Source of the DNA: a virus
Direction: 5' to 3' (one strand)
DNA length: 64,000 bases
IMG/VR virus record: IMGVR_UViG_3300000976_000011
Coordinates: 1 to 64,000 of that record
Shown here: in pieces, positions 1 to 64,000 of the stretch
Position numbering within the stretch: position 1 is the first letter of the stretch
Layout of the letters: each line of letters starts with the position of its first letter
Notes under the pieces: generated by a model
Databases searched by the model: none
What the model saw: the letters and a program-made list of their open reading frames with translations, nothing else
What the model was told of the DNA's origin: nothing
Position numbers and translations under genes: made by a program

Positions 1-86
1 CTAAATTGGCTATAGAGGATTATGATAAAATACATGAAAACATTCTATTTAGAAATTTAAAAAATAAAATAGGATCTTGTTTACAA

Positions 87-374
87 CTATAAAAGAATAA
101 CAAATTTTCCTGTATATGTAGAATTAATTGCTATATGGGGTTCTTCAAATCCTAAGAACCCTTCAGGAGAAACTGTTGTATGAGAAGGATGTAAAGACCA
201 ATGATCCCATTTTTCTCCACTTTTAAAATGAAAGTATAAGTTTTGATCTTCCATTGTGGAACCAGATGAAACTTTATCTATAATACATTCAGCGGACATT
301 CCCATATCCATATTGATAATAGTTTTACCTACAAAACTTTCCATATTGTCTACTAAGTCTTTAAAGTTCTTCAT
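87..374 (-). CDS. hypothetical protein
   Basis: ORF with SD-like AGGT, co-oriented with neighbours. Confidence 0.65.
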   Translation of the reverse strand: MKNFKDLVDNMESFVGKTIINMDMGMSAECIIDKVSSGSTMEDQNLYFHFKSGEKWDHWSLHPSHTTVSPEGFLGFEEPHIAINSTYTGKFVILL

Positions 375-437
375 TTTCTACCTTTTTATATGGTGGCATC
401 GCGATACAGTTGTTTGTTTTCCTCAATGGCGTAAATA

Positions 438-647
438 TTAGTCATATGCAAATACCAAAACATCTATAAATTCATAGTTACTTTCACCTAAAAGATTTTT
501 AATTGTTGATTCTAAAGGAAACCACACAACATCTCTAACTTTTGGACAAGGAACATAACCTAAATTTATTGTATGGCCTATGGATGGCACACTTTGTGAT
601 TCAACAATTTTAGATGAGCCAAACGAATCAATAATCAAAATTTTCAT
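438..647 (-). CDS. hypothetical protein
   Basis: ATGA overlap with upstream ORF. Confidence 0.65.
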   Translation of the reverse strand: MKILIIDSFGSSKIVESQSVPSIGHTINLGYVPCPKVRDVVWFPLESTIKNLLGESNYEFIDVLVFAYD

Positions 648-892
648 AATATTTCCTTAGGGTCATTTGACCAACTTATTTCTATACTTGTTTTTCCAAA
701 TTTTTTAACATTATATCCTAAAGATTTCAATCGAAAAACTATTGGATCTCTAAATTCTTGACAATTATTAAATATTGCTCTAAAATTCTTATTACTAGCT
801 TCTATAACAATTTTATCTTCTATAGTTTTCATTATATCATCTATAGTTTTGCCTCTTGTAGACATATTAAATGCTTTTATTGCTGATAACAT
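644..892 (-). CDS. hypothetical protein
   Basis: Tightly packed ORF in minus-strand operon. Confidence 0.65.
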   Translation of the reverse strand: MLSAIKAFNMSTRGKTIDDIMKTIEDKIVIEASNKNFRAIFNNCQEFRDPIVFRLKSLGYNVKKFGKTSIEISWSNDPKEIL

Positions 893-895
893 AAT

Positions 896-1507
896 TTAAT
901 CCTTCGGTTTAAAAACTACATGTTTTCCAATTACGCCAATCTTTTTAATATTAGAGTAATGTGTGTTTGTAAATTTAGTCTTTTTATCATTTTTATGATA
1001 ATATAGAGCACCCTCTGATAAATCTTTTTCCTGTTTATGTATAATATCATAAGCTATTTCAAGGGAGTTATACCAGGATTCTTTATCATGAACAGAATCC
1101 GACTTACCGTCATTAATCCAGCTAAATTGGGCCGTCTTGCCTTTCTTTTGATAAATGACCTCACAATATGTATTAGGAAAATTCTCGCTGGCAACACGAT
1201 TCTTTGAAACAAATCCGACCATCATTTTACCAAATAGAGTTTCACCTCTAGCTTCATGATAAATGTTTAGTGCCAAACAATCTAAATCAACTAGTTCTTC
1301 TCTAGTTAGATGCACTTTAGTTGGAACAAATGATTCCTTATATACGATTTTATCCTTAAATATCTCTTTAGTTGGTACTTCCTTACTAAATTGGACATAA
1401 AGAACAACTAAGCAATTTAATATTATTGCTATAGAGGCTGCTCTAAATATTTTAAAACGAGCAAGCATCTTAGCATCTATTACTATAGGTTCATTTATAG
1501 TAGACAT
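896..1507 (-). CDS. SleB/Hydrolase_2-family cell wall hydrolase with N-terminal membrane segment
   Basis: CLALNIYHEARGE, NRV..FPNTYCEVIYQ, QFSW, GALYYH, IGKHVVF motifs; start moved to ATG at 1507 behind GGAG. Confidence 0.9.
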   Translation of the reverse strand: MSTINEPIVIDAKMLARFKIFRAASIAIILNCLVVLYVQFSKEVPTKEIFKDKIVYKESFVPTKVHLTREELVDLDCLALNIYHEARGETLFGKMMVGFVSKNRVASENFPNTYCEVIYQKKGKTAQFSWINDGKSDSVHDKESWYNSLEIAYDIIHKQEKDLSEGALYYHKNDKKTKFTNTHYSNIKKIGVIGKHVVFKPKD

Positions 1508-1508
1508 A

Positions 1509-1754
1509 TTAGACTCCTGGATTAAAACAGTGCTTGACAAATATATCAAATTGTCTATCACAAAATTTAAACCACTTTTGTACAATCCAACAACCATCAG
1601 CATCTAATTTTAAAGCTGCTTTAGGAAACCATAATAGATCTCCCTTTAAATTAAAACAGAGCGCTTTCTCGCTCTCTTTTTCAATCTTTTCAGGTTGTAA
1701 GAATGTTAACAAATTTTGATTTGATGATAATTCTTGAAATTGAATTGTTTCCAT
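1509..1754 (-). CDS. hypothetical protein (ESEKA...LWFPKA family)
   Basis: ORF directly behind an early promoter, with AGGA SD. Confidence 0.7.
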   Translation of the reverse strand: METIQFQELSSNQNLLTFLQPEKIEKESEKALCFNLKGDLLWFPKAALKLDADGCWIVQKWFKFCDRQFDIFVKHCFNPGV

Positions 1755-1770
1755 AATGTAAGTTCCTATA

Positions 1771-1815
1771 TTTAACTGATAGGAGTATTATATAACAAAA
1801 ATATCATAATGTAAA
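1771..1815 (-). promoter_or_regulatory. sigma70-type early promoter
   Basis: TTTACA-17 nt-TATAAT followed by ATCAGTTAAA. Confidence 0.8.
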
Positions 1816-1821
1816 ATTTAA

Positions 1822-1895
1822 TGGAGCAGCCTACGAGAATCGAACTCGTTTCTCTTGGGTGGAAGCCAAGGGCACAGCCATTATACCAAGGCTGC
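1822..1895 (-). tRNA. tRNA-Gly(TCC)
   Basis: Cloverleaf; anticodon loop CTTCCAC; T loop TTCGATT; encoded CCA. Confidence 0.95.
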
Positions 1896-1908
1896 TCATA
1901 TTATATAA

Positions 1909-2109
1909 CTATTTATATCTTTGATTATATTCATCCCAATTACATGAAATTCCGCCGCTACGATGACCAGAGAATACAATACATTTTACACCATCAACTT
2001 CAATAGTCTTATAATGTTTACCTTGAGAAATACTTTTAACATTTGCTGGTTTATCATAAGAGCATGATGTTAAACACAATAAAATAAAGCTATAAAATAA
2101 AATTTTCAT
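1909..2109 (-). CDS. small lipoprotein-like protein
   Basis: Hydrophobic N-terminus with LTSC lipobox; GGISCNW motif. Confidence 0.65.
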   Translation of the reverse strand: MKILFYSFILLCLTSCSYDKPANVKSISQGKHYKTIEVDGVKCIVFSGHRSGGISCNWDEYNQRYK

Positions 2110-2110
2110 A

Positions 2111-2296
2111 TTAAATTGGATTAGCAAACCATGAAGCTAGCGCAGGAGTTTTCACTTTTTCTTTCATACCCATTGACCAAGATAAATCAGCTCTAGCCTC
2201 TCTTATAGCTTCTTCCTCAGTTTCAGCTCTATATACACCAAAGAACTCTCCATCTTGACTATTTCTAGGCACATATCCTACTTCATATTTGTTCAT
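2111..2296 (-). CDS. hypothetical protein
   Basis: Packed ORF. Confidence 0.55.
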   Translation of the reverse strand: MNKYEVGYVPRNSQDGEFFGVYRAETEEEAIREARADLSWSMGMKEKVKTPALASWFANPI

Positions 2297-2495
2297 TTAC
2301 AAATACCTGGGCAATATGATCCTTAAATTCTGGACAAGAAGGCCATGGAACAAATGTATTATCTATAGCATAACCTCTAGAGAACACTTTTTCCTTACAA
2401 TATAACCAACCACCATGTACTCGTAAAATATTAATGGATCCGATTTTTAAAGATTCGCCAATTTTTAACTTTTCTAATTTCTTTTTAATTTTCAT
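2283..2495 (-). CDS. hypothetical protein
   Basis: TAATG overlap; LRVHGGWLY motif. Confidence 0.6.
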   Translation of the reverse strand: MKIKKKLEKLKIGESLKIGSINILRVHGGWLYCKEKVFSRGYAIDNTFVPWPSCPEFKDHIAQVFVNEQI

Positions 2496-3061
2496 TATGT
2501 TTTCCTAGGTAAAATCCACGGTAACATTCTCGCAGTATTATATGCATCATCGTAACCATTATGTTGACGACCTTCAAATTCTAGGCGACATTTATTCATA
2601 GCTTTTTTGACTCCCATTTTTCTTTTAATACCTTGAGCATTCTTAAATAACATACTTAGATTCAAATAATCTAAATTATTAAAAGGATATAAGTGAGACA
2701 ATTTCCTTAATTTTAAGTTATCAACAAAGAATCTTTTATCGAAAGCTCCCCATGCTGCCCAATTATATTGACCTTTATACTTTTTCAGATCTTTATTTAG
2801 TTTATTACAAAATTCTCCCATGGGTATAGCCTTTTCAGCTAGAATCTCGTCGGTTATACCTGTAAGCTCTTCGCAAAAATAAGTCATTTTTGGATGTATA
2901 ACAGGTTGAACGTAATAATCAAAACCATCAACAATAGAATAATCTTCCATATTAACCATGACTGCGCCAAACTGGATCATTTCCATTTCATGTCTAGGAA
3001 ATTCGTTTGAGTTGGTACACGTAGCTTCGATGTCTGCAACTAATAAGTATCTTTTTGACAT
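2495..3061 (-). CDS. DEDDh 3'-5' exonuclease (ERI1/KapD-like)
   Basis: DIEATC, EMIQFGAV, WGAFD, GRQHNGYDDAYNT. Confidence 0.9.
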   Translation of the reverse strand: MSKRYLLVADIEATCTNSNEFPRHEMEMIQFGAVMVNMEDYSIVDGFDYYVQPVIHPKMTYFCEELTGITDEILAEKAIPMGEFCNKLNKDLKKYKGQYNWAAWGAFDKRFFVDNLKLRKLSHLYPFNNLDYLNLSMLFKNAQGIKRKMGVKKAMNKCRLEFEGRQHNGYDDAYNTARMLPWILPRKT

Positions 3062-3065
3062 TTTT

Positions 3066-3272
3066 TATAAATATAAATAAAGGGTTAAAATAATGATTCA
3101 ATACGGCTATATCTATATAACAACTAATTTAATAAATGGAAAGCATTAACGGCGACGAAAAGGTCCATACAAAATGAAATCTTACAAATTATCTCCTTAT
3201 TTGAAAACTTTAGATGAAAATGTTATAGGAAAAACCTATAAAGATATAGGCTTTAGTTTCTTAACTTTATAG
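3066..3272 (+). pseudogene. internally deleted GIY-YIG homing endonuclease remnant with late promoter
   Basis: TATAAATA; ATG3093 gives MIQYGYIYITTNLINGKH*, then a fragment SPYLKTLDENVIGKTYKDIGFSF matching the C-termini of the intact endonucleases. Confidence 0.8.
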
Positions 3273-3536
3273 GTTTTTCCAAGTATAAACAGAATTACCT
3301 GTTTTAAAGATTACTTCATTGCCATTATCTTCTAAAATTTCACTTACTGGAGTAGTCAGCCACCAATCTTGAGCTGAATAAGTTCTAGCTAAAAAAGAAC
3401 CAACTCTCATTGATTGCCCAAGAATAGGTCTCGAATTATCAGTAATTATATGTTGACCATCTTCTTTCCATTCTATTGATTCTGACATTAATCCCGAATC
3501 GCCTGCTCCGTCTCCTGATCTTACTAAACTATACAT
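3267..3536 (-). CDS. hypothetical protein
   Basis: Packed ORF; conserved-looking WWLTTPVSEI..FKTGNSVY. Confidence 0.7.
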   Translation of the reverse strand: MYSLVRSGDGAGDSGLMSESIEWKEDGQHIITDNSRPILGQSMRVGSFLARTYSAQDWWLTTPVSEILEDNGNEVIFKTGNSVYTWKNL

Positions 3537-3909
3537 TTTTAAAATTCCAATTTAGGTTAAATAATTCTGCGCATGATTTTAACTGTTTAATTAAACAGTT
3601 AAAATATATAAATTTGTGTGATGAAGATGTGTCATGGCATTGTTGAAGCGAAACAATTAAAGATTCATGTACTTTAGATAACTTAAGTCTTTTAACTACT
3701 CCTGACCAACATATGCCGAAGGCATCTTCATCAACCAATTTAGCTTGTTCATCAGTTAAAAATATACCAGCCGCACAAGCTAAATTATCGCTGGTTCTAT
3801 AAAAACATCTTGTTCCTATATTGCTAGGTACTTTTTGTTTAATTAAATGAGAAGCAACAGCATCAAAGACTTCTTGTTCTGATATGTTGGTATAATCAAT
3901 TACATTCAT
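3529..3909 (-). CDS. hypothetical protein
   Basis: QEVFDAVASHL..CFYR..CAAG..LQQCHD, typical of a phage family. Confidence 0.75.
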   Translation of the reverse strand: MNVIDYTNISEQEVFDAVASHLIKQKVPSNIGTRCFYRTSDNLACAAGIFLTDEQAKLVDEDAFGICWSGVVKRLKLSKVHESLIVSLQQCHDTSSSHKFIYFNCLIKQLKSCAELFNLNWNFKNV

Positions 3910-4115
3910 AATATTTTTCTCGCTTGGCCTTTATCGCCGAATTGTAAACATAATGTTGATATGTCATCTATATCATTATTATAATAAACCATCCAAGGAT
4001 CTCTATCAGGCCTTTTCATATAAATTATTTTAGCTGTTTGGCCTGAAGGATGAACTATTGAGTCACCTTCAAATAATTCATTACCATTATAACATAAATA
4101 AGGAGACTTTTTCAT
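3906..4115 (-). CDS. hypothetical protein
   Basis: ATGA overlaps. Confidence 0.6.
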   Translation of the reverse strand: MKKSPYLCYNGNELFEGDSIVHPSGQTAKIIYMKRPDRDPWMVYYNNDIDDISTLCLQFGDKGQARKIL

Positions 4116-4336
4116 AATTTACATTTTTTTAACCATATGTCTAAAGATTCTCTATCATTTTCATTATAAATTTTAAATATTTTACAATCACTATTTTTCC
4201 AAAATTCTATTCTCATATATGGATCATATCTTTTAAACGGTAATTTATTATCTACAGCTTTTAGTAATTTTGTAATATCATCATATAAACCGATGTTTAT
4301 AGAATCTTCATAATATTCTTCTATTAATATAAACAT
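4112..4336 (-). CDS. hypothetical protein
   Basis: Start trimmed to exclude tRNA-His. Confidence 0.55.
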   Translation of the reverse strand: MFILIEEYYEDSINIGLYDDITKLLKAVDNKLPFKRYDPYMRIEFWKNSDCKIFKIYNENDRESLDIWLKKCKL

Positions 4337-4356
4337 AATTTTCTCATATTCAAATT

Positions 4357-4435
4357 TGGGGTGTATGACGGGAATCGAACCCGCATCATCCCGAGTCACA
4401 GTCGGGAGTCTTATTCCTATTAGACCACATACACC
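4357..4435 (-). tRNA. tRNA-His(GTG)
   Basis: Cloverleaf; G-1:C73; loop CTGTGAC; CCA. Confidence 0.95.
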
Positions 4436-4439
4436 ATAA

Positions 4440-4778
4440 TTAATTCCATAATGCGTTAAAATACTCGCCGAAATATTTAAGACCTCTGGATTTTCTTTCC
4501 CAATCGTAATTTACATAATCAATACTTCCATCGAAATCATCGATAACAAAAGAAAGACCGAAAATCATATCATTTAAAATTTCTTGCCATTTTTCTGGTG
4601 TATCACAAAAATCATCGCAAGGGAAACATCCTGGATCAATCGAAAATTCTTTAAGCCTTGGCAAAGTAAATTTAGCGATTGTATAATCTAAACTCCAGAG
4701 TTCTGTATCATCCCAGCCTCTAGTCCATCTTTGGTAAAAGTGTTTGATATCTCTTTTTATAATTGCGATACTTTTCAT
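4440..4778 (-). CDS. hypothetical protein
   Basis: ELWSLDYTIAKFTLPRL..W..IL.DMIF..GL.YFG.YF..LW phage family pattern. Confidence 0.8.
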   Translation of the reverse strand: MKSIAIIKRDIKHFYQRWTRGWDDTELWSLDYTIAKFTLPRLKEFSIDPGCFPCDDFCDTPEKWQEILNDMIFGLSFVIDDFDGSIDYVNYDWERKSRGLKYFGEYFNALWN

Positions 4779-4782
4779 ATAA

Positions 4783-5046
4783 TTAAGGTTTCTTTGCTAA
4801 TACTTGTATAGATTTAATAATCTCCGCGTTTAACTCATCTCTAATCTCTTGAACTATTGTCTTTTTAAACCATTTTTCTTGTTTAGAATAATGAACCTTA
4901 AACTTATGACTTAGATTTTGATATCGGCACCTTTCTTCCTCAGTTTTAGCTGTTGGGCTAGGAGGTCTAATAATTACTGGCTCATAACTCACTTTATGAG
5001 GATACATAAATTGTGCGTCATTAACTACTACAAAATCATCACTCAT
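4783..5046 (-). CDS. hypothetical protein
   Basis: ORF between tRNAs with AGGT SD. Confidence 0.6.
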   Translation of the reverse strand: MSDDFVVVNDAQFMYPHKVSYEPVIIRPPSPTAKTEEERCRYQNLSHKFKVHYSKQEKWFKKTIVQEIRDELNAEIIKSIQVLAKKP

Positions 5047-5062
5047 AATATACCTATTAAGT

Positions 5063-5149
5063 TGGCGGAAAGTAAAGGAATCGAACCCTCATCAGTTTCC
5101 CGATGGCGACGGTTTTCAAGACCGTTTGTCCCCATGGACGCTACCTTCC
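5063..5149 (-). tRNA. tRNA-Ser(TGA)
   Basis: Class II cloverleaf; loop CTTGAAA; long V arm; G73; CCA. Confidence 0.95.
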
Positions 5150-5151
5150 TT

Positions 5152-5328
5152 TTATTCTTTTATAACTCTTGCTATGGAATTAATAGTCGTAACAGCAATA
5201 GAGCTATCTTCTAATAACTGATCTTCGGACCACCTATAAGCTAAATCAATCATACCTTCTATTCTTCTGAGTTTGTCTTTATTAATAGATGCCTCTAAAT
5301 CACTAGTATCGAAATCTTCAATTGCCAT
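5152..5328 (-). CDS. small hypothetical protein (58 aa, MAIEDFDTSD...)
   Basis: Open frame filling the gap between two tRNAs. Confidence 0.55.
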   Translation of the reverse strand: MAIEDFDTSDLEASINKDKLRRIEGMIDLAYRWSEDQLLEDSSIAVTTINSIARVIKE

Positions 5329-5343
5329 AATCTCTTTTAATGT

Positions 5344-5432
5344 TGGAGGAAGAGTTGATATTCGAAATCAATCCCATAAATGAGACACTTGGTTTAGCAA
5401 ACCAGCCCTGAGACCTCTCAGGTTACTCTTCC
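5344..5432 (-). tRNA. tRNA-Ser(GCT)
   Basis: Class II cloverleaf; loop TTGCTAA; CCA. Confidence 0.92.
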
Positions 5433-5441
5433 TTATTACTA

Positions 5442-6047
5442 TTATTTTGTAGTTTTCCAGTATCCAAGTGTATCAAATACTAATTTTAATTCAGATTTAA
5501 ATTCTTCTTGTAAATCGACGATCACAGATTGTATTCTATCATTACTTTCTAGAAAATCTCTTAATTCTAATTTACTGCTTAATGAAGATTTTTTAATTTC
5601 ACCTATATCATTAGTATATTTAAATTTTATTTTATCAATTTTAAGAATTTTTTTACATAGCTTATAAACAGATGAAAAATCATTTAAGCGCTTGTTACCG
5701 TAATAAGTATCTACAGGATCATTTTCTCTTAATACTACCTTTGTTATTTTTACGTTTTTTAATGATCCATAATCTATAGATAAATCTAAAGATTCTAAAC
5801 GATCTGATAACATATTATGAAATTTCGATAAAATATCTATGTAGGTTGGAACACCTTCTTCATTTGAAAGTCTGATTATTTCATCTTCCAAAGATTTGAT
5901 TTTAACTTTTTTTGGATAGTCACAATATCCACTACCCGTCTCAACTTTTCGATAGAAACCTTTATCAAATTTATAGAATACACCTTTAGGTAGACTCTTT
6001 TTAATACTTTTTTCTAAAGCTTTCTTATCTGATTTAAAGAAAAACAT
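5442..6047 (-). CDS. hypothetical protein
   Basis: 201-aa ORF with GAGG SD. Confidence 0.7.
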   Translation of the reverse strand: MFFFKSDKKALEKSIKKSLPKGVFYKFDKGFYRKVETGSGYCDYPKKVKIKSLEDEIIRLSNEEGVPTYIDILSKFHNMLSDRLESLDLSIDYGSLKNVKITKVVLRENDPVDTYYGNKRLNDFSSVYKLCKKILKIDKIKFKYTNDIGEIKKSSLSSKLELRDFLESNDRIQSVIVDLQEEFKSELKLVFDTLGYWKTTK

Positions 6048-6102
6048 TTTTATATCCTCTTAATTTTACATAACCAAACTATAATATAATAGATACTAAC
6101 TA

Positions 6103-7284
6103 TTATCCCTTAATACACATTACTTGTTTTAAAGTATGAACGACTTCAACTAAATCATCTTGTGCTTCCATAACTTTATCAATATCTTTATAGGCTGATG
6201 GTGTCTCATCAATAACATCGTAATCTATTCGACATTCAACACCTTCTACAGATTTCTTATGTTCAGACATACTAACTAATTTCTTAGCTTTAGATCTAGA
6301 CATAACTCTTCCAGCTCCATGCGAACACGAATTAAAAGATTCTTTATTGCCTAAACCTCTTACAATAAATGATTTGGCACCCATAGAACCAGGAATAATT
6401 CCCAATTGACCTTCTTTAGCACTTACAGCGCCTTTACGGGTCACCCAAACATTTTCTTTGTAGTGATTTTCTTTTTCTACATAGTTATGATGACAGTCGA
6501 TGGCATGTTGTTCCCATCTAAAATCTTTAGTATGCTTATGTAAAATATCTAAAGCTTTAGTCATCATAATATCTCTATTAAATTTGGCAAATGTCTGAGC
6601 CCAATCAATAGATCTAATATAGTCATCGAAGTGTTTAGATCCTTCTGGTAAATAAGAAAGATCTTCATCTGGAATATTACAAAACCAGCGCTTCATTTCT
6701 TCTTTCGCCTTAGAGATAAAATATCTACCAATAGCGTTACCAACTCCTCTAGAACCAGAGTGTAGCATAACCCAGACGAAGTCTTTTTCATCTAAACAAA
6801 TTTCAACAAAGTGATTACCGCCACCTAAAGTACCTAAATGTTTAACATTATTAGTATCTTTAATAGGAGCTATCTCACAAAGTTCATCAAATTCTTTTGC
6901 TAGATAATCTGACCAAATCTTTTCAGTTCCGCCATCTAGTTTATCATGTTTTCCAAAGCCTACTGGAATAACAGCTTCCATACCTAATCTAATATTCTTT
7001 AGATCATCAGGAAGATCTTTTGCCTTTAATGATGTTTTAACAGCCTGCATTCCACAACCTAAGTCAACACCTACCGTAGCTGGAATAATAGCTTTCTTAG
7101 TAGCTAAAACTGTTCCAATTGCGCATCCTTTTCCTAAGTGAGCATCTGGCATCGAAGCAATCCACTTATGGATGAATGGCATACTGGCTAAATTATTTAA
7201 TTGATCTAGGGTGTTATCGTCAATATGAACACCTTCATGCCAAGTTTTAATTGAAGCCTGATTGCCTTTATTTATTGCTTTCAT
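6103..7284 (-). CDS. rtcB: RtcB RNA 3'-phosphate/5'-OH ligase
   Basis: MPDAH, GVDLGCGM, GTLGGGNHFVE, HSGSRG, HHNY, TRKGA, PGSMG, SHGAGR, DETPSAYK. Confidence 0.97.
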   Translation of the reverse strand: MKAINKGNQASIKTWHEGVHIDDNTLDQLNNLASMPFIHKWIASMPDAHLGKGCAIGTVLATKKAIIPATVGVDLGCGMQAVKTSLKAKDLPDDLKNIRLGMEAVIPVGFGKHDKLDGGTEKIWSDYLAKEFDELCEIAPIKDTNNVKHLGTLGGGNHFVEICLDEKDFVWVMLHSGSRGVGNAIGRYFISKAKEEMKRWFCNIPDEDLSYLPEGSKHFDDYIRSIDWAQTFAKFNRDIMMTKALDILHKHTKDFRWEQHAIDCHHNYVEKENHYKENVWVTRKGAVSAKEGQLGIIPGSMGAKSFIVRGLGNKESFNSCSHGAGRVMSRSKAKKLVSMSEHKKSVEGVECRIDYDVIDETPSAYKDIDKVMEAQDDLVEVVHTLKQVMCIKG

Positions 7285-7310
7285 TATAAAATTCCTATTA
7301 AATTGTTTGG

Positions 7311-7402
7311 TGGTGTTCCTACTAGGATTCGAACCTAGACTACTCCCTAATCTGGGGATACGATCTTATAAAAATCGGGTGCTGCCGTTACACTATAGGA
7401 AC
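7311..7402 (-). tRNA. tRNA-Ile(TAT) with long variable arm
   Basis: Acceptor GTTCCTA/TAGGAAC; anticodon arm CGATT-TTTATAA-GATCG; extra arm TCCC-CAGATTA-GGGA; canonical T arm; CCA. Confidence 0.85.
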
Positions 7403-7780
7403 TTATTTTCTTTTTCTTAGGTTGGAAGTTCCTGTTGTATGACCTCCAACCCTCTGTTTATTTTTAGCTTCTTCTAATCCATATTTTTCTACAGATCTTT
7501 CCCAAATAGTTTTAAATGTACCAAATTTTTTACCATCTTCTACAGTATTCTCTCTATATGTCGCCCAATAAAGATGCTTAGGGTTTGAACAATTGCCATT
7601 GCCACAAGCATGAGCCAAAACTGCAGGCCTTTTAGGAATATTGGTGTCTAAATATTCAGCTAAAACTCCTCTGTGATGCGTACTTAGGCCGCCTCGCTCT
7701 AAACAAACTTCTGAAAGATCTATATGAGATTGCCTTTCTTTCTTAGTATGGCTTTTTATATATTCTTCTACTATTATCAT
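7403..7780 (-). CDS. HNH (His-Me finger) endonuclease-like protein inside tRNA cluster
   Basis: LAHACGNGNCSNPKHLYWATYRENTVED motif; start trimmed to exclude tRNA-Leu. Confidence 0.8.
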   Translation of the reverse strand: MIIVEEYIKSHTKKERQSHIDLSEVCLERGGLSTHHRGVLAEYLDTNIPKRPAVLAHACGNGNCSNPKHLYWATYRENTVEDGKKFGTFKTIWERSVEKYGLEEAKNKQRVGGHTTGTSNLRKRK

Positions 7781-7792
7781 TTGTATATAATT

Positions 7793-7869
7793 TGGTAGCG
7801 CCACCCGGATTCGAACCGGGAACATTCGGGTTTTAAGCCCGACACCTCTGCCAATTGGATCATGGCGCC
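7793..7869 (-). tRNA. tRNA-Leu(TAA), short variable loop
   Basis: Cloverleaf; loop CTTAAAA; A73; CCA. Confidence 0.9.
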
Positions 7870-7875
7870 ATATAT

Positions 7876-7915
7876 TGGGGTCCTAGGAGGCGATCGACCT
7901 CTTTCAACTAGTACC
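7876..7915 (-). ncRNA. minihelix tRNA-like RNA (acceptor plus T-like arm, CCA)
   Basis: GGTACTAG/CTAGGACC stem, GAGG-TCGATCG-CCTC arm, ends in CCA. Confidence 0.55.
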
Positions 7916-7920
7916 ATATT

Positions 7921-8004
7921 TAAATAATGTGGTAGGATTTGAACCTACACTAGAATTACTTGATAGTTATCTACCCTTGCTCTGCCTCACAAGACTGCAC
8001 ATTA
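7921..8004 (-). ncRNA. degenerate tRNA-like element
   Basis: TAATGTG/CACATTA acceptor and GTAGG-TTCAAAT-CCTAC T arm; no clear anticodon, no CCA. Confidence 0.55.
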
Positions 8005-8008
8005 ATTC

Positions 8009-8085
8009 TGGAAGCACAAGTAGGATTCGAACCTAACAACCTACGCAGTCAAAGTGCGTTGCTCTACCAGTTGAGCTATTGTGCT
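8009..8085 (-). tRNA. tRNA-Gln(TTG)
   Basis: Cloverleaf; loop CTTTGAC; CCA. Confidence 0.92.
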
Positions 8086-8092
8086 AAAAATT

Positions 8093-8338
8093 TTATAAAT
8101 TCTTAATTGCTTCTTTAATAGCAATTCTTGCTGATTTTTCACATTTGTTAGGATTCCAACCTGAAGAAGCAACATCATGATATGACATATATTTGCGACC
8201 ACCCGGAGTACCGTCGAAACTTATTGATTCTCTCTTTTCTTTAGACTTAACAAACCAAATATATAAATTGTTAACGGTTTTTAATAAAGAAACTTTATGA
8301 CCAGATTCTTCAAAATTTGCTATTAAAGTGTTTGACAT
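8093..8338 (-). CDS. hypothetical protein
   Basis: ORF behind early promoter, AGGT SD. Confidence 0.7.
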   Translation of the reverse strand: MSNTLIANFEESGHKVSLLKTVNNLYIWFVKSKEKRESISFDGTPGGRKYMSYHDVASSGWNPNKCEKSARIAIKEAIKNL

Positions 8339-8355
8339 TTTGTAATACCTATTAA

Positions 8356-8400
8356 TTTAACTGATAAGTTATTATAATCAATTAAATGATATTTGTAAAC
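8356..8400 (-). promoter_or_regulatory. sigma70-type early promoter
   Basis: GTTTACA-17 nt-TATAAT followed by ATCAGTTAAA. Confidence 0.85.
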
Positions 8401-8410
8401 ATCTAAAATC

Positions 8411-8440
8411 AAAAAAAGCCTACTAATTTAGTAGGCTTTT
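8411..8440 (-). terminator. intrinsic terminator of left attenuator
   Basis: AAAAGCCTACTA-AAT-TAGTAGGC followed by T7. Confidence 0.9.
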
Positions 8441-8474
8441 AAAAAGATATTTGCTATACTTATTACTAATCTAA

Positions 8475-8543
8475 TTAAAACCCCTCGATTCCTGAACTTA
8501 TTTGTCCATGCTGAGATAATAACGATTGTAATATGTTTTTCAT
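8475..8543 (-). CDS. putative attenuator leader peptide MKNILQSLLSQHGQISSGIEGF (left tRNA cluster)
   Basis: ATG 5 nt after TATAAATA; codons 4-18 all cognate to the downstream tRNAs; followed by terminator. Confidence 0.8.
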   Translation of the reverse strand: MKNILQSLLSQHGQISSGIEGF

Positions 8544-8548
8544 ATATC

Positions 8549-8556
8549 TATTTATA
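8549..8556 (-). promoter_or_regulatory. T4-type late promoter
   Basis: TATAAATA; TATAAATAGATATATG is identical to 57897-57912. Confidence 0.85.
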
Positions 8557-8938
8557 AAGACTTAATTTTAATCTGATATAACTCACCATCTGATAGATCG
8601 ACAGTTACTATGCTATCTTTGGCATTTCTATATGTAATACAAATAATAGGTTCTTTACATCTGTAAGTTGTCCATGTAGCGCTAGGAACATAATCTCCCA
8701 TACCAATATATTTTATATAACCTTGAAATCCAAAATAAGTTATCGCATCACCTACTTTAAAGTGACCGAATTTTTCTTTATGCTTCTCTAATTTTTCTTT
8801 ATGACAGTCAAATTCTTCATTTTGTGCGTAAGCATCAATTAGTTTGCGTTCCCACTCTCTATCATAGTTTGCGTTCATCTTTAATGCTTCAGCATGCTGA
8901 TCACACATATTAATAACTTTAGTTTTTTTCCACCACAT
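8552..8938 (-). CDS. hypothetical protein
   Basis: Packed ORF; resembles 9302..9643. Confidence 0.7.
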   Translation of the reverse strand: MWWKKTKVINMCDQHAEALKMNANYDREWERKLIDAYAQNEEFDCHKEKLEKHKEKFGHFKVGDAITYFGFQGYIKYIGMGDYVPSATWTTYRCKEPIICITYRNAKDSIVTVDLSDGELYQIKIKSL

Positions 8939-9312
8939 TATATTACCTCCGATTTCTCTACAGTTTCAATAACATCATATTTAATTGTTACTTTCTTTTG
9001 AATATTGAGACTAAAGTAATCCCAATACTTTATTACAAACTCTGGGGTGATCCGTATATCGCAATGTTGTGATATTACATTATAAAACTCGTCAGGATTG
9101 GTCCAGGGTTGAACATTATCGTGATATTCATCATACATAAATTCACAATACTCAATAAAATTATCCATTTTATCTACAAAATACTGATCAGTAACAGTGC
9201 AATTTTTGTAAATTAACCAGAATTTAAATGGCATGCCTCCTACTCTAGAAGCTTCAAAGCATTCATTATCAGACTTTACTTCACTTGGATTAAAATTTAA
9301 TTTAATTTCCAT
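8938..9312 (-). CDS. hypothetical protein
   Basis: Packed ORF. Confidence 0.7.
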   Translation of the reverse strand: MEIKLNFNPSEVKSDNECFEASRVGGMPFKFWLIYKNCTVTDQYFVDKMDNFIEYCEFMYDEYHDNVQPWTNPDEFYNVISQHCDIRITPEFVIKYWDYFSLNIQKKVTIKYDVIETVEKSEVI

Positions 9313-9643
9313 TATATGCCTCTTGGATTACACACATAGATTCAATATAAAAAGTTTGATGAGTTATAGAACCATCAGTTTTCATCCAACATAATTCCAT
9401 TTCAGGTCTATGCATCTCATCAAAATAAGGATCTTTACAGTTTGATGCATCATAATTACCTCTTTCAATATTTAGAATATATGCCTTTTTATCAAATAAT
9501 ATTACTTCTTCAGATATTAAAAAATTAGCATATAGATCTTCAAATAGTTCAGTTTCTTCTTTAAATTGATCATAGATTCTATTAACATTTAATGCTAATT
9601 GATGATCTTTATTAAATAACTTTTTCTTAGAATTAAACATCAT
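9302..9643 (-). CDS. hypothetical protein
   Basis: Packed ORF, GGAG SD. Confidence 0.7.
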   Translation of the reverse strand: MMFNSKKKLFNKDHQLALNVNRIYDQFKEETELFEDLYANFLISEEVILFDKKAYILNIERGNYDASNCKDPYFDEMHRPEMELCWMKTDGSITHQTFYIESMCVIQEAYNGN

Positions 9644-9824
9644 CCATCATCTCCTGATACATTATTAATTTTTCTAAAAGTTCTACATTAGACCAAGAAC
9701 CTATTTCTTTTTCTACGTCTTGTTGAACCCAATATTCAGAATTATCTTCTGACATATCATAACCACCAACAAAACCTATATATAATCTTTCTCTAATAAA
9801 ATCTAAAAGTTCTTGAGTAATCAT
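9633..9824 (-). CDS. hypothetical protein
   Basis: Packed ORF. Confidence 0.6.
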   Translation of the reverse strand: MITQELLDFIRERLYIGFVGGYDMSEDNSEYWVQQDVEKEIGSWSNVELLEKLIMYQEMMDDV

Positions 9825-10054
9825 TTATAACAACCGCTTTTGGCATAAGCTATTTCTCTTTCTTGGCGGAAGTTATCAGCTTGCCAGCCAGCATCTGAAG
9901 CAATTTTAGCTTTTTCAGATTTTACCCTAGATAATTGATTTTCAAGACTTTGAATTTCTTGTTCAGCAGCCTTAATAATTTTCTGAGCTTGCTTCATAAA
10001 TGGAGCTTTATTTGGATAGATTCTATGAAATGCTTTAGTGTATTTGTCTGTCAT
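9821..10054 (-). CDS. hypothetical coiled-coil protein
   Basis: Packed ORF. Confidence 0.6.
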   Translation of the reverse strand: MTDKYTKAFHRIYPNKAPFMKQAQKIIKAAEQEIQSLENQLSRVKSEKAKIASDAGWQADNFRQEREIAYAKSGCYK

Positions 10055-10062
10055 AATAAATA

Positions 10063-10087
10063 GAGAGTCCTCTTAACGAAGACTCTC
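10063..10087 (-). terminator. hairpin / possible terminator after dsbA
   Basis: GAGAGTC/GACTCTC inverted repeat. Confidence 0.5.
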
Positions 10088-10096
10088 CCCTAATAA

Positions 10097-10381
10097 TTAA
10101 ACTGCGCCGAAAAGAGTCTCATAAAGAGCATGAAGTTCATCATTCTCTTCAAAGTATTCTTCAGCGTTTTGCTTGTCATTCATTTTAGCAATTGCATTAA
10201 TAGACTTAGGAGTCATTTCATAATCATCCTTTAACATCTGTTTAATTTCTTTAATATGAGCTTGTTGACCTCGAATCAGCATAAGAGCATCTGAAATCTC
10301 ATCGAAAGCATTTTTTACTTTATCGACGTTTTCGCCAGTAGGAATGTTTACGAATTGACCAATTTGTGGAGTTGTTGACAT
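10097..10381 (-). CDS. dsbA: T4 DsbA-like dsDNA-binding protein
   Basis: EISDALMLI..IKEIK..LKDDY.M.PK.IN.IAK..KQ..E..E...LYETLF pattern. Confidence 0.75.
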   Translation of the reverse strand: MSTTPQIGQFVNIPTGENVDKVKNAFDEISDALMLIRGQQAHIKEIKQMLKDDYEMTPKSINAIAKMNDKQNAEEYFEENDELHALYETLFGAV

Positions 10382-10408
10382 TATTTAATTTACCTTATGT
10401 TAAAAATT

Positions 10409-10431
10409 ATGGGAGGATATTTCACCTCCCA
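10409..10431 (-). terminator. hairpin / possible terminator
   Basis: TGGGAGG/CCTCCCA inverted repeat. Confidence 0.55.
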
Positions 10432-10441
10432 ATGTTAAAAA

Positions 10442-10615
10442 TTAGTTTTGTTGATATGCTATGTCACTTAAATCTAAGAATGTTCTTAATATCATTTTCA
10501 TAATATCACTATCCTCATAAACTTCGGACCAATCGCCATCATCTGCTATTAGCTCTATTATATCCATATTATCGTCATAAGTAAACGACATTTCACCTAA
10601 ATTTAATTCATTCAT
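10442..10615 (-). CDS. small acidic hypothetical protein (57 aa)
   Basis: TAATG overlap with nrdA. Confidence 0.5.
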   Translation of the reverse strand: MNELNLGEMSFTYDDNMDIIELIADDGDWSEVYEDSDIMKMILRTFLDLSDIAYQQN

Positions 10616-12357
10616 TATCCTTCACACGCCTTACATTCTTCGATTGTTGGAGCTCTTTTATTCGAGCCTGATTTTAATTTTGATTCTGATCTTACATAAT
10701 AAAGAGTCTTAACACCTAATTCATGAGCTAATAGGTGAACATCATTGAAATAACCTGCTTCAGTATCAGATGGAAAGAATAAGTTCAATGATTGACTTTG
10801 ATCGATCATAGGAGTTCTTTGAGCTGCTTGCTTAATAATAGCTGCTTGATTGATCTCAAACGCAGTCAAGAATACTTCTTTTTCATGAGCTGACAAATAT
10901 GTTAAGTGTTGAACTGAACCACCTGCTTCTATAATAGAATCCCATACTCCGTCAGTATTTCTACTCTTACTCTCTAAAAGATCTTCTAATGTGCGATTCT
11001 TTTCCATAAAGATTCCTTTAGAAGTTTTATCAGTATAGACGTTTCTAATTATCGGCTCGATACCAGCAGAAACACCACCACTAATTATAGAATTAGATCT
11101 AGTAGGAGCAACAGCAGTTAAGTGGCTATTAAATAGACCGCTACCTTCACACCATAATGGTTCACCCATTTTCTCGGCTAATTTTCTACTTGCTGCCTCT
11201 GCACCGCTCTTTATGTTATTAAAGATCTGTCCATTTAACATCATAGCATCGAAGCTATCGAAAGGAATCGATCTTTCTTGTAGAAGAGTATGCCATCCTA
11301 ATACTCCGATTCCGATTGCTCTACCCTTTTCAGCATGCCGTCTAACATTTTCTAAACCAGGAATATCTTTAGACTTATCAATAAATTCATTAAGTACGCC
11401 ATTTAAGAATAAAGTAGCTATTTCTAACAGATTAGAATTTTTCCATTCATCGAACTTAACTAAGTTGAGACTGGATAGGCAGCAGATAAACGAATTCAAT
11501 GCATCCGTATGCAAGGTGATCTCCGAGCATATGTTGGTCATAGATACATTTAATCCATGTTTCTGATAACCTAGAGGGTTAGCTTTGTTGACATGATCTT
11601 TATACATTATGTAAGGTTCGCCAGTCTCAAAACGAGAAACCATAACCTTAGTCCACTTCTCTCTTGCTACTTCGTCGCCTTCACGAACTTTCTTTATAAA
11701 CTCATCAGATATAGTAACACAATGATGAAGATTTAGACACTGTCTATTTACATCGCCTTCAGGTCTTCGCATTCTAATGAATTCATCAAAGTCGCCGTGA
11801 TCGATATCTAAATTAATAGAAGCGGCACCGCGCCTTGTCGAACCTTGACTAATTCCATTAATAGTTTTGTCATAAATGGGCGCGAACGCTAAAATTCCAT
11901 CCGATTTACCATTAGCTCCTCCTGCAATATCTCTACCAGCAGGTCTAATCTTGTTAAATCCTACGCCAACGCCGCCACCTGCTTTAGTTAAGTTAGCAAG
12001 CTCTAAATTCTTTTCAAGGATGGAATACACTGAATCATCAGGATCTATTCCGAAGCAAGAAATGGGCAAGCCTCTTTTAGTTCCACAATTAGAAAGAATA
12101 GGGCTAGCAGGACACAGCCAATTATTCCACATAGCATCAAAAAATTCTTGAGCTAGAGAATTATCACCTTGATAGTCGTATTCGGAACAATATGATGCTA
12201 CAGAGTTAGCAACTCGTTCATACATCATCTTAGGCGATTCACCTTTGAGTCTATATCCTCGTGAAATAGTAGAATAACCTTTATCGGTCATCCATTCAGG
12301 GGCATCGTGAGTTAGCTTAAGATCTGCTAGCTCCTGATTTAAAATTTTATCAGCCAT
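10615..12357 (-). CDS. nrdA: class I ribonucleotide reductase alpha subunit (no ATP cone)
   Basis: LPISCF, GGGVG, NICSEI, CCLSSLNL, AVAPT, KTLYY, C-terminal CKACEG. Confidence 0.97.
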   Translation of the reverse strand: MADKILNQELADLKLTHDAPEWMTDKGYSTISRGYRLKGESPKMMYERVANSVASYCSEYDYQGDNSLAQEFFDAMWNNWLCPASPILSNCGTKRGLPISCFGIDPDDSVYSILEKNLELANLTKAGGGVGVGFNKIRPAGRDIAGGANGKSDGILAFAPIYDKTINGISQGSTRRGAASINLDIDHGDFDEFIRMRRPEGDVNRQCLNLHHCVTISDEFIKKVREGDEVAREKWTKVMVSRFETGEPYIMYKDHVNKANPLGYQKHGLNVSMTNICSEITLHTDALNSFICCLSSLNLVKFDEWKNSNLLEIATLFLNGVLNEFIDKSKDIPGLENVRRHAEKGRAIGIGVLGWHTLLQERSIPFDSFDAMMLNGQIFNNIKSGAEAASRKLAEKMGEPLWCEGSGLFNSHLTAVAPTRSNSIISGGVSAGIEPIIRNVYTDKTSKGIFMEKNRTLEDLLESKSRNTDGVWDSIIEAGGSVQHLTYLSAHEKEVFLTAFEINQAAIIKQAAQRTPMIDQSQSLNLFFPSDTEAGYFNDVHLLAHELGVKTLYYVRSESKLKSGSNKRAPTIEECKACEG

Positions 12358-13319
12358 TAAGACTCTTCTCCAAATAAATCTGTTTCATGCCAATGTGACC
12401 GAGTATATTCCGTGACTTTTGCAGCAAAAAAGTCTACAAAAGTATTATCTAAATTATTAAACCAGGCCATTTCTTTAAGATGATCTTGGTTTATATTTCT
12501 CCAATTAATCGGTAATCCAAGTTCATTAAGTTTCAGGTTAGCCCTTTCTCTAATAAATGCTTTAATATATTCCGGCTTTAGTCCTCTTATTTCACCTAAT
12601 GAAAATGCATTATCGATAAAATTATCTTCCAATTCGATAGTCAATCTGAATGCTTCTAGAATATCATTTTTCATATCATCGTCTAGCAGAGACTCATCTT
12701 CTTCTACCATCTTATTGAATAACCAACAACCAGCTTCTGAATGTAAAGCTTCATCACGGTTACTCCAAGCAATAATATTTTCTAAACCCTTTAAAAGATT
12801 AAATCTTGACAAGTTCATCAAAATAGCAAAAGCCGAAAATAAAGAAACGCCTTCAGTACAAGCAGAAAATATAGCTAATGATTTGGCTTTATCTCTATTC
12901 GTTCGAGTAGCGGTATCTCTCAATCTATCAAGTTTAGCAACTGCCGTTTCATCTTCAAGAAATGCTTGATAATCATCTAAGCCTAAAGAGTCATTCAAAT
13001 AAGAATATGCGGCAATGTGTACCGATTCCATTGAAGCAAAAGCTGATGCCATCATCTGAATTTCAGGTTTAGGAAACCAAGCTGATACTTTTTGACTCCA
13101 ATAATCTTCTACATGAATTTCTGCTTGAATAAAGGATTTTAGTATTTGGCCAATAACAGCCTTTTCTCCTTCAGTTAAATCGTTATTCCAATCCTTGACA
13201 TCTCCTGCCATCGGAACTTCCATCGGCAACCAGTGAGCAGATTGCTGTTTCTCCCAGAAGTCATAAGCCTTAGGATATTCAAAGGGCTTATAATATTCCC
13301 GTACTCTTGTTATTTTCAA
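12357..13319 (-). CDS. nrdB: class I ribonucleotide reductase beta subunit
   Basis: YKPFEYP, ESVH..AY, TEGVSLF, RDEALH, DFF motifs; TTG start. Confidence 0.96.
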   Translation of the reverse strand: MKITRVREYYKPFEYPKAYDFWEKQQSAHWLPMEVPMAGDVKDWNNDLTEGEKAVIGQILKSFIQAEIHVEDYWSQKVSAWFPKPEIQMMASAFASMESVHIAAYSYLNDSLGLDDYQAFLEDETAVAKLDRLRDTATRTNRDKAKSLAIFSACTEGVSLFSAFAILMNLSRFNLLKGLENIIAWSNRDEALHSEAGCWLFNKMVEEDESLLDDDMKNDILEAFRLTIELEDNFIDNAFSLGEIRGLKPEYIKAFIRERANLKLNELGLPINWRNINQDHLKEMAWFNNLDNTFVDFFAAKVTEYTRSHWHETDLFGEES

Positions 13320-13394
13320 TATATTATCCTTATTTTAATGGTTACTATAGTTATCAGATTTTTATTTATTGTGTACTCTAATTACCATTTTAAG

Positions 13395-13955
13395 TTAGGT
13401 GTTGTTATTTGCTATTTCTAGCGCTTTTTCTTGTAAGACATCGATAGCTCTTTGTCTTTGATTAATTAATTCTGAAACGTAATTAGGATTATCTACTAAA
13501 GCAGTTAAAACTGTCTGAGTATCTAATGGTGTATTTAAAGTGTTTAATGCTAAAATGGTCTGATCTAAAGGACCGATGAATTCTTGAAATTGGGCTATTA
13601 CGTCAAGCTTTTCGCCTGTTATAGTATTTACTATATCATCAGCAAATCCTATTCTATTTAAATCAAAAGTTGTTGCTTCAGCTACTGTCGACGTGAATGC
13701 ATTTAAGCCTGTTGACATAGTTGCTATAACAGCACTAAATTGAGCCATAGCTTGAACAAAAGGAGTTCCACCTAATGGGCCGATAGCTATAGATAATGCG
13801 TTACTTGCATTAGATACTAAATCAGCGATATCTTTAACATCTTCTAATATAGCATTAACATTCTCAGTTTCAGCTATAACCGAATTTAATTTAGATTTAT
13901 ATTCATCTATTTGTTGAATTCTTACTCTTGGAAAATCTACTGGTAATTGAGTCAT
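13395..13955 (-). CDS. hypothetical helical protein
   Basis: 186-aa ORF, ATGA overlap. Confidence 0.7.
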   Translation of the reverse strand: MTQLPVDFPRVRIQQIDEYKSKLNSVIAETENVNAILEDVKDIADLVSNASNALSIAIGPLGGTPFVQAMAQFSAVIATMSTGLNAFTSTVAEATTFDLNRIGFADDIVNTITGEKLDVIAQFQEFIGPLDQTILALNTLNTPLDTQTVLTALVDNPNYVSELINQRQRAIDVLQEKALEIANNNT

Positions 13956-14290
13956 ACGTTTGTATATATTTTAAGTTGTTGTTTAGCTGCATTTTGTAGC
14001 ATATTAAATGATCCTTTTGATGATCCATCCCATACTAAAATTAGAGCATCAGCATGCTCTGACATTAAAGCATTTCTAATCTGGCCAGCTCTTTTACCAT
14101 ATTGTTCCCATTCAGCAGGAAAATATTTAATAGGAATATTCATCTCTTTAGCGTATGATTCACCGCACATATCAACACCTCTAGCAGTCCCGCACACTAC
14201 TTCTGTTATATCAAATCCTGATAACTTTATTTCCTCTTTTACTAAATCGTAGTCAGTTATTTCTCTACTACCTGCTATAATTACTCTCAC
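13952..14290 (-). CDS. SLOG/YspA-like (DUF2493) protein
   Basis: IIAGSR, VVCGTARGVD, PAEW..YGKRAG.IRN, WDG.SKGS. Confidence 0.9.
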   Translation of the reverse strand: MRVIIAGSREITDYDLVKEEIKLSGFDITEVVCGTARGVDMCGESYAKEMNIPIKYFPAEWEQYGKRAGQIRNALMSEHADALILVWDGSSKGSFNMLQNAAKQQLKIYTNV

Positions 14291-15288
14291 AATACCTTGC
14301 ACCACTTTTTAAATTTTAACTGAGCTTTTAAGCCCTGAAATGTATTTTTTCTTATTAATTCTTGGATATCATAATTACCAGACAATACCATTTCATTTAT
14401 GTCCTTCTCTTTCATGCCAATAGGCCAAATTACTACTCTGAATCCTGAGTCGATACCTTTCTTTATAATTCTACAAATATCTAAATTTCTAGGCTCATTA
14501 TCCCAAACTAAAACTAAATTTTCTTTAGGAACCATATTAGCTATCGTAGTTAATGCACTAGAATTAACTGATATTGAGTTGTCTACAAATAAAGAGTCAA
14601 ATGCTCCTTCAATTGCATAAACATCTTGTTCTAAATTTAAATTTGTTAAACCAAAAACTAAAGAGTCAAAATCTTTATCTAGTTTAGCGTTCATATATCT
14701 TAAAGAGTTATCTGGATTTAGGCTTCTGCCTATTAATCCAATTAAAGTATCTTTAGATTCACATTTTAAAACAATCCTAGGATCCGTTTTTGGTAAATAT
14801 TTTGAATCCTGATTATATTCTTCTACTACAAATTTGGCAAAGTTTTCCGAATAGTAGAATTTATCATAGTGGTGTTCTGGTATTTCGCGACTTTTAAGAT
14901 ATTTTAAACAAATATCAACGTCTGTAGCCTTTTGTAAATGTACTTTTTTATTTATAAATCTAGGTTTCTTAGTCTTTATAGATAATTCTGGTTCTTTTTG
15001 TTTTCTTTTAGGATAAAGATCTAATATATAGCTTTTGTAAATTACTGAATCTGTTTGTTTTAAAAACTTACTTACATGTACAGGTCCGTAATCACAATTA
15101 AAACATTTATATTTCAATATGTTCTTGTTTGTGCGATAAACATTACCACGAGCCGCCTTTTTATCTTTCTCAGAGTCGCCGCAAATAGGACATGAAAATC
15201 TTAAAGCAAAGTCACCTACCACTTGAAAATTTCTGTAAGAAGAACAAGATTGTTTTGTCCAGAAGAAATCGTTATAAATATCACTCAT
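14287..15288 (-). CDS. 61: DNA primase (gp61)
   Basis: CPICGDS..KARG zinc finger, CFNC, TOPRIM EGAFDS and DNEPRN, KDINEM. Confidence 0.95.
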   Translation of the reverse strand: MSDIYNDFFWTKQSCSSYRNFQVVGDFALRFSCPICGDSEKDKKAARGNVYRTNKNILKYKCFNCDYGPVHVSKFLKQTDSVIYKSYILDLYPKRKQKEPELSIKTKKPRFINKKVHLQKATDVDICLKYLKSREIPEHHYDKFYYSENFAKFVVEEYNQDSKYLPKTDPRIVLKCESKDTLIGLIGRSLNPDNSLRYMNAKLDKDFDSLVFGLTNLNLEQDVYAIEGAFDSLFVDNSISVNSSALTTIANMVPKENLVLVWDNEPRNLDICRIIKKGIDSGFRVVIWPIGMKEKDINEMVLSGNYDIQELIRKNTFQGLKAQLKFKKWCKVL

Positions 15289-15457
15289 AATCCTTTATCA
15301 AGCTTTCGCAGTAATTTAGTAATTTTTCATATGAAACTTCTTCTAAACTCTTATGAGTAATTTCCATCATTGACCGAGTTAAAGCTCTAGCTTCTACTTG
15401 GATAGTTAGTTGTTTTCTAATTTCTAGTAAATGGCGCAATGGTATTTGTTTAGTCAT
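15281..15457 (-). CDS. hypothetical protein
   Basis: Packed ORF, start trimmed. Confidence 0.5.
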   Translation of the reverse strand: MTKQIPLRHLLEIRKQLTIQVEARALTRSMMEITHKSLEEVSYEKLLNYCESLIKDYE

Positions 15458-15635
15458 GAAAGCCTGCCAAATATCCTTCTTGATCAAGATAAGCTTCATC
15501 TTGAGCTGCAATCCACCCTTCATTCCATAAAGAAAATTCTTTAGAATCTATAAAATATGGATTCGAATTTATAGATAATCCTCTCTCGTAAGATTCATAT
15601 CCTGTTGTATAAGTCATCTCATCATATTTGTTCAT
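15450..15635 (-). CDS. ribosome modulation factor-like small protein
   Basis: GY.SY.RG...NSNPY....WNEGW pattern resembling RMF. Confidence 0.5.
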   Translation of the reverse strand: MNKYDEMTYTTGYESYERGLSINSNPYFIDSKEFSLWNEGWIAAQDEAYLDQEGYLAGFHD

Positions 15636-15667
15636 TTTCTTCTCCTATTATTCATATAAATATTTCC

Positions 15668-16054
15668 ATGATGCAAACATTACCTATTGATTCAAAATCT
15701 TATCCACTTTATGTCGTGAAAAATTATACTAACGACAAGCTTCTAGACGTGACAGAATTCAATAAGGATGCTAAATTATTTAAAAATGTTAAAAGTAATA
15801 TCAATAGATATTATAATAACAATAATATAGATTTAAAATTGATAATTAATCAAATTGTTACATTACAAAATCAATTTAAGCCGATTGCTGTGTCTAGAAT
15901 TTTATTCTATCTTATTAAAAAAGAACAACATTCTATATTAATTTCTATTTTAAGTTTTTTAAATTTATTTGATAGAAATAGAATACCTGAATGCTTACCT
16001 TCATTTAAGCCTGATATTACAGTTTATAATAAACTTAAAGAAATTTATTCTTGA
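15668..16054 (+). CDS. conserved T4-like late hypothetical protein
   Basis: TATAAATA at 15655 five nt before ATG; Y..KNY..EF..D..LI.NQI..L.N.F..ILF pattern. Confidence 0.75.
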   Translation: MMQTLPIDSKSYPLYVVKNYTNDKLLDVTEFNKDAKLFKNVKSNINRYYNNNNIDLKLIINQIVTLQNQFKPIAVSRILFYLIKKEQHSILISILSFLNLFDRNRIPECLPSFKPDITVYNKLKEIYS

Positions 16055-16263
16055 TTCTTTAGTTTCTTTTTAACTATCATATATCCATCAAGATTTAAAG
16101 TTTTATAATCTATTTGTTTAAAGTTATTACCATAATTACATATTACTTTATTAAAGACTGGATGCATATACATTATATATGATGATTTAGTATTAGAAAC
16201 TATTATATATTCTACATCTAAATCATTCATACATAATCTTATTAATTCATGAGTACTGTTCAT
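16045..16263 (-). CDS. hypothetical protein
   Basis: Packed ORF. Confidence 0.5.
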   Translation of the reverse strand: MNSTHELIRLCMNDLDVEYIIVSNTKSSYIMYMHPVFNKVICNYGNNFKQIDYKTLNLDGYMIVKKKLKNQE

Positions 16264-16771
16264 ATATTTCCTTTTCTATTTCTTTAGTTATCCAAGGCAT
16301 ATCAACTCTGTCGTATGAGTCAAATTGGTTTGTTGAAATTTTCTTTATTAATTCTGTTGATGACATAAATCTTTCATTTTCTTTATAAATCATACAATGA
16401 ATATTAGCTTGATCCATTTGACGCTTATAATCAGAAAGTCTATCATTTCCAGCATTTATACAAAATAAATTACCATCAGAAAGCTGAGAAACTATAGATG
16501 GTAAATAACCTTGCGTATGATTATATATTTTATAATTTGATTCAGGTATTTTAAAATATTGAATAGCTTTAAGAATTATTTTTTCTCTAAGTTGTAAATT
16601 TTTATTTCCGACCAATACAATATGATTCATAGAATTAGGATTTAACATTTTAGCGTGCCCAAAATGAAAAATATTGAATTTGCCGACAATTACATCTTCT
16701 ACATATGAATTATTAGGTAGTGTTAAATTGCTTAGAGATTCTTCTTTATTTAAAAATTTTAAATTTATCAT
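16247..16771 (-). CDS. HIGH-superfamily cytidylyltransferase-like protein
   Basis: GKFNIFHFGH (HxGH), AGNDR, MSSTE. Confidence 0.7.
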   Translation of the reverse strand: MINLKFLNKEESLSNLTLPNNSYVEDVIVGKFNIFHFGHAKMLNPNSMNHIVLVGNKNLQLREKIILKAIQYFKIPESNYKIYNHTQGYLPSIVSQLSDGNLFCINAGNDRLSDYKRQMDQANIHCMIYKENERFMSSTELIKKISTNQFDSYDRVDMPWITKEIEKEIYEQYS

Positions 16772-16798
16772 AACGTATTATATCATACTCCTAATGAA

Positions 16799-17551
16799 TT
16801 AGATATTAATAAAAGTTTGCATACTAAAGTTATCTCCAGATTTATTTGAATTTTTATAAAAACTTATATGACCAGTGGTTTCATTATCTATAGAAAAATC
16901 TACTTTATTACTAACTCTATTAACTTGGAATAAAATTTGGTCGAAACCTATTAAGGGCCGTTTAAGTATATATTCCTCTCTATGATAATCACCTTTACCG
17001 ATTACCTCTATGTATGGATATTCTGGTACATGAAATACAGAATTAAAAATTTCTTGAGGATCCTTTTTCTTTATAATCATATCCCATAAATCTAAGCAAG
17101 CTTCTCTGGTTGATGGATTAGTATATCCAAAAGCACCAAAAACTGATCTTTTGTGACCTATTAAACTTTGATTTGTGTAATTTTTTAATGAAACACCAAG
17201 ATAATTATCGTTAGGAGCAATAAGAACCAAATCGCTAGGATTTTTATTAGAATAATAGCTATCTATAATAGGATCGTCAAACGCTTTAGGTATTCCGGTC
17301 CACAATATATTTTCTATTTTAAACCAGTTTAATTGCTCTCTACAATGATTAAATATCATTTCTGCCATCTTATATGCTCTATTAGTTTCACACTCCATTT
17401 CTATAGGAGACATGGTGGCTAAAATTTCAGCATAATTTTCTGGAATAATATTATTAATAGGCTTACAATTACTAAACTTAATAAGATAATCTATAATTTT
17501 TACCTCGTTAAATGTGCCTCGATAAGCACTAGTATTTTTAGTAAATTTCAT
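16799..17551 (-). CDS. PD-(D/E)xK nuclease-like protein
   Basis: N-terminal NE helix; NPSDLVL....YLGVSLK. Confidence 0.6.
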   Translation of the reverse strand: MKFTKNTSAYRGTFNEVKIIDYLIKFSNCKPINNIIPENYAEILATMSPIEMECETNRAYKMAEMIFNHCREQLNWFKIENILWTGIPKAFDDPIIDSYYSNKNPSDLVLIAPNDNYLGVSLKNYTNQSLIGHKRSVFGAFGYTNPSTREACLDLWDMIIKKKDPQEIFNSVFHVPEYPYIEVIGKGDYHREEYILKRPLIGFDQILFQVNRVSNKVDFSIDNETTGHISFYKNSNKSGDNFSMQTFINI

Positions 17552-18356
17552 TTGATATATCCATAACTCTTTTATTATTATTTTCTAGCAAGTTAACTAA
17601 TTTTTTATCTTTACTCAAAAGATTTATTAGCTCTATTTTTTGTTTATCAGACCAAGTCTTTTTTATTCTGTTTATTAAATCTTCAACAGTATTTAATTCA
17701 GGAAATCCAATATAGACTTTAAAAGCATCCCAATCTGTAGTTAAAATTTTAGACTCTTTGTTCTTAGGTGCATCGTCATACATACATAATCCTCTATATG
17801 GTATGAATCTTCCCGTCCAACCTTCATCATTTTTAACGACTATCTTACATATTGAATTTAATATCATATTTCTAGCCCAAGATGGCCATTCAGTCATCAT
17901 ATATGGTACATTAAAATATGCTTTTTCGGAAAACGGCACACTCTCAACTTTGAAAATGTCTACCTTTCTAGGTATTCCTAATATGTCTTTAATTACAAAA
18001 GTCCATGTAGATAAACCTTTATAAAAAATCGCAGGATATGGTAGATTTTCTAAAATGCGGCCAATATGATTATTTGATAAAGACGTAATTAAATCTAAAT
18101 CTTTATGATAATTACCAGGCTCTTTTTTCTTCCAAGAACCTACGGTTTTAAAATGATCACGGAATTTAACTCCAGTGATTTTAGTTAAAATTTCATATAT
18201 AGAATGCTCAATAACATCTAAGTTATCATGTTCTCTATTGTTGATTGCGTAATAATGAATTCCGTCATCTTTTAAAGATTTTGATAATTCATCAACTAAA
18301 ATCAATTTGGCTGGCTTTTTTGTTTTCAAGTCTACCTTTTGGTTTTTCTTTGTCAT
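17538..18356 (-). CDS. Pol-beta-like nucleotidyltransferase
   Basis: VGSW......KDLDLI and VDIF (GS/DxD/D triad). Confidence 0.65.
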   Translation of the reverse strand: MTKKNQKVDLKTKKPAKLILVDELSKSLKDDGIHYYAINNREHDNLDVIEHSIYEILTKITGVKFRDHFKTVGSWKKKEPGNYHKDLDLITSLSNNHIGRILENLPYPAIFYKGLSTWTFVIKDILGIPRKVDIFKVESVPFSEKAYFNVPYMMTEWPSWARNMILNSICKIVVKNDEGWTGRFIPYRGLCMYDDAPKNKESKILTTDWDAFKVYIGFPELNTVEDLINRIKKTWSDKQKIELINLLSKDKKLVNLLENNNKRVMDISNEIY

Positions 18357-19701
18357 AATTGTCTCTTTCTTTTATTTTATTTTTAAGTCCATTAGACATG
18401 CTACTTGGTAAATCATATAATCTCATATGATTATAATCAACTCCAATATTAAAATTACTCAAACTATTTTTAGCTGCTGTTCTAGTCTTAAGTATTTTTA
18501 GATAATATTGTTCTAATTCTTTTAATTCATCGTTTGATGTCAAACTTACAATAAAGTCTGCTGTTGCTGTCACACCAAAAGATTCTGCTGCATCATCTAA
18601 GTCTGGATCTGACGATGAATATCCACCTCTATTAAGTTGTTGCGCCGTCCAACAAATAGCATCCCACTTACAAGCTAATGCTCTTAATTCTTCAGACACA
18701 AACTTAAAGTAACTATTTGTATTCAGTCCAGATTTGCCAAAAGAAACAGTAGATGATGCTAATAATCCGATATAATCAACAATAATAATATCTGGCGTAA
18801 AACCATCTTTCTTAATTTTTAATTCTTCAATTAAATTATCAATATTTGCAGCTGAAGCACTGTGCGCAGGAAAGAATTTAATGAATAATTTACCATTTTT
18901 AGCTTTATCTTTAGCTTTAAATAGTTTTTTCTCATATTCTACTTCATTTAATTCATTTAGCTTATTAATATTATGCTTAAATAAATTAGCATCAATCCTT
19001 TGAGCTGTTACTTGTTCACTCATTTCACCAGTAACAAATAAAACATTAAGACCTTGATCTAAATAGCTAGCTGCTAGATGACATAAACATAATGATTTAC
19101 CGACGTTCACACCAGCATAAATCATATTTAGAGTACCTCTTGATACTCCGCCGTTTGTTGCTATGTTTAAAACGTTTAAATCAAATGGGATTTTATCTTC
19201 ATTTTCATTATAGAATTCATATCTTTCTCTATAATCAGCAAAGAAGTCATGACCTACAGAATTATCAAATGTTACTGCTAGAGCATCCGACATTAATTTG
19301 GGAATAGCAGTCTTAGATAGTTTTCCGCCTTCAGCTTGCGCTATTTCGATAGCTTCAGCGAGCGCGATGTATAAAGATCTATCTTTAGCATAGTTTTCAG
19401 CCTTAGTATACATATTATCATAAGACCACGTAGTACATGGAGCTTCAAATAATTTAGTAACAAGTTCTTCGGCTTCGTCTAAAGCGATAGCAGAAATATC
19501 TTTATCTTCATCTAAATCCAATAATACCTCTTCTTTAGACGGAACATGATTAAATTTTTGTATGTGATTACATATTGTAGAGAATACTTTTATTTCTGAG
19601 TGCTGTTCAAAGTAGTCGTCCTTTAAATGAACGACTACCTTTTTTGCAAAATCTTCAGACCATAAAATGTAACTCAGAATAGATTCTGAAATTGAGTACA
19701 T
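18292..19701 (-). CDS. 41: replicative helicase (gp41)
   Basis: AGVNVGKS Walker A, IIVDY, TAQQLNR, ESFG..ATAD. Confidence 0.97.
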   Translation of the reverse strand: MYSISESILSYILWSEDFAKKVVVHLKDDYFEQHSEIKVFSTICNHIQKFNHVPSKEEVLLDLDEDKDISAIALDEAEELVTKLFEAPCTTWSYDNMYTKAENYAKDRSLYIALAEAIEIAQAEGGKLSKTAIPKLMSDALAVTFDNSVGHDFFADYRERYEFYNENEDKIPFDLNVLNIATNGGVSRGTLNMIYAGVNVGKSLCLCHLAASYLDQGLNVLFVTGEMSEQVTAQRIDANLFKHNINKLNELNEVEYEKKLFKAKDKAKNGKLFIKFFPAHSASAANIDNLIEELKIKKDGFTPDIIIVDYIGLLASSTVSFGKSGLNTNSYFKFVSEELRALACKWDAICWTAQQLNRGGYSSSDPDLDDAAESFGVTATADFIVSLTSNDELKELEQYYLKILKTRTAAKNSLSNFNIGVDYNHMRLYDLPSSMSNGLKNKIKERDNYDKEKPKGRLENKKASQIDFS

Positions 19702-19733
19702 ATTTTATTATTCTTATTATTAAATGGTGGTGA

Positions 19734-19764
19734 ATTATATAACTAATTTTTATATGATGTAAAC
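19734..19764 (-). promoter_or_regulatory. sigma70-type promoter for gp41
   Basis: GTTTACA-18 nt-TATAAT. Confidence 0.75.
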
Positions 19765-19766
19765 AC

Positions 19767-20003
19767 TTATTTCATATAGATTTCTCCGGACATCTCTGCA
19801 ACATTACTGTTTAAAGAGAATTCTTGAATATATCCTTCATATAAATCCCAACATGTAACTGTTGCTTGTACTCCCGCATCTTCTTTATTAGTTTTACCTT
19901 TAATAAATGGCTTATTATTAAAGAAAAATGCGCTACCTAATTCTAAATCCAGCAACATTTTACTTTTTCGTTGAAGTTGAACTTTAATCTGACTCATCAT
20001 CAT
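19767..20003 (-). CDS. hypothetical protein
   Basis: GAGGAG SD before ATG at 20003. Confidence 0.55.
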   Translation of the reverse strand: MMMSQIKVQLQRKSKMLLDLELGSAFFFNNKPFIKGKTNKEDAGVQATVTCWDLYEGYIQEFSLNSNVAEMSGEIYMK

Positions 20004-21063
20004 ACTCCTCTTCTGTAGAACCAAATGTGAAATTTTCCATGGTCCATTCATTAATTTGATCTAATATTTCTTTAGTAAAAAATTTATCTGGATTCTTATT
20101 GATGGCTTTACCGAAATATGTTTTACCTTCACACTCAGGAATTGGAACAGAATACTTATTACCCACTTTTTCAAAAATACCAGCCTTTTCAGCGATTTCT
20201 AATAATCCAGAATGCTTAACTAATCCCTTATCAAATAATAATTTAACTCTTACTTGAGTTTTCTCTTTAGTCATTCTTGATTTAAAAGCAGTACATAAAA
20301 TATTTACTCCAGTATGTTCAGTACCTTCTTTTTCTTGAGATTTAGATAAAGTTATAATAGTATCTGAAATATAAACTGCAGCAGAGCCACCGCCAATAGT
20401 TACTTGACCTGGCATACCTCCAATAGAATCATATACTTGGCCAATTATAACAAATGGAATATTTAACCTAGCAACTCTTAAACCATTTACTCGAAATGCT
20501 GATTTTAAAAGTTGAGCTTTACGGCCCATATCCATAGTATTCTTTTTAGCGTCGGAGGCCATTGAAGTTTCAGCTTCGGTCGATAGCTGACCTAAAGAAT
20601 CTAAAATAAACATTAATTTATTTTCAGGAGCTTCTTTGGATTTAGGATCATGGTGTTTTTCATATTCATCTAAAATAGAACTTACACTTTGTCGCATTTC
20701 TTCAACTGTTGATGGTTGCAATACAACTACTCGTGAAACATCAATATTTCTTTCCTTTAGCATTTTACTAGTTAAAGCAAACTCGGAATCTAAATAAACG
20801 CAGATTCCTTTAGGATTATCTTTTAAGAAAGTTTTCATTAAAGAAACAGCGAAAAAAGATTTAGCACTTGATGATTTACCAGCAAACATACATCTACGAG
20901 AAGATGTCATACCTTCATAAATCGATCCGCTTATTAAAGCGTTCAAAGCATAATTACCAGTTGAGATTGAAAAGTTTCCACTTTCTCCAACGATTCCTTC
21001 GGAAGCGACTGAAGCATAAGGGTCACCAGAAGCCTTGACTAGGCTCTTTAATAGACTATTCAT
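19984..21063 (-). CDS. uvsX: UvsX RecA-like recombinase
   Basis: STG..ALNALISG, GKSSSAKS, LDSE, ILDSLG, GGG, KSR.TKE. Confidence 0.95.
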   Translation of the reverse strand: MNSLLKSLVKASGDPYASVASEGIVGESGNFSISTGNYALNALISGSIYEGMTSSRRCMFAGKSSSAKSFFAVSLMKTFLKDNPKGICVYLDSEFALTSKMLKERNIDVSRVVVLQPSTVEEMRQSVSSILDEYEKHHDPKSKEAPENKLMFILDSLGQLSTEAETSMASDAKKNTMDMGRKAQLLKSAFRVNGLRVARLNIPFVIIGQVYDSIGGMPGQVTIGGGSAAVYISDTIITLSKSQEKEGTEHTGVNILCTAFKSRMTKEKTQVRVKLLFDKGLVKHSGLLEIAEKAGIFEKVGNKYSVPIPECEGKTYFGKAINKNPDKFFTKEILDQINEWTMENFTFGSTEEEYDDESD

Positions 21064-21095
21064 GTATTACCTTTATTATTTTTATTATTAGTAAT

Positions 21096-21155
21096 GCCTC
21101 CGATCTAAATACCATCTGTGGGGGTAAATCTGGTTCGATATATAGACCAGAGGGC
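21096..21155 (-). promoter_or_regulatory. structured 5' leader of uvsX
   Basis: GC-rich island with GCC/GGC closing stem and CTGGT/ACCAG hairpin. Confidence 0.45.
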
Positions 21156-21174
21156 TTTTCTTTATTATGAAATT

Positions 21175-21204
21175 ATTATATACCTTAAAAGATATATTGT
21201 AAAC
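21175..21204 (-). promoter_or_regulatory. sigma70-type promoter for uvsX
   Basis: GTTTACA-17 nt-TATAAT. Confidence 0.8.
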
Positions 21205-21211
21205 ACTATTT

Positions 21212-23686
21212 TTAAAATAAACCAGCTGCTTCGGTTTTAGGTTTCATTGACCATCCAATTACATCAGTAACTTTATTTAAATTATTTGTAAAATTTTTGT
21301 TCCAAACCGCTTCATAATCTATGTATCTAAACATTGACTCTGGTAATTGATCTTTAAAAGCTATCATATTGTCGCCTATAGGATTAGGCATCAACAAAGG
21401 AACCAACTTTATTTTATCGCCTTCATATATTGGCTCTAAATCTATATCTTCTTTTTTTATTAGAGCATTAAAATTGATAGCGCCACGAATATGCGATTGT
21501 GCTCCCTTTTTATATGTATCTCCAGATAAGTATTTAGTAATATAATTAATACCTTTATTTTCAGCTATATGAACGATATGTTGCTTCATAAATTCAGGTT
21601 TAAATTTACTTATTCGTTTAATAACATCTTGCTCTGGTACTTCTAAAAGTATGTCTTTTACAATATCCTTTAACTCATTAGCAGCAAATGCAGGTGTAGA
21701 TGATTTGATAATTTCTAAGCCCATTATTTTTATTTTTGGTTCTTTGGGTCTATAACCTTCATCATCTAATACACATAAAGCATATCTTTTCTTTTTACAC
21801 CAAAAACCATTATCAGCGATAACCTCTCTACTCATATTTAGCTTATTTGAATAACAATTCAAATATTCAGAAAAGTCTACGAAAGTTTTATCGATGATTT
21901 TTCTTATAACTTGTTTTTCGAATTGATCGACAAATTCAAGCTTTTGGCTTTTAGACATTCCTGAGCATTCTCTATCAACAATATTACCAATTGTAAAATA
22001 AATTGAATCTGTATCTCCAGCGATAACTAAATCTTTACCTGAATTATGCTTCTTTAATTTATTATTTAATTGATCGGTTATTGATAGTAACGCAAGCTGA
22101 CCTGATTTAGTTATTGATTCAGCAAGTCTTAAGTCAAAATATTGACATTTATCTGAACCTAAAGCGCCATATAAACTATTAAGTAAAATTTTCATAGCGT
22201 GCTGAAATGTATCATGAAGAAGTTCATCTTCTTTTCTACCTTCAGTTTTCGCTTGTTTCATTTTTTTCTTTTCTGAATATCTTCTAGCAAATAACGTGCC
22301 CATTAATTCAGAAAAGAATGATTTTTTATCTGTTTTAAACATAAATCCAGATGGACATATGGTAATATTGTTTTCTTTTAATAGGGAAAAATCATACTCT
22401 TGATCCTTCATTCTATCAAAATCTATATTACAATAAAATTTTTGTAATTCTTCTGGTAATTCAAAAGGGTCTACTAACGTTTCTGGTCCTATGTTCCATT
22501 GTTCTATTATTTTTGGATATAGAGAATCGAAATCTTCTGAAAGAATCCACTTATGCTGTCCTATAACTGGAGGAATAACAAATGCACCCTTAAATGATTC
22601 ATCCTTCTTATTCATTCGAAATTTGATCTCAGGAACAATTTTCTGGTTCATTAAATGATGATATATTGTAGATTCCCAAGTTCGTATTGGGCTGGTAACA
22701 TCCTCGTAATTGACTTTACCAAAATTAGCCACTGTTATAGCTAATCTGATAAGATTTCTTACTTTATCTATGCCTTCTACTAATTCAACGTCTTTAATAT
22801 TATATTCCATAAAGAGTTGATAATTTTCTCTATATAGATTTTTTAAAGATGCATAATCTGAATAATCGATTTTCTTTTCGCCTAATTCAATTTCAGCAAT
22901 AGTATCAAGTTTGTAGTTTTCTCTAGGAATTAATACAAACTTCTTATATAGTGTTAAATAATCTAATCTAGATATTCCATATAAATCGACATATTGGGAT
23001 TCTCTGCCAAACGCGTCAGATCTAAAATATGAATTAGTTGCGCCATATGGCGAAAGTTTATTAGCATAGTCCTCACCAAATAATTTTTTTACTCTATTAT
23101 AAATGTATGGAATATCAAATGTATCAATATTCCATCCTGTGACCACATGTGGTTTTTCCTGGCGCCAAAATTCTACAAAATCTCTAACTAAATCTCTTTC
23201 AGATTTAAATTCTCTATAATCTACATCCTCTCTATCAGTAATAAATGTATCATCATTTAATGGAAGACCCCAAACATAATTTATTCCATTACATTTAATA
23301 GTAATAGCATTCATCGGCCATTCAGCTAAATGAGCTTCAGGAAATCCTTTTTCGACATCGACCTCGATATCTATATTAAATATTTTTACTTTTGAATAAT
23401 CAGTTACACACTCTTCAGGATATTTTTCGAACATAAACTGAACGAGAGCCTTTTTATCTCCATAAACTTTACCGCTTTGTTTCTTTTTTTGCCATAAAGT
23501 TTCTTTGAATTCTTTAATAGAACCATAACTTATAGGAGTTAAATAATTTTTTCTATCAGGAGTTAAATATTCTGTTTTCTTGGAAGCAGGAAAGAACAGC
23601 TTGGGCTGGAAATCATCTACTCGATAATCTCCATCAGTATCTCTAACTAAAATACTGTTTCCTAAATTTATACTATTTATGTACAT
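21212..23686 (-). CDS. 43: family B DNA polymerase (gp43)
   Basis: DIE, GWNI..FD, YNIKD exonuclease motifs; DFDSLYP, KILLNSLYG, GDTDS, KKRYA. Confidence 0.98.
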   Translation of the reverse strand: MYINSINLGNSILVRDTDGDYRVDDFQPKLFFPASKKTEYLTPDRKNYLTPISYGSIKEFKETLWQKKKQSGKVYGDKKALVQFMFEKYPEECVTDYSKVKIFNIDIEVDVEKGFPEAHLAEWPMNAITIKCNGINYVWGLPLNDDTFITDREDVDYREFKSERDLVRDFVEFWRQEKPHVVTGWNIDTFDIPYIYNRVKKLFGEDYANKLSPYGATNSYFRSDAFGRESQYVDLYGISRLDYLTLYKKFVLIPRENYKLDTIAEIELGEKKIDYSDYASLKNLYRENYQLFMEYNIKDVELVEGIDKVRNLIRLAITVANFGKVNYEDVTSPIRTWESTIYHHLMNQKIVPEIKFRMNKKDESFKGAFVIPPVIGQHKWILSEDFDSLYPKIIEQWNIGPETLVDPFELPEELQKFYCNIDFDRMKDQEYDFSLLKENNITICPSGFMFKTDKKSFFSELMGTLFARRYSEKKKMKQAKTEGRKEDELLHDTFQHAMKILLNSLYGALGSDKCQYFDLRLAESITKSGQLALLSITDQLNNKLKKHNSGKDLVIAGDTDSIYFTIGNIVDRECSGMSKSQKLEFVDQFEKQVIRKIIDKTFVDFSEYLNCYSNKLNMSREVIADNGFWCKKKRYALCVLDDEGYRPKEPKIKIMGLEIIKSSTPAFAANELKDIVKDILLEVPEQDVIKRISKFKPEFMKQHIVHIAENKGINYITKYLSGDTYKKGAQSHIRGAINFNALIKKEDIDLEPIYEGDKIKLVPLLMPNPIGDNMIAFKDQLPESMFRYIDYEAVWNKNFTNNLNKVTDVIGWSMKPKTEAAGLF

Positions 23687-23710
23687 TTTTACTTTTTTAT
23701 AAATATATTT

Positions 23711-24535
23711 ATGAATGAAATTAAAAACAAATATTCCAAATGGTATTATAACCTAATGGAATCAAGAAGTAAACTAAATAGGGTTAAATTATCAAAAGAT
23801 AATGCTGATTATGTTTATTACGAAAAACATCATATAGTCCCTAGAAGTTTAGGCGGATCAAATGACCCTGATAATCTAATACTGCTTACCGCTAGGGAGC
23901 ATTTTATAGCCCACTTATTGCTACCTAAATTTCTTATTGGAGCTCATAGAAAAAAGATGGTAAGAGCGCGCTGGTATCTTTCTAATTTATCAAAATATGA
24001 TAATGTTATAAATTCAAGAACTTTCGAAAAATATAGATTAGAATATTCTGGAATTATTTCAGGATCTAATCATCATAATTATGGTAAAGTGTTATCAGAA
24101 GAAACTAAAGCTAAAATGTCTGAATCTAGAACCGGACTAAAGAGATCAGAAGAAACTAAAGCTAAAATGTCTAAAGCAGCAAAAAGACGCCGATATTCTA
24201 AAGAAACTAAAGCTAAAATGTCTGAAAGTAAACAAGGTAAAAATCACCCGCTCTACGGTTGTAAGCATAGTTTAGAAACTAAAGCTAAAATGTCTGAATC
24301 CCATAAAGGAGAAAATAGTTACAAATTTAAAGGATATTATGTCACGCCATTTGGTAAATATGTAACTAGACGAGACTTTGATAAACATAAAGGGATAACT
24401 TCTAATTGGTGTATTAATAACCAAAAACTTGTTAATCTTTTATCATTTAATCGTTGTCCTTATTTACAATCTTTAGGAAAAAATGTTATTGGAAAATCAT
24501 TTAAACAATTGGGTTTTTATTTTGATAAAGTTTAA
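23711..24535 (+). CDS. HNH homing endonuclease with NUMOD3 repeats
   Basis: EKHHIVPRSLGG..NL..LTAREHFIAH; antisense to gp43; TATAAATA 5 nt upstream. Confidence 0.93.
   Translation: MNEIKNKYSKWYYNLMESRSKLNRVKLSKDNADYVYYEKHHIVPRSLGGSNDPDNLILLTAREHFIAHLLLPKFLIGAHRKKMVRARWYLSNLSKYDNVINSRTFEKYRLEYSGIISGSNHHNYGKVLSEETKAKMSESRTGLKRSEETKAKMSKAAKRRRYSKETKAKMSESKQGKNHPLYGCKHSLETKAKMSESHKGENSYKFKGYYVTPFGKYVTRRDFDKHKGITSNWCINNQKLVNLLSFNRCPYLQSLGKNVIGKSFKQLGFYFDKV
24098..24300 (+). repeat. four copies of GAAACTAAAGCTAAAATGTCT (ETKAKMS, NUMOD3)
   Basis: In-frame direct repeats seen in sequence. Confidence 0.85.
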
Positions 24536-25203
24536 AGGTCCATAATTTCTATTTCATTTTCTACAAAAGTTTTTAAGCTGTCTAAATCGCCATCGTTATT
24601 ATAATTCTTTTCTACCATAATGAAACGTTTATTTTTATCATTTTTATAAACCCACTCTCTAGAGTCACCGACGAAATTTTTAGCATTACGGAAAATACGT
24701 CCAATAATTCTTATTGGTGATAGTTTCGGTATTTGAGATTTTCTTTCAATTCTATATAGATAAAGTCTTATAGGATCAGATTTATTTTTTTCATTATATT
24801 CTTCGACAAGCTCACACAATCTATCAAATTCACACTGAAAACCTATATCAGTAATAATAAAATTATCAATATCATCTACATCAGCCTCAATTTTTTTAAA
24901 TAAAAGATCAGCAAATATTTCAGGATAGAAAGTAGTTTTAAGAAATTTTTCACCATAATCTATCATACATTGCCGGAACGTCGGAGAATTTGGAACATTT
25001 GGAAATAATGGTCTTCCTTTTCCTAATTCTCTGTAATATGAATATTCTTCATTATTAAAGCTAAAAGTAGCCTTTAAAGCATCACCGATTGGCTCTGCCA
25101 TTTTATATATTTTAGATTTACCAAGAGCTTTAGTAGAAAAATATTTTCCAAAAGTATCTTTACCTGCTCTAGGATGACCGTTTGCACAGATTATTTTTTT
25201 CAT
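24532..25203 (-). CDS. dNMP kinase (gp1-like)
   Basis: NGHPRAGKDT P-loop, TFRQ.MI..GE, IITD.GF..E. Confidence 0.8.
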   Translation of the reverse strand: MKKIICANGHPRAGKDTFGKYFSTKALGKSKIYKMAEPIGDALKATFSFNNEEYSYYRELGKGRPLFPNVPNSPTFRQCMIDYGEKFLKTTFYPEIFADLLFKKIEADVDDIDNFIITDIGFQCEFDRLCELVEEYNEKNKSDPIRLYLYRIERKSQIPKLSPIRIIGRIFRNAKNFVGDSREWVYKNDKNKRFIMVEKNYNNDGDLDSLKTFVENEIEIMDL

Positions 25204-25217
25204 GAATAAATAGGTAT

Positions 25218-25469
25218 ATGAGTGTTATAAAAATACCAAATGTTGTTAAGGCTGGTCAGGGTACTAGAAGTGTCGCCAGACGGCTTGATTCAGTATATGC
25301 TTATTTTGTAGGGTATATTACTGGCGGTTCGCCATCTGTGTTTGTTGGAGATGCTTCTGCAGCTCAGGTTGAACCTATGCCGATTCAACCAGTAATATCT
25401 GATGCATTACCAGAGTCAGATATAATAATATATGACTCTGGCTTCGTTAGAAAAAACGAAATGTTTTAA
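25218..25469 (+). CDS. PAAR/gp5.4-like small late protein (partial domain)
   Basis: SVARRLDSV and ITGGSPSVFVG resemble PAAR repeats; AATAAATA 5 nt upstream. Confidence 0.5.
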   Translation: MSVIKIPNVVKAGQGTRSVARRLDSVYAYFVGYITGGSPSVFVGDASAAQVEPMPIQPVISDALPESDIIIYDSGFVRKNEMF

Positions 25470-26371
25470 TCATCGTCACCGAAATAATTATCGAATTTAC
25501 CAGAAAAATCAGTAACGTCATCATCCAAAGTAGATTCATCAGCTTTCGCTTTTTCTTCTACCTTTTCAACAAGGTCATCTAATTCATCATCAAAACCTGC
25601 AGCTTTATTGGCAGATTCTTTTACTTCTTCATTTACTGCGCCTTCACCAGTCTTTTCATGAAATAATACTGCTAATTCATCATAAGACTTCATTTCAGAC
25701 TCGTATTTAAACTCCTTAATAGGATATAAAGATTCCACTACTTTTTCCAAAGTGGCTTGATCATCTTCATATAAGGCACTAGGAGCTTGGAAAGAAGATT
25801 TGTCATAATTAGGATATTCACCCTTCTTAATGATTTTAAAATTAAAATTTGCACCTTCATCAACATCAAACGGATCGATTGGCATCTCATCGTCAAATTC
25901 TGGCTTAATGCATGCTTTAATCATATTAAAAATAGATTTACCAAATTTGAACAGAAACACTTTTCCTTCGTTTGCTGGATTTGCAGGATCTTTAATAACT
26001 AAAATATTAGCCACATAGTGATATTTTCTGCTTCTAGCTTTAACATATTCAGGAACTAGAGAAGGCTCGCCGCCAGCGTCATCCCAATGTTTACCATTAG
26101 CTTGACATACTGGGCAATCTTCGCCTAAAGTAGTAGGACATTTCTCAACGAAATAGCCTTTATCTGTTTTAAAGAAGTGATCAAAGTACTGAGTCCATGG
26201 ATTACCTTCTAGATCTTGTTGAGGTAAAAATCTAATAATAGTATTAGCATTACCTTGTTTATCTCTAGTAGCTTGCCAGAAGCGCTCGTCTACTTGTCTG
26301 GTTTGATTAATTTTGTCAGCTAGGGCACCGACGCCTTTTCTTTTCTTTCTTAATTCACTTAAACTTGACAT
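25466..26371 (-). CDS. 32: single-stranded DNA-binding protein (gp32)
   Basis: DERFW, IRFLP, CP.T....CPVC, NILVIKDP, GANF, NYDKS, acidic tail. Confidence 0.97.
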   Translation of the reverse strand: MSSLSELRKKRKGVGALADKINQTRQVDERFWQATRDKQGNANTIIRFLPQQDLEGNPWTQYFDHFFKTDKGYFVEKCPTTLGEDCPVCQANGKHWDDAGGEPSLVPEYVKARSRKYHYVANILVIKDPANPANEGKVFLFKFGKSIFNMIKACIKPEFDDEMPIDPFDVDEGANFNFKIIKKGEYPNYDKSSFQAPSALYEDDQATLEKVVESLYPIKEFKYESEMKSYDELAVLFHEKTGEGAVNEEVKESANKAAGFDDELDDLVEKVEEKAKADESTLDDDVTDFSGKFDNYFGDDD

Positions 26372-26402
26372 TTATTTTATGCTCTTTTTATTATCATTTT
26401 AA

Positions 26403-26993
26403 TTATTTTATTATCGTTTCTAGTGTTATTTTTTCAAATACGACTAAATCAACATTCATGAAAGTTTTATACTTTTGTATTTTTAACTTGAATTCATTAA
26501 ATTGATCATCATCTTTGAGTGAGACATTCCTATCTAGGAATTTAAAATATATATCGAGCAACACTAGAGTCTCGAAACATATTTTATTCTGAATAAAGTA
26601 CTGGATAACTTTTGGAAGTTCTCCATGTTCACTTATTAGTTGACTCTTTATATTTATATGAGATAGAAATCTCAAATCACGAAAATAATAATCCTTTAAA
26701 TTCGCATTAATTTTCTTCCATTTTTCAAGTATATCATAAGATTCTTGAGATGTACTATTATATACTGAAAAGCCTTGATTGTAAACAAAATTTGCAACTA
26801 AATAATCTTTAAATGAATCTAAGTCTTTAAATTTATATCTAAACTTATTAAATAATCCTTTATCACGCCTTCTTAAGAATGATTGCCTAGATGCATTTAC
26901 TTTACCATTATACTTATTATAATTATATCCTTTTGAATTAAAGTGTCTTTGAATTGCTAAATATCTTACATAATAGTGATAACTATCAATCAT
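26403..26993 (-). CDS. 59: helicase loader (gp59)
   Basis: YLA..RHF...Y.Y.KYNGK...F..RRD..F, VANF, ETLV.LD. Confidence 0.92.
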   Translation of the reverse strand: MIDSYHYYVRYLAIQRHFNSKGYNYNKYNGKVNASRQSFLRRRDKGLFNKFRYKFKDLDSFKDYLVANFVYNQGFSVYNSTSQESYDILEKWKKINANLKDYYFRDLRFLSHINIKSQLISEHGELPKVIQYFIQNKICFETLVLLDIYFKFLDRNVSLKDDDQFNEFKLKIQKYKTFMNVDLVVFEKITLETIIK

Positions 26994-27321
26994 GATTTTC
27001 TAAAAAGAACTTAGTGGATTCCGCATCAAGTTTTATAAAATTTTCGCCTTGTATGCGAGATGAATTAGCACTTTGTAATTCTAACATATCTATTCGATTC
27101 TTTAATGAATTTATTTTGCATATAATAAATATTCCAGGCTCATACTTATCAAAATTATACCATTTAGAATTATACTCATTTTTAGATATGCTCATCTTAT
27201 TTTCAATATCTTTTAACTCATTTTTTAAACTGTTAATTAATTTAGGTAATTTTGAAAAATAAAGATCGACGTTAACTATTAATGTATTCATTTTAAAATA
27301 AGCCTTCTGGTAATCCTTCAC
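26986..27321 (-). CDS. hypothetical protein
   Basis: Packed ORF. Confidence 0.55.
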   Translation of the reverse strand: MKDYQKAYFKMNTLIVNVDLYFSKLPKLINSLKNELKDIENKMSISKNEYNSKWYNFDKYEPGIFIICKINSLKNRIDMLELQSANSSRIQGENFIKLDAESTKFFLENHD

Positions 27322-27514
27322 TTAGATCTATATTATATTCTTCAGATAATGTAATTCTGAAATTATCGCCTAGGAGTGGTACAACATCTTCTACATCTAC
27401 ATCAAAGGTTTCTGCTGTAGTTAAAATAGCATGAATTAGAGATTTAGGATAATCTTCTCTCAAAACTCTATCTAATTCAAAATTAAACGTATTAAATCTA
27501 TCGTTCATACTCAT
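27293..27514 (-). CDS. 33: late transcription coactivator (gp33-like)
   Basis: F..E......S.I.AI...E..DVD.E.V..LL pattern; near gp59/gp32 as in T4; GLF C-terminus. Confidence 0.7.
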   Translation of the reverse strand: MSMNDRFNTFNFELDRVLREDYPKSLIHAILTTAETFDVDVEDVVPLLGDNFRITLSEEYNIDLSEGLPEGLF

Positions 27515-27698
27515 TATAATCACCAAATTTTAATATTGACATTATTAAATTTATATCTAAATCCAATTTATTTAATTCTTCTTTAATTAACTTACGCCCT
27601 GCAACCATTTCAAAATGCTTATAATATAAATTAGCAAGTTCTGCAATTTCATGTTTATGAGTTTTTATATAAATGAATCTTACTAACTGTTTAATCAT
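27498..27698 (-). CDS. hypothetical protein
   Basis: Packed ORF. Confidence 0.5.
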   Translation of the reverse strand: MIKQLVRFIYIKTHKHEIAELANLYYKHFEMVAGRKLIKEELNKLDLDINLIMSILKFGDYNEYER

Positions 27699-27937
27699 TG
27701 TTTTATTTCATTCCTATAAAAAGATTCTATCATTGCTACTGTTGTAGCAGCAACTTGAACTAATTCTTCAATATAACCTTCATCATCATTTTCTAAATTA
27801 GCTTTGCATACTTCTCCGTATTCTTCGCCAAGAATACTACACCACCTATCAACTGAATGATTCTGTTCACCCCATTTAATGTCTTGATTTAATCTTTTAT
27901 TTTCGATTAGCTCGAATATCTCATCAATCGTTATCAT
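27695..27937 (-). CDS. MazG-like nucleotide pyrophosphohydrolase
   Basis: KWGEQNH..W..ILGEEYGEV..A...EELVQVAA. Confidence 0.85.
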   Translation of the reverse strand: MITIDEIFELIENKRLNQDIKWGEQNHSVDRWCSILGEEYGEVCKANLENDDEGYIEELVQVAATTVAMIESFYRNEIKQ

Positions 27938-28163
27938 TTTCTTTCCTTCCAATTAAAGCATCTATATCATCAGCATCCACTGTATAAATCGAGGTACGGT
28001 AACAAGTTTTTATATTTACTGGCATACCATCCAATAAAGCCTCAATAGATACTTCATTTAAATATCCATCAAAGACTTCTTGAAAAATTTCAAGTTCTGC
28101 ATGATACTTGCTTAATAGCGCTCTTAGATCTTTTAAGAACTCTAATTCGTTTTTCTTGCTCAT
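27924..28163 (-). CDS. hypothetical protein
   Basis: AGGAG SD. Confidence 0.65.
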   Translation of the reverse strand: MSKKNELEFLKDLRALLSKYHAELEIFQEVFDGYLNEVSIEALLDGMPVNIKTCYRTSIYTVDADDIDALIGRKENDND

Positions 28164-28180
28164 AAATAATTCTCCTTAAA

Positions 28181-28210
28181 GCGAGAGGATCATTAAAGTG
28201 TTCCTCTCGC
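28181..28210 (-). terminator. probable terminator hairpin
   Basis: GCGAGAGGA/TCCTCTCGC inverted repeat. Confidence 0.65.
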
Positions 28211-28234
28211 GTATATTTTAAAATGATTTTCTTT

Positions 28235-28747
28235 TTATCCATTATGAACAGTTTTATCTTCTACATGAGATTTCAATTTCTTCATAGTTCGCCGAATTAA
28301 TCGAGTCATAAATAAAACCATCACTAATACCGAAACCGAAATAAAGACATCTAAATAATTAATTGCTGTGAATGCTAGAAACGGAATTGTAAATAATATT
28401 CCACATCTTTTAATGAATTCAACACAAACTTCACCAGGACGAATAAATTGCGCTCTAAATTCTTCAATAGTTTCATCAATATCTATACTATAACTTCTAA
28501 AAGTTTTTCCTAAATGATCAGGATTTGAACTCAATCTATAGTAGCCATCATATTCGCAGTGGTATCTATATTTTCCATAACCACAAAATAAACTAAAAAG
28601 CCAATTTGTATTAATTAAAGACTTTTCTTCTTCAATCCAAGCAATAACCAACTGAATCGCTTTTCCACCTGCTAAAATAAAAACACATATAGCAAGCCAA
28701 AGAGCGAATCCGTATCCTAAGTGTTGTAAATCCATTGATATATTCAT
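28235..28747 (-). CDS. membrane protein
   Basis: Three hydrophobic segments. Confidence 0.7.
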   Translation of the reverse strand: MNISMDLQHLGYGFALWLAICVFILAGGKAIQLVIAWIEEEKSLINTNWLFSLFCGYGKYRYHCEYDGYYRLSSNPDHLGKTFRSYSIDIDETIEEFRAQFIRPGEVCVEFIKRCGILFTIPFLAFTAINYLDVFISVSVLVMVLFMTRLIRRTMKKLKSHVEDKTVHNG

Positions 28748-28759
28748 AATTTAATTTTC

Positions 28760-29200
28760 CTATAGTTTGTTAATTGTAATTCCTGTTTCTTTCATAATAT
28801 CATATCCTAATTCAGAAGATTCTGACCATCGAGTCTCTGATTCAGGGTCACAATTTTTAAAAAATATTGTATCTACACCTACTTGAGCTATTGCTGAAGC
28901 GCATTGATGGCAAATGGGTAAACCATACACATACATATAAGAACCCTGTAATTTTATACCATTACGTGTTGCGTTGTAAATACAATTTTGTTCTCCGTGT
29001 ACAATATACTTATATTTAGTCTCTCTTTCTCTATATCGCTTCTCAGTATCTGAAATGCCTCTAGCAAAACCATTATATCCAGTTGATAAAATGTTTTTAG
29101 TATCTGGATTTATAGCAACTACTCCAATCTTAGTAGAAGGATCTTTAGACCAAGTAGAAATATGCTCAGCAAGATTTATAAATTTTTCGTTCCAACTCAC
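28760..29200 (-). CDS. cd: dCMP deaminase
   Basis: WSKDPST, GYNG, HGEQN, PICHQC. Confidence 0.93.
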   Translation of the reverse strand: MSWNEKFINLAEHISTWSKDPSTKIGVVAINPDTKNILSTGYNGFARGISDTEKRYRERETKYKYIVHGEQNCIYNATRNGIKLQGSYMYVYGLPICHQCASAIAQVGVDTIFFKNCDPESETRWSESSELGYDIMKETGITINKL

Positions 29201-29490
29201 GCTGACTCTGGTTTAGAAATATATGAACTTCCATCGTGGCCACATCCAGCAAATAAAAATTCTATATTATCCTTTTTGTAAGAGATCCACCAGTCATATT
29301 GCCAGCCATTGCAATCAAATTCTTCAGATTCTTCCCAGCCATTTCTATGAGCATAACGACTGACATCAGCTGGTGAAACATAGATGTCGAAATTAATGGA
29401 ATCTAATTCATTAGGTCCATTAGAGTCTTCTGTTAATTTGTTAATAGCATCATCTATTAAAAGATTTGGATCATCGTTATATGTTTTCAT
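29197..29490 (-). CDS. hypothetical protein
   Basis: NGWQYDWW motif; packed. Confidence 0.65.
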   Translation of the reverse strand: MKTYNDDPNLLIDDAINKLTEDSNGPNELDSINFDIYVSPADVSRYAHRNGWEESEEFDCNGWQYDWWISYKKDNIEFLFAGCGHDGSSYISKPESA

Positions 29491-29807
29491 AGTAAACTCT
29501 TCTTTTCACCGTAAGGATAATACTTTATAGACTCCAATGAATGCCAACCATATTCACCGTAGGGTGCCATATCGGCCACGGCTTCCAGATCTAAATAGTC
29601 GGGATCATCTTCTTCGATAGCTTCAGCCCAATGACCATGATATTCGCTACAAGCGAAGTCTTCATAGTTAGGAAATCTTCGTTTAACGACGGCGATTCGT
29701 CGCTTTAATTCTTCTAAGCCTTCGTCTGTAACAGAGATTACTCGTGTTAAATAATCCGCATCATTAGTATCAACTACAACTTCTACATACCACTTATATT
29801 CTTTCAT
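29487..29807 (-). CDS. hypothetical protein
   Basis: DTNDADY...PYGEYG.HSLES phage family pattern. Confidence 0.7.
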   Translation of the reverse strand: MKEYKWYVEVVVDTNDADYLTRVISVTDEGLEELKRRIAVVKRRFPNYEDFACSEYHGHWAEAIEEDDPDYLDLEAVADMAPYGEYGWHSLESIKYYPYGEKKSLL

Positions 29808-29822
29808 AATTTAATTATCTTG

Positions 29823-30041
29823 TTATCCTAATAACTCACCTAATTTAAAATATTTTCTAGGCTTATTATAATGGTTTGATATTCTTCGTTCAAGAAATTG
29901 CAACCAGACATATGAACCGTCATCCATCTTAACGGGTATAATAGCAAAATGTTTATGCCATTTATCATATTTTTTATATCTGAGTTTTCTTCTTTGTTTA
30001 AAGAAAATTTTGATATTATCTAGTCTCAAATTAATTATCAC
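29823..30041 (-). CDS. hypothetical protein
   Basis: WH..FA..PV......VWL motif. Confidence 0.6.
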   Translation of the reverse strand: MIINLRLDNIKIFFKQRRKLRYKKYDKWHKHFAIIPVKMDDGSYVWLQFLERRISNHYNKPRKYFKLGELLG

Positions 30042-30210
30042 AATTATACATCCATCTTAGTTTTCCGCCATGATCCTGAGAAACTATAGAAGTCTTTTTA
30101 CAATTTTCTTCTAACCAAGCTTCATTAGTATGATTATCATATACCATTTTTCCAAATAAGTAAATTGCTATACACCAAATACTTATAGTTAATATTTGCA
30201 ATACTCTCAT
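30031..30210 (-). CDS. small membrane protein
   Basis: TAATG overlap; N-terminal hydrophobic helix. Confidence 0.55.
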   Translation of the reverse strand: MRVLQILTISIWCIAIYLFGKMVYDNHTNEAWLEENCKKTSIVSQDHGGKLRWMYNCDN

Positions 30211-31280
30211 TAAAATAATCCTGTAGCTTCTGAAACTACTTCTGGTTTTCCTGTCCAATGTGGATAAAATTCTCTAGATAAGTGTACTGATCTAGGTTTT
30301 TCCATATAAGCAAAATCTAATTCATCTTTAGAATTTTCTAAATAATCTGTCCACTCTAAAACCTTTATATTAGTATTATTTGTTTCTACATATAATCTAT
30401 CTATAAATTCGCCTCTTATAAAGTCTCTATCGTGCCATGAACCCCAGAATGGTTTACCTTTATGCCATCCTGATTTCGGAACAACTCTGGATTCATTTTC
30501 GATAGGTAATGGAACATATATAGAAGCATTTTTTATATTTAGACTTTTAATCTGATTAACGTATCTGATTACTAAATCATTAACTATACCTTTAGCTTCA
30601 TCTAGATTTTTACTTAAACGATAAATATGATGTCTTATATCTATATTTCCAAAATAAAATTCTAAAGAATCATAATGATTCAAATTTTGAGGTATAAAAC
30701 TTTCTAAGCCTCGGTTGATGGCCCCATTAAGCGTTTGAAAAGGTACACTATTAACAGCCCAACCAGCTCTATACATACTAATTGCATGAGAGTCTCCTAA
30801 AACTAATTTTTTAGAATTAAAATTATTAGCAGGATCAAAATAATCTTCTTGTTTAGATAACTTAGTTAACTCTGCTAAATCTATATTGTCCCAAATTTCT
30901 GGATATCCGGATTGAGATTTTAATCTATTATATACCATAAAGCCATAATCTGGCATTGGTATTTTACAAGATATTATTTCTTTATTATTAAATTTACAAT
31001 ATTTAGCATATAAAGAAATTTTAGCTAGCTGTCTTGCAACAGGTTCATTTTTTAAACCACCAAATAAATTTAATGAACCTGAGAAGTCATTACCATGATA
31101 TAAATAAATTTTATCATATTCCAAATAATCTTCTATGATATTATCAGATGTCTCAATATCTACTACATCATCTGTATATTTAGTCTTAATCATATCATAA
31201 AGAATCCAGCCTTCTGCTGATTTATGAGAATATAATCGACTTGATATTAAGTTAACTGGTCCCGTTATAAGTATCTTCAT
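30210..31280 (-). CDS. SGNH-like protein of DNA-modification cluster
   Basis: LVLGDSH, YFGNIDIRHH, RSVHLS; ends in GLF. Confidence 0.6.
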   Translation of the reverse strand: MKILITGPVNLISSRLYSHKSAEGWILYDMIKTKYTDDVVDIETSDNIIEDYLEYDKIYLYHGNDFSGSLNLFGGLKNEPVARQLAKISLYAKYCKFNNKEIISCKIPMPDYGFMVYNRLKSQSGYPEIWDNIDLAELTKLSKQEDYFDPANNFNSKKLVLGDSHAISMYRAGWAVNSVPFQTLNGAINRGLESFIPQNLNHYDSLEFYFGNIDIRHHIYRLSKNLDEAKGIVNDLVIRYVNQIKSLNIKNASIYVPLPIENESRVVPKSGWHKGKPFWGSWHDRDFIRGEFIDRLYVETNNTNIKVLEWTDYLENSKDELDFAYMEKPRSVHLSREFYPHWTGKPEVVSEATGLF

Positions 31281-31636
31281 TTAATAATCTGTCCGTTATT
31301 TCTTTTACTACTAAATCATGCATATCGTTCGCTTCATCATCAGCATCTATATTATCTATAAACCATTTTGATTGAAATGAAACTTGTTTACTTACATCAG
31401 CATCATTATATCTATAATCATCTTTTTAGATAAAAAGGCCATAGTTTCAAAATATCTTCCAGGTCCAATTTCTAAAAATCCAGTATCTAATTTATTTTTT
31501 TCTAAGACCTACAGTAGAAACTACAATTTTTACACCGTCATATCTTTCAATTAGTGTATTTCTTCTAAATAAACAGTCCATAGCATAAATATAATGACCA
31601 GCCCCAACCTCTTTCTCTCTTATGAACGTATCTCAT
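31252..31636 (-). pseudogene. frameshifted phage hypothetical gene (RERGWAGH...CLFRRNTL...IVVSTVG...RYFETMAF)
   Basis: Coherent protein recovered only after correcting three homopolymer indels (G4, A7, A5). Confidence 0.7.
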
Positions 31637-31639
31637 AAT

Positions 31640-31936
31640 TTAAGTATAATCTCTAAGCTGAGTTTGTAACTCGTTACATGCTAAATCTACTACTCCATAT
31701 TTAACTTCATTTGTAACTAAATTTCTTAGGCCTAGAAGCATTAATTTTCCAGGTAACTCAACTTCAATTATATCTAGCGGAAAAAATTCTTCCAGTGCGC
31801 AAGAATTTAAATTTTCCAAATCTGATATTTCATCGCAGAAATCAAATTCAACGGCTTTATAGAAACATGTCCATTCGCCTTCTAAGTTTAATTGTTCTTT
31901 AGCTTTATCTATATCGCCAATAGTTAATAAGTTCAT
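31640..31936 (-). CDS. hypothetical protein
   Basis: Packed ORF. Confidence 0.65.
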   Translation of the reverse strand: MNLLTIGDIDKAKEQLNLEGEWTCFYKAVEFDFCDEISDLENLNSCALEEFFPLDIIEVELPGKLMLLGLRNLVTNEVKYGVVDLACNELQTQLRDYT

Positions 31937-31938
31937 AT

Positions 31939-33027
31939 TTAAAATAATCCATCTGATTCATGTTTTCGTTTATTAATTATATCATAAAACGAATCAAATG
32001 TTAATGGTAATATTCTTTTTATTTGAGCTTTTTCATTATTTTTAATAGCTTCGAAGCAGGCAAATTGACAAAAAGTAATTTCAGTACCAAAAGTTGTGAG
32101 ATATCCATCACGCTCTAAATTATTCTTATAGAATTCAAATAATTCTTCAGATTCAAACTCAAAGAATTCATGTTGGTGATCTCTAATAGATAAAATTATG
32201 TTCTCCATGGCGTTATTGTTATTCAACTTAACATCAGGAAAAACGAATTCCATACCACGTTTAGCACCAGGACCTACAAGACAATAGTTATCATCTTCAT
32301 CTATATGTTTTAAGTCTTCAGACCTACTAAAATTGCATGGAGGATGATAACCAAAATATGGTCCTATGCCTCTATGACTAATTAACCATTCACAAACATC
32401 AGATAATTTATTTTCTTTATCAATCACTACAGAGCTAAGACCTAAATCGTCCAAATGCACTATCCATTCTATCATATCAGATAAATGAAATTTTCTTTGA
32501 GGGTCAACATATTTTTCTCTGCAATAATTTCTTGCAGCAGTCTGTAATGATGTCTGTAATTGTGTTTTACCCCACACGGCTAACTTCATTTGATTTATAT
32601 TTAGGTTCTCATTAATAAAATCAAAGTATTTAACGTCCTTTCTATAAAGATCAAAATCTATTATATTAGAATAATCTAGAGAGTTGGTGGCCACTAGGGT
32701 AAGTGTTGGCATTCCAACAAATTTTACTACCATAGCATTAAGAATTTTATTTCTTAATGAAGTATCTTTATTAAATACAAAATTTTCTAGCCAATATACT
32801 TCAGCGTGCTTAGATCGATTTGGATTCCAATATGAAACTTCTTGTCTCATAGCAGGCCCAAATAAAGGATTCTCTACATACTCATCTATACGATCTGATT
32901 CTCTAAGACATTCTCGCTTAAAGAAATCTAAGACCCATGTATTAAAATAATCAAAATTTTCTTTATTGGTCATATCTTTAAGTTGACCTAAAGATAGCGG
33001 TTTTTCTTTATAAGATTGTATCTTCAA
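31939..33027 (-). CDS. aGPT-Pplase / amino acid:DNA transferase-like (HhH fold) DNA-modifying enzyme
   Basis: RGIGPYFGY, VGPGAKRGM..VF, E...CQF motifs; ends in GLF. Confidence 0.75.
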   Translation of the reverse strand: MKIQSYKEKPLSLGQLKDMTNKENFDYFNTWVLDFFKRECLRESDRIDEYVENPLFGPAMRQEVSYWNPNRSKHAEVYWLENFVFNKDTSLRNKILNAMVVKFVGMPTLTLVATNSLDYSNIIDFDLYRKDVKYFDFINENLNINQMKLAVWGKTQLQTSLQTAARNYCREKYVDPQRKFHLSDMIEWIVHLDDLGLSSVVIDKENKLSDVCEWLISHRGIGPYFGYHPPCNFSRSEDLKHIDEDDNYCLVGPGAKRGMEFVFPDVKLNNNNAMENIILSIRDHQHEFFEFESEELFEFYKNNLERDGYLTTFGTEITFCQFACFEAIKNNEKAQIKRILPLTFDSFYDIINKRKHESDGLF

Positions 33028-33749
33028 TCGACTTTCCTACGGTAAAATAAATCAAATCCAAATAATGAACCCGTATACTCTACTCCAAATGCTTCGCGCA
33101 TAACAGGATCCTTACCAACAAAACCGTAATTAGGTGTAGCTGAGACTAATTCAAAACCTTGAGCTAGAATGTACTTTTGATAATTAGCCTCGAAATCCAG
33201 AATATATTTTTCTGAATGAACTTCGAGAGACATCTCTTCGACAGAATTCGGTACAATAAAGTTTTCGTTTAAAAAATCTTTTTCAGCGCCTTCGATATCC
33301 ATTTTAATATGCGTGTATTTCCACATAGATAAAATAGTGTGAATATTTAAATTCTTTACTACGGTTTTAGTTAAAGCTTTTGTAACTTTTGCTGGATTAA
33401 CAGTTGCACTACATGAAAACTGTTTGCTATTTCTTATATAGAAAGCGATCTCTGGATCTTCAGAGTTAGAAACAGCCGCATTTAAAATTTTACCGTTTTC
33501 AGGCATATTATTTAATGCGCACTCATAATTAGATTTAAGAGCTTCGATACCTAAATATGCCTTTACGTTGGCTTCTTTACATATATGAGCAAAGCCACCG
33601 CAGTGAACACCTAGATCTAAAACTACAGAATTTTCATCTAATGAGAAATATGTATAATTTTGTAGACATTCATTTACCATACCTCGGTCAGTACTTTCAT
33701 AGATTGGGTCATCTCTAATAATGACTCCTTTATATTCTTTATAATTCAT
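33024..33749 (-). CDS. FkbM-family SAM-dependent methyltransferase
   Basis: VLDLGVHCGGF, GIEA, NAAVS, IKMDIEGAE, LEVH. Confidence 0.88.
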   Translation of the reverse strand: MNYKEYKGVIIRDDPIYESTDRGMVNECLQNYTYFSLDENSVVLDLGVHCGGFAHICKEANVKAYLGIEALKSNYECALNNMPENGKILNAAVSNSEDPEIAFYIRNSKQFSCSATVNPAKVTKALTKTVVKNLNIHTILSMWKYTHIKMDIEGAEKDFLNENFIVPNSVEEMSLEVHSEKYILDFEANYQKYILAQGFELVSATPNYGFVGKDPVMREAFGVEYTGSLFGFDLFYRRKVD

Positions 33750-33919
33750 TTCTTTAATTTCCTACAATACGCAAGCGCTTGATTATGACGACGTAATTGT
33801 TCTTCTACACATTTTATAGCTAATTTTACACAAGCTTTTTCTTCATGATGGCAGTCATCAAAATTAAGCTCACCTAGAAAATCTTTTAAATACTCTATAG
33901 TTTTCTCATAATCTTTCAT
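33746..33919 (-). CDS. small hypothetical protein (57 aa)
   Basis: ATGA overlaps at both ends. Confidence 0.55.
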   Translation of the reverse strand: MKDYEKTIEYLKDFLGELNFDDCHHEEKACVKLAIKCVEEQLRRHNQALAYCRKLKK

Positions 33920-34302
33920 AAATGTCTCACGTTCTCTTTTTCGACTAAATCATGCACTAATAATATCACATGCACGTCTGGATGTACATCAGTAATTTCT
34001 TTGGCTTGAACAGGGTCATCTTCAAAATGAATTCCTACTATATATCTCTGTTTAAGTTTACTGATGATGTTAGCTTTATGTTTACCAGATGATTGCCTAG
34101 TTTTTTTAGAAAAATGTCTAGGATTTAAAAACAATTTATTCTTAATTCCTTTAGACTCTAACATTTCTAAAGTCTCTTTTTCTTCTTGAAATGATCTTCC
34201 TGTTATGATGATATCGTCAGGGCCTGGATAGACCCCTCCGTATTCTCCCATAAAGATAACGCCGTCGATATCAAAAGTATTAATTATTTTTCTAGTAGTC
34301 AT
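33916..34302 (-). CDS. HAD-superfamily phosphatase
   Basis: FDIDGV, IITGR, K, HFEDD. Confidence 0.85.
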   Translation of the reverse strand: MTTRKIINTFDIDGVIFMGEYGGVYPGPDDIIITGRSFQEEKETLEMLESKGIKNKLFLNPRHFSKKTRQSSGKHKANIISKLKQRYIVGIHFEDDPVQAKEITDVHPDVHVILLVHDLVEKENVRHL

Positions 34303-34504
34303 CAGTTATATCCAAAAATAAATCTTCCATTTGATCCATAGATTCTCTAAATTGTGTTAATAGATCAAACATAGCTTCTTTTTCTAATTCTACATTTGCA
34401 TTTCTAGCTGTCGAATAAGAAGCTTCCCAAATAGAATCATTTTGTTGAATTATTTCTTCTAATTTATTTTCAACATCAGTTCTTAAATCATCAAATTTTT
34501 TCAT
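34292..34504 (-). CDS. hypothetical protein
   Basis: Packed ORF. Confidence 0.6.
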   Translation of the reverse strand: MKKFDDLRTDVENKLEEIIQQNDSIWEASYSTARNANVELEKEAMFDLLTQFRESMDQMEDLFLDITDDY

Positions 34505-34505
34505 G

Positions 34506-34853
34506 TTATCCTATTCTCTGATATATTAAAGCTGTGACTATTGTCCATTCATCAAAACTATCACCATAACCTTCTTTCATCATATCAAATAAAACTTCTT
34601 TATTTCTAGCGCAAACATTGTGCTCCATTTTAAGCAGTCTTGATGGTATATTAAAAAAATCTCCAGTCCAGAAACCTAGTGATATTCCCTTTCCAACCAA
34701 TTTATCTTCTTTATCATCACTAAACTCTTCTACTAAATGAAATTTTTCATTAGGCTGTATAGCCCACTTTAAACCCTTTCTTATAGTAACACCTATATCA
34801 AAACATGCTAGATCAAATGTGTGGTCTAAATTTTTTAGTTGTTTAGTAGTCAT
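34506..34853 (-). CDS. ASCH/PUA-like hypothetical protein
   Basis: GVTIRKG.KW motif; weak. Confidence 0.4.
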   Translation of the reverse strand: MTTKQLKNLDHTFDLACFDIGVTIRKGLKWAIQPNEKFHLVEEFSDDKEDKLVGKGISLGFWTGDFFNIPSRLLKMEHNVCARNKEVLFDMMKEGYGDSFDEWTIVTALIYQRIG

Positions 34854-36117
34854 TTTTAGAATCCTGAAAAGTATATTCTAAATCAGATACTACTGGATCT
34901 TTAGTAGCTAATTGTTTTCTAGTGGTTGAAGTTAACTCTCGACGCGCTAAAGCGTCACACTCAAATTTTGCATCTTCAGTTTTCATTTGTACTGGTGGGC
35001 TTTTCTGAGTCCAAGCAGATGGGCCACGTAAGTAACCTACTAATCCCATCTCAGCAGCTACTTGAGCGAAACGAATTGCCGAAATAACAACTCCACCTGA
35101 ATTAGGTGAATCTTGAACAGATAATCTAGCAGTTAATTCATAACGAGCGCCAGCAAAACCATAAGCAACAATATCAAAATTAGCAATCTTATTGTCAGAC
35201 CCAATATATTCGCCACCTGGTTTTTGCTGTACGGTTAATGAGGGACCAGCGAACAATGTCATACCTTCTATAGACTCGTCTCGTACATGATTCTGACCTT
35301 TCAGAACGTTTTCTTTAGAAATATGTTTATTTTCTAAGCGGTCCTGTTTAGCCATATTTAGAAAATCAGTATTTGCTGTACGACCTGTCCGAATATGTTC
35401 TTGGCCTTGAGTAGAACCAGATGCCATATTGGTTTGGATGTGTTGAGTTACCATTAAACCAGAATCAATCATAGCTCCTTGTAAAACTTCAGACATTCTA
35501 GAAGCTCCCCATGCTGAACGCATATCAGAACCTACAAATGTTAAACCTGCATTAATAAATTTTTGTTCGACTCTTTTAGTATCTTCAGTAGAAATTAAAG
35601 TTGGAATACAATTAACAAAATGAACGCCTGCTTTAAGTGCTACATCTACCCAAAATTTCGAAGCTTCTTCAGACCCAACAGGTAAATAATTTACTAACAT
35701 ATCTACATCGAACGATTCAATTAAATCTACCGCTTCAGTGAAAGACACAGCCGTGTCAGCTTCAGTTCTAAAAGAGACATCTTCAGGATAATCATACATA
35801 TGAGGAGCTACGCCATCCAACAAAGGAGCAGAAAAAACTCCCGCTGAGTGTGGAACTACATTAGAAGTAATTTCTTTTACATGATTCATTGCACAATTTG
35901 GTTTAGCTAAAATTGCTTCTCTAAGATTTATTCCTACCTTTCTACGATCAACATCAAAGCCAATAACATATTCAATATCATTAACAGTATAGCCGCCAAT
36001 ATCTTCATACATTAAGCCGACTTTATCTTGAGGATTATCTTGATAATATTGAGTTCCTTGAATAAGGGAAGAAGCGCAGTTACCGACACCGATGATGCCA
36101 ACACGAATTTTTTTCAT
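34843..36117 (-). CDS. ino1: myo-inositol-1-phosphate synthase (Ino1 family)
   Basis: GIIGVGNCASSLIQG, FDVD..KVG, NYLPVGS, FVNCIP, NTDFLNM, SK, DSPNSGGV, KSPP. Confidence 0.93.
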   Translation of the reverse strand: MKKIRVGIIGVGNCASSLIQGTQYYQDNPQDKVGLMYEDIGGYTVNDIEYVIGFDVDRRKVGINLREAILAKPNCAMNHVKEITSNVVPHSAGVFSAPLLDGVAPHMYDYPEDVSFRTEADTAVSFTEAVDLIESFDVDMLVNYLPVGSEEASKFWVDVALKAGVHFVNCIPTLISTEDTKRVEQKFINAGLTFVGSDMRSAWGASRMSEVLQGAMIDSGLMVTQHIQTNMASGSTQGQEHIRTGRTANTDFLNMAKQDRLENKHISKENVLKGQNHVRDESIEGMTLFAGPSLTVQQKPGGEYIGSDNKIANFDIVAYGFAGARYELTARLSVQDSPNSGGVVISAIRFAQVAAEMGLVGYLRGPSAWTQKSPPVQMKTEDAKFECDALARRELTSTTRKQLATKDPVVSDLEYTFQDSKNDY

Positions 36118-36151
36118 TTTTATACCTTTATGTTTATATCAGTTTATTTAA

Positions 36152-36200
36152 GTGACAAATTTGACCAGATTATCTGGAGTAGGTCACATATCTATTTATG
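36152..36200 (-). promoter_or_regulatory. late-promoter-like CATAAATA plus structured leader of ino1
   Basis: GTGAC/GTCAC closing stem enclosing CCAGA-TAA-TCTGG hairpin. Confidence 0.5.
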
Positions 36201-36527
36201 ATTTGTAGCAGACAAAAATATTTCCATTTCTGCGCCTTCAAGAGTTATATAATCAATCATATTAGAATTATATAACAAAACAAATCTTCTGTAAATATCT
36301 TCAATTTGTGCTCGTTGAATAATAAGTCCAGTATATTTGTTAAGATTTTCTTCTTCAATTTCTTTTAAAACTGCTTTATTAGAAACTGCTTTGCGTCGAA
36401 ATATCCGTAAACCATTAGACATTTTTTCTCGAATTTGTTCAAAATTAACTTTTAAGAAATAATCTATTTCATTCTCTATAATAGGAAAATTATTCTTAAA
36501 ATCGTTAATCGGAATTTGAATTTGCAT
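36192..36527 (-). CDS. hypothetical protein
   Basis: Packed ORF. Confidence 0.6.
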   Translation of the reverse strand: MQIQIPINDFKNNFPIIENEIDYFLKVNFEQIREKMSNGLRIFRRKAVSNKAVLKEIEEENLNKYTGLIIQRAQIEDIYRRFVLLYNSNMIDYITLEGAEMEIFLSATNHK

Positions 36528-37293
36528 ATTCGCTCTCAGGATATAATTTGTTATAAGAAGATTTTGTAATATCTAGCATTCCAGTTTTAATAAAATGATC
36601 TACAATATAAAAATGTCTTTCATATACGTGAAGATTTTGAACCTGCCAAAACATATTACCAACTGATAAATTTAAATCTTTAGCTAATTCTTTAAGAACA
36701 TAATCTTGCCACGCTTTATCATTACGATATCCAAAATAAACATCATTAGATCTCATTTGGACGACGCAATCAAGCTTGCCATGTCGAATATAATAGCTTA
36801 CTGAGTTAGTACAGACAAAATCATTTTTGCCGTTTTCACAATAATCATAATGCATGGTAGGTCTATTATAAATCATAGATGCTCTACGAGAATCTGGATT
36901 AGTCTTTAATTCTTGGAAAACATTATTATATTGATCTCCATATTTTTCTGAAAAAATAAGTAATCCATAATTAGAATTAATTTCGCCATCAGGGTTAGCA
37001 GCATATGACCACGCTTGTGGTGGCTGAAATTGTCTACCATTAATATCTAAAATATTACTTGATTGACTTTCATACCATTTTAATTCTTTTTCAATATAAT
37101 CTTTATTTGGAGTACCGAAAATGGCTTCTTCGTTAGCTTTAAAAGAAGCTCCTATTAATTCTATAGTTTTTACGCCTGTTTTATCAGTAGTAAAATGTTT
37201 ATAGAATAACATATCAGCAAAATGTTCTCTTATATTATCCATATCTGATGTGTTTTTCCACTTCATAGGTTTACCTTGTTCTATAATAGCCAT
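36505..37293 (-). CDS. 42: dCMP hydroxymethylase (T4 gp42-like)
   Basis: E..WY, INSNYG, SRRA, DFVCTN (catalytic Cys), MRSND..FGYRND (Asp specifying dCMP), LHVYERHF. Confidence 0.9.
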   Translation of the reverse strand: MAIIEQGKPMKWKNTSDMDNIREHFADMLFYKHFTTDKTGVKTIELIGASFKANEEAIFGTPNKDYIEKELKWYESQSSNILDINGRQFQPPQAWSYAANPDGEINSNYGLLIFSEKYGDQYNNVFQELKTNPDSRRASMIYNRPTMHYDYCENGKNDFVCTNSVSYYIRHGKLDCVVQMRSNDVYFGYRNDKAWQDYVLKELAKDLNLSVGNMFWQVQNLHVYERHFYIVDHFIKTGMLDITKSSYNKLYPESEYANSNSD

Positions 37294-37462
37294 TATGTCG
37301 TTAATTTTTTAATAGCAGCATCTTTTTCCTTATGTAATATATTCAGAAAAATATCTAGTTCATCATCACTTATTTCCAAATCTTGAACAATGTCATCTAC
37401 ATGTTCATATCCCATTTCGTTTATAACATTAATGATTCTATTAAAAATTGCATTTTCATACA

Positions 37463-38089
37463 TTATTTAAATACCTCGTAATCTTCTTCTGATTGACCTT
37501 CCATTTGTCCTCTGCAATATGATACAAAGAAACTAAGATAGTTAATTGCATCCTTAGCTGAATCTTCTAAAGATTCGAAATTAGTATCATAATTACTATC
37601 ATCTCTCATGGCTTCCATGACTGACCGCATTCGAAGCATTTTAGCATGAACGATTTCTTGAATAGTAAATAAGCCAGATGGATAATAATCGGATTGTTTT
37701 ACGGAACTATTAGGATTCTGATAGTCTTGAGATTTTTTAAGTTGAAGTTCTATGCATTCAGCTAAAACGTTTACCGATTCTTTAGATTCGTCTAAATCGT
37801 ATTTATTGTATAGGTAATCTTCTATATATGAAGGCAGCTCATGATCTTTTTCAGACTCTTCATAATTATCTGATCGATTCATAGAACCTAAAGCTTGTGC
37901 GATAGGATCTAAAAATTCTGGTTCTTTCGAATATTCAGTTTTACCCATGCCAGATAAAGCATTAACTATAGATGGATCAGTCATTATTTTATCATGATTT
38001 AACATTTGGGTTTTTATTTTATCAGCTTGTTCTTCTGTCATTTTTTCAACATGACCTGTAAAAGGCGCTGTTGGTTGCTTATTGGTCAT
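37463..38089 (-). CDS. Nmad1/DUF1599 nucleotide-modification-associated domain protein
   Basis: ELQ.KKSQDY, DYYP.G, K.LR..S, ESLEDS.KD.INY.SF. Confidence 0.75.
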   Translation of the reverse strand: MTNKQPTAPFTGHVEKMTEEQADKIKTQMLNHDKIMTDPSIVNALSGMGKTEYSKEPEFLDPIAQALGSMNRSDNYEESEKDHELPSYIEDYLYNKYDLDESKESVNVLAECIELQLKKSQDYQNPNSSVKQSDYYPSGLFTIQEIVHAKMLRMRSVMEAMRDDSNYDTNFESLEDSAKDAINYLSFFVSYCRGQMEGQSEEDYEVFK

Positions 38090-38480
38090 ACATTTCTCCG
38101 AAAGTGCCATGATTACCTTTATGGGATGGTGGAAGCCATCCTTCCGGCTTCATTAAATCAGGAAAACCAAAAGGATTGGGTCTACCTTCTTTAATTCCTC
38201 TAATTTTTGCAAGATTAGCATTCATAACTTCAGAATAAGCTTTATCTGAATCTACTTTAAACAAATCAAGCGTACCTAAACAAAATACAATAATATCTAT
38301 TAATGCATCTACTATTTCTTCTGGATTTTCTTCGTCTACGGCATCACATAATTCAAAATATTCTTCTTGAATCATATTAAGCCTTAAATCCAAATGATCT
38401 CGATGTCCTTGGTTATCTAAATATTTTATTACGTCATGGAAGTCAAATTTGGCGTGCATTTTTTCTATTAAATCGATCAT
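38079..38480 (-). CDS. MazG/PRA-PH-like dNTP pyrophosphohydrolase (candidate dCTPase)
   Basis: IQEEY.EL..A....EIVDALID, V..ANLAK, KPEGW.PP. Confidence 0.85.
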   Translation of the reverse strand: MIDLIEKMHAKFDFHDVIKYLDNQGHRDHLDLRLNMIQEEYFELCDAVDEENPEEIVDALIDIIVFCLGTLDLFKVDSDKAYSEVMNANLAKIRGIKEGRPNPFGFPDLMKPEGWLPPSHKGNHGTFGEMYDQ

Positions 38481-38528
38481 GAAACTCTTTTATTGTTTTG
38501 GTTATTGTTTTCATAATATAAAATATCC

Positions 38529-38771
38529 TTATTCTTCTAATCTATCTTGATTAGATTTCCAGCTTACATACTTTAACGTAAATTCATCCTTAAATCTAGT
38601 TTTATTTATTTTATTATATTCGGTGATCTTCGTAAACACCCAAACGAAATATTGATTACATGAATCAAATATTTTTCCTTTATCCTTTTCTATATCAAAT
38701 ATAGCTTCATACATTTTAAGTTCTTTTACTGGAACCTTTTTACGCTTTTTAGCTTTAACTTTTTTTACCAT
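38529..38771 (-). CDS. hypothetical basic protein
   Basis: Packed ORF. Confidence 0.55.
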   Translation of the reverse strand: MVKKVKAKKRKKVPVKELKMYEAIFDIEKDKGKIFDSCNQYFVWVFTKITEYNKINKTRFKDEFTLKYVSWKSNQDRLEE

Positions 38772-39030
38772 CAATATATGCCATGTAAATTATAAAACAT
38801 AATGTAGAGAATAGAAATAATCCTAGACCAATTAATTCATAAAATTCAGCTATTATAACTGAACTTATACAAGATAATAAATATATTATATTTGATTTAG
38901 ATGAAATAATTCCATTATAAATCCATTTTAAAATATACCAAAAAGTTACGGCTATTCCTACAGATATAAACTGTACACAAAATACATAAAAGCCAAGTTC
39001 GTATAAAATTTCTTCTTTATTCCATTTCAT
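38755..39030 (-). CDS. membrane protein
   Basis: Three hydrophobic segments. Confidence 0.6.
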   Translation of the reverse strand: MKWNKEEILYELGFYVFCVQFISVGIAVTFWYILKWIYNGIISSKSNIIYLLSCISSVIIAEFYELIGLGLFLFSTLCFIIYMAYIDGKKS

Positions 39031-39075
39031 AATCTTTTATTATATAACATTTGTTAACTTTATGTTCGTTTATTA

Positions 39076-39270
39076 CTAAGATGTAATGAATTCGTAGAAT
39101 TTTTTATTCTGCAGAGCTAAAACATGTATAATATAGAATCCTAATACTATACCTGTTGCGTAATATCTCCCTACTTCGAATGTTAAATAAAACATTGCAT
39201 ATAATGGTATAACTAGAGTCAATAATGATAAACTCACAACTTCTAAATATGTCTTTATAATAAATTTCAT
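39076..39270 (-). CDS. small membrane protein
   Basis: Two hydrophobic segments. Confidence 0.6.
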   Translation of the reverse strand: MKFIIKTYLEVVSLSLLTLVIPLYAMFYLTFEVGRYYATGIVLGFYIIHVLALQNKKFYEFITS

Positions 39271-40058
39271 AATTTAACTACCTCGTCTACGTATTCCACA
39301 AAACTTTTTCTATTTCTAGTAAAGTCCAAGATTTCTCCATCTACTGCAGCCAGTAGATGTCCACTTATAGATATTAAATAATTTTTCTTATCAAGCTGTC
39401 CAATTAATCCTTTTACAGAATATCCTTTAGACTTGGCTCTATATCCTGCATATGTTCTCTGCCTATCAAATTTATGAACTCTAACTAATTTATAACCTAA
39501 AATTTTAAGAGCTTTATTTGATACATAATGAGGAGTTCCTCTTCTAAATTTCCTACCGCTTTCGGCTAAAGTTTTATGCACTACAGAATAATCCAAACCT
39601 GTTGCTAAAGTGATTGCTTTTACAACACAGTCATTAGTTTCACCAAATTTCTTAGTCTGTTCTTTGACTGCTTCATATTTTTTCCAATTTTCAGTATCTC
39701 TGTATGATAAATCTATTGGCTTACGAACTCTGGGTTTAGATTTTCTTTCTAATTCTTTAGCTTTAAAAGCTTCAATAGCTTCAGGAGTCATACCATAAGT
39801 TTTATCCCAATTAACTTTTAAAGAATATCGTTCATAACCAGAATATCCTCGATAGTTGTAAAATAAAGCGGCTTGATAATATCTTTTACCATTAGTGACT
39901 ATAGCATAATCATCGCAATGACCTCTATAATTTGATAAGAGTTTTTCATTATTTTTGCGTTTAAATTCTTCAACAATTTCCATGTCAGCCCATTTTGGGT
40001 CAACTACGAAATCAGAGTCATATCCGGTATTATTCTTTACCCATTTAGAAAGTTTCAT
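39267..40058 (-). CDS. hypothetical protein with papain-like Cys/His motifs
   Basis: NDCVVKAI.LA.G.DY and GHL.A.VDG. Confidence 0.6.
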   Translation of the reverse strand: MKLSKWVKNNTGYDSDFVVDPKWADMEIVEEFKRKNNEKLLSNYRGHCDDYAIVTNGKRYYQAALFYNYRGYSGYERYSLKVNWDKTYGMTPEAIEAFKAKELERKSKPRVRKPIDLSYRDTENWKKYEAVKEQTKKFGETNDCVVKAITLATGLDYSVVHKTLAESGRKFRRGTPHYVSNKALKILGYKLVRVHKFDRQRTYAGYRAKSKGYSVKGLIGQLDKKNYLISISGHLLAAVDGEILDFTRNRKSFVEYVDEVVKL

Positions 40059-40331
40059 TTATAGAATTAAAGCAAATTGATTGTTTATTTTAACATATGT
40101 TAAGAAAGCTTCATAATAATTTTTGTTTAAAATTAGAACGTTCATAACTTTTTCATTTTTATAAATGGGAGTCATGTCTATATATTCTTCAAGATATCCG
40201 TGAGATTCTATTAACTCTAAATTCTTAGGTACTTTATTTTGTTTTATGTCTTCTATAAACTGCTCTAGATAACAACTCATTTTTAGATTATTTTTATTAA
40301 TAAATGCTAAAATTTTATTTAAATCTTTCAT
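40059..40331 (-). CDS. hypothetical protein
   Basis: First ORF behind early promoter. Confidence 0.65.
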   Translation of the reverse strand: MKDLNKILAFINKNNLKMSCYLEQFIEDIKQNKVPKNLELIESHGYLEEYIDMTPIYKNEKVMNVLILNKNYYEAFLTYVKINNQFALIL

Positions 40332-40350
40332 AATATAAATTTCCTATTTG

Positions 40351-40395
40351 TTTAACTGATATAAAGATTATATCATATCTGATGGAAAAGTAAAC
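40351..40395 (-). promoter_or_regulatory. sigma70-type early promoter at start of left arm
   Basis: GTTTACT...TATAAT followed by ATCAGTTAAA. Confidence 0.85.
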
Positions 40396-40437
40396 ACTCA
40401 GAATCCTTATAAATAATAATAATAAAATCATATTGTT

Positions 40438-41019
40438 ATGAGAGAATTAGAAAATAATAAGTATTTTATTTGGTATAGAGATCTTTGCAACTCTAGGCAA
40501 AAATTGAATCGAACTAAATCTGAATGTTATTATGAAGAGCATCATATTATGCCTAGGTCTTTAGGTGGTACTGATGACAGAGAGAATTTAGTACTTCTTA
40601 CACCTAGAGAACACTATATAGCTCATTTATTATTAACTAAATTTACCTATGGTAAATCTAAAGTAAAAATGAATCACGCTTTATGGAGAATGGCTTGTTG
40701 TAATGGAATTATCATTAATAGTAGATTATATCAAACATTAAAAGAATCTATATCACAAGAATTATCGGAAAGAAATTCTTCAATTAGATCTCATACATTT
40801 TCTGGTTGGTATATTACACCTTTCGGAAAATTTATTTCTTCCAGACAAGCATCAGAATCTATAAAGAACAAACTAAGTTACAAATTAATTCAGGCTTATT
40901 GCAAGAGAAATAATACAAAATTAACAAATAGATCAAATATAAAAACTAAATATTTTCAAGAAGAAGATATAGGAAAATCATTTAAAGAGTTAGGATTTTC
41001 TTTCCAGGAAATACAATGA
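40438..41019 (+). CDS. HNH homing endonuclease
   Basis: EEHHIMPRSLGG..NL..LTPREHYIAH; YITPFG and GKSFKELGF C-terminal domain; TATAAATA at 40408. Confidence 0.92.
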   Translation: MRELENNKYFIWYRDLCNSRQKLNRTKSECYYEEHHIMPRSLGGTDDRENLVLLTPREHYIAHLLLTKFTYGKSKVKMNHALWRMACCNGIIINSRLYQTLKESISQELSERNSSIRSHTFSGWYITPFGKFISSRQASESIKNKLSYKLIQAYCKRNNTKLTNRSNIKTKYFQEEDIGKSFKELGFSFQEIQ

Positions 41020-42485
41020 CAAAAGTAGAATTAATAAAAATAGACGAGTCTTATTCTCAAATAGTTTGTGAAAGAGCTCAAATGTATGAACTTTCAGATG
41101 AACTAACATTCAAAGTTGATGGTGCTCATTGGTCTCCAGCTTTTCGCAACGGGTTTTGGGATGGAAAGATAAGACTGCTCAACAAAAATGGTCAACTCTA
41201 TACTGGATTGGCTGACTTTGTGAAAAACTTTTGTAAGCAAAGAAATTATAAATTTTCAGGCTTGGGTTTTGCTGAAGAAAAGGAAATTAATCCAGACAAA
41301 TTAATGAAAAATATTATGTCTTGGAATCCTACAAGATATGATGATAATCAAAAAAGAGTTCCTTTAAAACCACACAAAGAACAAATGATGGCTATTTACG
41401 CTGCTCTTTTAAAAAAGAGACTTATAGTTGAATCGGCTACTGCTGCAGGTAAGTCATTTATTGTTTGTACTCTTACAAGAATTCTTAGTAGAAATAAAAC
41501 ATTAATTATTGTTCCGAGGGTTGATTTAGCCAATCAAATGTTGGAAAACTATCATGAGTATTTTGAGAATTGGGATCCTACTATAGATCTATTATACTCT
41601 GGTCAAAAATTAACTGGTGCTGATATTTTGATTGGTACTTGGCAGTCTTTAGCCAAAAGACCTAAATCATTTTTCGAACAATTTAAAACCGTAATTTATG
41701 ATGAAGTTCACGAAGCTGAATCTAAATCTGCTTGTAAAATATTAGAATCTTGCACAAATGCTGAATTCAGAATAGGTCTTACAGGAACTCTAAAAGATGC
41801 TAAAACTCACCAATTAACTTTACAAGGATTATTCGGTAAAAACTATAAATTTAGTAGAGCGATTGATAATATCAACAAAGGTGTATCAGCTAAATTAGAT
41901 ATATTAGTGCAAAAATTAAATTATGATGTTCCTCTACAAGGCAAATTTGAAACAGGTAGTGAAAAATATATGGCAGAATTAGAGTATATTTGGCTACATA
42001 AAGCCAGAAATGCTCACATATATAATACTGCTAATAAATTAAAAGGAACAACATTAGTTTTATTTAAAAATACAGCTCATGGCGAGTTAATGTATAAAGA
42101 ATATAGAGAAAAGTATGGCGACAAAAATATCTTTATTATTCATGGTGGTATAGACAAAGAAAAACGTAAAAAAATACGTCAATACATAATGGCGCACCCT
42201 GAAGATGATATTTTACTTTTTGCATCTTTAGGAACATTTAGTACAGGTATAAATATTAAAACGATTAAAGCAGCTATATTAGCTGGGCCACTGAAAGATA
42301 AAATAAAATTACTTCAATCTATTGGTAGAGGTTTACGTGTAACTAATGATGGAGCAGGCTTTTTATTCATTGATTTGGTAGACATTATTCCAAACGCGAA
42401 TATTTTAAAGAAACATGGAATTGAGAGAGTCAATAGATATATTGAAGAGGAATTTTCATATAAAGTAGAACAAATTAAACTTTAG
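41016..42485 (+). CDS. uvsW: UvsW SF2 helicase
   Basis: WDGKIRL, ATAAGKS, DEVH, GLTGT, FSTGINI, QSIGRGLR. Confidence 0.96.
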   Translation: MTKVELIKIDESYSQIVCERAQMYELSDELTFKVDGAHWSPAFRNGFWDGKIRLLNKNGQLYTGLADFVKNFCKQRNYKFSGLGFAEEKEINPDKLMKNIMSWNPTRYDDNQKRVPLKPHKEQMMAIYAALLKKRLIVESATAAGKSFIVCTLTRILSRNKTLIIVPRVDLANQMLENYHEYFENWDPTIDLLYSGQKLTGADILIGTWQSLAKRPKSFFEQFKTVIYDEVHEAESKSACKILESCTNAEFRIGLTGTLKDAKTHQLTLQGLFGKNYKFSRAIDNINKGVSAKLDILVQKLNYDVPLQGKFETGSEKYMAELEYIWLHKARNAHIYNTANKLKGTTLVLFKNTAHGELMYKEYREKYGDKNIFIIHGGIDKEKRKKIRQYIMAHPEDDILLFASLGTFSTGINIKTIKAAILAGPLKDKIKLLQSIGRGLRVTNDGAGFLFIDLVDIIPNANILKKHGIERVNRYIEEEFSYKVEQIKL

Positions 42486-42627
42486 GTTCATAGTCGAAGC
42501 CTATTTCTTTAAATGTTTTACCTATAATTTTAAGACCTAGAGCTTTAAGATATTTAGATTGACACTGGCTTCTTAAACAAATTATTTTATCTGAATTTTT
42601 ACACCATCTATCATCAGAATTAGCATG
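42475..42627 (-). pseudogene. homing endonuclease remnant (C-terminal domain only)
   Basis: RWCKNSDK..SKYLKALG.KIIGKTFKEIGF out of frame with the ATG that follows AAGGAG. Confidence 0.7.
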
Positions 42628-42655
42628 TGTCAGCTCCTTATAAATATATTTAATA

Positions 42656-42711
42656 GAGGGACAGCAATTGTGCTCCATTGTTGAATTAAGCTGTAACTTA
42701 ATTCTAACCTC
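42656..42711 (-). ncRNA. structured endonuclease-leader RNA, copy A
   Basis: GAGGTTAG...AACAATGGAG..CAATTGCTGTCCCTC, shared with 51611-51669. Confidence 0.7.
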
Positions 42712-42747
42712 ATATAAATATTTATTAAAAATAACAAATTAAAAATT

Positions 42748-42987
42748 ATGAACTTAATAGAAGAATTGGAAGGAATTTTCGAAGTGGAAAATAATATCAT
42801 TTTAGATATCAACTTTGTAGGTTCTGAAGAAGATGCAATGAAAGTTGCTAAACAAAATGGTATTAAATTTAAAGGATCGAAAATGTCTGGTCCTAAAGAT
42901 ATGGTAATGAAATTTCTTACAAGCGATCAAAAAGTATTTAATATTGATGATTTAAAGAAAGAACAGCCAAATCTATTTAAAGGTTAA
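42748..42987 (+). CDS. late hypothetical protein
   Basis: TATAAATA at 42713; followed by terminator. Confidence 0.65.
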   Translation: MNLIEELEGIFEVENNIILDINFVGSEEDAMKVAKQNGIKFKGSKMSGPKDMVMKFLTSDQKVFNIDDLKKEQPNLFKG

Positions 42988-43008
42988 AAATAATTAATAT
43001 TTAAAATA

Positions 43009-43052
43009 TTCAAAAAGATTAAGTTATGTATAGCCGGCTTAATCTTTTTGAA
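43009..43052 (+). terminator. intrinsic (bidirectional) terminator
   Basis: TTCAAAAAGATTAAG/CTTAATCTTTTTGAA inverted repeat. Confidence 0.75.
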
Positions 43053-43073
43053 AATAATTATATTATGCGAACA

Positions 43074-43103
43074 GTTTACATTTAATGAAAAATAGTATAT
43101 AAT
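43074..43103 (+). promoter_or_regulatory. sigma70-type promoter
   Basis: GTTTACA-17 nt-TATAAT. Confidence 0.8.
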
Positions 43104-43323
43104 AAAAAAATTACAGCATTAATTATAAATTCTGATTTATAAAGTTAACTTTTCGATGGAACCGAAAAGAAGATTGGAACAATCTTTACATATTTATTTT
43201 ATATAATATAGATATTAAGAAAATCTATAAGAACCTTCTTATTATAATACAAAAAGGATCTAATGTATAATAAGAAATATAATAAAGCCAGATAAGGCTT
43301 AAAAGTCGATAAAAATAATAAGA

Positions 43324-43812
43324 ATGACTAAAAAGAAAAATGAATACTATATAGAACCTAAAGTCTTTATACCAGAACTTAAAGCTTGGAAAGAAGCTAG
43401 AGCTCTTGATCCTTCAGTACAGTGGAGCGATAGTTTATGTAAAAAGTTTATGAAGATTATTGAAGGTTTATCCCACCATAAAAGTTTTTCAGGCTATAGT
43501 TATATAGATGAAATGAAAGACGAAGCATTGTTTCATATTATGAAATATGGCCATAATTATAATCCCGATAAGTTAGATGATAAAGGAAGACCATATAATC
43601 CATTTTCTTATTATAATAGAATTGCTTGGCAAGCTTTTGTTTCTATCATTAATAAAGAAAAACATCAGCAAATGATTAAAGGTGAATATTTAAGAAAGAA
43701 TTATACTTTAGATAGCGAATTATTTCTTGATGGAGCTGAAGATCACACTCAAGCATTAGACATGATGGCAAAAATGTATGATGTAAAATCTAAAGAGACA
43801 GAAGATAAATGA
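43324..43812 (+). CDS. 55: late sigma factor (gp55)
   Basis: KI.EGLS....F.GYSY.DEM.D, Y..N..P, NPFSY...IAW.AF...I.KEK.Q. Confidence 0.93.
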   Translation: MTKKKNEYYIEPKVFIPELKAWKEARALDPSVQWSDSLCKKFMKIIEGLSHHKSFSGYSYIDEMKDEALFHIMKYGHNYNPDKLDDKGRPYNPFSYYNRIAWQAFVSIINKEKHQQMIKGEYLRKNYTLDSELFLDGAEDHTQALDMMAKMYDVKSKETEDK

Positions 43813-43991
43813 AAGTAACTATAAAGAAAAGTATTAATTTAGAAATAAGTGGTAAGACCATTGAAATTTCAGAAGATGCAGCAAGAAATTTATTAGACCA
43901 ACTGGAAGATGTAATTAACGAATTGGATTATGAAGAAACAGAATTTGTTTTTAATTCAACAAAAATTAAATGGCCACCGGAGATTATATAA
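43809..43991 (+). CDS. hypothetical protein
   Basis: ATGA overlap. Confidence 0.55.
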   Translation: MKVTIKKSINLEISGKTIEISEDAARNLLDQLEDVINELDYEETEFVFNSTKIKWPPEII

Positions 43992-44221
43992 TGAGATTAT
44001 TAGATTTAGAAACCGACATAGCTTTATATCATACTAATACTATTTGTGAGTTGATACGTGATAAGATTAATGAACAAAAGAAAGAAGTGTGTTATCCTCC
44101 TGAAGATTTCGAAGAGAAACTTCCTATGGATAACGAGATTATTATGAGTCTCATAGAGAATGAATTCAAAGAAGATTTCACTATTATAAAAAGAGCAGAA
44201 GACATTTTAATTAAATGGTAA
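43970..44221 (+). CDS. hypothetical protein
   Basis: Packed ORF. Confidence 0.55.
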   Translation: MATGDYIMRLLDLETDIALYHTNTICELIRDKINEQKKEVCYPPEDFEEKLPMDNEIIMSLIENEFKEDFTIIKRAEDILIKW

Positions 44222-44227
44222 TACATA

Positions 44228-45304
44228 ATGACGAATAAAAAGGTCGTTATATTAGGCGACACTCATTTCGGATTTAAAAAAGCTTCAGATATATTTTCAA
44301 ATTATTTCGAAGACTTCTTAACAAATCAATTCTTTCCTTACTTGGAAGAGCACGATATTAAAGTAGTTATTCAATTAGGTGATCTTCTTGATAGCAGAAA
44401 ATATATTAATGCTAAAACTTTAAAATTTGTTAATGAAAAATATTTAGAAGAATTTGAAAAGAGAAAAATAACTCTCTATCAAATGGTAGGTAATCATGAT
44501 GTCTATTATAAAAATACCAATAAAATCAATTGGATAGATAACATACTAAGTTTTAGTAATTACGAATATGTCAATTTTTGTGATTCGTGGGAAACTTACG
44601 AGATATTTGGTGAGAAGTTTGATATTATTCCATGGATCAACGAAGAAAATGAATCTAAAATTTTTGACTTTATGGACAAGTCTAATTCTAAGTATCTATT
44701 TGGTCATCTAGAATTATCAGGTTTCGAGTTAACTCCTGGCCATTTTTCACAACATGGTCATTCTGTTAAACCATTTAAGAAATATGATAAAGTAGTTTCA
44801 GGACATTATCATATAAGAAGCAAGAAAGGTAATATTACATATGCAGGTATTCCTTATCAATTAACTTGGTCAGATTGTGACGATAAGAAAGGTTTCTGGG
44901 TTTTAGATGTAGAATCTAATAGAATGACTCATAAAGTTAACCCTAGAGCTATTTTTAAACGTATAGAATATGATGAAGACTTTATAGATATAAAAGATTT
45001 TGATTTTAATAGTTATGAAAATTCTTATGTTAAAGTATTTGTCAGGAACAAGAAGGATGATGCAAAATACAATGATTTCGTTACACGGCTTAATTCTATA
45101 GCAGTATATGATTTATCCATTATCACAAATAATGAAATCATAACTAACGATATAGATATTGAAGGTTTAGAAGTAGAAGACACTTTAACTATTCTTAGAA
45201 AATTTATTTTAAAGAATGTAAATGACAATATGAACTCAGATAATATAGTAAAACATGTAGAAAATTTATATAATGAAGGTCTAATTTTAATGAAGGATGT
45301 ATAA
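44228..45304 (+). CDS. 47: recombination endonuclease subunit (gp47, Mre11-like)
   Basis: GDTHFG, LGD.LD.RK, GNHD, GHLE, SGHYH. Confidence 0.96.
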   Translation: MTNKKVVILGDTHFGFKKASDIFSNYFEDFLTNQFFPYLEEHDIKVVIQLGDLLDSRKYINAKTLKFVNEKYLEEFEKRKITLYQMVGNHDVYYKNTNKINWIDNILSFSNYEYVNFCDSWETYEIFGEKFDIIPWINEENESKIFDFMDKSNSKYLFGHLELSGFELTPGHFSQHGHSVKPFKKYDKVVSGHYHIRSKKGNITYAGIPYQLTWSDCDDKKGFWVLDVESNRMTHKVNPRAIFKRIEYDEDFIDIKDFDFNSYENSYVKVFVRNKKDDAKYNDFVTRLNSIAVYDLSIITNNEIITNDIDIEGLEVEDTLTILRKFILKNVNDNMNSDNIVKHVENLYNEGLILMKDV

Positions 45305-45573
45305 TGATTAAAGAATATACATCTAGTGCTATATTTGAGTATAGTAAAAAGCAAATTAAGTTCTTTGGGCCATATTCTATATTGGACATGAATCTAGCAG
45401 TTCTTAATATCTATAATTTAATTGTTAGTTTGTCTGATTTAGAATCATTTAAATTTGAGATAGATTCAGAAGAGTATAACTATATTGATATAGAGTATAA
45501 AATATTAGGATCAAAATTAACTATTATGTCGTTTTCTCCAGAATACTCAACTATTACGGAATACAATGAATAA
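45304..45573 (+). CDS. hypothetical protein
   Basis: TAATG overlap. Confidence 0.55.
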   Translation: MIKEYTSSAIFEYSKKQIKFFGPYSILDMNLAVLNIYNLIVSLSDLESFKFEIDSEEYNYIDIEYKILGSKLTIMSFSPEYSTITEYNE

Positions 45574-45844
45574 TCAAGAAATATTAAATTTGCCAATTAA
45601 AACCTGGTATGAGCCAGTAACTATTAGAGAATTCTTAAAAGATCTTTTAAAGGTTTTAATTGTTGAACAGGAATCTTTTTCAGGAAAACGACCTTTCGGA
45701 GATTCGGATTGGTTTTGGGTTTTATCTGAGCCTTTAGTAACGTATAAGCTTATAGATGGCAAATGCGACGATAATGGAATGATAGAAGATTTTAATCACC
45801 AAGAAGCCGAAGATTTATTTTTAAAACTTATAGATGCATTATGA
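45566..45844 (+). CDS. hypothetical protein
   Basis: TIREFLK.LL......FSGKRPFGDSDW phage family pattern. Confidence 0.75.
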   Translation: MNNQEILNLPIKTWYEPVTIREFLKDLLKVLIVEQESFSGKRPFGDSDWFWVLSEPLVTYKLIDGKCDDNGMIEDFNHQEAEDLFLKLIDAL

Positions 45845-46038
45845 AAAATAAAGAAACAGATATAGAGTATAATTTAATTAGAATGAATTTATGGAAAGAT
45901 GCATGGGTTTCAACAGCAAATTCTAGCTCATGCCGACTAACAGAAACTGCTACAAAATATGCTGATATAGCATTAACAGAGTTCGATATAAGATTTCCTA
46001 AGAATAGTATCTTTCCGGATACTTTGAATAATATTTAG
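45841..46038 (+). CDS. hypothetical protein
   Basis: ATGA overlap. Confidence 0.55.
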   Translation: MKNKETDIEYNLIRMNLWKDAWVSTANSSSCRLTETATKYADIALTEFDIRFPKNSIFPDTLNNI

Positions 46039-46528
46039 CAAAAGTTTTATCATACTTGTAAAAATCGCGGTATGCCTGTACAGGATCATTATTATGATAT
46101 TTTTCAGGCATACATTGCGGAAAGTGAGTAATACCTTTATCCTGTAGTGAATCTGGAGCATAAGCCAATATATCTATTAGTTTAGTTTCACTAAGATGAT
46201 CGTTATTAAACCGCCTGCGGAACTCTTTACATAATTCGCTCCACATTTCATACATAAATTCGTAATTTGCTTTTGATTCTCGAACCCAAATAGCACTTGG
46301 ATGATTTACGTGAGTGGCTTTATATAATACATTTTCAAGAGCTTTATCAGGATGTTTCCACCGTTTAATTTTACGGCCTGATGAATCGTCAATGTATAAT
46401 TCGCCATCAAGCATACGATGAGCTGTAGACATCATTTGAGCATATTCAATAGGCATTTTTAAAACGTGCTCATTACAATGCATTTGCGCAGCTTTAATGG
46501 GATCTTGGTGTAATAAGAAAATGTTAAT
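45998..46528 (-). CDS. pyrimidine-dimer DNA glycosylase/endonuclease V-like protein (probable ATT start)
   Basis: [M]NIF.L..DP..AAQ.HC..HV.KM..EYAQM, THVNHPS..W, PQCMP, AYR.FY. Confidence 0.85.
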   Translation of the reverse strand: MNIFLLHQDPIKAAQMHCNEHVLKMPIEYAQMMSTAHRMLDGELYIDDSSGRKIKRWKHPDKALENVLYKATHVNHPSAIWVRESKANYEFMYEMWSELCKEFRRRFNNDHLSETKLIDILAYAPDSLQDKGITHFPQCMPEKYHNNDPVQAYRDFYKYDKTFAKYYSKYPERYYS

Positions 46529-46589
46529 GTTCTTTCTCCATAATAATCTTTAATTTATAAATATCACTATAAACCAAAAGATAACAAAT

Positions 46590-47216
46590 ATGAATAGACA
46601 TTTAAAAAGATATAATAAACTTATAGAATTTTTTAAAAATAATCCTAGAGACGGTCATTGCGAACTACATCATATTATACCTAAATGTATGAGTGGAACG
46701 GATGATAAAAATAATTTAATATTATTACCAACCAAGGCTCATTTTATTGCTCATTACTTACTTCATAAAGCATATCCAGATAATATAAAATTATCTCAAG
46801 CTTTTTCTATGATGTGCGTAAATAACAAAAGTCAAAAAAGAAGAAATACAGGAAAACTTTATGAAATTTCTAAAATAGCTAGATCTAATGCATTGAAAGG
46901 GGTTCCTAGACCTGAATGGGTAAAAGAAAAACTCAGAGTTCCTAAAAAGTCAAAAAAGAATTATATTGGTAGAAAACTATCAAAAGAAACTAAAGATAAA
47001 ATATCTAAAGCTAACAAGGGTAAAGCATTTTCTGAAGAACATAAAAAGAATTTAAGAATCTCAATGGAAAAAGTTTATCAAAAAAGAACAGAAAAAAGAA
47101 ATACAAAGGCTAAATCCTTTCAAGCTCTTTTTGATCAATTTGAAGGAACAAAGAAAGAATTCGCTAAAAGCCAACATGTAAATTATAGTACAATGAAAGG
47201 ATATTTGAGAAAATAA
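46590..47216 (+). CDS. HNH homing endonuclease with NUMOD3
   Basis: ELHHIIPKCMSG.DD..NL..L....HFIAH; SKETKDKIS; TATAAATA at 46556. Confidence 0.9.
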   Translation: MNRHLKRYNKLIEFFKNNPRDGHCELHHIIPKCMSGTDDKNNLILLPTKAHFIAHYLLHKAYPDNIKLSQAFSMMCVNNKSQKRRNTGKLYEISKIARSNALKGVPRPEWVKEKLRVPKKSKKNYIGRKLSKETKDKISKANKGKAFSEEHKKNLRISMEKVYQKRTEKRNTKAKSFQALFDQFEGTKKEFAKSQHVNYSTMKGYLRK

Positions 47217-47262
47217 AAATAATTAGATATGATAGTATACTTCAACTAAAAAGAGGTTTATA

Positions 47263-47484
47263 ATGATTGAATGGCCAAAAGAATATGTTGTAGACATTGA
47301 GAAGCCACCTATAGGGCCTCCAAATAGAGAACAATATTGTGGTATATTTTCATCAGGTGAAACTTCTGCATCTATTTTACAGGGTAAAAAGTGGAGTAAA
47401 TATATAGATGAATATCGAGATGCTCTCTATAATGATAAAAATGAGAGAATTTTACCAAAACTAGGAAAATTAGATTTAGAATGA
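47263..47484 (+). CDS. hypothetical protein
   Basis: GAGG SD. Confidence 0.6.
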   Translation: MIEWPKEYVVDIEKPPIGPPNREQYCGIFSSGETSASILQGKKWSKYIDEYRDALYNDKNERILPKLGKLDLE

Positions 47485-47714
47485 TAAAAGATAAAGAATG
47501 TATATTATTTTTCGCTTTCAGATATTCTTTAAAAAGACAAACTTATGCACCTAGCGTAGTTTGTGAAGAATTATTGAATTGTTGGCAAGATTTAAGTCAT
47601 AACGCTAAATTATCTATTTACAAAGAAATTAAAGATGATTATGATGATTTAGATTATATTAATAAAAAGATTTGGGATCAAATAATAGAAAAATATGAGT
47701 CAGAAATTAAATAG
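47481..47714 (+). CDS. hypothetical protein
   Basis: AFRYSL.R.TY motif. Confidence 0.7.
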   Translation: MIKDKECILFFAFRYSLKRQTYAPSVVCEELLNCWQDLSHNAKLSIYKEIKDDYDDLDYINKKIWDQIIEKYESEIK

Positions 47715-47904
47715 TGAGCATCCTGTTTTCAGTATGAGTAAATATGTTAAATCGGAAGATTTATATAAAGATAAAGCAGAATATTATGAGAAAGAATATA
47801 TTAAATGTTTAGTATTATTAAATAAAATTGAAGCGAACGTAGATAGATATTCTCAAGAGGGTGTTTATATTAAAACTTTAATAAGAGAATCATTCGAGGA
47901 TTAA
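47695..47904 (+). CDS. hypothetical protein
   Basis: Packed ORF. Confidence 0.55.
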   Translation: MSQKLNSEHPVFSMSKYVKSEDLYKDKAEYYEKEYIKCLVLLNKIEANVDRYSQEGVYIKTLIRESFED

Positions 47905-47906
47905 TT

Positions 47907-49619
47907 TTGTACATAAAATTTGAGAAGATATCATATAAGAATCTTTTATCAGTAGGCAACAATCCAGTAGAATTAAATTTTTTAGAAGCTCCGACCACAT
48001 TATTATTTGGCAAAAATGGTAATGGTAAATCTTCTATTATTGAGGCTATTCATTTTGCTCTTTATGGTAAAGCATTTCGGAAAATCGTTAAGAATCAATT
48101 AGTTAATAATGTTAATAAGAAAAACTTATTAGTTGAGTTGTGGTTTTCCATTGGCCAAAAAAGCTATAAAATAGAAAGAGGAATACGACCTAATATTTTT
48201 AATGTATATTGTAACGGTGAAAAATTAGATAACGACGCCTCCGCCGTCGATTTTCAAAAAGAATTAGAATTCACTATTCTTAAAATGACTCGCGAAACCT
48301 TTAGACAAATCGTCGTATTAGGTTCTACTTCTTATGTTCCATTTATGAGACTTAATAATCGCGATCGAAATTTAATTATCGAAGATCTTTTAGATATTCA
48401 AATATTTTCTAAAATGCTTATAGTTCTTAAACAGAAATTATCTCTGAATAAAAGAAGTTTAATAGACATCAATCACTCCATTGAACTTACAACTAATAGT
48501 ATAGTACATACGTCTGATCATATTGATAAAATTCAAGACAATAATGATAAATTAAAGAAAGATAATCAAAAACAAATTGATAATATTAAATCTAAATTAA
48601 ATAGATATACAAACGATAAAGAAAAGTTAAATCAGATGCTTATAGATAATGCACTTGATGATAATATTTTAGAAGAAAAAAGACAAGTTAGACAAGAAAT
48701 AGTAAATGCTAATATTTCTATAAAGAGTAACCTTAAAGAAGTTAATAAGCTTCTTGATTTCTTTGAGCACCAGGCTACATGTCCGACCTGTCAACAAGAT
48801 ATAACTGAAGAAACTAAAAAAGAAAAATTATTAGAGTTAGAATCTAAATCTTCAATGATGAAAGGCCGCTTGGACAAAAATAAAACCTTTGTATCTAAGG
48901 CTGATAAAAATATAGCAAAATATGAAGAACATACTAGAAAACTTGAAGAGCTTGCTAAATCTATAGAAGCCTTAACTATAAAAATTTCTCAAGAAAAAGC
49001 TCTTTTAAGAAGAGTTGATTCGGTAGTTGAGATAGATAATTCTGAATCTATTAAAAATTTAAAAGATTTGAATGTCGAGTTAAAGAAATTTATCAAGAAG
49101 CAACAAGAAATTAGTAAGTTTATAGAAGAATATCAATTTATTCAAGAGATTTTAAATGAAAATGGTATTAAGTCTTCTATTATTAAGACATATTTACCAA
49201 TTATAAATAAAATTATACAAAAGTATTTACAAATACTTGAATTTGATATAGAATTTGAATTCGATGAAACATTTGCTGAAAGAATTAAATTCGCAGGACG
49301 CGAAGATGTTCAGTATTTTGCATTATCTGAAGGTCAAAAACTAAGACTTGATTTATGTTTATTATTTACTTTTCGTGATGTCAGTAATCTAAAAAATTCT
49401 ACTTCTACAAATTTATTAATTTTTGATGAAATCGGCGGGAGTTCTCTGGATTCTGAAGGTATGGATTCTTATCTGCGTATTGTTTTTGAAGACGCTAATA
49501 AAGGAAGTAATATTTTAATTATTAGTCATGATAATTATATGCAGACGAATGATGTTCTAGATAGATCATTAGAATTTCGTAAAGATGGAACTTTCACCGA
49601 ACTATTACAAGAAAAATAA
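47907..49619 (+). CDS. 46: recombination ATPase subunit (gp46, Rad50-like)
   Basis: GKNGNGKSS, CPTC zinc hook, LSEGQK, LLIFDE, IISH. Confidence 0.97.
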   Translation: MYIKFEKISYKNLLSVGNNPVELNFLEAPTTLLFGKNGNGKSSIIEAIHFALYGKAFRKIVKNQLVNNVNKKNLLVELWFSIGQKSYKIERGIRPNIFNVYCNGEKLDNDASAVDFQKELEFTILKMTRETFRQIVVLGSTSYVPFMRLNNRDRNLIIEDLLDIQIFSKMLIVLKQKLSLNKRSLIDINHSIELTTNSIVHTSDHIDKIQDNNDKLKKDNQKQIDNIKSKLNRYTNDKEKLNQMLIDNALDDNILEEKRQVRQEIVNANISIKSNLKEVNKLLDFFEHQATCPTCQQDITEETKKEKLLELESKSSMMKGRLDKNKTFVSKADKNIAKYEEHTRKLEELAKSIEALTIKISQEKALLRRVDSVVEIDNSESIKNLKDLNVELKKFIKKQQEISKFIEEYQFIQEILNENGIKSSIIKTYLPIINKIIQKYLQILEFDIEFEFDETFAERIKFAGREDVQYFALSEGQKLRLDLCLLFTFRDVSNLKNSTSTNLLIFDEIGGSSLDSEGMDSYLRIVFEDANKGSNILIISHDNYMQTNDVLDRSLEFRKDGTFTELLQEK

Positions 49620-49752
49620 TGACTGAAGAGCCTAATTTTGTAGATTTAAAACTACATGATGCAGTAGAAAGATTTCTGGTAAATTCTATTGGAAAGAATA
49701 GAGAAAATTTAGAGAAAGCTAAAAAGCATTTGAATAATATAGAAAATACATT

Positions 49753-50298
49753 ATGAGAAAAACAATTTATTTTGATATGGATGGAACTTTAGCTGCGTAT
49801 CATCAACATATAGAATCTTTAGGAGTTGATTTAGAATCTATTACAACAGAAGAGGATTACGAAGAAAAAATCATTTTGCCTCATTTTGGTTCAGATATAT
49901 TTTTAAATCTTAATCCTCTTCCATTACTTAGTTATTTAAAGGAATGGTATGAAGAAACAACTTATTCTAAAACTAATATATTAAAGAAAAATATAGCATT
50001 TGTTAGTTTTGTTGGTCATCATAAGCATAATTTAAATTCTATTAAAATGAAAAGATTATGGTTGGAAAAAAATGGTCTAAACCGCATGGGTGAATTTATT
50101 CCACTGATTGGCCAATATGAAGATAGAGCATTATTAGCAGATAAAAACAGTTTACTTTTTGATGACTGTGAGTATACAATAGAACTCTTTATAAAAAATG
50201 GTGGTTAAGGAGTGACCGTACACCCAGATGTAACTGAAGTTACAGAAGAAGGATACGAAAAATTTAAAACAATAATTAATAACTTTTTGGAAAATTAA
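49753..50298 (+). pseudogene. HAD 5'(3')-deoxyribonucleotidase-like gene with in-frame TAA at 50206-50208
   Basis: IYFDMDG, K..WL, LLFDD; the GG*GVTVH motif is interrupted and the frame stays open to 50298. Confidence 0.7.
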
Positions 50299-50301
50299 AA
50301 T

Positions 50302-51000
50302 ATGAAATTAACAGCAGACTTATTGTCGAAGCTAACCAAATTATCTAGAATCAATAATAGCATTGTATTAACTGAAGGTAATGTATTAGGTGTAAAACAA
50401 ACTGATGCTCATGTAGCAGATGTGATTTTAGAAGAGGCTATCCCAGCAGAAGCAGCAATTTATGATTTACCGCTCTTCATTAAGACTCTAGGATTATTCA
50501 ATGTTGATAATACTAAGTTAGAATTTTCTGATTCTAGAATCATTATTAAGTCAAAATCACAGAAAGCGTCTTATCTATTAACTGAAAAGCGCTTAATAGA
50601 CTCATGTGCGCCTTCTGCTTCAGTTCAGCAAGTAGCTTCTTCTGGTAAATTAGGTGAAGAACTTTTATCTTTTGAACTATCAGGAGAATTACTGGCTCAA
50701 ATTACTTCAAATGCTAAAACACTTGGTTTAGATCATATTTCTTTTGCTATGAAACAAGGTGTTCTTACAGTAACTATTTGTGATAAAAATAACCCAGGTG
50801 AAAATAGTATCGAAACTGTGGTAGCACAAGCTGATTCTCCAGAATTTGAATATGTGTTTTTAACTGAAGATTTCATGAAAATTCCAGCATCTATTTACAA
50901 TATGACATTCTATAAAGATGTAGCTTCGTTTACTCTTATATCAGATAATTTCAATATGTTCTTATGTGCAGACGCGGAATTCACAACTAAGGTTACTTAA
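50302..51000 (+). CDS. 45: sliding clamp (gp45)
   Basis: MKL....L..L...IN.SI, AIYDL..F; position between gp46 and gp44. Confidence 0.9.
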   Translation: MKLTADLLSKLTKLSRINNSIVLTEGNVLGVKQTDAHVADVILEEAIPAEAAIYDLPLFIKTLGLFNVDNTKLEFSDSRIIIKSKSQKASYLLTEKRLIDSCAPSASVQQVASSGKLGEELLSFELSGELLAQITSNAKTLGLDHISFAMKQGVLTVTICDKNNPGENSIETVVAQADSPEFEYVFLTEDFMKIPASIYNMTFYKDVASFTLISDNFNMFLCADAEFTTKVT

Positions 51001-51580
51001 TACTCTTACAATTATCAAAATGATATCTTGTCATATTAGGCCCTGCTCCTTCTTTGTTACAATTAGGACAGGTAATTTTTTTAAATGGTTTACTTCTAGC
51101 TTTTGAAATTTTATCTTTAGTTTCTTTAGAAAATACTCTGTTTTTCATTTTAAGAATGCTTTCTTTAGAGTGCTCGCGCCCATACATAGGATTATTTTTA
51201 CCAGAATTATTATGGCTCATTTTACTCCTAGTTTCAATTGAAAGTATTTTTTCTGATAATATCTTAGAATGTTGTATTTTTAAGAAAGCATATAATTCTT
51301 TATCTATGATTTTATTGCTTATTCTAGACATCAAATTCCAAGCATAGATCATCTTTATTTTATCTTTTCCATCAGTAAAATAAGGAAGTAATTCGTGAAC
51401 TCTATAATGTTCCTTAGCGGTAAGTAGAACTAAGTTATCAGGATCATTGGATCCGCCTAATGATCTAGGAACTATATGGTGCTTTTCATAGTAAACTTCT
51501 TTAGATTTAATTCTTTCTTGTTTCTTAGCTTGGCTTATTATGTTATAATATTCATGATAAAATTTATTTTCAATAAACAT
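50993..51580 (-). CDS. HNH homing endonuclease with NUMOD3 and C-terminal zinc finger
   Basis: EKHHIVPRSLGG, LTAKEH, NPMYG..HS, CPNC...G..NMTRYHFDNCK. Confidence 0.92.
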   Translation of the reverse strand: MFIENKFYHEYYNIISQAKKQERIKSKEVYYEKHHIVPRSLGGSNDPDNLVLLTAKEHYRVHELLPYFTDGKDKIKMIYAWNLMSRISNKIIDKELYAFLKIQHSKILSEKILSIETRSKMSHNNSGKNNPMYGREHSKESILKMKNRVFSKETKDKISKARSKPFKKITCPNCNKEGAGPNMTRYHFDNCKSIK

Positions 51581-51610
51581 ATTTAGTTACTCGTAATAAA
51601 TAAAAATTAT

Positions 51611-51669
51611 GAGGGACAGCAATGTGTTACTCCGTTGTTGGATAATACTTCCAATATTAACCTAACCTC
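51611..51669 (-). ncRNA. structured endonuclease-leader RNA, copy B
   Basis: GAGGTTAG...AACAACGGAG..CACATTGCTGTCCCTC, shared with 42656-42711. Confidence 0.7.
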
Positions 51670-51685
51670 TAATAATTATTTATTA

Positions 51686-52633
51686 ATGCTTAAACAAACA
51701 AAAGACCCACTTATGGATATGGTCTGGTCGCAAAAACATAGACCAGAAAAATTAAAAGATATAGTTCTTCCAGATTCTTTACGAACAGTTTTAGATAAAA
51801 CCGTGGAAGACGGTGAAATACCAAATTTTTTATTTTATAGTAATTCGGCAGGAGTAGGAAAAACTACTGTAGCGCAAGCTTTAGCAAGTGAATTAGATGC
51901 TTCTGTTTTAACTATCAACGGTTCTTTAGATAAAAATATTGATACGCTTAGAGGAGAAATATCCAAATTCTGCTCTGCATTTGATCCAGATGGTAGGCGT
52001 AAGTTGGTACTAATTGATGAGTCTGATTATTTAAATCCGAACTCGACCCAGCCAGCACTTAGGCATTTTATAGAAAAATTTTCAACAATGGCTTCATTTA
52101 TATTTACTTGTAATTATGCAAATAAATTAATACCCGCTCTTAGAAGTAGATTTGTTCAACGATCTTTCGATTTTGAAAATAAAGATAAAAATTCATTAAT
52201 GATGCAAATGCTTGATAGAGCTTGTTATATATTAGATGAAGAAGAAGTAAAATATGATAAGAAAATTGTTGCTCATTATGTAAAGAGTAATTATCCTGAT
52301 TTTAGAAGTTGTATTAATGCTTTACAAATAGCAGCTAAATCTGGACCCATCGTTAAGGTTATTGAGACTCAAAAAACTGAAATTGATAAATTATTAACAA
52401 TAATTAAAAATAAAAAGTTTAAAGAGATGAGATCTTGGTGTGCGGAAAACCATACTCTTGGTATGCCATGGTTAGCTGATAAAATCTATAAAAATCTAGA
52501 TAATTTGTTTGAACCGAGCGCACAACCATTGGCTATTGCATTTCTGGCTGATTATAGTTATAAATCAGGATTTGCTGTAAGTATGGAAATTAATATGGCT
52601 GCATGTTTAAGCGAAATATTTATGGAATGTTAA
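51686..52633 (+). CDS. 44: clamp loader large subunit (gp44)
   Basis: W.QKHRP, AGVGKTT, INGS, IDESD, FIFTCN, LRSR, PDFR. Confidence 0.96.
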   Translation: MLKQTKDPLMDMVWSQKHRPEKLKDIVLPDSLRTVLDKTVEDGEIPNFLFYSNSAGVGKTTVAQALASELDASVLTINGSLDKNIDTLRGEISKFCSAFDPDGRRKLVLIDESDYLNPNSTQPALRHFIEKFSTMASFIFTCNYANKLIPALRSRFVQRSFDFENKDKNSLMMQMLDRACYILDEEEVKYDKKIVAHYVKSNYPDFRSCINALQIAAKSGPIVKVIETQKTEIDKLLTIIKNKKFKEMRSWCAENHTLGMPWLADKIYKNLDNLFEPSAQPLAIAFLADYSYKSGFAVSMEINMAACLSEIFMEC

Positions 52634-52656
52634 AATGAAAGTAGAATTAATTATAA

Positions 52657-52884
52657 ATGATAAAAATTATACAGGAATATCTTTTGCACATGAATTTTAC
52701 TGAGTTTAATGTAGATGATTTATATGATAGATCAAGAGCCGGTAAAGAATTTGAGAAAATGATAACCACTGAAGTTGTAATGAAATATAAATATAGTGAT
52801 TTAGATCGTAGGGTTTTTACAATACTATTTGAAAAAGAATTAGATCAATTTTTAAGAAAAGAGGCTAAATATGGAAGTAAATAA
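52657..52884 (+). CDS. hypothetical protein
   Basis: Packed ORF. Confidence 0.55.
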   Translation: MIKIIQEYLLHMNFTEFNVDDLYDRSRAGKEFEKMITTEVVMKYKYSDLDRRVFTILFEKELDQFLRKEAKYGSK

Positions 52885-53095
52885 AAAAGAAAAAAGAAAA
52901 GTATTGATAAAATACAAATTATTTGAATCTGAAGTAGTTCGAACTGCAACTTTTTTCGATAATGATAGATTATATTTAGCAATATCTGAAGGTTTTTGGG
53001 TAACATCTTATCACAATAGAGCATTAGGTTTTAATGAAAGATCAGATTATGTTCTTCCAAAAAATATCTTGAGTGTTTATGTCCCAGATAGTTAA
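52871..53095 (+). CDS. hypothetical protein
   Basis: GAGG SD. Confidence 0.55.
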   Translation: MEVNKKEKRKVLIKYKLFESEVVRTATFFDNDRLYLAISEGFWVTSYHNRALGFNERSDYVLPKNILSVYVPDS

Positions 53096-53618
53096 AAATA
53101 AAGATGGAACTATTAACTGTATAAGAGATAAATCGTCAGGAACTGAAATTAAACCTGAAGATTTAAATTTATCTAATAAGCATAATAAGATTAATGTACA
53201 ATTACTTAAAGATGCTTTAGAATATGAATTATTTCCTCCTGTAAAGCCAGGACTTTTTGATTTATTAAACGATATAAGTTCTGGTTCAGGCGATCTAATT
53301 AATGGTAATGAAAAAACATATTCGCCATTTGTTATCAATAATTTATTATCTTATTCTAATGATTGTATATTTCACGTTAATGAAATGAATCTACGTGGCT
53401 CGATCGATGGAAAATATCAGTATAAATATTTAAGTGGATCTGTTAGAAAAAAGAAAAGATTTAATAGAACCCATAAAGTTACTAAAGAAGAAGATGTAGA
53501 AATTATTTCTAAAATATATCATCTTAGTTACAGAAAAGCGGCCCAAATTTTAGATATTGTTTATCAAGAACTTGGAGAATTACCAAAATATTACAAAGAC
53601 TTATATAAAAAATTATGA
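53079..53618 (+). CDS. 62: clamp loader small subunit (gp62)
   Basis: Y.PF.IN..LS...D.I..VNEMN, QY.YL...VRKKKRF. Confidence 0.9.
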   Translation: MSQIVKNKDGTINCIRDKSSGTEIKPEDLNLSNKHNKINVQLLKDALEYELFPPVKPGLFDLLNDISSGSGDLINGNEKTYSPFVINNLLSYSNDCIFHVNEMNLRGSIDGKYQYKYLSGSVRKKKRFNRTHKVTKEEDVEIISKIYHLSYRKAAQILDIVYQELGELPKYYKDLYKKL

Positions 53619-54016
53619 TAGAAGCCCCAAGATGGTCTCTAGAAGACGCCATCGAAATTAAATTTAATGATGAAGAAAACTTCTTAAAAATTGCCGAAAC
53701 TTTAACAAGGATAGGAAATCCTAATAAAAATAAAGAATTATCTCAATTATCGCACCTATTACATAAAAAAGGAAAGTATTATATAATCCACTATAAAGGT
53801 ATGTATGCTTTAGATGGTAATTATTCTTTTGATTATGATATGGAAGATGTTGAAGCTCAAAACAAGATTGCGAAATTAATCGAATCTTGGGGCTTAGCAG
53901 AAATCATCGATAAACATAAAGTAAATCAAACCGACGATGTATTCGTTAAAGTTGTACCTTGGAAAGATAAAAATAATTGGACACTGATACCACAATACAA
54001 ATTTGGCGCCAAATAA
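53615..54016 (+). CDS. regA: translational repressor RegA
   Basis: FLKI.ETLTRIG, L.Q..H.LHK.GKYYI.H.K, IA.L...WGL, W.L...Y. Confidence 0.95.
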   Translation: MIEAPRWSLEDAIEIKFNDEENFLKIAETLTRIGNPNKNKELSQLSHLLHKKGKYYIIHYKGMYALDGNYSFDYDMEDVEAQNKIAKLIESWGLAEIIDKHKVNQTDDVFVKVVPWKDKNNWTLIPQYKFGAK

Positions 54017-54020
54017 ATAG

Positions 54021-54070
54021 AAAGCGACAAGGAGAACTGATTGTTTTAGTCTTTCTCTTCTAGTCGTTTT
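54021..54070 (+). terminator. probable terminator after regA
   Basis: AAAGCGAC...GTCGTTTT imperfect hairpin. Confidence 0.5.
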
Positions 54071-54091
54071 TACATAAAATAAGGTTATATA

Positions 54092-55006
54092 ATGAAACAT
54101 TTACATGAAGTACAGAACTCAAATATATTAGATAGAGATTTTTTCGTTAATATCAAATTAGATTATTCAGCATTTATAGTTAAATATGAAAATGGTGTTT
54201 CTACTTATCATGGTAGAAACTTAAAAGAAATTACTCATTTCGGATTTGAGAATAGATTTGCTATTTTATCGCCAGCTCGCTCTATATTTTTAGCTAATTC
54301 TGAAGACATATTGGATAAAGATGGATATTATCATTTTGAATATAAAAATCCTGATATGGAATATACTATCGACGATGGCCGAGATCCTGGTCTATATTTT
54401 TCATATTTTACAGATTTAGATCATAATGTTCAAAATACTGATATAGTTAGAGAAACATCAATAGAAATTTCTCGTGATGATTTAAAAAATCTATCTTCTA
54501 GTGATCTTTTAGTAAAATACAATCTAGGTCAAGAAGAAGGTATAGTTGTACATTTTCCTATGTATAATGATTCAGTAAAAGTAGTAAATCCATATTTTAC
54601 AAGTTATGCTAAATTAAAGCGCTCAGTAAATAGTAATAGTAAAGAAGTAAGAGCCTTTGTTAAGGCTTTCTTTGAACAAGGTAAACAGGGTTTAGTTTCA
54701 GGAGTAAGCAAGAATATAGAAGACACTCAAGCTTATAAAAATTTCATATTTAATAATGCTGTTATCGTTTATGCTGATCTTATGACAGATTTAGATATAG
54801 ATTTTTTTAAAACTAATCCTGCTCTATTATCTTATAATAAATTATTTAAATTTTATTCATATGAATTATGGGAAATAGTAGAAAATCAAACTGCCATGGA
54901 ACAGTTTGATAGATATATTGGAAGAGGCAATTATGAACTTATCTCCTTTATATACATAGTGTTAATGAATTTAGTTGAAAAAGAATTAGAAAATGAAATT
55001 AAATAA
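54092..55006 (+). CDS. ATP-dependent RNA ligase-like nucleotidyltransferase
   Basis: IKLD (motif I), HFE, EEGIVV (motif IV), VKVVN (motif V). Confidence 0.6.
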   Translation: MKHLHEVQNSNILDRDFFVNIKLDYSAFIVKYENGVSTYHGRNLKEITHFGFENRFAILSPARSIFLANSEDILDKDGYYHFEYKNPDMEYTIDDGRDPGLYFSYFTDLDHNVQNTDIVRETSIEISRDDLKNLSSSDLLVKYNLGQEEGIVVHFPMYNDSVKVVNPYFTSYAKLKRSVNSNSKEVRAFVKAFFEQGKQGLVSGVSKNIEDTQAYKNFIFNNAVIVYADLMTDLDIDFFKTNPALLSYNKLFKFYSYELWEIVENQTAMEQFDRYIGRGNYELISFIYIVLMNLVEKELENEIK

Positions 55007-55229
55007 AATAGACGTTGAAATTTCTGATATGGAAGGAAGACTTTTAATAAATTCTTTATCTTTATATTTAAAATGTGATGGCTGTTTAGCATATTATTCC
55101 AATGGCGCTCAACTTCTTGATAATGAAAGACATTATTTAGAATTGTTATATCATTTTTGTACTTTATTTGATAAAATAGAAGTCTATACTAAAACTTTAG
55201 AAACGATAACAAAACATTATGCTGACTGA
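54993..55229 (+). CDS. hypothetical protein
   Basis: Packed ORF. Confidence 0.55.
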   Translation: MKLNKIDVEISDMEGRLLINSLSLYLKCDGCLAYYSNGAQLLDNERHYLELLYHFCTLFDKIEVYTKTLETITKHYAD

Positions 55230-55521
55230 TGAAATATTAAATAAAATAGATTATGTTGCTGCTAGGGTAGTTCCTAGATTTCTTAATGAAAACTGTGTTA
55301 ATGGATTTTCTATAAAAGAAAATGATGAAGAATTAGAGCTAATAGGTTTTCATGGAAAACTTCTTTATCTTCATAAAAATAAATTTCAATCAGACTTATA
55401 TAGAATGTTTATTTTTCAAGCTATTTGTGAATATAAATGCATAGAATTAAATGAAAACGAACTTGATATAATTTTAGAATTTCAAGAAGCAATACCAAAA
55501 TATAACCGGAGAACCCATTAA
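55219..55521 (+). CDS. hypothetical protein
   Basis: Packed ORF. Confidence 0.55.
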   Translation: MLTDEILNKIDYVAARVVPRFLNENCVNGFSIKENDEELELIGFHGKLLYLHKNKFQSDLYRMFIFQAICEYKCIELNENELDIILEFQEAIPKYNRRTH

Positions 55522-56519
55522 TGTACACCGATATAGAAGAACAATATTCTCAATTATTAAATCATGTAAAATTATATGGTCATCAAGTAGATAATGATCG
55601 AACAGGAGTCGGCACTAAAAAAGATTTTGGTCATTTAATTAAATTAGATGTAGAAGAAGTAGGGTTCCCAATTCTTACAAGTAAATTTGTACATTTTAAA
55701 TCTATTGTAGTTGAACTATTATGGATGTTAAATGGCGATGATAATACCGATTATCTTAAAGAGCACGGTGTTACTATCTGGGATGAGTGGGCAGATGATA
55801 ATGGAGATCTAAATGGCGTATATGGAAAACAGTGGCGACATTGGCATAGAAATGTTTACAAGCGAGAAGTAAAATCTTTGGAGGATCTATGTGATATGTT
55901 CGGTCGCCCTGAAGAATTTACTGGCCACACTGCTATTTTTAAAAATGGTCAAACTTGGAACTATTTTAATAAAGAAAATTTCTTTAGATGGGATCAATCT
56001 ATAGATCAAGTAGAACAGCTGATTAATACAATTAAAACCAATCCAAATGATAGGCGACAAATAGTTACAGCTTGGAATGTAGATGCATTAGACAGTATGA
56101 ATTTACCACCTTGTCATCATACCTGGCAAACATTTGTTAGAGGTGACACTTTAGATTTAATGATGCATCAGAGAAGCTGTGATATGTTTCTAGGTGTACC
56201 TTTTAATCTAACAGCATATTCTCTTTTATTGTGCATTTTGGCTAAAATAACTGGATTAAAACCTGGAAAATTTACATGGACGGGTGGCGACTGTCATGTA
56301 TACTCTAACCATGTTAATCAAGTTGATAAGTATTTAGATAATTATTATACCAATGCTTCATCAAATGGCGGTATTCAATATCCAACTCTTTGCTTTAATG
56401 ATGATATTGATTTTTCAAGCTTACAATCATTTTTAGATACAACATTGGATAATCCTGAAAGAATATTTTTAATGGATTATAAACATATGGGTTCTATTAA
56501 AGCGGATGTGGCAGTGTGA
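55521..56519 (+). CDS. td: thymidylate synthase (ThyA type)
   Basis: DRTGVGT, ELLW, IWDEW, YGKQWR, LPPCH, QRSCD.FLGVPFN, DCHVY.NH. Confidence 0.97.
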   Translation: MYTDIEEQYSQLLNHVKLYGHQVDNDRTGVGTKKDFGHLIKLDVEEVGFPILTSKFVHFKSIVVELLWMLNGDDNTDYLKEHGVTIWDEWADDNGDLNGVYGKQWRHWHRNVYKREVKSLEDLCDMFGRPEEFTGHTAIFKNGQTWNYFNKENFFRWDQSIDQVEQLINTIKTNPNDRRQIVTAWNVDALDSMNLPPCHHTWQTFVRGDTLDLMMHQRSCDMFLGVPFNLTAYSLLLCILAKITGLKPGKFTWTGGDCHVYSNHVNQVDKYLDNYYTNASSNGGIQYPTLCFNDDIDFSSLQSFLDTTLDNPERIFLMDYKHMGSIKADVAV

Positions 56520-56785
56520 TGAAAGATAAATTAGGAAGACATTTAGATGCAAATGATTTGATTGTATATTCTACATCATCAAGAGATTATAATAATTTTA
56601 AATTTGCTAAAATATTAGAAGTAGAAGAGAAATCTTTAACCCTTATTCCATTGGTTGAAAATTGGAATAAGGGTTTTCGAATCGGTAAAAAGTGTAAAAT
56701 ATCTCATTCTGAAAGAATTCTTAAGATTGATGACGCTACATCAGTTTTAGCTAATATGAAGTTAGAATCACTTACTCAAATTTAA
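56516..56785 (+). CDS. hypothetical protein
   Basis: KD.LG..L...D.IVY motif; GTGA overlap. Confidence 0.65.
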   Translation: MMKDKLGRHLDANDLIVYSTSSRDYNNFKFAKILEVEEKSLTLIPLVENWNKGFRIGKKCKISHSERILKIDDATSVLANMKLESLTQI

Positions 56786-56861
56786 AATCAAATCCCAAGT
56801 CCTTAAAAGATAAACCTTTAGGGAAAACTTTTAAGGACTTGGGATTTGATTTTAAATTTGA
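56776..56861. repeat. perfect 34-bp inverted repeat (18-nt spacer) derived from an endonuclease C-terminus
   Basis: TCAAATTTAAAATCAAATCCCAAGTCCTTAAAAG and its exact reverse complement. Confidence 0.95.
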
Positions 56862-56892
56862 TCCATATAAGTTTTTATAAAGGAGAATTTTT

Positions 56893-57339
56893 TTGACTAC
56901 AATTTGCTGGGACGGAGAAACATTGGCAACAGATTCTTTATTAAATTCTGATTCAGGAGTTAGCCAAGTTGAAACTAAAAAATTATTTAAAGTAAATAGA
57001 TATTTTGATTTCATAAATGTGAAATTTGAAGATAAAGGATTCTATCTGGCTGGAGCTGGAAATTACACTGAAATTTTAACTATTTTAGATACGTTAAATT
57101 TTTCAAGTATTGAAGAATCAGAATTTTTTATATTAGATATCAATTTAACTAAGTGTTATTATATTGATAGTTATGGTATAATGGAAATTAAAGAATCTAT
57201 GGCTATTGGCTCAGGAAGTCAATATGCCATGGGAGCGATGTTGGCAGGATCAAACGCAGCCGAAGCTGTTAAGATCGCGTCACAATTAGATACTGAAACA
57301 GGTGGAAATGTACAATATATAAAGGTTACATATTCTTAA
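56893..57339 (+). CDS. proteasome-beta/HslV-like Ntn hydrolase
   Basis: N-terminal MTT, LATDS, AGAG, AIGSGSQYAMGA, D..TGG; AGGAG SD with TTG start. Confidence 0.85.
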   Translation: MTTICWDGETLATDSLLNSDSGVSQVETKKLFKVNRYFDFINVKFEDKGFYLAGAGNYTEILTILDTLNFSSIEESEFFILDINLTKCYYIDSYGIMEIKESMAIGSGSQYAMGAMLAGSNAAEAVKIASQLDTETGGNVQYIKVTYS

Positions 57340-57350
57340 TAAAATAGTTA

Positions 57351-57393
57351 TTTACTTTTATACCCATTAATATATAATACTCATCAAGTTAAA
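57351..57393 (+). promoter_or_regulatory. sigma70-type early promoter
   Basis: TTTACT...TATAAT followed by ATCAAGTTAAA. Confidence 0.7.
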
Positions 57394-57399
57394 CAAATT

Positions 57400-57576
57400 A
57401 TGAAAACAACAAACGAAATTTTAAATGATACTTTAGAAGATTTACAAGAAGCATTAGTTTTAGCAGGCGGTAAATTTTTCCGTAGAGAAGAATTGTTAAA
57501 TATGCCAGTAGATGAATTATTTGCTATGTGTATTTCTAATAAAATTAAATTAAAAATTAAATTTATTTCAAAATAA
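57400..57576 (+). CDS. small hypothetical protein (58 aa)
   Basis: ORF between two early promoters. Confidence 0.55.
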   Translation: MKTTNEILNDTLEDLQEALVLAGGKFFRREELLNMPVDELFAMCISNKIKLKIKFISK

Positions 57577-57577
57577 T

Positions 57578-57622
57578 GTTTACATTGTGATTTAAATAGT
57601 ATATAATGTATTCATCAGTTAG
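57578..57622 (+). promoter_or_regulatory. sigma70-type early promoter
   Basis: GTTTACA-17 nt-TATAAT followed by ATCAGTTAG. Confidence 0.85.
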
Positions 57623-57650
57623 ATAAATAAATTTAACTAAACAGAATTAT

Positions 57651-57698
57651 GCCGTAGTTGTACGAATGTAGGTGGTCTGAATCCACCCTACGGCGCCA
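57651..57698 (+). ncRNA. 48-nt minihelix tRNA-like RNA
   Basis: GCCGTAG/CTACGGC acceptor, GGTGG-TCTGAAT-CCACC T arm, G73, CCA; 13-nt connector only. Confidence 0.75.
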
Positions 57699-57714
57699 AT
57701 TTTGATATTATAAT

Positions 57715-57789
57715 GCGGAGAAGTATTGGTTATACAAACTGAAGATTAATATTTCAGTTATCAGGTTCGATTCCTAGGCTCCGTGAACA
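57715..57789 (+). ncRNA. degenerate tRNA-like element
   Basis: GCGGAG/CTCCGT, D-like arm, 8-bp central stem, GGTTCGATTCC; no CCA. Confidence 0.55.
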
Positions 57790-57830
57790 TTTGTGAGTTA
57801 ATAGGCAAGGTTATAATATTAAATTTTTCT

Positions 57831-57889
57831 GATTAATTAGGTTCAAATTTGATTAAGAACCAACTGAGGTCACCTAATTAGTCTTTTTT
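57831..57889 (+). terminator. terminator-like stem with large loop
   Basis: GATTAATTAGGT/ACCTAATTAGTC followed by T6. Confidence 0.5.
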
Positions 57890-57896
57890 AAAGTTT

Positions 57897-57904
57897 TATA
57901 AATA
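57897..57904 (+). promoter_or_regulatory. T4-type late promoter
   Basis: TATAAATA. Confidence 0.85.
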
Positions 57905-57909
57905 GATAT

Positions 57910-58014
57910 ATGAATTATACAAATACAATCAGACCGACGAATATCGCTACTAAAGAACTGACAGTAGTGGAATATCGCGCGAATCCTATCTTTGATAAGG
58001 AGTCTGGAAGTTAA
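57910..58014 (+). CDS. putative attenuator leader peptide MNYTNTIRPTNIATKELTVVEYRANPIFDKESGS (right tRNA cluster)
   Basis: Leaderless position; codons 2-31 all cognate to downstream tRNAs; stop codon overlaps antiterminator. Confidence 0.85.
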   Translation: MNYTNTIRPTNIATKELTVVEYRANPIFDKESGS

Positions 58015-58072
58015 GTAGGTAAATACAATAGTATTTTAAGAGCCTACTTATTAATTTAAGTAGGCTTTTTTT
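58012..58072 (+). terminator. mutually exclusive antiterminator (58012-58050) and terminator (58041-58072)
   Basis: TAAGTAGGT pairs with GCCTACTTA; terminator AGCCTACTTA/TAAGTAGGCT followed by T run. Confidence 0.88.
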
Positions 58073-58085
58073 AACACAAAATAAT

Positions 58086-58161
58086 GGTCACGTAGCTTAG
58101 CGGCAAAAGCACTCCCCTGTCAAGGGAGTAGACGAGAGTTCGAATCTCTTCGTGACCGCCA
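58086..58161 (+). tRNA. tRNA-Asp(GTC)
   Basis: Cloverleaf; CTGTCAA; CCA. Confidence 0.96.
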
Positions 58162-58165
58162 AAAT

Positions 58166-58240
58166 GTACTTGTAGCTGAGATGGATTAGCGTTAGGTTGA
58201 AGCCCTAAAGACGGAGGATCGTTACCTCCCGAGTACACCA
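58166..58240 (+). tRNA. tRNA-Phe(GAA)
   Basis: Cloverleaf; TTGAAGC; CCA. Confidence 0.93.
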
Positions 58241-58248
58241 AGTTTCAT

Positions 58249-58324
58249 TCCTTAGAAGTTCACCAGGTAGAACGCCGGACTGTTAATCCGGATGTTGGGA
58301 GTTCGAGTCTCTCCTAGGGAGCCA
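58249..58324 (+). tRNA. tRNA-Asn(GTT)
   Basis: Cloverleaf; CTGTTAA; CCA. Confidence 0.95.
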
Positions 58325-58329
58325 ATTTT

Positions 58330-58420
58330 ATTGGTAGTTATAGTACTGCACTAGCTCAGAAAGCACGCGAGGCAACGTATACCTCTTGCATGATCGGGAA
58401 AAACTTGAGTAACTATCAAT
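58330..58420 (+). ncRNA. unidentified multibranch RNA
   Basis: ATTGGTAGTTA/TAACTATCAAT closing stem with about four internal hairpins. Confidence 0.6.
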
Positions 58421-58422
58421 AC

Positions 58423-58497
58423 AGTCGATTAGTTTAATGGCTAAAACCCCGAACTGATAATTCGGAGAAGAAGGATCGAGACCTTCATCGACTACCA
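58423..58497 (+). tRNA. tRNA-Ile(GAT)
   Basis: Cloverleaf; CTGATAA; CCA. Confidence 0.94.
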
Positions 58498-58535
58498 CTT
58501 TTAACTTTTTATAAATAATAATAAAGTTAAAAGTT

Positions 58536-59222
58536 ATGAACTATAAAAAGATATACGATTCTCTAATTGAAAGAGGATCGAATAGAAAATTAGAGTGCTA
58601 TAAAGAATCTCATCATATCCTACCTAGATGTATAGGAGGAACAGATGAAAAAGATAATTTAGTAGAATTAACCCCAGAAGAGCATTATTTAGCTCACCAA
58701 TTGTTAGTTAAAATTTATCCAGACGAAGCTAAGTTAGTTTATGCTGCTAATATGATGATTCCTAATAGATCGTCTAATAAAATGTATGGTTGGTTAAGAA
58801 GGAGATTCTCTAAAGAAATATCTATTAATCAAAAAGGTAAAGGTAATTCTCAAGCTAACACTTTTTGGGTAAGTAATATAAATGAAAGAAAAAACCTGAA
58901 ACTTAAAAAGGGTGATGATATTCCTTTAAATTACTTACCAGGTAGAAATCTTTGGAAAGAATTAGATAGGCAGTATGAATTAGAAAGAAACAAAGAAATA
59001 AAATTACAAAATAATATAGATAAAGCTAAAAAATACTATTTACTTTTTTGTGATTCTAATTATAATTCTTTAAAATCATTTGGAGAATCAAACATGTATC
59101 CGCATTCGTATATAAGTTTGTATAAGCTCTGGAAAAAATATTTGCCGGAATATAATGAAATATCCGGTCAAGGTAAAAGCATTAAAAAGATAATGGGGTG
59201 TAGCTCAGAGGCAGAGCAGTAG
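58536..59222 (+). CDS. HNH homing endonuclease in tRNA cluster
   Basis: ESHHILPRC.GG.D..NLV.LTPEEHYLAHQLL; TATAAATA at 58510; 3' end overlaps tRNA-Lys. Confidence 0.92.
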   Translation: MNYKKIYDSLIERGSNRKLECYKESHHILPRCIGGTDEKDNLVELTPEEHYLAHQLLVKIYPDEAKLVYAANMMIPNRSSNKMYGWLRRRFSKEISINQKGKGNSQANTFWVSNINERKNLKLKKGDDIPLNYLPGRNLWKELDRQYELERNKEIKLQNNIDKAKKYYLLFCDSNYNSLKSFGESNMYPHSYISLYKLWKKYLPEYNEISGQGKSIKKIMGCSSEAEQ

Positions 59223-59268
59223 ACTTTTAATCTATTGGACGGGATTTCGAAATTCCCTACCCCAACCA
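59194..59268 (+). tRNA. tRNA-Lys(TTT)
   Basis: Cloverleaf; CTTTTAA; CCA. Confidence 0.94.
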
Positions 59269-59278
59269 AATATTAAAC

Positions 59279-59368
59279 GCGTAGACTGAGCATTGGCGAG
59301 CTCAAGTGGCTGTAACCCACCCGCATATAAATAAGTCTGTATAGGTTCAACTCCTATTCTGCGCACCA
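59279..59368 (+). tRNA. tRNA-Tyr(GTA)
   Basis: Class II; CTGTAAC; CCA. Confidence 0.92.
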
Positions 59369-59376
59369 CAATATAA

Positions 59377-59452
59377 GCACTTGAAGCATTTATTGGATGA
59401 TGCCCGGTTTTGTAATCCGGTGAATACGGCTCGATTCCGTACTAGTGCTCCA
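59377..59452 (+). tRNA. tRNA-Thr(TGT)
   Basis: Cloverleaf; TTTGTAA; CCA. Confidence 0.88.
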
Positions 59453-59455
59453 AAA

Positions 59456-59576
59456 TTTAGTAATCGCTTGAATGTGATAATGAATTAATATTAAACATGT
59501 CAATGATATTATGAATTTATTGCTTGGATAAAGCACTAGGCAACTAGAGCTGATGGTTCGAATCCATCTTACTAAA
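59456..59576 (+). ncRNA. enlarged tRNA-like RNA
   Basis: TTTAGTAA/TTACTAAA stem, GATGG-TTCGAAT-CCATC T arm, extra hairpins. Confidence 0.65.
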
Positions 59577-59589
59577 TAAAAATTTGCAA

Positions 59590-59720
59590 ATAGCTCGAAC
59601 TGAACCAGAAATGGTCGGACAAGATACCCGATAAGTGGTCGTGGCAGTGCCGGTAAAGTCTTAAATCAGGAAGTCATTGATTTTGAATGACTAATTCATT
59701 CTATCTAGAGAATGAATTTT
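59590..59720 (+). ncRNA. unidentified structured RNA
   Basis: GC-rich; ACCA-GAAA-TGGT, AGTCATT/AATGACT and AATTCATTCT/AGAATGAATT hairpins. Confidence 0.5.
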
Positions 59721-59722
59721 AT

Positions 59723-59797
59723 GAATCGGAAGGCAAATGGTTAGCCATCACACTTTCAATGTGACGTTAGCGGGTTCGAACCCCGTCCGGTTCTCCA
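59723..59797 (+). tRNA. tRNA-Glu(TTC)
   Basis: Cloverleaf; CTTTCAA; CCA. Confidence 0.93.
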
Positions 59798-59805
59798 AAT
59801 TAAAT

Positions 59806-59912
59806 GTGATCTAAAGCCTATCATTTGAAGCTCAAACTTAGATTGGAGAATAAGGGTCTAAGGTGCTCTTTAAATACCAATATCACCTGAATGACGATTC
59901 AGGAATGATCAC
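59806..59912 (+). ncRNA. unidentified multibranch RNA
   Basis: GTGATC/GATCAC closure; CTTAGATT/GGTCTAAG and CCTGAAT/ATTCAGG hairpins. Confidence 0.55.
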
Positions 59913-59923
59913 TTTAGCCTTAT

Positions 59924-60001
59924 CTGTGTGTAGCTCAGTCAGGTCAGAGTCCTCGCCTTGGAAGCGAGAAGCCGTTGGTTCGAATCCAACCACGCAGACC
60001 A
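59924..60001 (+). tRNA. tRNA-Pro(TGG)
   Basis: Cloverleaf; CTTGGAA; CCA. Confidence 0.96.
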
Positions 60002-60008
60002 AATTTAT

Positions 60009-60092
60009 GCCTCTGTGGTGAAATGGAAAACACACTGGTTTTAGATGCCAGCGACGAAAGTCTTGTCGGTTCGAATCCGACCAGGGGTACCA
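60009..60092 (+). tRNA. tRNA-Leu(TAG)
   Basis: Class II; TTTAGAT; CCA. Confidence 0.95.
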
Positions 60093-60201
60093 AATTATTA
60101 TAAATATAATTGGATATTAATTTAATTAAGAGAAATTTATACCATTATCTGATGAATCAATTGTTTTCTTCACAGATAAACCTGGTTTAGTATAAACTTA
60201 C

Positions 60202-60273
60202 GCCCAAGGCAATTGGATGCACACCGGCCTACGAAGCTGGTTCTTATAGGTTCGAGTCCTATCTTGGGTGCCA
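60202..60273 (+). tRNA. tRNA-Arg(ACG), 5' D stem apparently truncated
   Basis: CTACGAA loop, T arm and CCA intact; about 4 nt missing after acceptor stem. Confidence 0.75.
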
Positions 60274-60280
60274 AATTAAT

Positions 60281-60349
60281 GGGGTTGCTAGATGGGCTAG
60301 ACTTGACATTTGCAATGTCGATGGCAGGGATCGTTACCCTGTAGCTCCA
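60281..60349 (+). tRNA. tRNA-Ala(TGC), reduced D arm, CCA not encoded
   Basis: G3:U70 pair; TTTGCAA loop; T arm. Confidence 0.75.
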
Positions 60350-60393
60350 AAAATTCTTATAAATATTATTGATTAAAATTTGAGATAAAATAC

Positions 60394-60687
60394 ATGAAAA
60401 CTAAATCAATAACTTATTCAACTTTATTAGCGCTTGCTTTAACAACTTCTACTACATTATCCGCTCCTTCTTTAGAGCGATGCGCAGATGTAATTAAAGG
60501 TGGGAAAAATTCTTGCGCGGTTAAATCTCTTGGTATTTCTTGCCAGGGTCAAGCGACTGACGACATAAATGCTCCAGAAGGAACTAAACCTAGAAAATTG
60601 GCTAAAGCTTGTAATAAAATTGCTGATCAAAATGATCATAAAATCACTGGTGGTAGATTGGTTGATAGATACGGCGAATCAATATGA
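60394..60687 (+). CDS. DUF2282 (bufferin-precursor-like) secreted Cys-rich protein
   Basis: Signal peptide, then ERC..V.K.GKNSC......SC.GQA....C.KI...GG; TATAAATA at 60358. Confidence 0.6.
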   Translation: MKTKSITYSTLLALALTTSTTLSAPSLERCADVIKGGKNSCAVKSLGISCQGQATDDINAPEGTKPRKLAKACNKIADQNDHKITGGRLVDRYGESI

Positions 60688-60923
60688 TAAACAAGCAGAC
60701 ATTTTATGATTTAGCCGATATATTTGACAGATTTAGAATATTTCCTATTTTAATGATGCTATGTTATGGATATTTTGTGTTTGATGTGTTTAATTGGATT
60801 AAATCATTAGAAACTATATCTTTAGAAGCAGCGGGTATATTTTCCACTGTTACTGGCGTAGCTGGATTTGTGTTCAATTTTTATACCAACTTATTAAGTA
60901 GGGAAGTAAAGAATGATAAATAA
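60684..60923 (+). CDS. small two-TM membrane protein (holin-like)
   Basis: RIFP..MM..Y, W...L, AG..S..TG. Confidence 0.6.
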   Translation: MINKQTFYDLADIFDRFRIFPILMMLCYGYFVFDVFNWIKSLETISLEAAGIFSTVTGVAGFVFNFYTNLLSREVKNDK

Positions 60924-61077
60924 AGGTGCAGTGTAACAATTATTAACTCAACAACGGTTAATATCAGAATAAAAGAACTAGAGAATTTAATAACTAATTG
61001 TAAGAATTATAAAAAGTTAAAAATTCTTGAGAAAGATCTAACATCCTTTAGATGTATAAAAATATTATTGGATAATA

Positions 61078-61404
61078 ATGGAAAAAGTACTTAGAGAGTG
61101 GCTAAACGAAGAAGATTCTTCAGATAATGGTTGGTTTAAATTCGAAATGGCTGCTGACTGTGAAGAAGTATATTGTGATTTAACTATAGCTGATTGTTCG
61201 AGATCTGTTCATTTATCTATTACTTGGGCTGAAGATGATTCTAAGTATCGAAAGAATTTAGAACAGGCTAAAGCTAAAATGGATAAACTTATCGAAGGTT
61301 TAGTAAGTTTTAGAAATGATTTCGATAAATTTCACGAACATTTCTTAGAAGAAAAAGATAAAGCTATTAAAAAACGAGAAGAAGCTAAAAATAAAGAAAA
61401 ATAA
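61078..61404 (+). CDS. hypothetical protein
   Basis: REWLN...IADC.RSV.L..K.D.L phage family pattern. Confidence 0.75.
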   Translation: MEKVLREWLNEEDSSDNGWFKFEMAADCEEVYCDLTIADCSRSVHLSITWAEDDSKYRKNLEQAKAKMDKLIEGLVSFRNDFDKFHEHFLEEKDKAIKKREEAKNKEK

Positions 61405-61406
61405 TC

Positions 61407-61451
61407 GTTTACAATATTATCCGGTAGTATATAATTATTCTATCAGTTAAA
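61407..61451 (+). promoter_or_regulatory. sigma70-type early promoter
   Basis: GTTTACA...TATAAT followed by ATCAGTTAAA. Confidence 0.85.
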
Positions 61452-61458
61452 CAAATAT

Positions 61459-61544
61459 ACCCTTTGTTCCTGACATCGGTCTTCTAAACCGATCCTTTAA
61501 TGTTAGGTGGTAAGTGTGAGGTTCGATTCCTCCAGAGGGTGCCA
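61459..61544 (+). tRNA. non-canonical tRNA-Arg(TCT)-like RNA with rearranged D region
   Basis: Acceptor ACCCTTT(G)/(C)AGAGGGT, TCGGT-CTTCTAA-ACCGA arm, T loop TTCGATT, G73, CCA. Confidence 0.75.
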
Positions 61545-61548
61545 TAAT

Positions 61549-61712
61549 ACTCGGGAGCACAGTGGATGACCGTTATCATCACGACTGAGGTATTAGTACA
61601 GTTCCAAAATTTGTACTCTAAGTCTATGATTCTTAGGTTAAAAATCATCTTTTAACAATAGGTAAATTGTGAGCTAAGATTGATAGCTGGTTATCGAAAC
61701 GTAAATTCGAGT
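61549..61712 (+). ncRNA. unidentified multibranch RNA (about 165 nt)
   Basis: ACTCGGG/TTCGAGT closure with five or more hairpins. Confidence 0.6.
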
Positions 61713-61759
61713 TAGGAAAAGTAGTGTCAACGTTCCTTGCCTAAATCTAGAACAAATAT

Positions 61760-61836
61760 CGCGGTTGTAGGAAGGGTGGTCCCTACTGAGGCTCATAACC
61801 TTTAGTTACCTAGTTCGATTCTAGCCTCCGCTACCA
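61760..61836 (+). tRNA. tRNA-Met(CAT), initiator-like, imperfect stems
   Basis: C1 mismatch; CTCATAA loop; CCA. Confidence 0.7.
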
Positions 61837-61837
61837 A

Positions 61838-61914
61838 CGAGATAAGGCGAACAAGGTGGACGCACTAGATTCATAACCTAGTTATGGCTGATTCGATTTC
61901 AGCTATCTCGACCA
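61838..61914 (+). tRNA. tRNA-Met/Ile2(CAT)
   Basis: Cloverleaf; TTCATAA; CCA. Confidence 0.9.
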
Positions 61915-61923
61915 AAACTACAT

Positions 61924-62042
61924 ACACGGGTCTGGTACTGTTAGGTTCTTCGAAGGCCGACCAGAGGACATCGCGTAATAGGATAATATACTAGTACCTT
62001 GCTTCCTATTGATTAGGGGTTCGATTCCTCTTCTGTGTACCA
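61924..62042 (+). ncRNA. 119-nt tRNA-like RNA
   Basis: ACACGGG/TCTGTGT acceptor, AGGGG-TTCGATT-CCTCT T arm, CCA; two long arms. Confidence 0.75.
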
Positions 62043-62049
62043 TTATTAG

Positions 62050-62164
62050 CGTCGGAAAGCATTTGCAAAGATCAATTAAGAAGAGAGGGCAGTTACCCGA
62101 GATCATAGGTTGATGCGCCAGGTAGCTCCTGAGAAGTTAGGTTCGAATCCAACTCCGACGGCCA
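62050..62164 (+). ncRNA. 115-nt tRNA-like RNA
   Basis: CGTCGGA/TCCGACG acceptor, GGTTCGAATCC, CCA; non-cloverleaf interior. Confidence 0.75.
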
Positions 62165-62166
62165 TT

Positions 62167-62394
62167 ATGAAATATAAGTATGAAGTTAAAATAGTTCCTG
62201 AACTTCCTAATGGAATGGAACCCGCTTGCAGAGTTTTATCAGAAACTGAAGTATTATTTTTGATAGATATATCTTATAGAAAGGATAAAACTGAGAAAGA
62301 GATTGTTTCGAATCTGATGCAATTTACTAAAGGTTTTGTTAATCCTGCTTTAATTGTAAAAGTATTAAGAAATTATCAAAGGAATTTATTATGA
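62167..62394 (+). CDS. hypothetical protein
   Basis: Start trimmed to exclude the ncRNA. Confidence 0.6.
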   Translation: MKYKYEVKIVPELPNGMEPACRVLSETEVLFLIDISYRKDKTEKEIVSNLMQFTKGFVNPALIVKVLRNYQRNLL

Positions 62395-62705
62395 AAAAGA
62401 TTTTTATTTTATCCCTGATTATTTTATCAGGATGTGTAGAACCAAGTTTTAGATTTATACATACTAAAGCTAAAGTTTCAGAACAAGGTATTTGTATAGA
62501 AGACGAATGCTCATATAAAATAAAAACTGAATTAGGTGAAAATGATTTTATAAATATAAGAAGTCCCGCTTCGGTTGGTCAAACTGTTTATAAGATCTGT
62601 AGAAGTAAAAAGAATAAAATATATAATTGTGGTTGGTACGTAGAAAACGACCTAAGATATATTAATTTAGAAGAAAAACCAAGCTCGATTAGCTCAGTCA
62701 GGTAG
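62391..62705 (+). CDS. lipoprotein
   Basis: LSGC lipobox. Confidence 0.7.
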   Translation: MKKIFILSLIILSGCVEPSFRFIHTKAKVSEQGICIEDECSYKIKTELGENDFINIRSPASVGQTVYKICRSKKNKIYNCGWYVENDLRYINLEEKPSSISSVR

Positions 62706-62760
62706 AGCTCTGTCCTTACAAGTCAGGTAAGCAATGGTTCGAATCCATTATCGAGTACCA
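62683..62760 (+). tRNA. tRNA-Val(TAC)
   Basis: Cloverleaf; CTTACAA; CCA. Confidence 0.93.
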
Positions 62761-62780
62761 ATTTTTACAATGAGTATATT

Positions 62781-63080
62781 ATGTTCAAATTCTTCAAGAA
62801 GAAACCAAAATATCCCACCAAAAATAATCCTACCACTTTTGAAATACATAGTGGATGGGGAGATAATATCAGTTGGTTAAATACCGAACAATTTAATAAT
62901 TATACGGAAGATACCATCTTTAAAGTTTATGGTCATCTACCATTTGAATTTCCAGAAGTAGGCGATCTACTCGAAGGATATTTTGAATCAGGTGAAGTAA
63001 TGTTTAAATTTATAAAGGTTCAAAGAAAATCTGATCCTAGAGATATGTTTTTCGCAGAGGTTGTATTACATGAAGGTTAA
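62781..63080 (+). CDS. hypothetical protein
   Basis: GWGD.I, P.VGD, DPRDMFFA motifs. Confidence 0.7.
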   Translation: MFKFFKKKPKYPTKNNPTTFEIHSGWGDNISWLNTEQFNNYTEDTIFKVYGHLPFEFPEVGDLLEGYFESGEVMFKFIKVQRKSDPRDMFFAEVVLHEG

Positions 63081-63291
63081 AACTCTATATTCTGAATTAG
63101 AGATAATTCATAAAGGTGGACAAGAGCTAGTTGAGAGTTCAGTTGATGCTACGTTCCAAACGCGATTTGGCATTTGTTTATCTTTATTAAAGCCAATGGA
63201 ATTAGAAAGAACCAAATTCTTACAAGATATAATTGATGGAAAAATTAAAGGAGCTGAAGCTAGAAGAATAGCAATTCAGAAATTTACATAA
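63070..63291 (+). CDS. hypothetical protein
   Basis: Packed ORF. Confidence 0.55.
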   Translation: MKVKTLYSELEIIHKGGQELVESSVDATFQTRFGICLSLLKPMELERTKFLQDIIDGKIKGAEARRIAIQKFT

Positions 63292-63737
63292 TGAATAGTA
63301 TTCCTTTAGTCGCTTATAGCATTAATAATATGTATTTCATGGGAATTCAAGCTGGAATTCAAGCATATCATAGTTGTATAGAATTAGGTCAATTTTGCCA
63401 TAAACTAGGACCAGGAAACGAAAACCGATCTATTGGTAAATTACACTTTGACTTTCATGGTATTTATTCAGATTGGGCAGATAATCATAAAAGTGTATCT
63501 ATTCTTAATGGCGGTACTAGAAACAATCTTGAAGAACTTGCTAGTATTATAGAAAGATCATCATTTCCATCTAAAAGGTTTTATGAAAGGGATTGTTCTG
63601 AAGATGCATTTAGTAGTATCACGGTTGTATGTCCTAATGTCAGAGACATTTTGAAAAGAAAATATTTACACAAATTTATATCTAATGAAGATTATTGTAT
63701 GTTTGAACATTTAGTTTCATTGAGGGTCGCAACTTGA
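63291..63737 (+). CDS. PTH2-like peptidyl-tRNA hydrolase family protein
   Basis: GIQAGIQA.H, W...HK....LNGG, F.E.D....S.I.V. Confidence 0.65.
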   Translation: MNSIPLVAYSINNMYFMGIQAGIQAYHSCIELGQFCHKLGPGNENRSIGKLHFDFHGIYSDWADNHKSVSILNGGTRNNLEELASIIERSSFPSKRFYERDCSEDAFSSITVVCPNVRDILKRKYLHKFISNEDYCMFEHLVSLRVAT

Positions 63738-64000
63738 AAAATCTCGAAGAATTAATGGATTATTTAAGCAGAATATCAAATAACTGGACTTTTAGTTTTT
63801 CCAATAATAAATATACTATATCAGCAAATAAAAATTCAAAAAAAATAATTATATCATCTACAACTTTGTATGATGGTTTAAATGAAATAATAGATAAAAT
63901 TGAAAACTAAAGAAAGATTATTAGAGATAGTATTTTTAATAGCTTTAGTTTATGTATCTTATCAAATTGGAAGTATTAATAATTTAGTTATAAATCATAT

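What the first reader, a model, noticed from the sequence alone, without database searches (positions are those of the whole stretch)
61459..61544. tRNA-Arg(TCT)-like RNA with the D element moved 3' of the anticodon arm
Seen: normal acceptor stem, T arm and CCA, and a perfect anticodon arm (TCGGT-CTTCTAA-ACCGA), but no D hairpin 5' of it. Instead CCTGACA pairs with TGTTAGG located after the anticodon arm, and a D-loop-like TGGTAA follows just before the T arm. Inference: a topologically rewired tRNA that may still form the elbow. The AGA codon in the right leader peptide suggests it is a working decoder.
Basis: partly seen in the sequence, partly recalled or inferred. Interest (0 to 1): 0.7.

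Follow-up and report, generated by a model that had tools for sequence, protein, structure and literature searches.

The report
Phage arginine tRNA with relocated D-arm
This phage carries an arginine tRNA (anticodon UCU) that has no D-arm in the normal place and uses a covarying long-range helix and a pseudoknot instead; it belongs to a large, unannotated family found in hundreds of cultured phages, a tRNA shape I could not find described for bacteria or their viruses.

Summary
Window 61459-61544 (+) is a tRNA-Arg(UCU)-like gene with an encoded CCA, a perfect anticodon arm and no D hairpin. ARAGORN and Rfam's tRNA model both miss it.

It is not a one-off or a pseudogene. More than 75 distinct relatives were collected from viral contigs, and blastn matched 345 cultured-phage records (Vibrio, Acinetobacter, Aeromonas, E. 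coli phage Av-05, Salmonella phage Arash). It is never annotated as a tRNA there. About 37 more copies sit in tRNA arrays of bacterial MAGs.

Covariation supports four structural points:
- The acceptor and T stems are 8 bp and 4 bp, not 7 and 5.
- A second 3-bp stem crosses the first helix, which makes a pseudoknot.
- A conserved NNGGA loop sits just before the T arm.

The gene fills the Arg(UCU) slot in otherwise complete tRNA sets. One phage carries CCU and UCU copies in tandem. AGA makes up 70% of this phage's Arg codons and falls on conserved Arg residues. The same architecture also exists for tRNA-Tyr(GUA).

My best reading is a working AGA decoder with a rewired core. Function is inferred, not shown. 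I found no publication describing it. The scan had flagged this same stretch once before, in an overlapping window.

The parts
61408..61435 (+). Sigma-70-like promoter: TTTACA, 16-nt spacer, TATAAT. It lies 24 nt upstream of the RNA's 5' end.
   Evidence: 11 of 12 consensus positions, the best match in 61000-63200. This is a consensus match only.
61459..61466 (+). Acceptor stem, 5' strand (ACCCUUUG, 8 nt).
   Evidence: It pairs with 61533-61540. The eighth pair is supported by covariation in 58 of 64 relatives.
61467..61468 (+). UU linker.
61469..61474 (+). Helix H1, 5' strand (CCUGAC). It sits where the D arm would normally be and runs straight into the anticodon stem.
61475..61475 (+). A, equivalent to position 26. 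It probably pairs with U61493.
   Evidence: A:U in 40 of 64 relatives.
61476..61492 (+). Anticodon arm UCGGU-CUUCUAA-ACCGA, with anticodon UCU at 61483-61485, U33 and A37.
   Evidence: All or nearly all of its pairs covary (4 of 5, 5 of 5).
61494..61496 (+). V stem, 5' strand (CCU). It is weak in this copy.
   Evidence: Across the family, 90.6% of cells pair against 57.7% when shuffled. In the window's clade only CC/GG is kept, and the window itself has a C.A mismatch.
61497..61501 (+). Loop L2 (UUAAU), the A-rich loop seen across the family.
61502..61507 (+). Helix H1, 3' strand (GUUAGG).
61508..61511 (+). Loop L3 (UGGU). The family consensus is NNGGA. It is the candidate stand-in for G18, G19 and A20 of a D loop.
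   Evidence: The structural role is inferred.
61512..61517 (+). V stem 3' strand (AAG) followed by a 3-nt connector (UGU).
61518..61532 (+). T arm: GAGG-UUCGAUU-CCUC, with a 4-bp stem.
61533..61544 (+). Acceptor stem 3' strand (CAGAGGGU), discriminator G61541 and encoded CCA.
   Evidence: CCA is encoded in 53 of 64 relatives.

Best explanation
Window 61459-61544 encodes the phage's tRNA-Arg(UCU), built on a non-cloverleaf core.

Shown by sequence and covariation:
- An 8-bp acceptor stem stacked on a 4-bp T stem (8/4 instead of 7/5), then a discriminator base and an encoded CCA.
- No D hairpin. Instead, 5-6 nt right after the acceptor stem run directly into the anticodon stem and pair with a segment that lies 3' of the anticodon arm. 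I call this helix H1.
- A standard anticodon arm, C-U-UCU-A-A.
- A 3-bp stem (V) between the nucleotides just after the anticodon arm and those just before the T arm. It crosses H1, so the core is a pseudoknot.
- A conserved loop NNGGA between H1 and V.

Inferred:
- H1 stacks on the anticodon stem and stands in for the D stem.
- The GG of the loop docks on the T loop to make the elbow, and the following A plays the role of A20, the main ArgRS determinant. In the window copy the loop reads GGU and the A comes one position later.
- The RNA is transcribed from the TTTACA/TATAAT promoter as the first gene of a tRNA operon and is cut out by RNase P and 3' nucleases.
- It is charged by the host ArgRS through C35, U36, the A20-like base and N73.
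- It reads AGA, the dominant Arg codon of this 30.7% GC phage.

The gene belongs to a large family spread through phages of many hosts and through tRNA arrays in bacterial assemblies.
For: Structure:
- H1 pairs at all five positions in 44 of 49 distinct sequences, with 24 different 5' strands.
- With a register fixed independently of the 5' strand, 98.8% of H1 cells pair. The shuffle mean is 71.8% and the maximum 78.4%.
- In a gap-free set of 15 sequences, 99.7% of all cells pair, against 78% when shuffled and 37-47% when the partner is slid. H1 has 4 of 5 pairs and V has 2 of 3 pairs with changes on both sides.
- In the window's own clade, H1 pairs in 100% of cells and 4 of 6 pairs change on both sides.
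- Position 8 pairs with the nucleotide after the 4-bp T stem in 58 of 64 sequences (GC, UA, AU, CG, UG). The 49:65-equivalent pair forms in only 9 of 64.

Family:
- 57 hits score at least 38 bits with a covariance model built from the family, while canonical tRNAs score 34 bits or less.
- blastn finds 345 cultured-phage records, with no tRNA annotated under any of the 40 listed matches. An RF00005 search of three of these genomes skips the gene.

Function:
- The phage has about 24 other tRNAs, including Arg(ACG), but no other Arg(UCU).
- Across 96 viral loci carrying the gene, 416 tRNAs called by ARAGORN include only 2 separate canonical tRNA-Arg(tct) genes.
- In a Pyrinomonadaceae array of 32 tRNAs the gene fills the missing tct slot.
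- A search that did not fix the anticodon gave 35 UCU, 1 CCU and 1 GUA.
- Aeromonas phage AhSzw-1 has CCU and UCU copies in tandem, with different H1, acceptor and anticodon stems.
- Discriminators are A 25, U 21, G 17 and C 1. GGA occurs in 62 of 64 sequences, and C35 and U36 are present. This matches the bacterial Arg identity set A/G/U73, A20, C35, U/G36 (PMC9976931).
- AGA is 70% of Arg codons, 28.6 per 1000 codons. It encodes the conserved Arg residues of RtcB: GSRG, NR, HGAGR, SR.
- A promoter-like site lies directly upstream.
Against: - There are no expression, aminoacylation or structure-probing data, so decoding is inferred from distribution and identity elements.
- The window copy deviates from the family consensus. 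Its loop reads GUGGU, so the A20-like base is one position further on, and its V stem is reduced to CC/AG with one mismatch.
- The thermodynamic signal alone is weak: z = -1.87, and 10 of 200 shuffles fold as well.
- Most family members were found with patterns that fixed CUUCUAA or the T loop, so conservation of those elements is partly by construction. This is only partly offset by the anticodon-free scan and the blastn hits.
- Two loci also carry a canonical tRNA-Arg(tct) next to the rewired one, so the gene is not always a replacement.
- Whether EF-Tu, ArgRS, RNase P and the ribosome accept this core is unknown.
Confidence: 0.7

Rival explanations
1. It is a tRNA mimic that is not used in translation. 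It would act as a decoy or sponge for a host tRNA-targeting nuclease or another tRNA-binding defence protein. It presents an Arg(UCU)-type anticodon loop and acceptor end on an aberrant body.
For: The body is non-canonical, yet the anticodon loop, T loop and CCA are kept. The phage encodes an RtcB RNA ligase among its tRNA genes, which fits pressure from tRNA-cleaving defences. The only other anticodon found on this architecture, Tyr GUA, belongs to a tRNA that, from my own recollection and not checked here, is a known target of tRNA-cleaving defence systems and toxins.
Against: A decoy would be expected alongside a working tRNA-Arg(UCU), not in place of it. In 96 loci and in complete tRNA arrays the canonical tct gene is almost always missing. 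The discriminator spectrum, the GGA motif and the UCU-to-CCU paralogue follow ArgRS and decoding logic. The 12-bp acceptor/T branch needed by EF-Tu is preserved as 8+4.
Confidence: 0.13
2. It is a recoding or mischarging tRNA. The long variable region and the 8/4 branch would make it a substrate for SerRS (as for allo-tRNAs) or another synthetase, so that AGA is read as something other than Arg.
For: The 8/4 branch and the long extra region resemble the allo-tRNAs that Mukai et al. grouped with (8/4) tRNA-Ser (PMC5389517; serylation itself is my recollection). D-armless mitochondrial tRNA-Ser(UCU) reads AGA as Ser (PMC7609411). The tRNA-Sec model is the only Rfam model that matches.
Against: AGA accounts for 70% of Arg codons. 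If AGA were not Arg, Arg would make up only about 1.2% of residues. AGA encodes the invariant catalytic-site Arg residues of RtcB. The V stem is only 3 bp with a loop of about 18 nt, unlike a class II variable arm. C35, U36, the A20-like base and the A/G/U discriminators fit Arg identity.
Confidence: 0.05
3. It is a decaying tRNA pseudogene, or a chance tRNA-like stretch left over from rearrangement of the tRNA cluster.
For: ARAGORN and the Rfam tRNA model reject it. Several other orphan T-arm motifs lie in the same cluster.
Against: The gene is 83% identical to a copy in an unrelated Nitrincola phage, and the match stops at the gene's edges. Compensatory changes occur in every helix across more than 75 distinct sequences. 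Standalone copies exactly fill intergenic gaps in Salmonella phage Arash and Vibrio phage D119.
Confidence: 0.02

Closest known systems
Canonical bacterial and phage tRNA-Arg(UCU), for example E. coli argU-type genes and the tRNA-Arg genes common in large phages.
   Same: The anticodon loop is C-U-UCU-A-A. The T loop is UUCRAUU. The discriminator is A, G or U and CCA is encoded. The gene sits in phage tRNA clusters and serves AGA-rich phage genes.
   Different: There is no D hairpin between the acceptor and anticodon stems. The acceptor/T branch is 8/4 instead of 7/5. About 25 nt lie between the anticodon and T arms, and they form a long-range helix and a pseudoknot stem. RF00005 and ARAGORN do not detect it.
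(8/4) tRNAs and allo-tRNAs of Mukai et al. 2017 (PMC5389517), including the (8/4) tRNA-Ser and tRNA-His of phages.
   Same: The 12-bp acceptor branch is split 8/4. The segment between the anticodon and T arms is long. Both occur in phages, and the present family also occurs in Acidobacteria-type MAGs. Both score weakly against the tRNA-Sec model.
   Different: As I recall, the tRNAs drawn in that paper are cloverleaves that keep a D arm and a hairpin variable arm, whereas here the D arm is absent and the extra region pairs with the 5' linker. Text searches of the paper gave no occurrence of 'UCU' or 'pseudoknot' and only one occurrence of 'D-arm', in the introduction.
D-armless metazoan mitochondrial tRNA-Ser(UCU/GCU) (PMC7609411, PMC9427863).
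   Same: No D arm, and the anticodon reads AGN codons.
   Different: The mitochondrial tRNAs are shrunken, have short connectors and degenerate T loops, rely on adapted organellar partners and carry Ser. The phage RNA is longer than a normal tRNA, keeps a canonical T loop and a GG motif, and replaces the D stem with a new covarying helix. It must work with ordinary bacterial machinery.
Class II tRNAs with a long variable arm (bacterial Tyr, Leu, Ser).
   Same: A stem closes the extra region between the anticodon and T arms. A sister family with the same rewired architecture carries the Tyr anticodon GUA.
   Different: The stem is only 3-4 bp and its loop of about 18 nt pairs with the 5' linker. 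Class II tRNAs keep their D arm.
The engineered non-canonical tRNA evolved to work in E. coli (PMC11551756).
   Same: A tRNA with a non-cloverleaf fold that serves, or is intended to serve, bacterial translation.
   Different: That tRNA is a laboratory construct. [quoted passage not shown] The present family is natural and widespread.

Membership tests
tRNA (Rfam RF00005, canonical cloverleaf) | Acceptor stem closed by the 5' and 3' ends, followed by a discriminator and CCA. | tested here: met
   An 8-bp stem, G73 and an encoded CCA. The stem covaries.
tRNA (Rfam RF00005, canonical cloverleaf) | Anticodon arm with a 5-bp stem and a 7-nt loop carrying U33 and a purine at position 37. | tested here: met
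   UCGGU-CUUCUAA-ACCGA. All 5 pairs show changes on both sides.
tRNA (Rfam RF00005, canonical cloverleaf) | T arm with a UUCRAnY loop. | tested here: met
   GAGG-UUCGAUU-CCUC, although the stem is 4 bp rather than 5.
tRNA (Rfam RF00005, canonical cloverleaf) | D-arm hairpin between position 9 and position 26. | tested here: not met
   Only 9 nt separate the acceptor and anticodon stems, and 5-6 of them pair with a segment 3' of the anticodon arm.
tRNA (Rfam RF00005, canonical cloverleaf) | Reaches the family's gathering score or is called by a tRNA finder. | tested here: not met
   No RF00005 match is listed at 61459-61544 at gathering score or at E up to 10. ARAGORN does not call it. Copies in Av-05, Arash and the Nitrincola phage are also missed.
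(8/4) tRNAs and allo-tRNAs (Mukai 2017) | 12-bp acceptor branch made of an 8-bp acceptor stem and a 4-bp T stem. | tested here: met
   Position 8 pairs with the nucleotide after the 4-bp T stem in 58 of 64 sequences, with covariation. The 49:65-type pair forms in 9 of 64.
(8/4) tRNAs and allo-tRNAs (Mukai 2017) | Cloverleaf with a D arm plus a long hairpin variable arm. | tested here: not met
   There is no D arm. The extra region forms a 3-bp stem with a loop of about 18 nt that pairs with the 5' linker.
tRNA-Sec (RF01852) | Gathering score of 47 bits, anticodon UCA, 6-bp D stem. | tested here: not met
   The score is 33.1 bits. The anticodon is UCU. The model's D-arm positions are skipped in the alignment.
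D-armless mitochondrial tRNA-Ser(AGN) | Lacks the D arm, is a truncated molecule with short connectors, and is organellar. | tested here: not met
   The D arm is absent, but the RNA is 86 nt long, has a canonical T loop and a compensating helix, and is encoded by a phage.
Arginine-accepting tRNA (bacterial ArgRS identity set) | C35, U/G36, A/G/U73 and A20 (PMC9976931). | tested here: inconclusive
   C35, U36 and G73 are present in the window copy. Across the family, N73 is A 25, U 21, G 17 and C 1, and a GGA motif occurs in 62 of 64 sequences. Whether that A occupies the A20 pocket cannot be told from sequence, and the window reads GGU-A.
Arginine-accepting tRNA (bacterial ArgRS identity set) | Aminoacylation with arginine. 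| not testable with these tools
   This needs an in vitro or in vivo charging assay.

The most novel reading that the evidence does not exclude
These RNAs would be a natural structural class of fully functional tRNAs, Arg(UCU/CCU) and Tyr(GUA), whose D-stem strand and D loop have been moved to the 3' side of the anticodon arm and locked by a pseudoknot. Phages and mobile tRNA arrays would have evolved this class because the altered body is no longer recognised by host tRNA-targeting defence nucleases, while ArgRS or TyrRS, EF-Tu and the ribosome still accept it. Standard tRNA finders miss them, so phage tRNA repertoires would have been undercounted for exactly these specificities.
Probability: 0.25. 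Interest if true: 0.95.

Novelty: new variant of a known kind. Interest (0 to 1): 0.86.

Why it matters
The cloverleaf with its D arm is treated as universal outside animal mitochondria. A 2024 paper opens by stating that all known bacterial tRNAs adopt it (PMC11551756).

If this family is charged and used, the bacterial translation machinery (RNase P, ArgRS, EF-Tu, the ribosome, modification enzymes) accepts a tRNA whose core is wired differently: one strand of the D stem comes from the variable region, and the core contains a pseudoknot. That would bear on several things:
- how the L-shape is specified;
- how ArgRS finds its main determinant, A20;
- the design of orthogonal tRNAs;
- why phages carry their own tRNAs, possibly to escape tRNA-cleaving immunity.

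It also exposes an annotation blind spot. The gene is unannotated in hundreds of cultured phage genomes, including phages of E. coli O157:H7, Salmonella, Vibrio, Aeromonas and Acinetobacter. Because those phages are in culture, every claim here can be tested at the bench.

Tried and rejected
- **Canonical fold with a hidden D arm.** Rejected. Too few nucleotides lie 5' of the anticodon stem, and they covary with the 3' segment.
- **Local hairpin in the variable region** (CCU...AGG, competing with H1). Rejected. It is not conserved in relatives such as L060, L008 and L081, whereas the long-range pairing is.
Not conserved.
- **MAFFT and covariance-model alignments of the whole family** (A1, A3). 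They put the H1 3' strand out of register in some rows, so I did not use them for counting. I used gap-free length classes (A4), the window's subclade (A5) and a script with a register fixed independently of the 5' strand.
- **Thermodynamics alone.** Not convincing.
- **tRNA-Sec reading.** Rejected.
- **Other anticodons on this architecture.** Only UCU, CCU and GUA turned up in 4.45 Mb of fetched loci. One CGA hit was spurious.
- **The Tyr-type family in cultured phages.** No blastn match.
- **Short-linker subgroup** (AUCGGA ... CCGUAAYGGA; L191, L123, L199 and others). It is clearly related, but I could not settle its pairing register.
- **Literature.** Seven full-text searches found nothing describing a D-armless or rewired phage or bacterial tRNA. 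The library lacks most subscription journals, so prior description cannot be excluded.
- **Not run.** The metagenome scan, RNA 3D modelling (no tool available) and identification of the phage's host.

Full report
**1. The observation**

The window is part of a 141,675-bp phage genome with direct terminal repeats and 30.7% GC. At 61459-61544 on the + strand the sequence reads as follows:

ACCCUUUG-UU-CCUGAC-A-UCGGU-CUUCUAA-ACCGA-U-CCU-UUAAU-GUUAGG-UGGU-AAG-UGU-GAGG-UUCGAUU-CCUC-CAGAGGGU-G-CCA

No D hairpin can form. CCUGAC pairs with GUUAGG on the far side of the anticodon arm.

The minimum-free-energy fold reproduces this structure at -25.2 kcal/mol. Its z-score of -1.87 would not convince on its own. 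ARAGORN tRNAs in the window and 21 in the genome, but not this one. Rfam gives no tRNA match here. Its only hit is a sub-threshold match to tRNA-Sec, 33 bits against a gathering score of 47, and that alignment skips the D arm.

**2. A conserved gene family**

blastn against cultured phages found an 83% identical copy in Nitrincola phage 1M3-16. The match stops at the edges of the gene, and the copy is unannotated and sits next to the phage's only canonical tRNA.

Pattern scans of IMG/VR then returned dozens of distinct relatives. A covariance model built from them separates the family, at 38 to 91 bits with the window copy at 74.7, from ordinary tRNAs at 34 bits or less.

One subfamily is present in 345 cultured-phage records: Vibrio 307, Acinetobacter 32, Aeromonas 3, Escherichia phage Av-05 and Salmonella phage Arash. 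Under every one of the 40 listed matches the annotation shows either nothing or 'hypothetical protein'. In Arash and in Vibrio phage D119 the gene exactly fills a 100-nt gap between protein-coding genes.

About 37 further copies lie in bacterial assemblies, mostly Pyrinomonadaceae and Verrucomicrobiales MAGs. In the assemblies I inspected (10 loci), most copies, including all the Pyrinomonadaceae and Verrucomicrobiales ones, sit inside dense tRNA arrays.

**3. The structure, from covariation**

Parsing 49 and then 64-75 distinct sequences gives one architecture:

- acceptor stem, 8 bp
- linker, 2 nt
- helix H1, 5' strand, 5-6 nt
- A (position 26 equivalent)
- anticodon arm
- U (position 44 equivalent)
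- stem V, 5' strand, 3 nt
- A-rich loop L2, 4-10 nt
- helix H1, 3' strand
- loop L3, NNGGA
- stem V, 3' strand
- connector, 2-3 nt
- T arm with a 4-bp stem
- acceptor stem 3' strand, then N73 and CCA

- It pairs at 5 of 5 positions in 44 of 49 sequences, with 24 different 5' strands.
- With a register defined without looking at the 5' strand, 98.8% of cells pair, against a shuffle mean of 71.8% and a maximum of 78.4%.
- In a gap-free alignment of 15 sequences, the pair-counting tool finds 99.7% of cells paired, against 78% when shuffled and 37-47% when the partner is slid. Four of five H1 pairs and two of three V pairs change on both sides.
- In the window's own clade of 18 sequences, the 6-bp H1 pairs in 100% of cells and four pairs change on both sides. 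Examples are CCUGAC/GUUAGG, CCUCAC/GUGGGG, CCCGAU/AUUGGG and CCCGUC/GAUGGG.

Position 8 pairs with the nucleotide after a 4-bp T stem in 58 of 64 sequences, and that pair covaries. The usual 49:65 pair forms in only 9 of 64. The branch is therefore 8/4, as in the tRNAs of Mukai et al. (PMC5389517).

V and H1 cross, so the core is a pseudoknot. In the window copy V is weak, CC/AG with one mismatch.

**4. What the topology means (inference)**

In a normal tRNA the 3' strand of the D stem runs into the anticodon stem, and the 5' strand is followed by the D loop with G18, G19 and A20.

Here the strand that runs into the anticodon stem comes straight from the acceptor stem. Its partner strand, followed by a GG(A) loop, has moved to the 3' side of the anticodon arm, just before the T arm. 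All the helices of the L-shape could therefore still form with different chain connectivity. It has not been tested structurally.

**5. Evidence that it decodes AGA as arginine**

- The phage carries about 24 other tRNAs, including a near-canonical tRNA-Arg(ACG) at 60202-60273 and a class II tRNA-Tyr that the finders also miss. It has no other Arg(UCU).
- Around 96 viral copies, ARAGORN finds 416 tRNAs. Only two of them are separate canonical tRNA-Arg(tct) genes.
- In a Pyrinomonadaceae array of 32 tRNAs, the gcg, cct and tcg Arg genes are present and the rewired gene fills the tct gap.
- A scan that did not fix the anticodon gave 35 UCU, one CCU and one GUA.
- The CCU copy sits 8 nt upstream of a UCU copy in Aeromonas phage AhSzw-1. 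The two differ by compensated changes in H1 and in the other stems.
- Discriminators are A, U or G in 63 of 64 sequences, GGA is present in 62 of 64, and C35 and U36 are present. This matches the published bacterial Arg identity set.
- AGA makes up 70% of Arg codons in 125 long ORFs.
- In the phage's RtcB, AGA encodes the conserved GSRG, NR, HGAGR and SR arginines. This argues against reading AGA as Ser.
- A TTTACA-16-TATAAT site lies 24 nt upstream.

**6. Rival explanations**

- A non-translating decoy for tRNA-targeting defences cannot be excluded. The phage does encode RtcB. But a decoy does not explain why the gene replaces the canonical gene rather than sitting beside it.
- A mischarging tRNA is unlikely, given the codon evidence above.
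- A pseudogene is excluded by the covariation.

**7. Comparison with known tRNAs, and novelty**

The same architecture exists for tRNA-Tyr(GUA) in many viral contigs. No other anticodon was seen in 4.45 Mb of fetched sequence.

| Known tRNA type | Shared with this family | Not shared |
|---|---|---|
| 8/4 allo-tRNAs | 8/4 acceptor/T branch | as I recall, they keep a D arm |
| Mitochondrial tRNA-Ser(UCU) | no D arm | they have no compensating helix |
| Class II tRNAs | a stem closing the extra region | the pairing of that region with the 5' linker |

Seven full-text searches and two reviews of non-canonical tRNAs turned up no description of this family. A 2024 paper states that all known bacterial tRNAs are cloverleaves. 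The library is incomplete, so earlier description cannot be ruled out.

The scan's own notes show the same stretch was flagged once before in an overlapping window, as a D-armless Arg(UCU) tRNA-like RNA.

**8. Verdict**

This is a real, conserved and structurally novel tRNA-Arg(UCU). Function as an AGA decoder is likely but unproven.

Noticed in passing
IMG/VR loci, e.g. L262:5452-5545, L140:3908-3997, L265, L282, L340: A sister family of tRNA-Tyr(GUA) genes has the same rewired architecture: no D arm, CCCUAC/GUAGGG-type long-range helix, GCC/GGC crossing stem and a UGG loop. About 40 distinct sequences turned up in viral contigs. None was found in cultured phages by blastn.
   Followed up: partly
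L506:1407-1491 and 1500-1584 (Aeromonas phage AhSzw-1, NC_047950): Rewired tRNA-Arg(CCU) and tRNA-Arg(UCU) genes sit in tandem, 8 nt apart, and neither is annotated. An HNH-endonuclease-like ORF lies just upstream.
   Followed up: partly
window 60202-60273 (+): A near-canonical tRNA-Arg(ACG) with a 3-bp D stem is missed by ARAGORN and by Rfam at gathering score. It folds as a cloverleaf.
   Followed up: partly
window about 59279-59366 (+): A class II tRNA-Tyr(GUA), with a D arm, a long variable arm and a UUCAACU T loop, is not called by ARAGORN or Rfam.
   Followed up: no
window 61926-62042 (+): A 117-nt stretch ends in a good T arm (GGGG-UUCGAUU-CCUC) and GUGUACCA, and its 5' end could pair with that 3' end. 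The interior fits no tRNA fold and shows no thermodynamic signal. It may be another aberrant tRNA or one carrying an insert.
   Followed up: partly
window 61549-61712 (+): About 165 nt between the rewired tRNA and tRNA-Met contain no ORF. Only chance-level sub-threshold Rfam matches (SmY, snoTBR7; E above 1) fall in this stretch.
   Followed up: no
window 57690-57790 (+), 62075-62172 (+), 7945 (-), 59555 (+): Further orphan T-arm motifs (GGUUCGAuuCC), some followed by CCA-like ends, lie outside any called tRNA. The one near 57764 has a stem with a 9-nt loop, GAUUAAUAU.
   Followed up: no
window 6103-7284 (-): An RtcB RNA ligase gene (Pfam E = 6e-124) is embedded in the left tRNA cluster. This fits repair of tRNAs cleaved by host defences.
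   Followed up: partly
window 31939-33027 (-): An ORF matches the 5-hmdU DNA kinase helical domain, which hints that the phage hypermodifies thymidine in its DNA.
   Followed up: no
L001:2440-2610 (Nitrincola phage 1M3-16): A perfect 15-bp inverted repeat (CTTGGAAGGCTCTGG / CCAGAGCCTTCCAAG) encloses two T-arm-like hairpins. It is unannotated and about 400 nt upstream of the rewired tRNA.
   Followed up: no
L457, L469, L492, L453, L500, L470 (Pyrinomonadaceae and Verrucomicrobiales MAG contigs): Dense tRNA arrays, with 13-32 tRNAs in 8 kb or less, carry the rewired tRNA-Arg(UCU). Whether they are prophage, mobile or chromosomal was not determined.
   Followed up: partly
L361, L368, L371, L355, L385 and others (GC-rich viral contigs): Another odd tRNA-like family has the form GCCGGAG...AGCGCC-AUAGAUC/AUGGAUC-GGCGCU...GGAUGGAUGCGCGG-UUCGAUU-CCGCGCUCCGGCA. 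The loop triplet varies between AGA and GGA, and position 37 is a pyrimidine.
   Followed up: no
L191, L123, L199, L196, L171, L164, L480, L455: A shorter relative of the family has a 6-nt linker (AUCGGA), a 7/5 acceptor/T branch and the motif CCGUAAYGGA after the anticodon arm. It is also D-armless with anticodon UCU. Its pairing register was not resolved.
   Followed up: partly
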